Shown here: positions 1 to 8,987 of the stretch, piece by piece
How the letters are laid out: the number at the start of each line of letters is the position of its first letter
Position numbering within the stretch: position 1 is the first letter of the stretch
From: a virus
Taxonomy: Duplodnaviria > Heunggongvirae > Uroviricota > Caudoviricetes
DNA length: 8,987 nucleotides
IMG/VR virus record: IMGVR_UViG_2617270951_000015
Coordinates: 1-8,987 of that record
Strand: one strand, 5' to 3'
The notes under the pieces: model-generated
What the model saw: the letters and a program-made list of their open reading frames with translations, nothing else
What the model was told of the DNA's origin: nothing
The model's database searches: none
Program-made: the position numbers and the translations under genes

Positions 1-933
1 ATGGACAACGACAAAATTGATCAACACAGCGACGAAATTGAAGTTGAGAGCGAAGAAAAAGAGCGCGGCAAAAAAATAGAAATAGATGAAGACCGACTCC
101 CCTCCCGGGCGATGGCAATTCATGAGCATATCCGCCAGGATGGTGAAAAAGAGCTGGAACGCGACGCAATGGCGCTACTGTGGTCAGCCATTGCGGCGGG
201 TCTGTCGATGGGCGCTTCGTTACTGGCAAAAGGGATATTTCAAGTCGAACTGGAAGGTGTGCCGGGCAGCTTCTTGCTGGAGAATCTCGGTTATACCTTT
301 GGTTTTATTATCGTCATTATGGCCCGCCAGCAATTATTTACCGAAAATACCGTGACTGCGGTACTACCCGTCATGCAAAAACCGACAATGAGCAACGTCG
401 GCTTACTTATACGGTTATGGGGCGTCGTGCTGCTGGGTAATATTCTCGGGACAGGTATTGCGGCGTGGGCATTTGAATATATGCCTATCTTCAATGAAGA
501 AACTCGCGATGCATTTGTCAAAATCGGCATGGATGTGATGAAGAACACCCCCAGCGAGATGTTTGCCAACGCGATCATTTCCGGCTGGCTGATCGCCACT
601 ATGGTTTGGATGTTTCCTGCAGCGGGTGCGGCAAAGATTGTGGTGATTATATTGATGACCTGGCTTATTGCCCTGGGTGACACCACCCATATCGTGGTCG
701 GTTCTGTTGAAATCCTCTATCTGGTGTTTAACGGTACGCTGCACTGGAGCGATTTCATCTGGCCCTTCGCACTACCTACTTTAGCGGGGAACATCTGCGG
801 CGGCACCTTTATCTTCGCGTTAATGAGTCATGCACAGATTCGTAACGACATGAGCAATAAGCGTAAAGCAGAAGCACGCCAAAAAGCAGAACGTGCGGAA
901 AACATTAAGAAAAATTATAAAAACCCGGCATAA
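1..933 (+). CDS. yfdC: Inner-membrane formate/nitrite transporter (FNT) family protein YfdC, complete
   Basis: 310-aa ORF from ATG at 1 to stop at 931-933; strongly hydrophobic multi-helix core with charged N- and C-termini; recognised from memory as E. coli YfdC, the chromosomal gene that flanks argW. Confidence 0.85.
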   Translation: MDNDKIDQHSDEIEVESEEKERGKKIEIDEDRLPSRAMAIHEHIRQDGEKELERDAMALLWSAIAAGLSMGASLLAKGIFQVELEGVPGSFLLENLGYTFGFIIVIMARQQLFTENTVTAVLPVMQKPTMSNVGLLIRLWGVVLLGNILGTGIAAWAFEYMPIFNEETRDAFVKIGMDVMKNTPSEMFANAIISGWLIATMVWMFPAAGAAKIVVIILMTWLIALGDTTHIVVGSVEILYLVFNGTLHWSDFIWPFALPTLAGNICGGTFIFALMSHAQIRNDMSNKRKAEARQKAERAENIKKNYKNPA

Positions 934-1008
934 ATGGCGAGGGTTTAAGCAATCGAGCGGCAGCGTACTTACCCCGCACTCCATTAGCGGGTATACTCAT
1001 GCCGCATT

Positions 1009-1083
1009 GTCCTCTTAGTTAAATGGATATAACGAGCCCCTCCTAAGGGCTAATTGCAGGTTCGATTCCTGCAGGGGACACCA
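1009..1083 (+). tRNA. argW: tRNA-Arg (anticodon CCU)
   Basis: 75-nt cloverleaf read directly: acceptor GTCCTCT/AGGGGAC (one G-U), D-stem GTTA/TAAC, anticodon stem AGCCC/GGGCT with loop CTCCTAA (anticodon CCT), T-arm GCAGG-TTCGATT-CCTGC, discriminator A plus encoded CCA. Confidence 0.9.
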
Positions 1084-1100
1084 TTTATCAGTTCGCCCCC
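1040..1100 (+). other. Probable prophage left attachment junction (attL) at the 3' end of argW; coordinates approximate
   Basis: Inference only: an integrase gene starts about 160 bp downstream of the tRNA 3' end, the usual layout for tRNA-targeting integrases. The matching attR copy is not inside the window, so the core cannot be delimited. Confidence 0.3.
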
Positions 1101-1178
1101 ATCCGTACCAGTCCGCAAAATCCCCTGAATATCAAGCCTTCCGTAGATTCACAGTTCGTCATGGTTCGCGTCAGATCG

Positions 1179-1208
1179 TTGACAGCCGCACTCCATGACG
1201 GGTAAAAA
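1179..1208 (+). promoter_or_regulatory. Candidate sigma70 promoter for the integrase gene
   Basis: Perfect -35 TTGACA (1179-1184), 18-bp spacer, -10-like TAAAAA (1203-1208), about 37 bp upstream of the intS ATG. By-eye prediction. Confidence 0.35.
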
Positions 1209-1244
1209 GTGGATAAAATAATTTTACCCACCGGATTTTTACCC

Positions 1245-2402
1245 ATGCTCACCGTTAAGCAGATTGAAGCAGCAAAGCCGAAAGAAAAACCATACCGCCT
1301 ACTCGATGGTAATGGCCTGTACCTTTATGTCCCTGTGTCAGGGAAAAAGGTATGGCAGCTTCGCTACAAGATTGACGGTAAGGAGAAAATCCTGACCGTA
1401 GGAAAATATCCGCTAATGACTTTGCAGGAGGCAAGGGATAAGGCATGGACTGCGAGGAAAGACATCTCGGTTGGCATCGATCCGGTAAAGGCGAAAAAGG
1501 CTTCGTCTAACAACAATTCCTTTAGTGCGATTTACAAGGAATGGTACGAGCACAAGAAGCAAGTATGGTCAGTAGGGTATGCGACTGAACTTGCAAAAAT
1601 GTTTGATGACGACATTTTACCTATCATCGGCGGCCTTGAAATTCAGGATATTGAGCCGATGCAACTGCTGGAAGTAATCCGCAGATTTGAAGATCGCGGT
1701 GCAATGGAGAGAGCAAATAAAGCCCGCAGAAGATGCGGCGAGGTTTTCCGTTACGCTATTGTTACTGGTAGGGCTAAATATAACCCGGCACCTGACCTTG
1801 CTGACGCCATGAAGGGATACCGCAAGAAAAACTTCCCGTTTCTTCCTGCAGACCAGATCCCGGCATTTAACAAAGCACTGGCAACATTTTCAGGAAGCAT
1901 CGTATCGCTCATTGCGACCAAAGTTTTACGCTACACAGCCCTCAGAACAAAAGAGCTTCGTTCCATGCTATGGAAGAACGTCGATTTTGAAAACAGGATT
2001 ATCACCATCGACGCCAATGTGATGAAGGGACGCAAAATTCATGTGGTTCCTATGTCAGACCAGGTAGTTGAACTTCTCACTATGCTAAGCTCAATCACCA
2101 AACCAGTATCAGAGTTTGTTTTTGCCGGGCGCAACGATAAGAAGAAGCCAATTTGCGAGAACGCTGTACTGCTTGTGATCAAACAAATCGGCTATGAAGG
2201 TCTGGAAAGCGGTCACGGATTCAGGCATGAATTCAGCACGATTATGAACGAGCACGAATGGCCTGCCGACGCCATTGAAGTGCAACTTGCACATGCCAAC
2301 GGCGGATCTGTGCGCGGGATTTACAACCATGCACAGTATCTCGATAAGCGCAGAGAAATGATGCAGTGGTGGGCGGACTGGCTTGATGAAAAGGTAGAGT
2401 GA
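1245..2402 (+). CDS. intS: Prophage tyrosine recombinase (P4-like integrase, IntS-type), apparently intact
   Basis: 385 codons from ATG 1245 (MLTVKQIEAAK...); N-terminal arm-binding region, C-terminal catalytic region containing the HxxR (HGFRHEF) and terminal tyrosine (GIYNHAQYLD) motifs; lies directly beside the tRNA. The ORF-track start at 1209 is a GTG 12 codons upstream; the ATG at 1245 matches the recalled IntS length. Confidence 0.9.
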   Translation: MLTVKQIEAAKPKEKPYRLLDGNGLYLYVPVSGKKVWQLRYKIDGKEKILTVGKYPLMTLQEARDKAWTARKDISVGIDPVKAKKASSNNNSFSAIYKEWYEHKKQVWSVGYATELAKMFDDDILPIIGGLEIQDIEPMQLLEVIRRFEDRGAMERANKARRRCGEVFRYAIVTGRAKYNPAPDLADAMKGYRKKNFPFLPADQIPAFNKALATFSGSIVSLIATKVLRYTALRTKELRSMLWKNVDFENRIITIDANVMKGRKIHVVPMSDQVVELLTMLSSITKPVSEFVFAGRNDKKKPICENAVLLVIKQIGYEGLESGHGFRHEFSTIMNEHEWPADAIEVQLAHANGGSVRGIYNHAQYLDKRREMMQWWADWLDEKVE

Positions 2403-2423
2403 GCGACCTTAAACTATCGAATA

Positions 2424-2458
2424 GCACAAAGCCTAGCAATCCAGTACAAAGCTTTGTG
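2424..2458. repeat. Inverted repeat CACAAAGC/GCTTTGTG enclosing a perfect 12-bp palindrome ACAAAGCTTTGT (2446-2457)
   Basis: Read directly, 22-56 bp downstream of the intS stop and followed by a T-rich stretch (tctcagttttgtc). Could be an intS terminator or a protein-binding operator; function not determinable. Confidence 0.3.
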
Positions 2459-2615
2459 TGTCTCAGTTTTGTCTAAGTGTTCTACTAAAACATAGTAAAA
2501 TCGGTAACGGCTGGAAATCATTCAATACTCGCACTATCGGAAGTTCACCAGCCAGCCGCGGTACGTTCTTACATACGATGTACCGCTGTTCTCTTTACGA
2601 TTTATAGCTGTACTG

Positions 2616-2948
2616 GTGAATTATGAGCAATCTGAATCCATGCATGACGTGTGGTGCCTGTTGTGCATTTTCCGCGTCTCTTTTTACTGGGCAGAAGCTG
2701 ACGATGCTGGCGGAAAGGTTTCGGTCAGTCTCACTGAGCAAATATCTCCTTTTCATCGCTGTATGCGCGGCACCAATCAGAAAAATCCCCGATGTGGCGC
2801 TCTTGCCGGCCCCCCCCGGAGAAAACGCATATTGCTCTGTTTACAAAAACCGTCCACATGCAGGGAATTCGCAATGTCCGGCGAAAATAGCATCGTAAAT
2901 GAAGCATGTAATCGCGCACGGGAAAAATATGGATTTCCAAAAATCTGA
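2616..2948 (+). pseudogene. Cysteine-cluster protein gene (YkgJ/UPF0153-like CxxCxxCC family by motif), disrupted by three frameshifts
   Basis: Protein-like segments alternate between the frames of ORFs 2623..2898 and 2616..2948: [16 protein letters not shown] | [49 protein letters not shown] | [12 protein letters not shown] | [32 protein letters not shown]. Joined they give a ~109-aa protein with CxxCGxCC and CxVYxxRPxxCRxF motifs. Frame switches sit at a T4 run (2668-2671), a C8 run (2810-2817) and an A5/ccgtcc stretch (2845-2856). Weak SD GGTGA before ATG 2623. Confidence 0.5.
2810..2817 (+). repeat. Homopolymeric C8 tract inside the Cys-cluster gene
   Basis: cccccccc at 2810-2817; the reading frame changes exactly across this tract. 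Confidence 0.9.
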
Positions 2949-3060
2949 ATATTCTCCGCCGTGCAAAAATGCGAACAACATCACTTCACTAATCAACCTG
3001 ACATGGCATACTTAGCACGCTAACTATGATAACAAACTAATACCCTAAAACTCATGGTTC

Positions 3061-3087
3061 CGGGACTGGTCGTGGTCCCGTTTTTTT
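3061..3087. terminator. Intrinsic terminator between the convergent Cys-cluster gene and the tfa-like gene (strong on plus, possibly bidirectional)
   Basis: Stem CGGGAC(UG)/(UG)GUCCCG (3061-3080) followed by T7 (3081-3087) on the plus strand; on the minus strand it is preceded by A7 and lies directly after the stop of the downstream gene (3090). Confidence 0.6.
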
Positions 3088-3089
3088 AT

Positions 3090-3698
3090 TCAGCCAGCAG
3101 GCCATCCAACAACGTAACTGCGGATCGCCTTCAGCTCTGTCAGCGCCTCAACCTCTGCTTTCATCTGCAACTGCCGTGTATTAATCTCCACCCCCTTCGC
3201 AAACATCGCCTGCTCTGTCGCATCCGACAGGGCTATGATGTCTGCCGCCGTCACCGGCACCACATTATTATCCCCGTCGGTCCAAGCAAAACCTTCCGGA
3301 AGACGGTTATTCTCTGCCATCAGGCGTGTCATGCTTATCCTGGACAACGTCTTCTTGCCGTAATCCCAGTTCCTTCCGTTGAATTCCATCATGTATTCCA
3401 TATTCTCCTGCACATCACGCCAGATATTAATCTCTTCCCTTTTCGCCGCTTTTGCCGCTTCCAGTACTGCTTCCGTGGCGACAAAGGCACTCACACTTCC
3501 GTACGTTCCTGCTGTCAGCCCAGACCACAATGCTTTTCCGTGTTCTGTATTATCCGTTTCCGTTGCAGTATACGGCAGCCATACCTGTTCCCCTTTTTCA
3601 TTCACCGCGTCTTCAAACTGCACCTCACAGTTTATCCCGCCATATTCGTTGCTGGCTGCATTTCGTACTGCAAGAATCTCTTTTCCCTTATCCACCAT
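3090..3698 (-). CDS. Putative tail fibre assembly/chaperone-like protein (family uncertain), 202 aa
   Basis: ORF placed immediately downstream of the tail fibre gene. Start chosen at ATG 3698 (MVDKGKEIL...) because a strong SD GAGGAGG sits 2 nt upstream and overlaps the stf stop (TAG 3707-3709). The ORF-track start at 3785 would overlap stf by 79 nt. Function is inferred from position only. Confidence 0.6.
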   Translation of the reverse strand: MVDKGKEILAVRNAASNEYGGINCEVQFEDAVNEKGEQVWLPYTATETDNTEHGKALWSGLTAGTYGSVSAFVATEAVLEAAKAAKREEINIWRDVQENMEYMMEFNGRNWDYGKKTLSRISMTRLMAENNRLPEGFAWTDGDNNVVPVTAADIIALSDATEQAMFAKGVEINTRQLQMKAEVEALTELKAIRSYVVGWPAG

Positions 3699-3706
3699 GA
3701 CCTCCT

Positions 3707-5035
3707 CTATGATATGCGCTGAAATAATCCTGCCTGTCTGATACCCGGAGATGATGTCCATAGCATCGGACCACATGCACGCCACGTGCCCGGTAAACGG
3801 GTCTCCCCCACATTACCGGAAGCAACCAGGGGAGTACCATCCGAAAGGCAACATGCAGACAGTGATGAGCCGGCAATGGCTGAGCCCGGTGCCATATCCC
3901 CCGAATAACTCGTCGCATAATATGCCGCAAGGACAAAAGAACCGACACCAAACAGTCCGCTGTCAGGACTTCCTGACGGTCCCTGAGGTCCTGCCGGACC
4001 TGCGGCTCCCGTATCTCCTTTTGGCCCCTGAGGCCCTGCCTGACCTGCGGCTCCCGTATCCCCTTTTGGCCCCTGTGGTCCTGCCGGGCCTGCAGCTCCC
4101 GTATCTCCCTTTGGCCCCTGAGGTCCTGCCGGACCTGCGGCTCCCGTATCTCCTTTTGGCCCCTGAGGTCCTGCCGGGCCTGCAGCTCCCGTATCTCCCT
4201 TTGGCCCCTGAGGTCCTGCCGGACCTGCGGCTCCCGTATCTCCTTTTGGCCCCTGAGGTCCTGCCGGGCCTGCAGCTCCCGTATCTCCCTTTGGCCCCTG
4301 AGGTCCTGCCGGACCTGCGGCTCCCGTATCTCCTTTTGGCCCCTGAGGCCCTGCCTGACCTGCGGCTCCCGTATCCCCTTTTGGCCCCTGAGGCCCTGCC
4401 GGGCCTGCGGCTCCCGTATCCCCTTTTGGCCCCTGAAGCCCTGCCGGGCCTGTATCCCCCTTGTCGCCCTTCGGTCCCTGTGGTCCGCCCGGATCGCCCT
4501 GCTCACCTTTCGGACCTGTATCCCCCTTATCGCCCTTGTCACCTTTATCCCCTTTCGGCCCCGGTGGCCCTGCCGGGCCTGTATCGCCCTTGTCCCCCTT
4601 CTGTCCCTGTGGACCAGTTGCTCCGGTGTCGCCTTTCAGTCCCTGTGGCCCCACGGCAGTTTCGGCTTTCTCAGCAGCTTCTCGCGCCCTGCGCACAGCC
4701 TCATCCGCCGCCGCTTCCAGCTTCTTCAGTGCATCAGGATAATACGCTGCATCCGTTTCACGGAGCAGAAAGGCATTCAGGGTGCCCGGTTCGTCGTCGG
4801 CCATGACATCAATCTCGCCGGCGCATGCCGGCTGACGACCTTCCACGCACAAGGTCACACGATAACGCCCCGGCTCAACCTGCATGCTGTAACTGCCCGT
4901 TTCGCCTGGCTGGTGCTCTGCCACCGTGGTGACTATCACCGTCTCACTCGTTCGCGTGGCTTTCAGCTCTATGGTGCAGTCCGGTACCGGTTTTCCTGTA
5001 CCATCCTTCAGCACACCTGAAATCTGTACTGACAT
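3707..5035 (-). CDS. stf: Side tail fibre protein with a long collagen-like (Gly-X-Y) stalk, 442 aa, apparently intact
   Basis: N-terminal ~90 aa ([17 protein letters not shown]...CTIELKA...) resemble the recalled N-terminus of lambda Stf; residues ~128-345 are uninterrupted Gly-X-Y triplets, including about ten [15 protein letters not shown] units; distinct ~95-aa non-collagen C-terminal domain. Purine-rich SD GGGGGGAA before the ATG. Confidence 0.85.
3982..4476. repeat. Tandem 45-bp repeat array (about 11 units) with a 90-bp higher-order unit repeated three times at 4072-4341
   Basis: Read directly: units begin at 3982, 4027, 4072, 4117, 4162, 4207, 4252, 4297, 4342, 4387 and 4432. Two unit variants (cctgccggacctgcggctcccgtatctccttttggcc and cctgccgggcctgcagctcccgtatctccctttggcc) alternate. 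Encodes the collagen-like stalk of stf on the minus strand. Confidence 0.9.
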
Positions 5036-5808
5036 ATTCCCCCCACAAAAAAGCCCACCAGAACCGGCGGGCTGTCATAACTCTGTGTTACCTGGCTATG
5101 GTAGTTCACCGTCATCTGCTGACCACCAAACTGCTCCGCATCCACCTGCATCCCCACAATGGCCGTGTTCGGGTAGCACTGTTTCACATCGATGATTTCG
5201 GTGTATGACGACCACAGCGTTCTGTTCTGCAGCTGGTCCGTGGTGCTGTCCGCCGTCTCCCTGACCATCCGGATGTTAAAGGGGCGGGGAGGCAGATTAT
5301 CCAGAATCACCGAGGCCAGGAACTGTGAGGTGGTCTTGCCGTTAATGGTGACATCCTTTTCTGTCACCCAGTTACCGTTACGCTGTAACTGAATCAGCAG
5401 ACGGACAGAGGACGGATTACGGTCACCCTTTGACGTGGTCTCCACCAGTGACTGCACCCCGAAGGTCACCCGCAGGCGGTCAATGTTCGCTGACGTAATG
5501 GTGCGTGTTACCGGTTTTGCCCTGGTCACTTCGACACCCAGTACAGTTTCAGAGCCGGAGGACTCAAAGCCTTCCGGTGGTGTCTGCTCCTGCTCCCCGG
5601 CACGCCAGACCGCGGTCACACCGTGTATCACGGGATTACCGTCCGTGTCCGTCAGCGGGGTTTTGTTCACCAGAATACTCTGCAGGCTTTTCACCGGGCC
5701 TTCTATCGGTCCCTCACCAATCGCATCAATCACGCTCATCATCTGCGTGGATTTGAGATTGTCTTTCGCCTCACGAGGCGTGTGTGCCTTACCGCCACCT
5801 TTTCCCAT
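5008..5808 (-). pseudogene. J: N-terminal fragment of a lambda J-like central tail fibre / host specificity protein
   Basis: First ~235 aa (MGKGGGKAHTPREAKDNLKSTQ...NIRM...QLQNRTLWSSYTEIIDVKQCYPNTA...NYH) follow the recalled N-terminus of lambda gpJ (~1130 aa). After NYH (about 5095-5100) the ORF runs out of frame through the stf upstream region and stops at 5008. SD GGGGAAGG before the ATG at 5808. Confidence 0.8.
5047..5072 (-). terminator. Terminator-like hairpin plus U6 immediately upstream of the stf start
   Basis: Minus strand: GCCCGCC-ggttct-GGTGGGC (7-bp stem, one G-U) followed by TTTTTT, then GTGGGGGGAAT-ATG(stf). Plus-strand coordinates: stem 5053-5072, A-run 5047-5052. Confidence 0.45.
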
Positions 5809-5921
5809 ACAGCCTTCCCCTGAATAAATTAACCGCCACTTGCCATTCCGTACAGAAGTCGGATATCCTTCGCCCGAAAAGCATGAAACACATTTCTGCC
5901 ATGCTAAAGAGAAACCCCGGT

Positions 5922-5957
5922 ATCAGCAGATACCGGGGTTTTCTTTCATGCCCACCG
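5922..5957. terminator. Strong GC-rich hairpin with T-rich flanks on both strands (candidate bidirectional terminator) in the I-J insert
   Basis: Perfect 12-13 bp stem AAACCCCGGTATC / GATACCGGGGTTT (5922-5934 / 5939-5951) with loop AGCA; followed by TTTTCTTTC on the plus strand and TTTCTCTTT on the minus strand. Confidence 0.45.
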
Positions 5958-6013
5958 ATAATCCTGTTGGTTAAAACCGGTAATGGCATAAAAATTCTGA
6001 ATATCTTCACATT

Positions 6014-6041
6014 TTCACAAACTGACCGTGGCGCGTATAAT
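6014..6041 (+). promoter_or_regulatory. Candidate sigma70 promoter inside the I-J intergenic insert
   Basis: -35 TTCACA (6014-6019), 16-bp spacer, perfect -10 TATAAT (6036-6041); no ORF follows on the plus strand. Confidence 0.45.
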
Positions 6042-6047
6042 TTCTCT

Positions 6048-6144
6048 GCGTTAATTTTTTTGTCGTGATATAAGAATAATTCCTTACACTTAATCTTCGT
6101 AACTCTCCCGCAGTTCCTGTCCGCGATCACTGCGGGATTTTTTT
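6048..6144 (+). ncRNA. Candidate small non-coding RNA (~95 nt) defined by the promoter at 6014-6041 and the terminator at 6106-6144
   Basis: Predicted TSS about 6048 and 3' end at the T7 tract. No ATG-initiated ORF in the interval (only a GTG followed by an immediate stop). Convergent with, and ending beside, the 3' end of the I-like gene. Purely a sequence-based prediction. Confidence 0.3.
6106..6144 (+). terminator. Intrinsic terminator (plus strand)
   Basis: 9-bp stem TCCCGCAGT / ACTGCGGGA (6106-6114 / 6129-6137) with a 14-nt loop, followed by T7 (6138-6144). Confidence 0.55.
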
Positions 6145-6151
6145 ATTCTTT

Positions 6152-6817
6152 TTACCCCTGCCGCCCGATAACCACGACCTTTCCGCCCCCGCCTTCATCA
6201 CGGGTGCTGATGTCCTGGGATATACGGCGGGAGCCAACCAGCATTTCCCCGTAAGGCACCGGCATCGGGTTCCCCTGGGCAATCATGTTATCCAGCGAGG
6301 AAAAGTACGTGTTCTGTCTGCCGTTATCCGTTGCGCGGTAATCCGGTGTTTTTGCCTTCGGGGCCAGCATCTGGGCCACACCGCCCAGTATCATGCTGGC
6401 ACCCAGTGAAAACAGCATCGTGGTGGCAGAAAAACCACCGGCACTCAGGGCTGTACCCCATAACGCCATCGAGCCTCCGGCCGTGAAGAAAGAGCCCACG
6501 ATGGCTGCCGCCCCCAACACAATCTGCAGTCCACCCTTTCCGGCCCCGGCCAGTCGCGGCACAATGTGGATGACCGTTCCCTCACCCAGCTGTTCGTGAA
6601 GGCGGGCGTACACCACCTCCGGTGCCGTGTCTTCACCGGCAATACGTATCTGGTACCAGCCTTCGTTCATCTGAAGGCGAAAGCCCGGCATCTGCATCGA
6701 CAGGGCGCGAATGGCTTCCGCTGCCGTGTTCACATACAGGCTGAGGCGGCGGCCAAATCGTTGTAAATCCCCGTGGTTGCCCACGGTTGAGCCAGAGATA
6801 ACAGCTTCCACCATCAT
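6152..6817 (-). pseudogene. I: Lambda gpI-like tail assembly protein, N-terminally truncated
   Basis: From GDLQRFGRR onward (minus-strand codons at about 6772 down to the stop at 6152) the protein follows recalled lambda gpI (…IRIAGEDT…IHIVPRLAGAGKGG…FSLGASMILGGVAQMLAPKAKTP…NTYFSSLDNM…PVPYGEM…VVVIGR). The first ~15 codons of the ORF (MMVEAVISGSTVGNH) are out-of-frame FII sequence; the gpI N-terminus is missing. Confidence 0.8.
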
Positions 6818-7103
6818 CCGGCGAAACCCGGTCTATCCAGAAGTTTTCCTCACCGATGGTCAGCGTGTCTCCACGCCGCAGTTGCCGCACATCATCAGTC
6901 CGGACAAACAGGGACGGGCTGGAGCCTTCAACGCGCACGCCCTGTCCGGCATAGCTGATATTTTCAGGGTCATCAAAAACACCACGTATTACTGCGCCGG
7001 ACTGCTCACCGGATGTCATGGTGGCTGACGTTCCCATGTACCCGCGTATCGTTTCATCGGCGCGGGCAATGGCAGCATCGAACAGGTTATCGAAATCAGC
7101 CAC
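6633..7103 (-). pseudogene. FII: Lambda gpFII-like head-tail joining protein, C-terminally replaced by out-of-frame I sequence
   Basis: Residues 1-~108 (MADFDNLFDAAIARADETIRGYMGTSAT...DRVSPDDGGSCYLWL-RG) follow recalled lambda gpFII (117 aa); the remaining ~48 residues read the I gene out of frame. GTG start at 7103 preceded by SD GGGAGG. Confidence 0.75.
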
Positions 7104-7114
7104 AGCGCCTCCCG

Positions 7115-7510
7115 TTATTGCATTCTGGCCAGGCCGCGCTCTGTCATTTCAGCTGCCACACCGGCAGAGACACGGAACGCCGTTCCCGGCAGCACAAATG
7201 CCACAGTGTCATCCCGCGTGGCGTGAAGTGCATCAGTATGCAGCGTCACCAGTGCCACGACCGTGACCAGAGCAGCCGTATCAATCACGGTATCCGGCTG
7301 CGCTGATACCACCTCATTTTCATGTCCGGTCAGCGCATTTTCCGGGCTGACAGATGTGTCCTGACCGGCAGCGTCATCCGTGTCATCAAGCTCCTCTTCC
7401 AGCTCTGCCACACGGAGCACCAGTTCTTCTTTCGTCCCCGTCAGGCTGACATCACGGTTCAGTTGCTCACCCAGCACCTGAAGACGGGCAATCAGTTCAT
7501 CTTTCGTCAT
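7115..7510 (-). CDS. FI: Lambda gpFI-like DNA-packaging/head assembly protein, apparently intact (132 aa)
   Basis: MTKDELIARLQVLGEQLNRDVSLTGTKEEL...AFRVSAGVAAEMTERGLARMQ closely follows recalled lambda gpFI. Start set at ATG 7510 (SD GGAGGAG 3 nt upstream) rather than the longer ORF start at 7549. Confidence 0.8.
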   Translation of the reverse strand: MTKDELIARLQVLGEQLNRDVSLTGTKEELVLRVAELEEELDDTDDAAGQDTSVSPENALTGHENEVVSAQPDTVIDTAALVTVVALVTLHTDALHATRDDTVAFVLPGTAFRVSAGVAAEMTERGLARMQ

Positions 7511-7531
7511 GGACTCCTCCACAGAGAGAAA

Positions 7532-7549
7532 ATGGCCCCGAAGGGCCAT
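7532..7549 (-). other. Perfect 7-bp hairpin with a UUCG tetraloop between the E stub and FI
   Basis: ATGGCCC-ttcg-GGGCCAT on the minus strand, followed by TTTTCTCTCTG and then the FI SD. Could be an attenuator or stabilising structure; function not established. Confidence 0.35.
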
Positions 7550-7551
7550 GA

Positions 7552-7830
7552 TTACGCCAGTTGTACGGACACGAACGCATCAGGATCAGCCAGCAGCATC
7601 AGCGGTGCTGACTGAATCATGGTGAACTCACGCGCCGGATCGCCGGTGGTCACCCAGTTTTTCGGGTAGCGGGCAGAGGCGTTAATACCTTCGCGCTGTG
7701 CGTCCGCATCCTGAATGCAGCCATAACGGAAGCCCTTCACCGTAGGCCATGCCGTTGGACTGTCCGGCAAGCACAACCACGTAGAACCAGTCCGGCTCAG
7801 ATGAAGGGCCGACCTGTGGATCTCCTTCAA
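7552..7830 (-). pseudogene. E: C-terminal fragment (about 58 aa) of a lambda gpE-like major capsid protein
   Basis: YGCIQDADAQREGINASARYPKNWVTTGDPAREFTMIQSAPLMLLADPDAFVSVQLA is the recalled C-terminus of lambda gpE (341 aa). Homology runs from about 7725 down to the stop at 7552; the upstream part of the ORF is out-of-frame nanS-like sequence. Confidence 0.8.
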
Positions 7831-7975
7831 TAGCCACCGCCTGCATCAGTGTGTACGGCGTAATGGCAACCGGTCCGCCATATGGCTGCCAGCCCTCTTT
7901 CAGTTTGTGTGTCAGCTTTTCCGCAAGGTCTGACGGCGACGCCGCCCTGACAACATCATAGTGTTTAAATGCCAT
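7682..7975 (-). pseudogene. nanS-p: N-terminal fragment (about 84 aa) of a prophage NanS-p-like sialate O-acetylesterase (DUF1737 region plus start of the SGNH/SASA domain)
   Basis: MAFKHYDVVRAASPSDLAEKLTHKLKEGWQPYGGPV...DWFYVVVLAGQSNGMAYGEGLPL carries the GQSN esterase motif and a recalled NanS-p type N-terminus. Homology stops at about 7726, where the E stub begins in another frame. SD GGAGG before the ATG at 7975. Confidence 0.65.
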
Positions 7976-8168
7976 GAATCCTCCCGGCCGGGATAATATT
8001 GTGAGTAAAATGAGGAGCGGGCTGAAGTCCGGAAGTTACAGGACAATGGCAGAAGAGAGACAACAGCCCGCAATACGAAAAAGGCCGCACTATTGCGCAG
8101 AGTGATTACTGTCGGATATTATTCGCCAGCTGAAATATTACTTCACGTTTTGTTGTTTATTCCTTGCC

Positions 8169-8196
8169 GCCCGCGTCTCCCTGCGCGGGCTTTTTT
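8169..8196 (+). terminator. Intrinsic terminator (plus strand) in the tRNA-nanS spacer
   Basis: Stem GCCCGCG / CGCGGGC (8169-8175 / 8184-8190) with an 8-nt loop, followed by T6 (8191-8196). A second perfect 8-bp hairpin AGCCCCTC-cgga-GAGGGGCT sits at 8208-8227. Confidence 0.55.
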
Positions 8197-8423
8197 GTCC
8201 ATAAGAAAGCCCCTCCGGAGAGGGGCTGGAGAGTGGCGCTATGTGCCATTGCATGGTGCCGGGTGCCTCCCGGTGAATTCAGTACCAGCACCTGAATCCG
8301 CGATTATCCCATATACCTACTCGCTGATTGCCCCTCCGCACAGGGGGATTCACCATGCCAGTTTCTTTTAACAAACTCCCCGCAAAACAGACAACTGTCA
8401 ACCGTCTGAATTGTGAGACATTT

Positions 8424-8449
8424 AAAAAAAAGGCCCGCAAAAGCGAGCC
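8424..8449 (-). terminator. Intrinsic terminator ending the minus-strand tRNA operon
   Basis: Minus strand: GGCTCGC-tttt-GCGGGCC (one mismatch in 7 bp) followed by T8 (plus-strand A-run 8424-8431), 15 nt after the 3' end of the last tRNA. Confidence 0.5.
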
Positions 8450-8463
8450 AGGGAAAATAAGTG

Positions 8464-8540
8464 TGGCGCGTTGTACTGGATTCGAACCAGTGACCGATTG
8501 CTTAGAAGGCAATTGCTCTGTCCGGCTGAGCTAACAACGC
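8464..8540 (-). tRNA. tRNA-Arg (anticodon UCU)
   Basis: 77-nt cloverleaf on the minus strand: GCGTTGT-TA-GCTC-AGCCGGACA-GAGC-A-ATTGC-CTTCTAA-GCAAT-CGGTC-ACTGG-TTCGAAT-CCAGT-ACAACGC-G-CCA; all stems perfect. Corresponds to one of argN/argO of Stx-type phages (which name is uncertain). Confidence 0.85.
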
Positions 8541-8553
8541 AGGATACAGATAA

Positions 8554-8630
8554 TGAACCGCCTTCGGGGACCCGAACTCCGCGCAACCAGCTTCGAAGGC
8601 TGGCGCTCTTTCCTGATGAGCTAATGGCGG
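8554..8630 (-). tRNA. tRNA-Arg-like (anticodon UCG), atypical and possibly degenerate
   Basis: CCGCCAT-TA-GCTC-ATCAGGAAA-GAGC-G-CCAGC-CTTCGAA-GCTGG-TTGCG-CGGAG-TTCGGGT-CCCCG-AAGGCGG-T-TCA. D and anticodon arms are perfect, but the acceptor stem has one A-A mismatch, the T-stem has one A-C mismatch, the T-loop has G where the near-invariant A58 is expected, and the 3' end reads TCA rather than CCA. Confidence 0.5.
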
Positions 8631-8637
8631 TATGTGA

Positions 8638-8713
8638 TGGTGGCCCTTGCTGGATTTGAACCAGCGACCTGGCGATTATGAGTCGCTCGCTCTCACCACT
8701 GAGCTAAAGGGCC
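8638..8713 (-). tRNA. ileZ: tRNA-Ile2/Met (anticodon CAU), ileX/ileZ-like
   Basis: 76 nt: GGCCCTT-TA-GCTC-AGTGGTGA-GAGC-G-AGCGA-CTCATAA-TCGCC-AGGTC-GCTGG-TTCAAAT-CCAGC-AAGGGCC-A-CCA. Close to the recalled E. coli ileX sequence, so probably the lysidine-modified AUA reader; the isotype cannot be proven from sequence alone. Confidence 0.8.
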
Positions 8714-8722
8714 GGGAGCAGA

Positions 8723-8751
8723 ATAATAATGGTGCGTAATTAATTCTGCAA
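8723..8751 (-). promoter_or_regulatory. Candidate sigma70 promoter for the tRNA operon
   Basis: Minus strand: -35 TTGCAG (8751-8746), 17-bp spacer, -10 TATTAT (8728-8723), about 9 nt before the 5' end of the first tRNA; lies directly after the methyltransferase stop (8763). Confidence 0.4.
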
Positions 8752-8762
8752 TCTCATCCGTT

Positions 8763-8987
8763 TCAAACGATTAAATCCTGAACTTCCCTGACTGTCTGCT
8801 CAAAACGTCCGGTCTCCAGTTCAACGCCAATCGCACGACGCCCGAGCGCCAGTGCCGCTTTTACCGTTGAACCTGAGCCCATAAAAAAATCTGCAACCAG
8901 GTCACCCGGACGACTGCTCGCGCTGATTATCTGCTGCAGCATTTCTGCCGGTTTTTCGCACGGATGTTTCCCGGGATAGAACTGCAC
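8763..8987 (-). CDS. DNA methyltransferase (beta-class N6A/N4C amino-MTase), C-terminal 74 aa only; gene continues beyond the right window edge
   Basis: Open to the window end. Motif IV-like HPCEKP precedes motif I-like FFMGSGST, the motif order of beta-class amino-methyltransferases. Whether the full gene is intact cannot be judged. Confidence 0.7.
   Translation of the reverse strand: MQFYPGKHPCEKPAEMLQQIISASSRPGDLVADFFMGSGSTVKAALALGRRAIGVELETGRFEQTVREVQDLIV

Follow-up and report, generated by a model that had tools for sequence, protein, structure and literature searches.

The window, that is, the whole stretch of DNA analysed here (8,987 nucleotides), is an exact substring of its source contig (GCA_000704905.1 JNRX01000020.1, L008). 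Positions 1-2474 consist of yfdC-argW-intS and are 97.9% identical to Escherichia coli K-12, in which yfdG/H/I follow; the initial annotation had placed the next gene of the window in an integrase-proximal cargo slot equivalent to that of yfdGHI, and this comparison bears it out. The slot is framed by the following features:

1009..1083, plus strand: tRNA-Arg(CCU), argW, the prophage attachment locus (tRNA/Rfam scan, K-12 comparison)
1245..2402, plus strand: IntS-type tyrosine integrase, 385 aa in the source contig (Pfam; 97.9% to K-12 intS; gene call in L008)
3090..3761, minus strand: DUF4376 tail-fibre-assembly gene, convergent with the pseudogene described below (Pfam, gene call)

The genes downstream are on the minus strand and comprise the DUF4376 tail-fibre-assembly gene, a collagen-repeat tail fibre gene, a J fragment, I, FII, FI and a capsid E remnant. 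Positions 5008-8987 hold the J fragment, which is 266 aa long and includes an FNIII-A domain, and then I, FII and FI. Capsid protein E is reduced to its last ~54 residues, directly followed by a DUF1737 gene and a fragment of a DNA methylase. Three phage-borne tRNA genes (Arg-TCT, Arg-TCG and Met-CAT) are located at 8464-8713 on the minus strand, and the sRNA family STnc100 has a full-length match (RF02076, 139 bits) at 8197-8387, also on the minus strand. The prophage part of the window lacks terminase, portal and most tail genes. Because most of the tail and head genes are missing, the element is regarded as an eroded lambdoid prophage. An otherwise 100% identical IMG contig (L016) is without 1,405 nt of the window (3692-5096), a stretch that takes in most of the collagen-repeat tail-fibre gene and the beginning of the tail-fibre-assembly gene. 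The gap is either genuine or the product of repeats collapsing in the assembly.

The slot itself has the layout of an accessory cassette, in that a lone gene separates the integrase/attachment end from the tail fibre genes, lies on the strand opposite to the tail genes and is accompanied by a terminator-like hairpin of its own; this placement recurs in other prophages. Two overlapping plus-strand open reading frames (ORFs) are found there. Frameshifts were located by aligning the DNA with an uninterrupted homologue that encodes the 109-aa protein WP_032169753.1 (2501-2830 of L006, E. coli 14EC001). The reading frames, lesions and family-matching segments are listed below; segment coordinates overlap where the frame switches.

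2616-2948, plus strand: ORF with GTG start, 110 aa
2623-2898, plus strand: ORF with ATG start, 91 aa
2623..2948, plus strand: pseudogene, prophage-borne ykgJ paralogue (YkgJ family, PF03692), from alignment to intact L006 and K-12 ykgJ, the PF03692 score of the repaired product and frameshift calls from PGAP, the NCBI annotation pipeline
2668..2671, plus strand: lesion 1, T5 to T4 (-1), from alignment to L006; K-12 ykgJ also has T5
2810..2817, plus strand: lesion 2, C7 to C8 (+1), from alignment to L006, the intact sister allele having C7
2850..2855, plus strand: lesion 3, CCGTCCGTCC to CCGTCC, that is, (CCGT)2 to (CCGT)1 (-4), from alignment to L006
2623-2670, plus strand: segment 1 of the family-matching reading, in the frame of 2623
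2670-2816, plus strand: segment 2, in the frame of 2616
2812-2856, plus strand: segment 3, in the frame of 2623
2853-2948, plus strand: segment 4, in the frame of 2616

The pseudogene is 326 nt long, compared with 330 nt in intact homologues, and differs from the intact L006 gene by exactly three indels, every one of them at a repeat. That a product of about 109 aa emerges only from four segments in two frames, as had been proposed from the sequence, is confirmed by this alignment, and so are the frame-switch sites at T4 (2668-2671) and C8 (2810-2817). For the third site the A5 run and the CCGTCC at 2845-2855 are present as described, whereas the slip itself is not in the A5 run; the lesion is the loss of one CCGT unit, mapped to 2850-2853. 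Lesion 1 shifts the frame after codon 16, immediately 3' of the CxxCxxCC motif. Apart from the C8 tract of lesion 2, the window has no run of C or G as long as 7 nt.

The 91-aa product from ATG 2623 retains the native first 16 residues, including CxxCxxCC, plus a short native stretch; 48 residues in the middle of the protein are scrambled, and the tail is both scrambled and truncated. We infer that this product is non-functional. One point runs against reading the gene as dead: the 48-codon out-of-frame stretch contains no stop codon, for which the chance is ~0.1.

When the three indels are repaired, the 109-aa translation matches Pfam family PF03692 (CxxCxxCC, UPF0153) with 43.2 bits (E=6.8e-11) over profile positions 1-85 of 85, against a gathering cutoff of 23 bits. 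Without repair, the 91-aa ORF scores 16.4 bits, below that cutoff, and the 110-aa ORF has no PF03692 match. Since the repaired translation passes the cutoff, the DNA descends from a member of the YkgJ family, and the locus is a pseudogene of that family rather than a gene for a member protein. The suggested similarity to YkgJ/PF03692 thus holds over the full length of the profile. Both cysteine motifs reported earlier, CMTCGACC and a second motif of 14 residues, are found in the repaired product. C7, C10, C13 and C14 are in frame from ATG 2623, and C47, C58, C71, C81 and C97 are regained only on repair, which gives nine cysteines in the intact ancestor, including the N-terminal CxxCxxCC.

Intact YkgJ paralogues are a common cargo of E. 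coli prophages: 640 contigs encode the sister protein WP_032169753.1, and 503 encode a second uninterrupted allele of 109 aa. Neither ORF product of the window has an exact match among ~15 billion proteins. A scan of the repaired and unrepaired products against NCBIfam gave no family match, and a PDB sequence search with an intact homologue gave no match. The repaired protein is neither a catalogued phage family nor a defence component, with no matches in PHROGs and PADLOC scans. A tblastn search of 50,697 phage records found coliphages with only 5' or 3' fragments of the gene, the only full-length relatives being in two Acinetobacter phage records (48% identity). A pattern scan of one genome per species returned zero matches.

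Relative to K-12 ykgJ the repaired gene has a dN/dS of 0.09 at a dS of 1.15, which indicates a functional and long-separated paralogue before breakage; on these substitution rates the gene had long been held by purifying selection before it was disrupted. Between the repaired gene and its closest intact lineage (lineage A, see below) there are 9 synonymous and 7 non-synonymous differences, and the resulting dN/dS of 0.20, which comes from only 16 substitutions, is not clearly neutral. The ancestor may have been a small metal-binding protein (Fe-S or zinc), most plausibly carrying an Fe-S cluster, to judge from its relatives. A transposon study has linked ykgJ to filamentation in biofilms.

Of 5,426 complete E. 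coli genomes, 5,259 contain sequence related to 2400-3100 by megablast. The matches are mostly 80-90% identical; ~160 records exceed 90%, and these are annotated as "YkgJ family cysteine cluster protein" and adjoin a DUF4376 gene. Copies of the gene were gathered from complete E. coli genomes, IMG/VR viral contigs, metagenome contigs and the source contig, and they split into two allele lineages. Lineage A has T5 and two CCGT units. Lineage B, which includes the window, has T4 and a single CCGT in 18 of the 18 copies gathered. Lineage-B prophages are located beside btsS, paoD, tRNA-Ser/hyaA and argW, and further copies are on IMG/VR and metagenome contigs. The pseudogene and the 3' part of the tail-fibre-assembly gene (~180 nt, to 3272) form one block with 96-97% identity among lineage-B prophages.

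A partly deleted copy, kept out of the 18 counted, is present beside yecD in E. coli O104:H4 outbreak strains (L007 2629-2889); it has T4 and an extra internal deletion of 68 nt that removes the C tract, and in the PGAP annotation it is divided between two features, a pseudogene and a 61-aa 'YkgJ family' protein.

The C tract is a hypermutable simple repeat inside the gene, 6-11 nt long across copies. In lineage B the lengths are 6 (five copies), 7 (two), 8 (five), 9 (three), 10 (one) and 11 (one), plus one interrupted tract, CCCTCCCC, with a variance of 2.3. Lineage A has 7 in twelve copies and 8 in two, with a variance of 0.13 (C7 versus other lengths between the lineages, Fisher p=4e-5). 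K-12 ykgJ reads GGAACCCCGGG at this site, and most intact prophage alleles encode GTPG there, in both cases without a homopolymer. The aligned alleles show that the tract originated in an ACC to CCC substitution (GTPG to GPPG). Lengths held in frame by selection while a gene works and drifting once it is dead are the pattern expected, and the greater spread in lineage B supports relaxed constraint after inactivation.

With a C6 or C9 tract the C-terminal third regains its native frame, and the gene reads as a single long ORF whose middle is scrambled; these lengths occur in 8 of 17 lineage-B copies, against ~1/3 expected, an excess that is not significant. In two C6 alleles (L001 3129-3452 and L003 3026-3349) the indels sum to -6, leaving an uninterrupted 107-aa ORF with native ends, which PGAP still calls frameshifted. 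In two lineage-A copies from potB-adjacent prophages (L004 and L033; 2 of 10 lineage-A copies in complete genomes) C8 is the sole lesion, and it represents either inactivation in one recent step or a miscalled homopolymer.

The upstream region and the boundaries of the gene contain the following features:

2475..2494, no strand: junction; CPS-53 homology ends at 2474 and ykgJ-locus homology begins at 2495
2495..2622, plus strand: upstream region homologous to the K-12 ykgJ/ecpE intergenic region (~95% over 130 nt before the ATG)
2558-2586, plus strand: inverted repeat, 7 nt, perfect (GCGGTAC ... GTACCGC, 15 nt apart), from the sequence
2615-2619, plus strand: ribosome-binding site GGTGA, from the sequence
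3061..3087, plus strand: terminator-like GC-rich hairpin followed by a T7 run (consensus scan only), between the pseudogene and the convergent tail-fibre-assembly gene

Positions 2495-2932 are 85% identical over 443 nt to K-12 ykgJ and the 128 nt upstream of it. The identity is mosaic, ~97% for 2495-2712 (the upstream part and the first 90 nt of the gene) and then 70-80% for 2713-2932, and this unevenness suggests a recombinant 5' end. Position 2712 is also the homology endpoint with Stx-phage remnants and with E. coli STECUZB006, in which intS and a ykgJ 5' stub are followed by the effector gene nleC; by these shared endpoints it looks like a recurrent recombination junction. The inverted repeat at 2558-2586 is also found upstream of K-12 ykgJ and could be a regulatory or recombination site. 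A sigma-70 consensus scan detected no promoter-like site upstream of the gene, and an Rfam scan gave no match in 2400-3100. The sRNA EcsR2, which is encoded beside K-12 ykgJ, was considered and set aside as irrelevant, being downstream of ykgJ, where the homology of the window has already stopped (at 2932, inside the gene).

One alternative is that the locus is kept for a function other than that of YkgJ. The broken cassette is widespread over many prophage sites, which counts against a simply dead gene, and its DNA may be kept for an upstream promoter or attachment-site sequence. The high identity to K-12 of the 128 nt upstream and the first 90 nt would agree with this, as would the published ykgJ/ecpE-derived prophage attachment sites and the mild, non-significant surplus of in-frame C6/C9 alleles. 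Against it, neither ORF product occurs in the collection of ~15 billion proteins, the region has neither an Rfam match nor a promoter consensus, and homology to the K-12 intergenic region ends 128 nt upstream of the ATG. The spread of the dead gene is explained by hitch-hiking on the block that it shares with the tail-fibre-assembly gene, and retention for another function is considered highly improbable.

The same low standing is given to a phase-variable contingency gene, in which slippage of the C tract would switch a functional product on and off, one of the options raised by the initial annotation. The range of tract lengths invites such a reading, as does the presence of C7 (on) and C8 (off) alleles at the same potB-adjacent site in the otherwise intact lineage. 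Comparison of the tract across copies speaks against it: a change in repeat length alone is powerless to toggle the product while two other fixed frameshifts flank the tract. Because T4 and the single CCGT are fixed, no lineage-B tract length rebuilds the protein, whose middle third stays scrambled, and the YkgJ fold is beyond rescue by any of them; the spread of lengths resembles drift. C7 is moreover dominant in the intact lineage (12 of 14), and the tract is absent from K-12 ykgJ and most intact prophage alleles, so that switching is not a property of the YkgJ family.

A combined form of these ideas is very unlikely: the intact C7 allele (of the WP_032169753.1 type) would be a slippage on/off switch, based on the two alleles at the potB site, and/or the broken lineage would be kept as a landing site or promoter, based on the ykgJ/ecpE-derived attachment sites in prophages documented by Nakamura et al.

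The least credible alternative is an artefact, with the gene intact in the organism and the three indels being homopolymer sequencing or assembly miscalls: all three sites are prone to slippage or miscalls and the C8 of the two lineage-A copies from complete genomes could partly be platform error, but the T4 and single-CCGT lesions are shared by all 18 lineage-B copies, which come from unrelated assemblies and include the complete genome of E. coli 55989 (L005), loss of a 4-nt repeat unit is atypical of homopolymer error, and the identical allele is present in a distinct strain. This last observation comes from two IMG contigs with the same intS junction and an identical pseudogene, C8 included; in one of them, L022, the 4.3 kb of flanking DNA has 50 SNPs relative to the window, so that this contig comes from a different strain. 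Sequencing error is excluded for the T4 and single-CCGT lesions and very unlikely as the source of C8, and the gene is broken even if the C tract is miscalled, since the two other lesions remain. The earlier suggestion that homopolymer errors hide an intact protein is thus discarded.

Positions 2623-2948 of the window are best explained as a dead copy of a prophage-borne ykgJ paralogue, an inherited pseudogene, with a probability of about 90%. The initial annotation had recognised slippage-type indels in a cysteine-cluster gene and had left open whether pseudogenisation, phase variation or sequencing error was responsible; only the first stands, with T4 and the single CCGT fixed throughout lineage B and near-identical copies labelled by PGAP as "YkgJ family cysteine cluster protein, frameshifted". 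The intact ancestor would have been a 109-aa cytoplasmic protein carried by lambdoid prophages as a single-gene accessory cassette, in the slot from the attachment/integrase end to the tail-fibre-assembly gene. The C tract was probably made first, by the ACC to CCC substitution. The change from T5 to T4 and the loss of one tandem CCGT would then be slippage mutations that became fixed in the lineage of the window, after which recombination would have carried the broken cassette from prophage to prophage along with the neighbouring 3' end of the tail-fibre-assembly gene. After the death of the gene the C tract would have been free to lengthen or shorten, the C8 of the window being present by chance. 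Decay of an accessory gene fits the eroded state of the prophage. The locus provides a clean case in which one substitution creates a homopolymer and its length drifts after gene death.

Among known systems, K-12 CPS-53 shares the chromosomal site and the integrase, and its cargo also follows directly after intS and precedes minus-strand tail-fibre-assembly genes. The cargo itself (yfdG/H/I, gtrABS-like) is unrelated to that of the window, and homology stops 72 nt past the intS stop codon. K-12 YkgJ (b0288, NP_414822.1), a 'putative metal-chelating domain-containing protein', belongs to the same family and has the same length (109 aa), and its CxxCxxCC and other cysteines are conserved in the repaired product. 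The K-12 gene is chromosomal, between yagU and ecpE, intact and without a C tract, whereas the copy in the window is prophage-borne and broken; as dS (~1.15) is near saturation, the latter is a long-separated paralogue of K-12 ykgJ and not a recent duplicate.

The only relatives found with a tested function are FliB and DpdM, which may serve as leads for the chemistry of the ancestor alone. In FliB, a flagellin lysine methyltransferase, an N-terminal cysteine motif holds a [4Fe-4S] cluster for methyl transfer (PMC8598068); the protein is far larger, and its motif reads CX4CX3CC. DpdM, a phage preQ1 methyltransferase, is described as a YkgJ homologue (bioRxiv 10.1101/2023.04.13.536721) and belongs to DUF3109.

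Prophage sequence derived from ykgJ/ecpE serves other prophages as an attachment site, the 96-bp att-in-PP_2, according to Nakamura et al.; in the window, homology to the K-12 intergenic region between ykgJ and ecpE is limited to the 128 nt adjoining the gene. H0002 of VT1-Sakai (Sp15), deposited as 'similar to E. coli K12 YkgJ', is ~84% identical to window positions 2488-2712 and is located at the same prophage end, between dinI or an attachment site and the tail fibre genes. It retains nothing beyond the first ~100 nt of the gene and the sequence upstream, and the cysteine codons are mutated; it represents an independent decay, further advanced than that of the window gene.

The lineage-A proteins WP_032169753.1 and WP_071528431.1 are encoded in the same cassette order, the gene followed by a convergent DUF4376 gene. 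Their genes are ~95% identical to the window at the nucleotide level, with 7 amino acid differences after repair and a common origin of the C tract, but they are uninterrupted (T5, C7, (CCGT)2), and their upstream sequence, 165 nt after potB, is unrelated to that of the window. Several RefSeq frameshifted pseudogenes, among them EC55989_RS29525 (E. coli 55989), AC3XMD_RS08685, FVP48_RS10710 and I5Z76_RS08985, carry the T4 and single-CCGT lesions of lineage B; their identity to the window is 96-99%, and they adjoin the 3' end of the same tail-fibre-assembly gene. They differ in the tract (6, CCCTCCCC or 11) and in their sites, being preceded by dinI or IS5 and not by intS. A feature of this kind is thus already known and annotated as frameshifted YkgJ in RefSeq, and with near-identical copies already flagged in this way the locus is an ordinary one. 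Its significance is mainly one of annotation: no hidden intact metal-binding protein is to be inferred, and the correct label, in line with the RefSeq pseudogenes, is a YkgJ-family pseudogene and not two hypothetical ORFs.

What the first reader, a model, noticed from the sequence alone, without database searches (positions are those of the whole stretch)
5008..7975. Late/tail region reduced to a chain of gene stubs joined by three precise internal deletions
Each long minus-strand ORF here is a chimera of non-neighbouring lambda-type genes read partly out of frame: a NanS-p N-terminus joined to the E C-terminus (junction about 7720-7730), an FII N-terminal part joined to I lacking its N-terminus (about 6772-6782), and the first ~235 aa of J joined to the stf upstream region (about 5090-5100). 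In lambda and Stx-type phages these joins would remove, respectively, lysis/terminase/portal/scaffold genes, Z-U-V-G-T-H-M-L-K, and most of J plus lom. That is roughly 20 kb lost in three events, while FI, stf and the gene after stf stay intact. It is a clean record of prophage decay and explains why the ORF track looks odd.
Basis: partly seen in the sequence, partly recalled or inferred. Interest (0 to 1): 0.5.

Follow-up and report, generated by a model that had tools for sequence, protein, structure and literature searches.

The report
Decayed lambda-like prophage, deletion scars mapped
This stretch is the wreck of a lambda-like virus in an E. coli chromosome, whose head, tail and lysis genes were cut down to stubs by at least three clean deletions totalling about 22-24 kb; it is an ordinary and well-known kind of prophage decay.

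Summary
The window is 100% identical to E. coli draft GCA_000704905.1, contig JNRX01000020.1.

Against an intact relative at potB (NZ_CP145714.1), the minus-strand late region is a chain of stubs:
- NanS-p codons 1-84 join the last 57 codons of E at 7724/7725, with TA shared.
- FII codons 1-~110 join I lacking 19 codons at 6773-6775, with GTG shared.
- J codons 1-237 join the spacer just past the lom stop at 5097/5098, with TA shared.

There is no filler and no IS. The losses are about 11.9-13.2 kb, 6,969 bp and 3,432 bp. FI, stf and the DUF4376 gene remain open.

Eight draft assemblies and one SRA assembly carry these junctions. Six drafts have junctions 2 and 3 but keep Nu1-A and C-D-E, plus a separate 589-bp W-B deletion. 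The NanS-p/E deletion therefore came last.

None of 5,426 closed E. coli genomes carries any of the three junctions. Three closed genomes hold a near-twin of junction 3 that keeps 13 more lom bases, so junction 3 may be compound.

It is a tidy example of known prophage decay and of low interest.

The parts
7724..7975 (-). nanS-p stub: codons 1-84 (DUF1737 domain plus the first SGNH block GQSN of the esterase domain). The ORF 7682-7975 continues for 13 out-of-frame codons into E.
   Evidence: 99.8% identical to the 5' end of a 618-aa DUF6645/SASA esterase gene in strain 700462. Pfam DUF1737 on residues 3-49 and PHROG 143 on residues 1-84. NanS-p domain order taken from PMC10462455.
7724..7725 (.). 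Junction 1 (NanS-p codon 84 joined to E codon ~285). The 2 bases TA are shared by both parents; there is no filler.
   Evidence: Base-by-base comparison with L004 (NanS-p side) and with L001, L014 and L007-L010 (E side). Absent from 5,426 closed E. coli genomes.
7552..7725 (-). E (major capsid) stub: last 57 codons plus the stop.
   Evidence: 98.4% identical to the 3' end of PhiR30_1 E. Pfam Phage_cap_E profile positions 275-328 of 329. Translation.
7115..7510 (-). FI (DNA packaging chaperone), intact, 131 aa.
   Evidence: Pfam Packaging_FI positions 1-131 of 131, E = 3.6e-49. Collinear with PhiR30_1 FI.
6773..7103 (-). FII (head-tail joining) stub: about 110 of 117 codons; the last 26 nt of the gene are lost. 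The ORF 6633-7103 runs on for about 46 codons in a wrong frame of I.
   Evidence: 100% match from 6773 to the FII allele of NZ_CP145714.1. PHROG 82 positions 1-109 of 118.
6773..6775 (.). Junction 2 (FII 3' end joined to I codon 20). The 3 bases GTG are shared; there is no filler.
   Evidence: with both sides read against the single reference L014; 6,969 bp lie between them there. No closed E. coli genome spans it.
6152..6775 (-). I (tail tip assembly) stub: lacks the first 19 codons of the lambda-type reading frame. The ORF 6152-6817 starts with 14 out-of-frame FII codons.
   Evidence: 97-98.5% identical to I of L014 and L003. ASU11 I is annotated at 226 aa and the match stops 57 nt short of its start. 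Pfam Lambda_tail_I begins at profile position 9.
5809..6151 (.). 343-bp insert between I and J (lambda-type PhiR30_1 has 60 bp here). It is part of the parent phage, not a deletion scar.
   Evidence: Present in the intact relatives L014, L003 and L002. Details are under Noticed in passing.
5097..5808 (-). J (tail tip / host specificity) stub: codons 1-237 of about 1157. The ORF 5008-5808 adds 29 codons read from the lom-stf spacer and the start of stf out of frame.
   Evidence: 98.5% identical to L003 J and 97.3% to L014 J. PHROG 1727 positions 6-245 of 1174 and Pfam FNIII-A_GpJ.
5097..5098 (.). Junction 3 (J codon 237 joined to the base after the lom stop codon). The 2 bases TA are shared; there is no filler.
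   Evidence: 3,432 bp lie between the two sides in L014. Near-twin with 13 more lom bases in three closed genomes.
5036..5096 (-). lom-stf spacer with a terminator-like hairpin at 5052-5073.
   Evidence: Collinear with L003, L014 and L002 downstream of lom. Hairpin.
3707..5035 (-). stf: side tail fibre gene, open, 442 aa, with 45-bp collagen-like repeats (about 3980-4620).
   Evidence: Pfam phage_tail_N 1-127 plus Collagen. Lengths of 397-442 aa in steps of 15 aa among sister assemblies.
3090..3761 (-). DUF4376 gene after stf, open, 223 aa.
   Evidence: Pfam DUF4376 and PHROG 1141 tail fibre protein. The exact protein is found in 195 index blocks of the collection, at several loci.
2623..2948 (+). 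ykgJ-family gene at the prophage end, here a pseudogene (three frameshifts).
   Evidence: Alignment with the intact copies in L014, L003 and L005. The same indel state occurs in closed genome CP170296.1 (1-3899, 0 gaps).
1009..2402 (+). tRNA-Arg argW (1009-1083) and integrase intS (1245-2402): the attachment-site end of a KplE1-type prophage.
   Evidence: gene calls. Organisation of intS at attL from PMC2951348.
8197..8987 (-). Upstream late-region leftovers: STnc100-family sRNA (8197-8387), three phage tRNAs (8464-8713) and the 3' end of a DNA methylase (8763-8987, cut by the window and contig end).

Best explanation
The region is the late operon of a defective lambda-like prophage. It has the Stx-phage layout (Q, methylase, tRNAs, nanS-p, lysis genes, lambda-type head and tail genes, stf) but carries no stx.

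It was cut down by successive large internal deletions, each joining two unrelated points that share only 2-4 bases. The most likely mechanism is RecA-independent illegitimate recombination, by replication slippage or microhomology-guided end joining.

Order of events. The FII-I, J-lom and W-B deletions came first; their own order is unknown. One further deletion of about 12-13 kb, from nanS-p codon 85 to E codon ~284, then removed the lysis and packaging genes and most head genes.

What remains cannot build a capsid or a tail and cannot lyse the cell. The chimeric ORFs are by-products of the joins, not genes.

Shown here: the breakpoints, the sizes, the shared bases, and the intermediate state in other strains. 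Inferred: the molecular mechanism, and that the losses were tolerated or favoured because they remove lethal functions.
For: - Source. The window is identical to JNRX01000020.1.
- Reference. One intact relative at potB (L014) has every gene in lambda order, and all three joins map onto it with no filler.
- Deleted spans. 6,969 bp and 3,432 bp in L014. About 13.2 kb in L014 and 11,885 bp in strain 700462 for the third.
- Shared bases. TA, GTG and TA at the three junctions, and CATG at the extra W-B deletion. For random joins the chance of 2 or more shared bases is 0.156 each, so 6e-4 for four junctions.
- No IS or repeat at any junction.
- Independent assemblies. GCA_000704885.1 has all three junctions and no differences from the window over 4373-8987. 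GCA_000704605.1, 000704585.1, 000687025.1, 000704665.1, 000703845.1 and one further place not shown have junctions 2 and 3 with 0-1 differences over 4620-7725. They still hold Nu1, A, C, D and full E, with the 589-bp W-B deletion.
- Protein profiles match only the expected halves.
- Deletions are a documented defect class in E. coli lambdoid prophages (PMC2669165).
Against: - The mechanism is inferred from scars only. Two or three shared bases are weak evidence taken one junction at a time.
- Junction 3 has a near-twin in three closed genomes with the same J-side breakpoint and 13 more lom bases. It may therefore be two events, or a preferred deletion site rather than a random one.
- The order of the FII-I, J-lom and W-B deletions is unknown, because every record that has one has all of them.
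- All sister records are short-read drafts from what looks like one clone, so 'independent' applies to the assemblies, not to the evolutionary events.
Confidence: 0.88

Rival explanations
1. The joins are assembly artefacts: chimeric contigs made from several co-resident lambda-like prophages.
For: The source is a short-read draft. E. coli strains of this type carry many near-identical lambdoid prophages (median 6 matching places per genome). The stf repeat region really is at risk of misassembly.
Against: The three junctions lie in unique sequence, not in repeats. Junctions 2 and 3 recur base for base in eight NCBI assemblies, and junction 3 also in a separate Logan assembly of SRR1186490. 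Junction 1 recurs in two assemblies.
Confidence: 0.02
2. The ORFs are natural full-length or mosaic proteins of an unusual phage, not deletion products.
For: Lambdoid phages are mosaic. RefSeq annotates a 193-aa 'I' that is fully contained in the window.
Against: - Each ORF matches its family over one part only and then runs in a wrong frame of the next gene.
- The J stub protein is on record in only 8 contigs and the FII chimera in only 7; the NanS-p/E chimera is not on record at all.
- No phage record spans any junction.
- The 193-aa start would cut into the conserved I domain, and the profile match in the window already starts at position 9.
Confidence: 0.01
3. The deletions are not independent. 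A single catastrophic event, with several breaks rejoined at once, produced the FII-I, J-lom and W-B joins together.
For: Every record with one of these three joins has all three, so no intermediate separates them. All have the same kind of short shared bases.
Against: - Junction 1 is demonstrably a separate, later event.
- The PE164-type junction suggests that the J-lom join has its own, possibly older, history.
- The sampled records look like one clone, so missing intermediates are expected anyway.
Confidence: 0.12
4. The remnant is kept by selection as a working module, not merely as debris. It would supply tRNAs, sRNAs and a tail-fibre cassette that co-resident phages can borrow.
For: - FI, stf and DUF4376 are open while their neighbours are cut.
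- The tRNAs and an STnc100-family sRNA are retained.
- A promoter-terminator unit in the I-J insert is conserved.
- stf shows signs of exchange between prophages.
- Defective prophages are known to donate DNA to phages (PMC3945230, listed).
Against: The sister copies are nearly identical, so there is no signal of purifying selection to measure. FI has no use without a capsid. ykgJ next door is decaying.
Confidence: 0.08

Closest known systems
Defective lambdoid prophages of E. coli O157 Sakai (Sp3-Sp15 pool; Asadulghani et al. 2009, PMC2669165) and the K-12 cryptic lambdoid prophages DLP12, Rac and Qin
   Same: Lambda-order late genes with deletions that remove packaging, head, tail or lysis functions. 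Tail-fibre genes survive at the end, and several similar prophages sit in one genome and can recombine. The comparison with the K-12 elements rests on my own knowledge.
   Different: There are no IS insertions. The damage is a clean series of microhomology deletions, and an earlier stage survives in sister isolates. This particular set of junctions is in none of 5,426 closed genomes.
Intact lambda-like prophage at potB in E. coli S1-CAM-01-A (NZ_CP145714.1) and relatives (NZ_AP027829.1, phage ASU11, phage PhiR30_1)
   Same: Same gene order and 94-100% DNA identity for every retained piece, including the 343-bp I-J insert and the ykgJ gene at the end.
   Different: The relative keeps about 22-24 kb that the window lacks. 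Its nanS-p allele differs, so the best nanS-p match is strain 700462.
KplE1 (CPS-53) type prophages at tRNA argW (Panis et al. 2010, PMC2951348)
   Same: argW is followed by intS, transcribed away from the tRNA. In STECUZB006 the late and tail genes point towards intS, with the excisionase torI at the far end.
   Different: KplE1 in K-12 carries other cargo. Here the intS end is attached to a lambda-type tail-fibre region and the stub chain.
NanS-p sialate O-acetylesterases of Stx and related phages (PMC10462455)
   Same: N-terminal DUF1737 domain, and a position downstream of the phage tRNAs where Stx phages carry stx then nanS-p.
   Different: Only 84 of about 620-650 residues remain, so the esterase domain is lost. 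No stx gene is present.

Membership tests
Defective (cryptic) lambdoid prophage | Homologues of lambda late genes in lambda order | tested here: met
   On the minus strand the order is nanS-p, E, FI, FII, I, J, stf. Each piece is collinear with intact relatives.
Defective (cryptic) lambdoid prophage | Sits at a phage attachment site next to an integrase | tested here: met
   argW and intS lie at 1009-2402. The same left end occurs in closed genome CP170296.1. Caveat: the link to the stub chain passes through the stf repeats.
Defective (cryptic) lambdoid prophage | Lacks genes essential for virion production or lysis | tested here: met
   In the window the late operon runs unbroken from nanS-p to stf. 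It has no holin, endolysin, terminase, portal, protease/scaffold or D. It keeps only 57 aa of E, has none of Z through K, and keeps only 237 aa of J.
Defective (cryptic) lambdoid prophage | Cannot be induced to give plaque-forming phage | not testable with these tools
   Needs an induction experiment.
Deletion by microhomology-mediated illegitimate recombination | Endpoints share only a few bases, with no long homology | tested here: met
   TA, GTG, TA and CATG. The flanks are otherwise unrelated.
Deletion by microhomology-mediated illegitimate recombination | No inserted filler, IS element or site-specific recombinase target at the join | tested here: met
   Both parents account for every base. 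No transposase ORF lies nearby.
Deletion by microhomology-mediated illegitimate recombination | Independence from RecA or homologous recombination | not testable with these tools
   Genetic experiment needed.
IS-mediated adjacent deletion | An IS element or its end at the junction | tested here: not met
   None in 5008-7975.
NanS-p esterase (functional member) | Complete SASA/SGNH catalytic domain after DUF1737 | tested here: not met
   Only DUF1737 and the first block (GQSN) remain, and the protein ends 13 residues after the junction.
Phage satellite or tailocin (considered) | Satellite: its own replication and hijacking genes. Tailocin: complete tail tube, tape measure and tip genes. | tested here: not met
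   No such genes in the window; Z through K are deleted.

The most novel reading that the evidence does not exclude
The stub chain is more than debris. It would be a retained late-transcription unit (phage tRNAs, an STnc100-type sRNA, a conserved antisense promoter-terminator unit between I and J, and an intact stf-DUF4376 tail-fibre cassette). This unit would serve as a donor of tail fibres or regulators for co-resident lambdoid phages. It would also move between the potB and argW prophage sites by recombination in the stf collagen-like repeats, possibly through a terminus-spanning chromosomal inversion of about 1.3 Mb.
Probability: 0.08. Interest if true: 0.45.

Novelty: new member of a known kind. 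Interest (0 to 1): 0.15.

Why it matters
It explains the odd ORF track, which is made of wrong-frame fusion ORFs that annotation pipelines partly mis-call. One example is a 156-aa 'head-tail attachment' protein. It is also a compact worked example of how a lambda-like prophage is dismantled: clean joins at 2-4 shared bases, with an earlier stage still present in sister isolates that gives the order of events. The junction sequences are absent from 5,426 closed genomes, so they could serve as clone-specific markers. It does not reveal a new mechanism or gene.

Tried and rejected
- Filler at junction 2. With PhiR30_1 as reference, junction 2 seemed to hold 14 unexplained bases (6776-6789). I considered templated filler or a small second deletion in FII. 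A junction-spanning search found FII alleles that match 100% from 6773, so there is no filler.
- Exact look-up of the 97-aa NanS-p/E chimera found nothing. Gene callers call the 62-aa E stub instead.
- A literature search for the WGS accession prefixes of the eight assemblies gave no paper, so the strains' identity stays unknown.
- Rfam at a permissive threshold found no family for the I-J insert.
- IS-mediated deletion, satellite, tailocin and natural fusion protein were all rejected (see the membership tests).
- DNA-level matches at 94-100% already settle identity.
- I could not fetch the other contigs of GCA_000704905.1 to look for the reciprocal potB junction.


Full report
SOURCE AND LAYOUT

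The window is 100% identical over all 8,987 bases to positions 2-8988 of L006. L006 is the end of contig JNRX01000020.1 of the E. coli draft assembly GCA_000704905.1.

On the plus strand it holds:
- yfdC (1-933), tRNA-Arg argW (1009-1083) and integrase intS (1245-2402);
- a ykgJ-family pseudogene (2623-2948).

On the minus strand it holds, from low to high coordinates:
- a DUF4376 gene (3090-3761) and stf (3707-5035);
- the stub chain of the finding;
- an STnc100-family sRNA (8197-8387), three phage tRNAs (8464-8713) and the 3' end of a DNA methylase, cut by the contig end.

CHECK OF THE OBSERVATION

Searches against phage records and 5,426 closed E. coli genomes split 5008-8987 into three blocks. 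Each block is collinear with a different part of lambda-like prophages:
- 5097-6775: J start, I-J spacer and I;
- 6790-7725: FII, FI and the E end;
- 7724-8987: nanS-p start, tRNAs and methylase.

No record covered two blocks contiguously.

Base-by-base comparison fixed the joins.
- Junction 1. The E side matches through 7725 and the nanS-p side from 7724, so TA is shared.
- Junction 3. The stf side matches through 5098 and the J side from 5097, so TA is shared. The stf side stops one base past the lom stop codon.
- Junction 2. It first seemed to contain 14 extra bases. A junction-spanning search then found FII alleles matching 100% from 6773. Against that genome the I side ends at 6775 and the FII side begins at 6773, so GTG is shared and there is no filler.

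The same genome, NZ_CP145714.1 (L014), carries an essentially intact relative next to potB. It has every gene in lambda order from Q to stf, DUF4376 and ykgJ.
- On it, junction 2 removes 6,969 bp: the FII tail, Z, U, V, G, T, H, M, L, K and the first 19 codons of I.
- Junction 3 removes 3,432 bp: J from codon 238 onward, plus lom.
- Junction 1 removes about 13.2 kb in L014. It removes 11,885 bp in strain 700462, which has the closest nanS-p allele.
- The total is about 22-24 kb.

Profile searches agree. Each chimeric ORF hits its family only over the expected part, FI is complete, and stf and DUF4376 are open. RefSeq annotates a short 193-aa I that lies wholly inside the window. The lambda-type frame (226 aa in ASU11) loses 19 codons, and the Pfam I domain match starts only at profile position 9.

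ARTEFACT OR REAL

Exact look-ups of the J stub and of the FII chimera returned eight NCBI draft assemblies. The J-stub look-up also returned one Logan assembly of SRR1186490.
- GCA_000704885.1 has all three junctions and no differences from the window over 4373-8987.
- Five listed assemblies (GCA_000704605.1, 000704585.1, 000687025.1, 000704665.1, 000703845.1) and one further place not shown carry junctions 2 and 3. The four aligned base for base show 0-1 differences over 4620-7725.
- Those assemblies diverge from the window exactly at 7725 and continue with full-length E, D, C, a shortened portal gene, A and Nu1.
- The shortened portal is a further 589-bp deletion, from inside W to B codon ~143, with CATG shared.

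The junctions are therefore real. The nanS-p/E deletion is the latest step, and it erased the older W-B scar. Every record with junction 2 also has junction 3, so their relative order is unknown.

MECHANISM

None of the four joins has filler, an IS or long homology. They share 2, 3, 2 and 4 bases. For random joins the chance of at least 2 shared bases is 0.156, which gives 6e-4 for four. This fits RecA-independent illegitimate recombination at microhomologies, which is an inference from the scars alone.

The outcome is a prophage with no lysis, packaging, head-shell or tail-tube capacity. Prophages with such defects are well documented in E. coli (PMC2669165).

A COMPLICATION AT JUNCTION 3

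None of the closed genomes spans junction 1 or junction 2. Three closed genomes (PE164, E105, F2_81) span the junction-3 query at 85.7% identity with a 13-base gap.

In PE164 an 83-bp J fragment has the same J-side breakpoint, within one base. It is joined to the last bases of lom (…CCTGGC[TAATCAGAACTTA]TATGGTAG…). The J fragment is itself joined to a 36-bp I fragment and then to a Q-proximal region.

Both endpoints agree within 1 and 13 bases, so chance is unlikely. Two explanations remain:
- the window's junction 3 is an older J-lom deletion followed by a 13-bp TA..TA slippage; or
- this is a preferred deletion site, given that the lom terminator hairpin lies 25 bases away.

Sequence identity of the short J fragment (about 95%) does not decide between them.

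CONTEXT OUTSIDE THE FINDING

Window 1-3899 is 99.92% identical, without gaps, to closed genome CP170296.1 (yfdC, argW, intS, ykgJ pseudogene, DUF4376, stf 3' end). That genome carries a different deletion. The intS-ykgJ-tail arrangement is also seen in STECUZB006, where late genes point to intS and torI lies at the far end. This is the KplE1-type organisation (PMC2951348).

By contrast, the sister remnant in GCA_000704885.1 sits next to potB with an intact ykgJ. It differs from the window by 4.6% over 2623-3622. The switch lies in the 45-bp collagen-like repeats of stf (about 3900-4373).

This is either recombination between two prophages or a misjoin in a short-read assembly. From my knowledge of the K-12 map, the two ykgJ copies are in inverted orientation, so a crossover would invert about 1.3 Mb across the terminus. 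I could not test this.

VERDICT

This is a neat but ordinary case of prophage decay.

Noticed in passing
window 5809-6151: There is a 343-bp insert between I and J, where lambda-type PhiR30_1 has 60 bp. It holds a perfect 13-bp hairpin (5912-5941). On the plus strand, antisense to the tail genes, it has a near-consensus promoter (TTCACA-16-TATAAT, 6014-6041) and a terminator-like stem with a T-run (6106-6145). This looks like a roughly 95-nt small-RNA unit. The promoter and terminator are conserved in L003, L014 and the diverged ASU11, while the body differs. No Rfam family matches.
   Followed up: partly
window 3900-4373, compared with L005 and L020: The window is a mosaic. Positions 1-3899 equal the argW prophage end of closed genome CP170296.1 (99.92%). 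Positions 4373-8987 are identical to a remnant that sits at potB in GCA_000704885.1. The switch lies in the stf collagen-like repeats. It is either inter-prophage recombination, possibly a large inversion, or a short-read misjoin.
   Followed up: partly
L007 2429-2432 (also L008-L010, L027): Sister assemblies that lack junction 1 carry a 589-bp deletion from inside W to portal codon ~143, with CATG shared. This leaves a 390-aa portal ORF.
   Followed up: yes
L030 (PE164, NZ_CP114128.1) 7001-7175: This remnant is eroded further. A 36-bp I fragment and an 83-bp J fragment are joined to the last bases of lom and then to stf. The J-side breakpoint is the same as at window junction 3, but 13 more lom bases are kept. 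The same structure occurs in E105 and F2_81.
   Followed up: partly
window 2623-2948: ykgJ (CxxCxxCC family) at the prophage end is a pseudogene. Relative to the intact copies it has -1 in a T-run near 2668, +1 in a C-run near 2812 and -4 in a CCGT repeat near 2848. The same state occurs in a closed genome, so it is not a sequencing error.
   Followed up: yes
window 8197-8713: An STnc100-family sRNA (139 bits) and three phage tRNAs sit where Stx phages carry stx, but no stx is present. ARAGORN calls the CAT-anticodon tRNA Met, whereas RefSeq records call its homologue Ile.
   Followed up: no
L018 9258-10055; L020 8626-10001: Other genomes show independent large deletions that end in or near stf. 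One is a 265-aa ORF fusing head decoration protein D to collagen-like stf repeats. Another joins W to a point near the stf 3' end. Late-region deletions reaching the tail-fibre gene seem common.
   Followed up: no
window 3980-4620 (stf repeats): stf length is 397, 412, 412, 427, 442 and 442 aa in the sister assemblies, in steps of one 45-bp repeat. This is either real slippage or collapse of repeats in short-read assemblies.
   Followed up: partly

Follow-up and report, generated by a model that had tools for sequence, protein, structure and literature searches.

PasB (pathogenicity-associated sRNA B) is an 83-nt sRNA of EPEC O127:H6 strain E2348/69, encoded on the minus strand of prophage PP6 (NC_011601.1, 1466343–1466261) and detected on northern blots with the probe AATCCCGCAGTGATCGCGGAGCT (Pearl Mizrahi et al. 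2021, PMC8550237 Table S6). Its northern band runs at ~83 nt and its stability is Hfq-dependent (PMC8550237), the log2 fold changes in delta-hfq compared with wild type being −6.8 and −2.4 (PMC8550237 Table S2), and its level is higher in static LB than in virulence-activating medium (PMC8550237). According to the summary counts from RIL-seq, PasB has 37 partners, 30 of which are CDS or 5′UTR, and it is the second RNA in 99–100% of its chimeras, with a longest U-tract of 7 (PMC8550237 Table S5). No entries for a PasB target motif are found among the sRNA target-site matches in the same study (PMC8550237 supplementary file 9), and the function of the Pas sRNAs has been described as not elucidated (Zhu, Shabalina & Storz 2026, bioRxiv 10.64898/2026.05.13.724894).

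A separate set of names comes from EHEC O157:H7 Sakai, in which EcOnc22 was found in prophage Sp15, together with the homologues EcOnc23 and EcOnc24 (Tree et al. 2014, PMC4104026 Table S2). EcOnc22, EcOnc23 and EcOnc24 belong to Sp15, Sp14 and Sp11, respectively, and were seen as Hfq-CRAC peaks; EcOnc22 gives a northern band of ~85 nt that is destabilised in delta-hfq (PMC4104026). In the table that describes PasB, the PasB row carries no note of an EHEC homologue, unlike the rows for PasA and PasD (PMC8550237 Table S6). Another group of Sakai RNAs, EcOnc10–12, corresponds to HnrS, a 66-nt prophage sRNA that represses hha (Poudyal et al. 2026, PMC13502914).

The window that we analyzed is the whole 8,987-nt stretch of DNA at positions 1 to 8,987 of IMG/VR virus record IMGVR_UViG_2617270951_000015 (Caudoviricetes). 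We consider it likely, with a probability of roughly 0.8, that window 6014–6144 is a free-standing gene for a pasB-family sRNA, carried on an AT-rich cassette between tail genes I and J and directed against the late operon. The experiments that bear on this reading were all done on other alleles, 66–73% identical in the body. The features of the locus are as follows:

5008–5808, minus strand: J stub, comprising the J N-terminus (FNIII-A_GpJ); homology to intact J ends near 5094
5914–5945, no strand assigned: strong hairpin flanked by an A-run and a U-run, terminator-like both ways (−28.4 and −28.7 kcal/mol; z −6.1 and −5.4)
5988–6013, plus strand: conserved sequence preceding the −35 and forming the left edge of the portable cassette
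6014–6041, plus strand: sigma-70 promoter, with the same hexamers as in E2348/69 pasB
6048–6144, plus strand: predicted primary transcript, 97 nt (MFE −19.4 kcal/mol, z −2.1)
6055–6078, plus strand: weak predicted 5′ A-U hairpin, pairing the U-run 6055–6061 with the A-rich stretch at ~6071–6078
6061–6144, plus strand: equivalent of the 83-nt EPEC PasB form, 73% identity (coordinates from Table S6, PMC8550237)
6080–6098, plus strand: single-stranded pyrimidine-rich core UUCCUUACACUUAAUCUUC, candidate seed, unpaired in the consensus and MFE folds
6106–6144, plus strand: intrinsic terminator (stem 6106–6114/6129–6137, loop 6115–6128, T7 6138–6144)
6152–6733, minus strand: tail assembly gene I, complete (Pfam Lambda_tail_I, E=4e-10; 193 aa as annotated in relatives)

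The I-J spacer occupies 5809–6151 (343 bp) between the minus-strand tail genes I and J of a lambdoid prophage. The stop codon of I (6152–6154, minus strand) lies 7 nt past the T-run of the unit, in agreement with an earlier note on this DNA, which had described the unit as transcribed convergently toward the 3′ end of I. That note had also spoken of I and J stubs; this holds for J, of which the first ~238 codons are kept up to a deletion junction near 5094, but not for I, which is complete. Homology to intact prophages spans 5094–6775; a segment that in an intact relative holds lom and the rest of J (~2.76 kb) is missing from the window. Beyond 6775, on the right, we found truncated FII, FI, a capsid-E stub, a DUF1737 gene, an STnc100 RNA and three phage tRNAs, and the prophage adjoins argW and an integrase gene. 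Terminase, most head genes and several tail genes have been lost, K is cut and J is a stub: the window is a multiply deleted, dead prophage, inside which the promoter-terminator unit is intact. The strong hairpin at 5914–5945 lies between the cassette and J, outside the sRNA, and corresponds in position to the I-J hairpin of lambda and E2348/69. When the 240-bp and 234-bp spacer classes are compared, this I-J hairpin differs by a change from C-G to T-A.

The promoter consists of a −35 hexamer TTCACA (6014–6019), a 16-bp spacer and a −10 hexamer TATAAT (6036–6041) on the plus strand, and it is both the top-scoring site and the sole 11/12 match to the sigma-70 consensus on either strand of the window. 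The terminator stem begins 64 nt past the −10 hexamer and is built of nine contiguous pairs, from U6106-A6137 to U6114-A6129, with the core CCCGCAG/CTGCGGG; two extra pairs lie beyond a bulge, and the T7 run follows. Both elements are thus much as the earlier note had drawn them, namely a near-consensus promoter followed about 65 bp later by a 9-bp GC stem and T7. To gauge how often such an arrangement arises by chance, we made 2000 dinucleotide-preserving shuffles of the whole window and scored promoters of at least 11/12 followed by a strict terminator within 20–250 nt. Promoter sites at this threshold were present in 125 of the 2000 shuffles, and because none of the shuffles (0/2000) held the full combination, we concluded that the promoter-to-terminator unit at 6014–6144 is confirmed not to be a chance match.

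The block upstream of the −35 holds a second TTCACA (6006–6011) as well as a conserved CRP-like word, TcTGA-N6-TCACA, at 5996–6011. This word occurs once compared with 0.21 occurrences expected, and 35 of 200 shuffles have one, a count that is not significant alone. Its centre, at −44.5, is also off the canonical positions. CRP activation, for which the conservation of the word and the higher PasB level in LB might speak, was kept as a lead only.

We next compared the window with E2348/69, in which pasB lies between a tail assembly gene (ending at 1466255) and gpJ (starting at 1466496), antisense to both, with its 3′ end 6 nt from the I stop compared with 7 nt in the window. The pasB region aligns with window 5988–6150, with identical −35, −10 and spacing, and the reverse complement of the PasB northern probe matches window 6120–6139 at 20 of 23 bases. 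Between the window and the 83-nt PasB, exact identity extends over 25 nt at most, in a run that covers the 3′ half of the terminator and T7. Segment by segment, identity to E2348/69 was distributed as follows:

5509–5808, J gene 5′ end (300 nt): 94%
5809–5987, left part of the spacer: unrelated (35%)
5988–6013, upstream block, −61 to −36: 96%
6014–6047, promoter, hexamers and spacing identical: 88%
6048–6105, transcribed body: 66%
6106–6144, terminator and T7, the sole difference being a 5-nt loop indel: 85%
6152–6496, I gene 3′ end (345 nt): 96%

The window unit therefore shows the marks of the PasB family, namely homology, the antisense I-J position, a sigma-70 promoter of its own and a terminator with a U-tract of at least 6. 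Judged by homology and position, the window copy is a divergent pasB allele, a new member of a named family and not a new kind of gene. The proposal in the earlier note of a non-coding RNA gene of ~95 nt gains weight from this homology and synteny with pasB, which encodes an Hfq-dependent sRNA in E2348/69, and the word "orphan" is best dropped, since the unit belongs to the PasB family. The two database comparisons that the note had recommended gave different outcomes: a cmscan of the whole window against Rfam 15 returned no family overlapping 5809–6151 at E≤1, and hence no match at 6014–6144, while comparison with known E. coli prophage sRNAs yielded the pasB homologue and the syntenic EcOnc22 and EcOnc24.

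Counting from the promoter, we predict a +1 at G6048, 7 nt past the −10 hexamer. The length of ~95 nt given earlier agrees with the 97 nt predicted from the promoter, but not with the mature form of EPEC PasB, the equivalent of which has its 5′ end at 6061, directly behind a conserved U-run. The annotated PasB 5′ end lies 13 nt downstream of the promoter-predicted +1 in window numbering, and 18 nt downstream in E2348/69. An RNAalifold consensus of 15 alleles suggests a three-part fold, in which an unpaired core separates a weak A-U hairpin at the 5′ end from the terminator. Within the 5′ hairpin, which has 9 pairs in the consensus and is weakly supported, one pair changes from U-A to G-C in 5 alleles. 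The core at 6080–6098 is the predicted pairing seed; it contains AUCUU (6093–6097), which is the same in every allele seen, and the PasB seed has been placed just upstream of the terminator (Zhu et al. 2026, bioRxiv 10.64898/2026.05.13.724894). The consensus fold is essentially without covariation, and none was found in the terminator stem, where it is impossible because the invariant stem never varies. The terminator loop holds every length change among the alleles, and it is solely this confinement of length changes to the loop that argues for the hairpin from the comparison.

When phage sequences match the 343-bp spacer, the match mostly begins at query positions 177–180, equal to window 5985–5988, and these matches give the cassette discrete borders from ~5985 to 6147. 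The cassette has 36% GC, compared with 56–61% in J and I, and in lambda the I-J gap is 60 bp long, with a sense-direction hairpin only and no cassette. The unit, being autonomous, inserted between late genes and deviant in GC content, is a phage moron with an RNA as its cargo, in line with the moron-like unit that the earlier note had envisaged.

We also found a minority version of the locus linked to a protein-coding gene. Five IMG/VR loci and two Stx2a-converting phages have a spacer of ~850 bp, which contains sodC on the sRNA strand, encoding a Cu/Zn superoxide dismutase (Pfam Sod_Cu, E=2e-32) and followed by its own hairpin terminator. A B-type RNA body with its terminator lies 55 nt behind the sodC terminator, and its homology to the free-standing cassette begins at ~−5 to +1. 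No promoter-like site precedes the RNA body in these loci and phages, suggesting that the only route to a sodC-linked RNA would be read-through from sodC followed by processing of its transcript. The earlier note had named, as an outcome that would count against an sRNA gene, that the region prove to be the 3′ UTR of a neighbouring gene in intact relatives; the sodC-linked minority comes close to this, but the window copy and most relatives do not.

To survey variation within the family, we scanned IMG/VR with the promoter word and recovered at least 119 stretches with at least 39 distinct promoter-to-terminator units. Among the matches listed, the heads were B-type, as in the window (56 loci), canonical A-type (49), longer (11) or mosaics, and the stem CCCGCAG/CTGCGGG was invariant in the 39 units. 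Across alleles the −10 reads TATAAT, AATAAT or GATAAT. We also drew a sample anchored on I, consisting of 80 IMG/VR loci with I proteins 96–99% identical, in which 67 I-J spacers could be delimited. The terminator was present in all 67, in spacers of 234–343 bp or 848–851 bp, and throughout these delimited spacers the unit lies antisense between I and J and ends a few nt from the I stop. Mean pairwise identities across 70 of the I-anchored loci were as follows:

Upstream block: 98.0%
Promoter: 94.8%
Body: 84.2% (minimum 61.5%)
Terminator: 92.4%
I gene 3′ end: 97.6%

The body is thus the least conserved segment, which is unusual for a region that bears a seed.

Among complete E. coli genomes, the pasB family is found in 1836 of 5426, or about a third, and the window allele in about 800 of the 5426 (84-nt query, megablast), including CFT073. 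No annotated features lie under the family matches in complete E. coli genomes, and no RefSeq features lie under the match in CFT073, S88 or ATCC 25922. The published PasB census used blastn with a word size of 28, an 83-nt query and a query coverage of >75% (Zhu, Shabalina & Storz 2026), and reports "a few nucleotide differences" among variants (bioRxiv 10.64898/2026.05.13.724894). When we searched with canonical PasB-83 by megablast at word size 28, we recovered 956 genomes, every match having at least 90% identity, and missed the window allele. Because the longest exact run that it shares with PasB, 25 nt, is shorter than the word size of 28, the census very probably did not count the window allele. 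The census criterion is an operational and not a biological one, and the allele is probably uncatalogued rather than outside the family. A scan of GTDB representatives returned only E. albertii and a probably contaminated "Streptomyces" contig, and says little on breadth.

From these comparisons, we propose the following course of events. In the lysogen, host sigma-70 RNA polymerase would transcribe from about G6048 to the hairpin and U7 at 6144, yielding an RNA of ~97 nt. If the 83-nt PasB is a guide, trimming just past the conserved U-run may then shorten this RNA to ~84 nt (6061–6144). The terminator hairpin and U7 tail would bind Hfq, as has been shown for the E2348/69 allele, and Hfq would present the core at 6080–6098 to chromosomal and accessory mRNAs, with which it would form short, imperfect duplexes, mainly in CDSs and 5′UTRs, so that the translation or stability of the target mRNA would be altered. 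By analogy with PasB, the window unit is most likely an Hfq-dependent base-pairing sRNA, with a target set that probably overlaps that of E2348/69 PasB without being identical to it.

Cis-antisense RNAs are familiar from lambdoid phages, OOP of lambda and sar of P22 among them, and the geometry of the locus invites a similar reading, in which the RNA, or convergent transcription itself, would mainly serve in cis to dampen or process the late tail-gene transcripts (J, lom, tail fibre). Complementarity between the RNA and the late mRNA is perfect across the I-J intercistronic part, and the position of the unit is fixed, always antisense between I and J and 6–7 nt from the I stop. The effect could fall on the prophage that carries the unit or on an incoming phage of matching allele, the diversification of alleles setting the specificity, and this would offer one explanation of a body that is hypervariable and mosaic (84%, minimum 61.5%) compared with flanks at 95–98% mean pairwise identity. 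However, EPEC PasB on Hfq was ligated to 37 other RNAs, 30 of them CDS or 5′UTR, which is the signature of a trans-acting RNA, and the unit has stayed intact although the window prophage is dead (capsid stub; terminase, head and tail losses). Because of the RIL-seq profile and the survival of the unit in a dead prophage, we rated action in cis well below action in trans and regard it as unlikely.

The base-pairing sRNA that we favor must also be weighed against the view that the unit is without function, a remnant 3′ end from a one-time moron (sodC, for example) that happens to lie behind a promoter-like sequence and travels with the tail genes. The promoterless RNA body 55 nt behind the sodC terminator in the five IMG/VR loci and two Stx2a phages speaks for this view. 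We nonetheless judge this view very improbable: the promoter hexamers and their spacing are kept in alleles whose bodies differ by a third, relatives in two pathotypes give rise to abundant Hfq-dependent RNAs, and the unit is retained intact in a multiply deleted prophage. As for coding capacity, nothing beyond the long mechanical ORFs that cross the spacer speaks for a very small protein encoded in 6014–6144. These ORFs cover the left part of the spacer, and they cannot be conserved because that part is unrelated between relatives; within 6048–6144 there is no ATG, and the only frames, initiated by GTG or TTG, end after 2 codons each. The statement in the earlier note that no ORF lies between promoter and terminator is thereby upheld, and a protein product can practically be discounted.

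Retaining the trans-acting sRNA as our main reading, we also entertain, as a speculative extension that we would not bet on, that the family is a modular sRNA cassette, in which promoter and terminator are held constant and the body is swapped and diversified adaptively, giving at least three body types, mosaics and a sodC-fused version. If this were true, each prophage lineage might carry its own repertoire of host targets, or an allele-specific antisense lock on the I-J transcript of competitors, and about half of the family would have escaped the published PasB census.

Through these results, a gene that about a third of complete E. coli genomes carry without annotation acquires a name and an experimental precedent, and they indicate that homology searches with large words miss roughly half of the PasB family. 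They also link three separately named objects, PasB, EcOnc22–24 and the RNA body behind sodC, and provide natural alleles with which the seed and targets of PasB can be explored. No new kind of system is revealed; the interest lies in the under-counted family, in the cross-identification with EcOnc22–24, in the sodC variant and in the diversification of the body.

The comparison with EcOnc22 and EcOnc24 depends on how their coordinates are read. These place EcOnc22 in the I-J spacer of Sp15 and EcOnc24 in that of Sp11, each on the opposite strand to I and J, and both spacers hold a third allele of the cassette, with the head GAUGCCUGAAAAAUAACUCCAUAAC and a weaker −35. The Sp15 and Sp11 cassettes align with the window and have in common with it the AAUCUUC core, the CCCGCAG/CTGCGGG stem and T7. 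The published Sakai coordinates derive from an older genome record and call for a shift of ~+128 nt, which was checked only with EcOnc10 (HnrS), for which the only possible 66-nt terminator unit lies 131–148 nt to the right of the published peak. Once shifted by +128, the peaks of both EcOnc22 and EcOnc24 lie over the RNA body and reach from the U-run to the terminator's 5′ half. EcOnc22 and EcOnc24 are therefore probably PasB-family RNAs, an equation that rests on the ~+128 nt shift between record versions.

HnrS resembles the window unit in being a multicopy, Hfq-associated RNA of lambdoid prophages with a U7 terminator, and it contains AAUCUUC, as does the window RNA. It differs in lying in the lysis region of Sp12 beside Rz, and not in an I-J spacer, and it has no alignable homology to the window unit. 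The possibility that the window RNA is HnrS was ruled out, as EcOnc10 maps to the lysis region. A common hha target was likewise rejected: the HnrS seed is CUUCUACC, and the window sequence CUUCGUAAC gives ~4 bp with the hha site. Full-length duplex folding against hha produced unrealistic long duplexes that were no better than those of shuffles (p ~0.05–0.25).

The STnc100/PasD family (RF02076) is also a prophage-borne sRNA, and the window itself carries a copy at 8197–8387 on the minus strand (139 bits). Unlike the I-J unit, this RNA has an Rfam model, and it is unrelated in sequence and sits in the late-regulatory region beside the phage tRNAs.

Among the morons of lambda, lom and bor are protein-coding. 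The window unit is like lom, bor and sodC in forming an autonomous, AT-rich promoter-to-terminator unit between late genes, of the type expressed in the lysogen, and differs from them in that its cargo is a non-coding RNA and not a protein.

PasB of E2348/69 is the closest counterpart. Both units lie antisense in an I-J spacer, with the same promoter hexamers and spacing and the same terminator stem and U7, and in both a U-run/A-rich head is followed by an unpaired pyrimidine-rich core and then by the terminator. They differ in the body, which is 66% identical (73% over the equivalent of the mature form), in the terminator loop, which is 5 nt longer in the window, and in the I-J spacer, which is 343 bp in the window compared with 240 bp in E2348/69, with an unrelated left part.

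The prophage in the window carries multiple deletions (junctions at ~5094 and ~6775; 6633-7975), within which tail gene I and the sRNA cassette, the PasB-family promoter-to-terminator unit in the spacer between I and J, are both intact. At ~5094 the region upstream of the tail-fibre gene is fused to the N-terminus of J, with the loss of lom and 2.76 kb of J, and at ~6775 a truncated FII is fused to the 3′ end of K. FI is intact, and a stub of the capsid gene E is followed by a DUF1737 gene. We identified the following further elements in the window:

5914-5945, both strands: GC-rich hairpin of 12 bp between an A-run and a T-run (folding energy -28 kcal/mol, z about -6)
5996-6011, plus strand: CRP-like TcTGA-N6-TCACA centred at -44.5, conserved in most alleles
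6006-6019, plus strand: TTCACA duplicated 8 bp apart, at the -35 hexamer and just upstream, conserved in most alleles
8197-8387, minus strand: full-length STnc100 RNA (RF02076, 139 bits, E=2e-31)
8464-8713, minus strand: three phage tRNA genes (Met-CAT, Arg-TCG, Arg-TCT) adjoining the STnc100 RNA

The CRP-like word was found once against 0.21 expected, which alone is not significant. The level of PasB, the EPEC E2348/69 sRNA, is higher in LB than in virulence-activating medium.

Other versions of the cassette lack the sRNA promoter or have it interrupted. In stretch L179 (2088-2800, minus strand), a sodC (Cu/Zn superoxide dismutase) moron lies in the I-J spacer on the sRNA strand, and the same layout was observed in four further stretches (L183, L190, L193 and L198) and in phages LC567829.1 and LC567840.1. 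These spacers contain sodC followed by a B-type sRNA body and terminator, without the sRNA promoter, and their homology to the free-standing cassette starts at about -5 to +1. In one viral contig from IMG/VR (L034, minus strand), an IS3-family element, the end of which we take to resemble that of IS629, splits the cassette 6 bp past the -35 hexamer; this insertion is a natural knock-out of the sRNA promoter.

We also found 95% identity between window 5094-6775, the J-spacer-I portion of an E. coli lambdoid prophage, and positions 1229-2903 of a 3.4-kb contig assigned to 'Streptomyces flavalbus' (L124, NZ_JBHTEB010000006.1), which is almost certainly contamination of the Streptomyces assembly.

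The STnc100 gene constitutes a second prophage sRNA gene of the window, beside the PasB-family unit; STnc100 is related to PasD (Zhu et al., 2026). Four identical terminator-like matches (TGCGGCTCCCGTA plus a T-rich tail) at 4001-4328 on the plus strand, spaced by 135, 90 and 90 bp, sit inside the collagen-repeat portion of the minus-strand tail-fibre gene (3707-5035); they stem from this coding repeat and are not real terminators.

EcOnc22 and EcOnc24 (Tree et al., 2014; PMC4104026) map to the I-J spacers of Sakai Sp15 and Sp11 (L207 and L210; NC_002695.2), which hold a third allele of the cassette. Compared with the current Sakai record, the coordinates given for them in the literature seem to be offset by about +128 nt, and the PasB row in Table S6 of the EPEC study (PMC8550237) carries no note of an EHEC homologue. 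The hairpin at 5914-5945, between J and the sRNA promoter, is terminator-like in both directions, and a compensatory C-G to T-A change in it distinguishes spacer classes. At the corresponding position, lambda and E2348/69 each carry a hairpin in terminator orientation from I to J.

Follow-up and report, generated by a model that had tools for sequence, protein, structure and literature searches.

A toxin-free moron site in a lambdoid prophage remnant that probably carries a convergent pair of Hfq-dependent small RNA genes

The DNA analyzed in this study is a stretch of 8,987 nucleotides from a virus (IMGVR_UViG_2617270951_000015:1-8987), hereafter called the window; all coordinates are counted from its first letter, and minus-strand features are mostly written in descending order. 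The plus strand of the window carries yfdC, argW, and an intS-type integrase gene, and the integrase is followed by a lambdoid tail gene block on the minus strand. At the right end, also on the minus strand, are the 3′ portion of a DNA methylase gene and a cluster of three phage tRNA genes (8713–8464). The tRNA with anticodon CAT (8713–8638) was called Met by ARAGORN, but is interpreted as an ileZ-type tRNA-Ile2, in line with the ileZ/tRNA-Ile annotation of relatives (Sakai Sp4/Sp5, Stx2a_1447); the other two are an argN-type tRNA-Arg (TCG; 8631–8555) and an argO-type tRNA-Arg (TCT; 8540–8464). A spacer of 488 bp separates this cluster from an open reading frame (ORF) that starts at 7975 on the minus strand. 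All of the features that a sequence-only reading had listed for this spacer were present where it placed them.

The ORF is preceded by a Shine–Dalgarno sequence, GGGAGG (7986–7981), and encodes a DUF1737 domain (E = 7e-17). Its product corresponds, with 100% identity, to residues 1–84 of an intact 619-aa prophage esterase of the nanS-p type, so the nanS-p stub named in the sequence-only reading is a 5′ esterase fragment (7986–7724) that is truncated after codon 84. At the break point (7724/7723), a deletion joins the esterase to the last ~55 codons of the capsid E gene, which is followed by FI, FII, and tail gene I. We therefore consider that the stub is real and that the prophage is a multiply deleted remnant. 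Because no complete Escherichia coli genome covers ≥ 80% of the whole window, the architecture of the remnant appears to be strain-specific, and a search for the 34-nt esterase/capsid deletion junction in a collection containing one genome per species gave no exact match.

In a consensus scan of positions 7400–8987, six terminator-like sites were detected, compared with 1.9 ± 1.5 in shuffled sequences, and five of the six were in the spacer. An intrinsic terminator follows the tRNA cluster at 8449–8424 on the minus strand (stem, 8449–8432; T8, 8431–8424), and its hairpin is annotated in phi24B as the “terminator upstream of the Stx genes.” On the plus strand, a terminator at 8169–8196 consists of an 8-bp GC-rich stem with a 6-nt loop (8169–8190) and T6. 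These two sites had been described as convergent terminators, and both proved to be real. A second perfect hairpin at 8208–8227, which had been placed behind the plus-strand terminator, is also present, but it acts as a terminator on the minus strand: its perfect 8-bp stem (8227–8208) and the following TTTCTTAT / UUUCUUAU form the terminator (8227–8200) of an STnc100-type small RNA (sRNA). This terminator faces the plus-strand terminator, and the 3′ ends of the two RNAs are only a few bases apart. A third terminator-like hairpin occurs on the minus strand in the 5′ leader of the esterase (8100–8076; stem, 8100–8085, then CCTTTTT, CCUUUUUCG). It overlaps a plus-strand TTGCGC hexamer and is kept in the spacers of Sp4, Sp5, Sp15, phi296, and EC3283, but not in that of Stx2a_1447.

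About 190 of the 488 bp of the spacer belong to a minus-strand gene of the STnc100 sRNA family (8387–8197), which is equivalent to EcOnc05 of Sakai Sp4. The match to Rfam model RF02076 covers the full length of the model (positions 1–206) and scored 139.2 bits against a gathering score of 47 (E = 3.2e-32). The sequence-only reading had missed this ~190-bp gene, and its description of the slot as “empty or residual” was not upheld. A member of the family was found at the same place and in the same orientation in nine of nine related loci, which included stx-negative, Stx2, and Stx1 phages or prophages. The consensus fold of six distinct homologues, a small sample, contains 44 base pairs, six of which show compensatory changes on both sides. 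The closing helix, GCAUGGUG/CACCAUGC, which starts at window position 8358, is invariant in the six homologues, and the terminator is conserved as well; the single-sequence fold had a z-score of −2.4 relative to shuffled sequences. Judging from its homologues, the mature minus-strand RNA probably extends from ~8358 to ~8199. The start near 8358 is based on PasD2, a homologue of 172 nt (as determined with RNA-seq and Northern blotting) that begins at GCAUGGUGAAUCC, which is homologous to window position 8358; the start of the Rfam model, 8387, is 29 nt upstream of this PasD-derived start.

The homologue alignment also contains a conserved block directly upstream of the minus-strand sRNA (8401–8365), which fits the pattern TTGTCT-18-TGtTAAAAG. 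The candidate promoter in this block, TTGTCT (8394–8389), 18 nt, and a TG-extended TAAAAG (8370–8365), is preferred because its bases are conserved and it predicts the PasD 5′ end. A perfect TTGACA is present further upstream (8401–8396); used as the −35 element, it would have a 17-nt spacer, a poor −10 element (GAGTTT), and a start near 8366, and this candidate was not preferred. STnc100 has been reported ~75 nt downstream of stx2B and detected in the outer-membrane vesicles of STEC (PMC12370729), and the qPCR primers used in that study match the window exactly. The STnc100 region overlaps EcOnc27/sRNA103 and HUS-associated variants, and STnc100/EcOnc27 variants downstream of stx2B have recently been linked to HUS risk (PMC12711010). 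A preprint relates the STnc100 family to PasD, directly upstream of an esterase gene (10.64898/2026.05.13.724894).

On the plus strand, positions 8016–8196 constitute the convergent sRNA, which is of the EcOnc08/EcOnc21/EcOnc42 type. Including the putative seed and the terminator, 179 of 181 positions are identical to a 182-nt RIL-seq candidate of EPEC E2348/69, “E2348C_1409.E2348C_1408.IGR” (coordinates from table S6 of PMC8550237), which is located in prophage PP6 and was flagged as an EcOnc08/21/42 homologue (PMC8550237). The reported partners of the EPEC candidate include the 5′ UTRs of cfa (767 chimeras) and dppA (197 chimeras) and tir, and these partners share the motif GGCA[A/G]GG (PMC8550237). 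The putative seed CCUUGCC (8162–8168), directly 5′ of the terminator stem, is complementary to this motif. The plus-strand RNA had no significant fold (z = −1.0) and no Rfam family match in the scanned region (7400–8987). When its pairing with the EPEC cfa and dppA leaders was calculated with RNAduplex, the energies (−20.3 and −19.5 kcal/mol) did not improve on those obtained with shuffled seeds (fractions of 0.25 and 0.19), so the pairing with cfa and dppA rests on the published RIL-seq data. The exact complements that stand out are the 7-nt GGCAAGG and the 10-nt AAACAACAAA, but on dppA the published RIL-seq reads span a region immediately upstream of the 10-mer, so pairing through it is speculative.

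Candidate promoters for the long plus-strand RNA are found at 7969–8011 (ATGCCA-17-GATAAT at 7969–7997 and TAAAAT at 8006–8011), and the 5′ end of the EPEC RNA is the equivalent of 8016. An internal promoter-like site is also present, in which TTGCGC (8093–8098) and TATTAT (8117–8122) are separated by 18 nt. The sequence-only reading called this site weak and derived from it a transcript of ~70 nt ending at 8196. The term “weak” is fair, because TTGCGC matches TTGACA at only three of six positions, which is also why the pair was absent from the consensus scan. The 3′ end at 8196 is backed by published copies that are ~99% identical, whereas the documented length is ~180–270 nt. A 68-nt short form is still possible as a sequence-based prediction, because the site lies at the position of the AsxR promoter (TTGCGC-18-TAAAAT), and one Hfq-CRAC peak of EcOnc08 (8122–8194) fits such a form. 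The only published Northern probe overlies this promoter and detects the long RNA.

All of the RNA evidence comes from ~99%-identical copies in other strains, in particular prophage Sp4 of E. coli O157:H7 Sakai, with which window positions 7900–8480 share 99.1% identity (582 bp). In Sakai, convergent sRNA pairs between a moron coding sequence downstream of PR′ and a conserved ORF have been described in Sp3, Sp4, Sp5, Sp9, Sp10, Sp11, Sp15, and Sp17 (Tree et al. 2014, PMC4104026). The entries for Sp4 are EcOnc05 (~222 nt) and EcOnc08/EcOnc21 (~271 nt), which are Hfq-bound and were sized with Northern blotting (PMC4104026). The EcOnc05 probe matches window positions 8295–8329 with no mismatch and therefore detects the minus-strand RNA, and the EcOnc05 Hfq-CRAC peak maps to 8326–8218 on the same strand. 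The EcOnc08/21/42 probe matches 8089–8123 with one mismatch and therefore detects the plus-strand RNA, for which Hfq-CRAC peaks map to 8031–8116 and 8122–8194. Both Sakai Northern sizes exceed the ~160–190 nt predicted for the RNAs of the window. The coordinates of Tree et al. are offset by ~140 nt from NC_002695.2 at Sp5, but at Sp4 an offset of 0 is supported by the probe positions. Sp4 has the same gene order (ileZ-argN-argO), a 489-bp spacer, and the esterase homologue ECs_1088. The two sequences differ at five bases; among these differences, the window has TTGACA where Sakai has TTGACT, and the plus-strand terminator ends in T6 in the window but in T7 in Sp4. A further difference from Sp4 is that the window contains a truncated esterase gene and a prophage remnant.

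The spacer is also the Shiga-toxin slot of Stx2a phages. In Stx2a_1447, the window is matched by two blocks, 8423–8987 (tRNAs and methylase, 92% identity) and, downstream of stx2B, 8201–8420; the 1,332 bp between these blocks comprise the stx2 leader, stx2A, and stx2B. The same two break points were found in Sakai Sp5, phi24B, and the Stx2_EC3283 phage, and the flanks of the slot are collinear with the stx flanks in all four. Across Stx2a phages, the downstream match begins at 7900, 7976, or 8201 and extends to 8420; in EC3283 it covers the rest of the spacer (7900–8420) with 86% identity, and about two dozen Stx2a phage records share the 1–445 match of EC3283. The alignments thus place the toxin insertion point at a clean junction, 8420–8426, where Stx2a phages carry 1.3 kb with the stx2 promoter region, stx2A, and stx2B. 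In the window, this point is unoccupied, and the T-run of the tRNA terminator is simply joined to TTAAATG, a heptamer with which the conserved block downstream of this point also starts in Sp15 and the stx-negative phage phi296. Sp15, a Stx1 prophage, has a region downstream of stx1B that is 90% identical to window positions 7920–8358, but no tRNAs between Q and stx1. The claim that the tRNA-Ile2/Arg/Arg and nanS-p neighborhood flanks stx therefore stands for Stx2a phages but not for Sp15, and adjacency between the tRNAs and the toxin is a trait of Stx2 phages. The absence of the toxin, which had been asserted from the sequence, was also confirmed: tblastn of Stx2A/B against the window gave best E values of 0.29–0.57 and no hit in the spacer, and blastn of the 1,332-bp stx2 cassette (word size 7) yielded only chance matches of 11–19 nt, none of them in the spacer, whereas the positive controls were recovered in L003 and L005 (EC3283).

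Based on these results, we consider it highly probable that the spacer represents, in its toxin-free form, the moron site found downstream of PR′ in the late region of lambdoid (Stx-type) prophages, and that it carries a convergent pair of Hfq-dependent sRNAs. The methylase, the tRNAs, the spacer, and the DUF1737 esterase start are all present in the window, and in L004, an intact stx-negative prophage with the same spacer, these elements occur in the order Q, methylase, tRNAs, spacer, esterase, and holin, that is, with Q upstream and the holin downstream. At ≥ 80% coverage, the toxin-free spacer was found in 980 of 5,426 complete E. coli genomes, and many of these copies are ≥ 99% identical. 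The sequence comparisons establish the layout, the family membership, the toxin junction, and the close match to RNAs that have been detected by experiment; Hfq binding and the presence of discrete RNAs in uninduced cells are taken from the literature on ~99%-identical copies (PMC4104026), as are the RIL-seq partners of the plus-strand RNA (PMC8550237). Both the site and the two sRNA genes have been described before in pathogenic E. coli; the finding is thus genuine but unremarkable, and it amounts to the correct recognition of a known site rather than new biology. For annotation, the gap merits two non-coding RNA genes instead of a blank or a “hypothetical protein.” The spacer also marks a toxin-free relative of Stx phages, in which Shiga toxin genes are carried at the equivalent locus, and the exact toxin junction is now mapped.

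Several known loci resemble this arrangement. In the Stx2 phages (Sp5, 933W-type, and phi24B), the EcOnc27 (sRNA103)/AsxR dyad occupies the same slot downstream of stx2B. As in the window, a late-strand STnc100 RNA (207.7 bits there) faces a short sRNA, and an esterase gene follows downstream; unlike in the window, stx2AB is located upstream, and the STnc100 copies are only ~73% identical. The antisense partner in the Stx2 phages is the 53-nt anti-sRNA AsxR (RF02703), which abuts the 3′ end of STnc100 in Sp5 and phi24B and has a transcribed body with no relation to that of the plus-strand RNA in the window. Both plus-strand RNAs are antisense to the late strand and have similar promoter-like elements (TTGCGC-18-TATTAT in the window, TTGCGC-18-TAAAAT for AsxR). 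The two loci have in common the block GCGC(A/T)(G/A)TTGCGCAG together with the whole sequence that extends from it to the start of the esterase gene, and diverge between the −10 element and the terminator. Because the bodies differ and the upstream block is common, the window RNA and AsxR are alternative cassettes behind a shared −35 region. Membership of the AsxR/AgvB/EcOnc03 family was defined by a covariance model or by the conserved ~42-nt 3′ region (GUAUCUCAUGC.AUUGCCCGAACCCA.UCGGGC). The AsxR and AgvB models (RF02703 and RF02702) gave no match at E ≤ 1 in 7400–8987, and the EcOnc01/02/03 probes had no site with ≤ 4 mismatches in the window; as a positive control, AsxR was found at 88 bits in phi24B and Sp5. 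The plus-strand RNA was therefore rejected as a member of this family, with which it has only the promoter position in common.

The AgvB/EcOnc06 dyad of Sp10 and Sp17, both stx-negative lambdoid prophages, is of the same kind. A single mismatch separates the EcOnc06 probe from the STnc100 copy of the window, but the antisense partner in Sp10 and Sp17 is the anti-GcvB sponge AgvB, whereas the window has the longer EcOnc08-type RNA. The EPEC candidate in PP6 is likewise upstream of the esterase and has the same terminator and CCUUGCC seed as the window (PMC8550237), but the STnc100 copy facing it is split by ISEc13, whereas that of the window is intact. PasD1 and PasD2 of EPEC and the STnc100 of Salmonella belong to the same family or superfamily, with the same closing helix and an internal CCCCC/GGGGG hairpin, and, like the window copy, they lie directly upstream of a sialate esterase gene. 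The window sequence is too diverged from PasD for BLAST, and the PasD seed UGUGAG, which precedes the PasD terminator, is absent from the window RNA, so the PasD targets are not transferable to it. For the sRNAs resident at these sites, a tuning of host metabolism and virulence is known or suspected: AsxR targets FnrS and hence affects the heme oxygenase gene chuS, AgvB acts on GcvB, and sRNA103/EcOnc27 acts on fimZ and espA. The reason for the dyad arrangement was described in a review as still unclear (PMC7873438).

A mechanism consistent with these observations can be proposed. In the late direction (minus), the tRNA cluster ends at the intrinsic terminator 8449–8424, and the position that stx2AB takes up in Stx2 phages (8420–8426) is unoccupied. 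The conserved promoter would then drive the EcOnc05-type STnc100 sRNA from ~8358 or ~8387 to ~8199, ending at the hairpin 8227–8208, and the facing EcOnc08/21/42-type sRNA would start in the esterase leader (~8004 or ~8016) and end at 8196 with the terminator 8169–8196. In a lysogen, both RNAs may arise from their own sigma-70 promoters, associate with Hfq, and regulate host and virulence mRNAs in trans; by analogy with the EPEC RIL-seq data, the plus-strand RNA would use its CCUUGCC seed on cfa, dppA, and tir. The back-to-back terminators, together with the third one at 8100–8085, may keep sRNA transcription out of the late genes, and once the prophage is induced, RNA polymerase that has started at PR′ and been modified by Q would transcribe past every one of these terminators. 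Since deletions have reduced the prophage of the window to a remnant, the lysogen-type role is the only one still applicable here.

Other explanations of the spacer were weighed against this model. The slot might be essentially empty or residual, with terminators and at most a ~70-nt plus-strand transcript from TTGCGC/TATTAT. The terminators and promoter-like hexamers are indeed present, the hexamers coincide in position with the AsxR promoter, and a 68-nt RNA would fit the EcOnc08 Hfq-CRAC peak at 8122–8194; however, a full-length STnc100-family gene occupies 8387–8197, the EcOnc08/21/42 probe that lies over the proposed promoter detects an RNA of ~271 nt, and the EPEC homologue is 182 nt long and starts at the equivalent of 8016, so that we regard an empty slot as quite improbable. 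It is also unlikely that the spacer is the scar of stx loss from a former Stx phage instead of a site that was never occupied. In favor of a scar, Stx2a phages with an 86%-identical spacer carry stx2AB at exactly the same junction, and the loss of stx from prophages has been proposed (preprint 10.64898/2026.05.13.724894). Nevertheless, no stx-derived protein or DNA similarity was detected in the window, the junction is seamless, with the T-run abutting the TTAAATG block that also begins the Stx1 and stx-negative downstream blocks, and the identical toxin-free arrangement occurs in 980 complete genomes of many serotypes. Whichever history applies, the functional interpretation is unchanged.

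We consider it very unlikely that the role of the structured elements is confined to cis control of the late transcript, in which a terminator cluster or leader would gate the esterase and lysis genes until Q antitermination. Three minus-strand terminator-like hairpins do follow one another on the way from the tRNAs to the start of the esterase gene, inside a Q-dependent late operon, but in uninduced cultures 99%-identical copies gave rise to discrete RNAs that were bound to Hfq (PMC4104026), and RIL-seq chimeras with many trans targets have been reported for two homologues, PasD and the plus-strand RNA of EPEC (PMC8550237). A conserved promoter block directly upstream and the retention of the element in a remnant that lacks the late genes also argue against a purely cis-acting element, and cis and trans roles are not mutually exclusive. 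Some annotation pipelines place small proteins in the spacer: PGAP reports a partial “hypothetical protein” pseudogene under it, PHANOTATE calls three small ORFs in phage phi296, and the window has a 92-codon TTG ORF at 8093–8371. That the spacer encodes such proteins is extremely improbable, given that all of the candidate ORFs start with TTG or GTG, that single-base indels change their length from 67 to 110 codons, and that they lie antisense to a structured RNA in which base changes are compensatory. No spacer reading frame was conserved across seven homologues; for this reason small-protein coding was rejected, and the sequence-only reading was right that the spacer has no credible ORF.

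Returning to the convergent sRNA pair, a more speculative extension concerns the plus-strand partner. The plus-strand slot might be a cassette-exchange site with its breakpoint in the shared −35 region, whose alleles push the same host circuit in opposite directions, the EcOnc08-type RNA being GcvB-like and domesticated; we put this forward tentatively and think it rather doubtful. AgvB mimics the dppA target and sponges GcvB, whereas the EcOnc08-type RNA would, if the idea were true, act like GcvB and not against it, and the intact survival of the RNA in a remnant without lysis or packaging genes would represent domestication as a host regulator. The G/U-rich stretch UUUGUUGUUU (8151–8160) of the plus-strand RNA has 10 nt of perfect complementarity to the C/A-rich region of the dppA leader where GcvB binds.

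In the window, the nanS-p-type esterase gene ends after codon 84 and is fused to capsid gene E (positions 7552–7975). The junction lies at 7723/7724, where the partner is the final ∼55 codons of the gene for the lambda-type major capsid protein E. The lysis, terminase, and portal genes are missing, as are most of the head genes and the part of the esterase gene beyond codon 84. The 34-nt sequence of this junction had no exact match in a collection containing one genome per species. The ORF for FII, the head-tail attachment protein (∼6633–7103), overlaps the ORF for tail assembly protein I (6152–6817), and this running of one ORF into the other suggests a second internal deletion, with loss of the genes for the tail shaft (Z through K).

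At the other end of the window, an intS-type integrase region adjacent to argW (1–2402) adjoins a lambdoid late region (2623–6775) at its distal end, where the tail fibre, lom, and J genes lie; the orientation of the late region is opposite to that of the integrase. No complete E. coli genome was found to cover ≥ 80% of the window, and we therefore regard it as an unusual mosaic or a rearranged remnant at argW.

In enteropathogenic E. coli (EPEC) E2348/69, the IS4-like element ISEc13 is located inside the STnc100 copy, the minus-strand sRNA of the convergent pair, in prophage PP6 (601–2150 of locus L010). The insertion site is equivalent to window positions 8336–8343, with an apparent 8-bp target duplication, and the plus-strand sRNA facing the split gene is intact and expressed. 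In PP6, one sRNA of the pair, the STnc100 copy, is naturally knocked out.

In the plus-strand sRNA, UUUGUUGUUU (8151–8160) is perfectly complementary over 10 nt to the dppA leader sequence AAACAACAAA, which is rich in C and A and which we take to be the GcvB target region. The dppA transcript was among the RIL-seq partners of the EPEC homologue of this sRNA; the energy of the sRNA/dppA duplex was no better than that of shuffled controls.

A third terminator-like hairpin on the minus strand, CUGCGCAAUAGUGCGG followed by CCUUUUUCG (8076–8100), is situated in the esterase leader and shares bases with the plus-strand −35 element TTGCGC. It is retained in the spacers of Sp4, Sp5, Sp15, phi296, and EC3283, but not in that of Stx2a_1447, and may be a dual-use sequence, serving as a terminator on one strand and as a promoter element on the opposite strand.

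Annotation pipelines used for RefSeq genomes and for phage records call ORFs or pseudogenes, labelled “hypothetical protein”, antisense over the STnc100 gene, as in an intact stx-negative prophage relative (L004, 7268–7393) and a phage record (L001, 3124–3554), and neither sRNA is annotated in these entries. When compared with NC_002695.2, the current RefSeq sequence of Sakai, the sRNA coordinates in Table S2 of Tree et al. (2014) were offset by ∼140 nt at Sp5 and by 0 nt at Sp4, and reuse of this table requires locus-by-locus recalibration.
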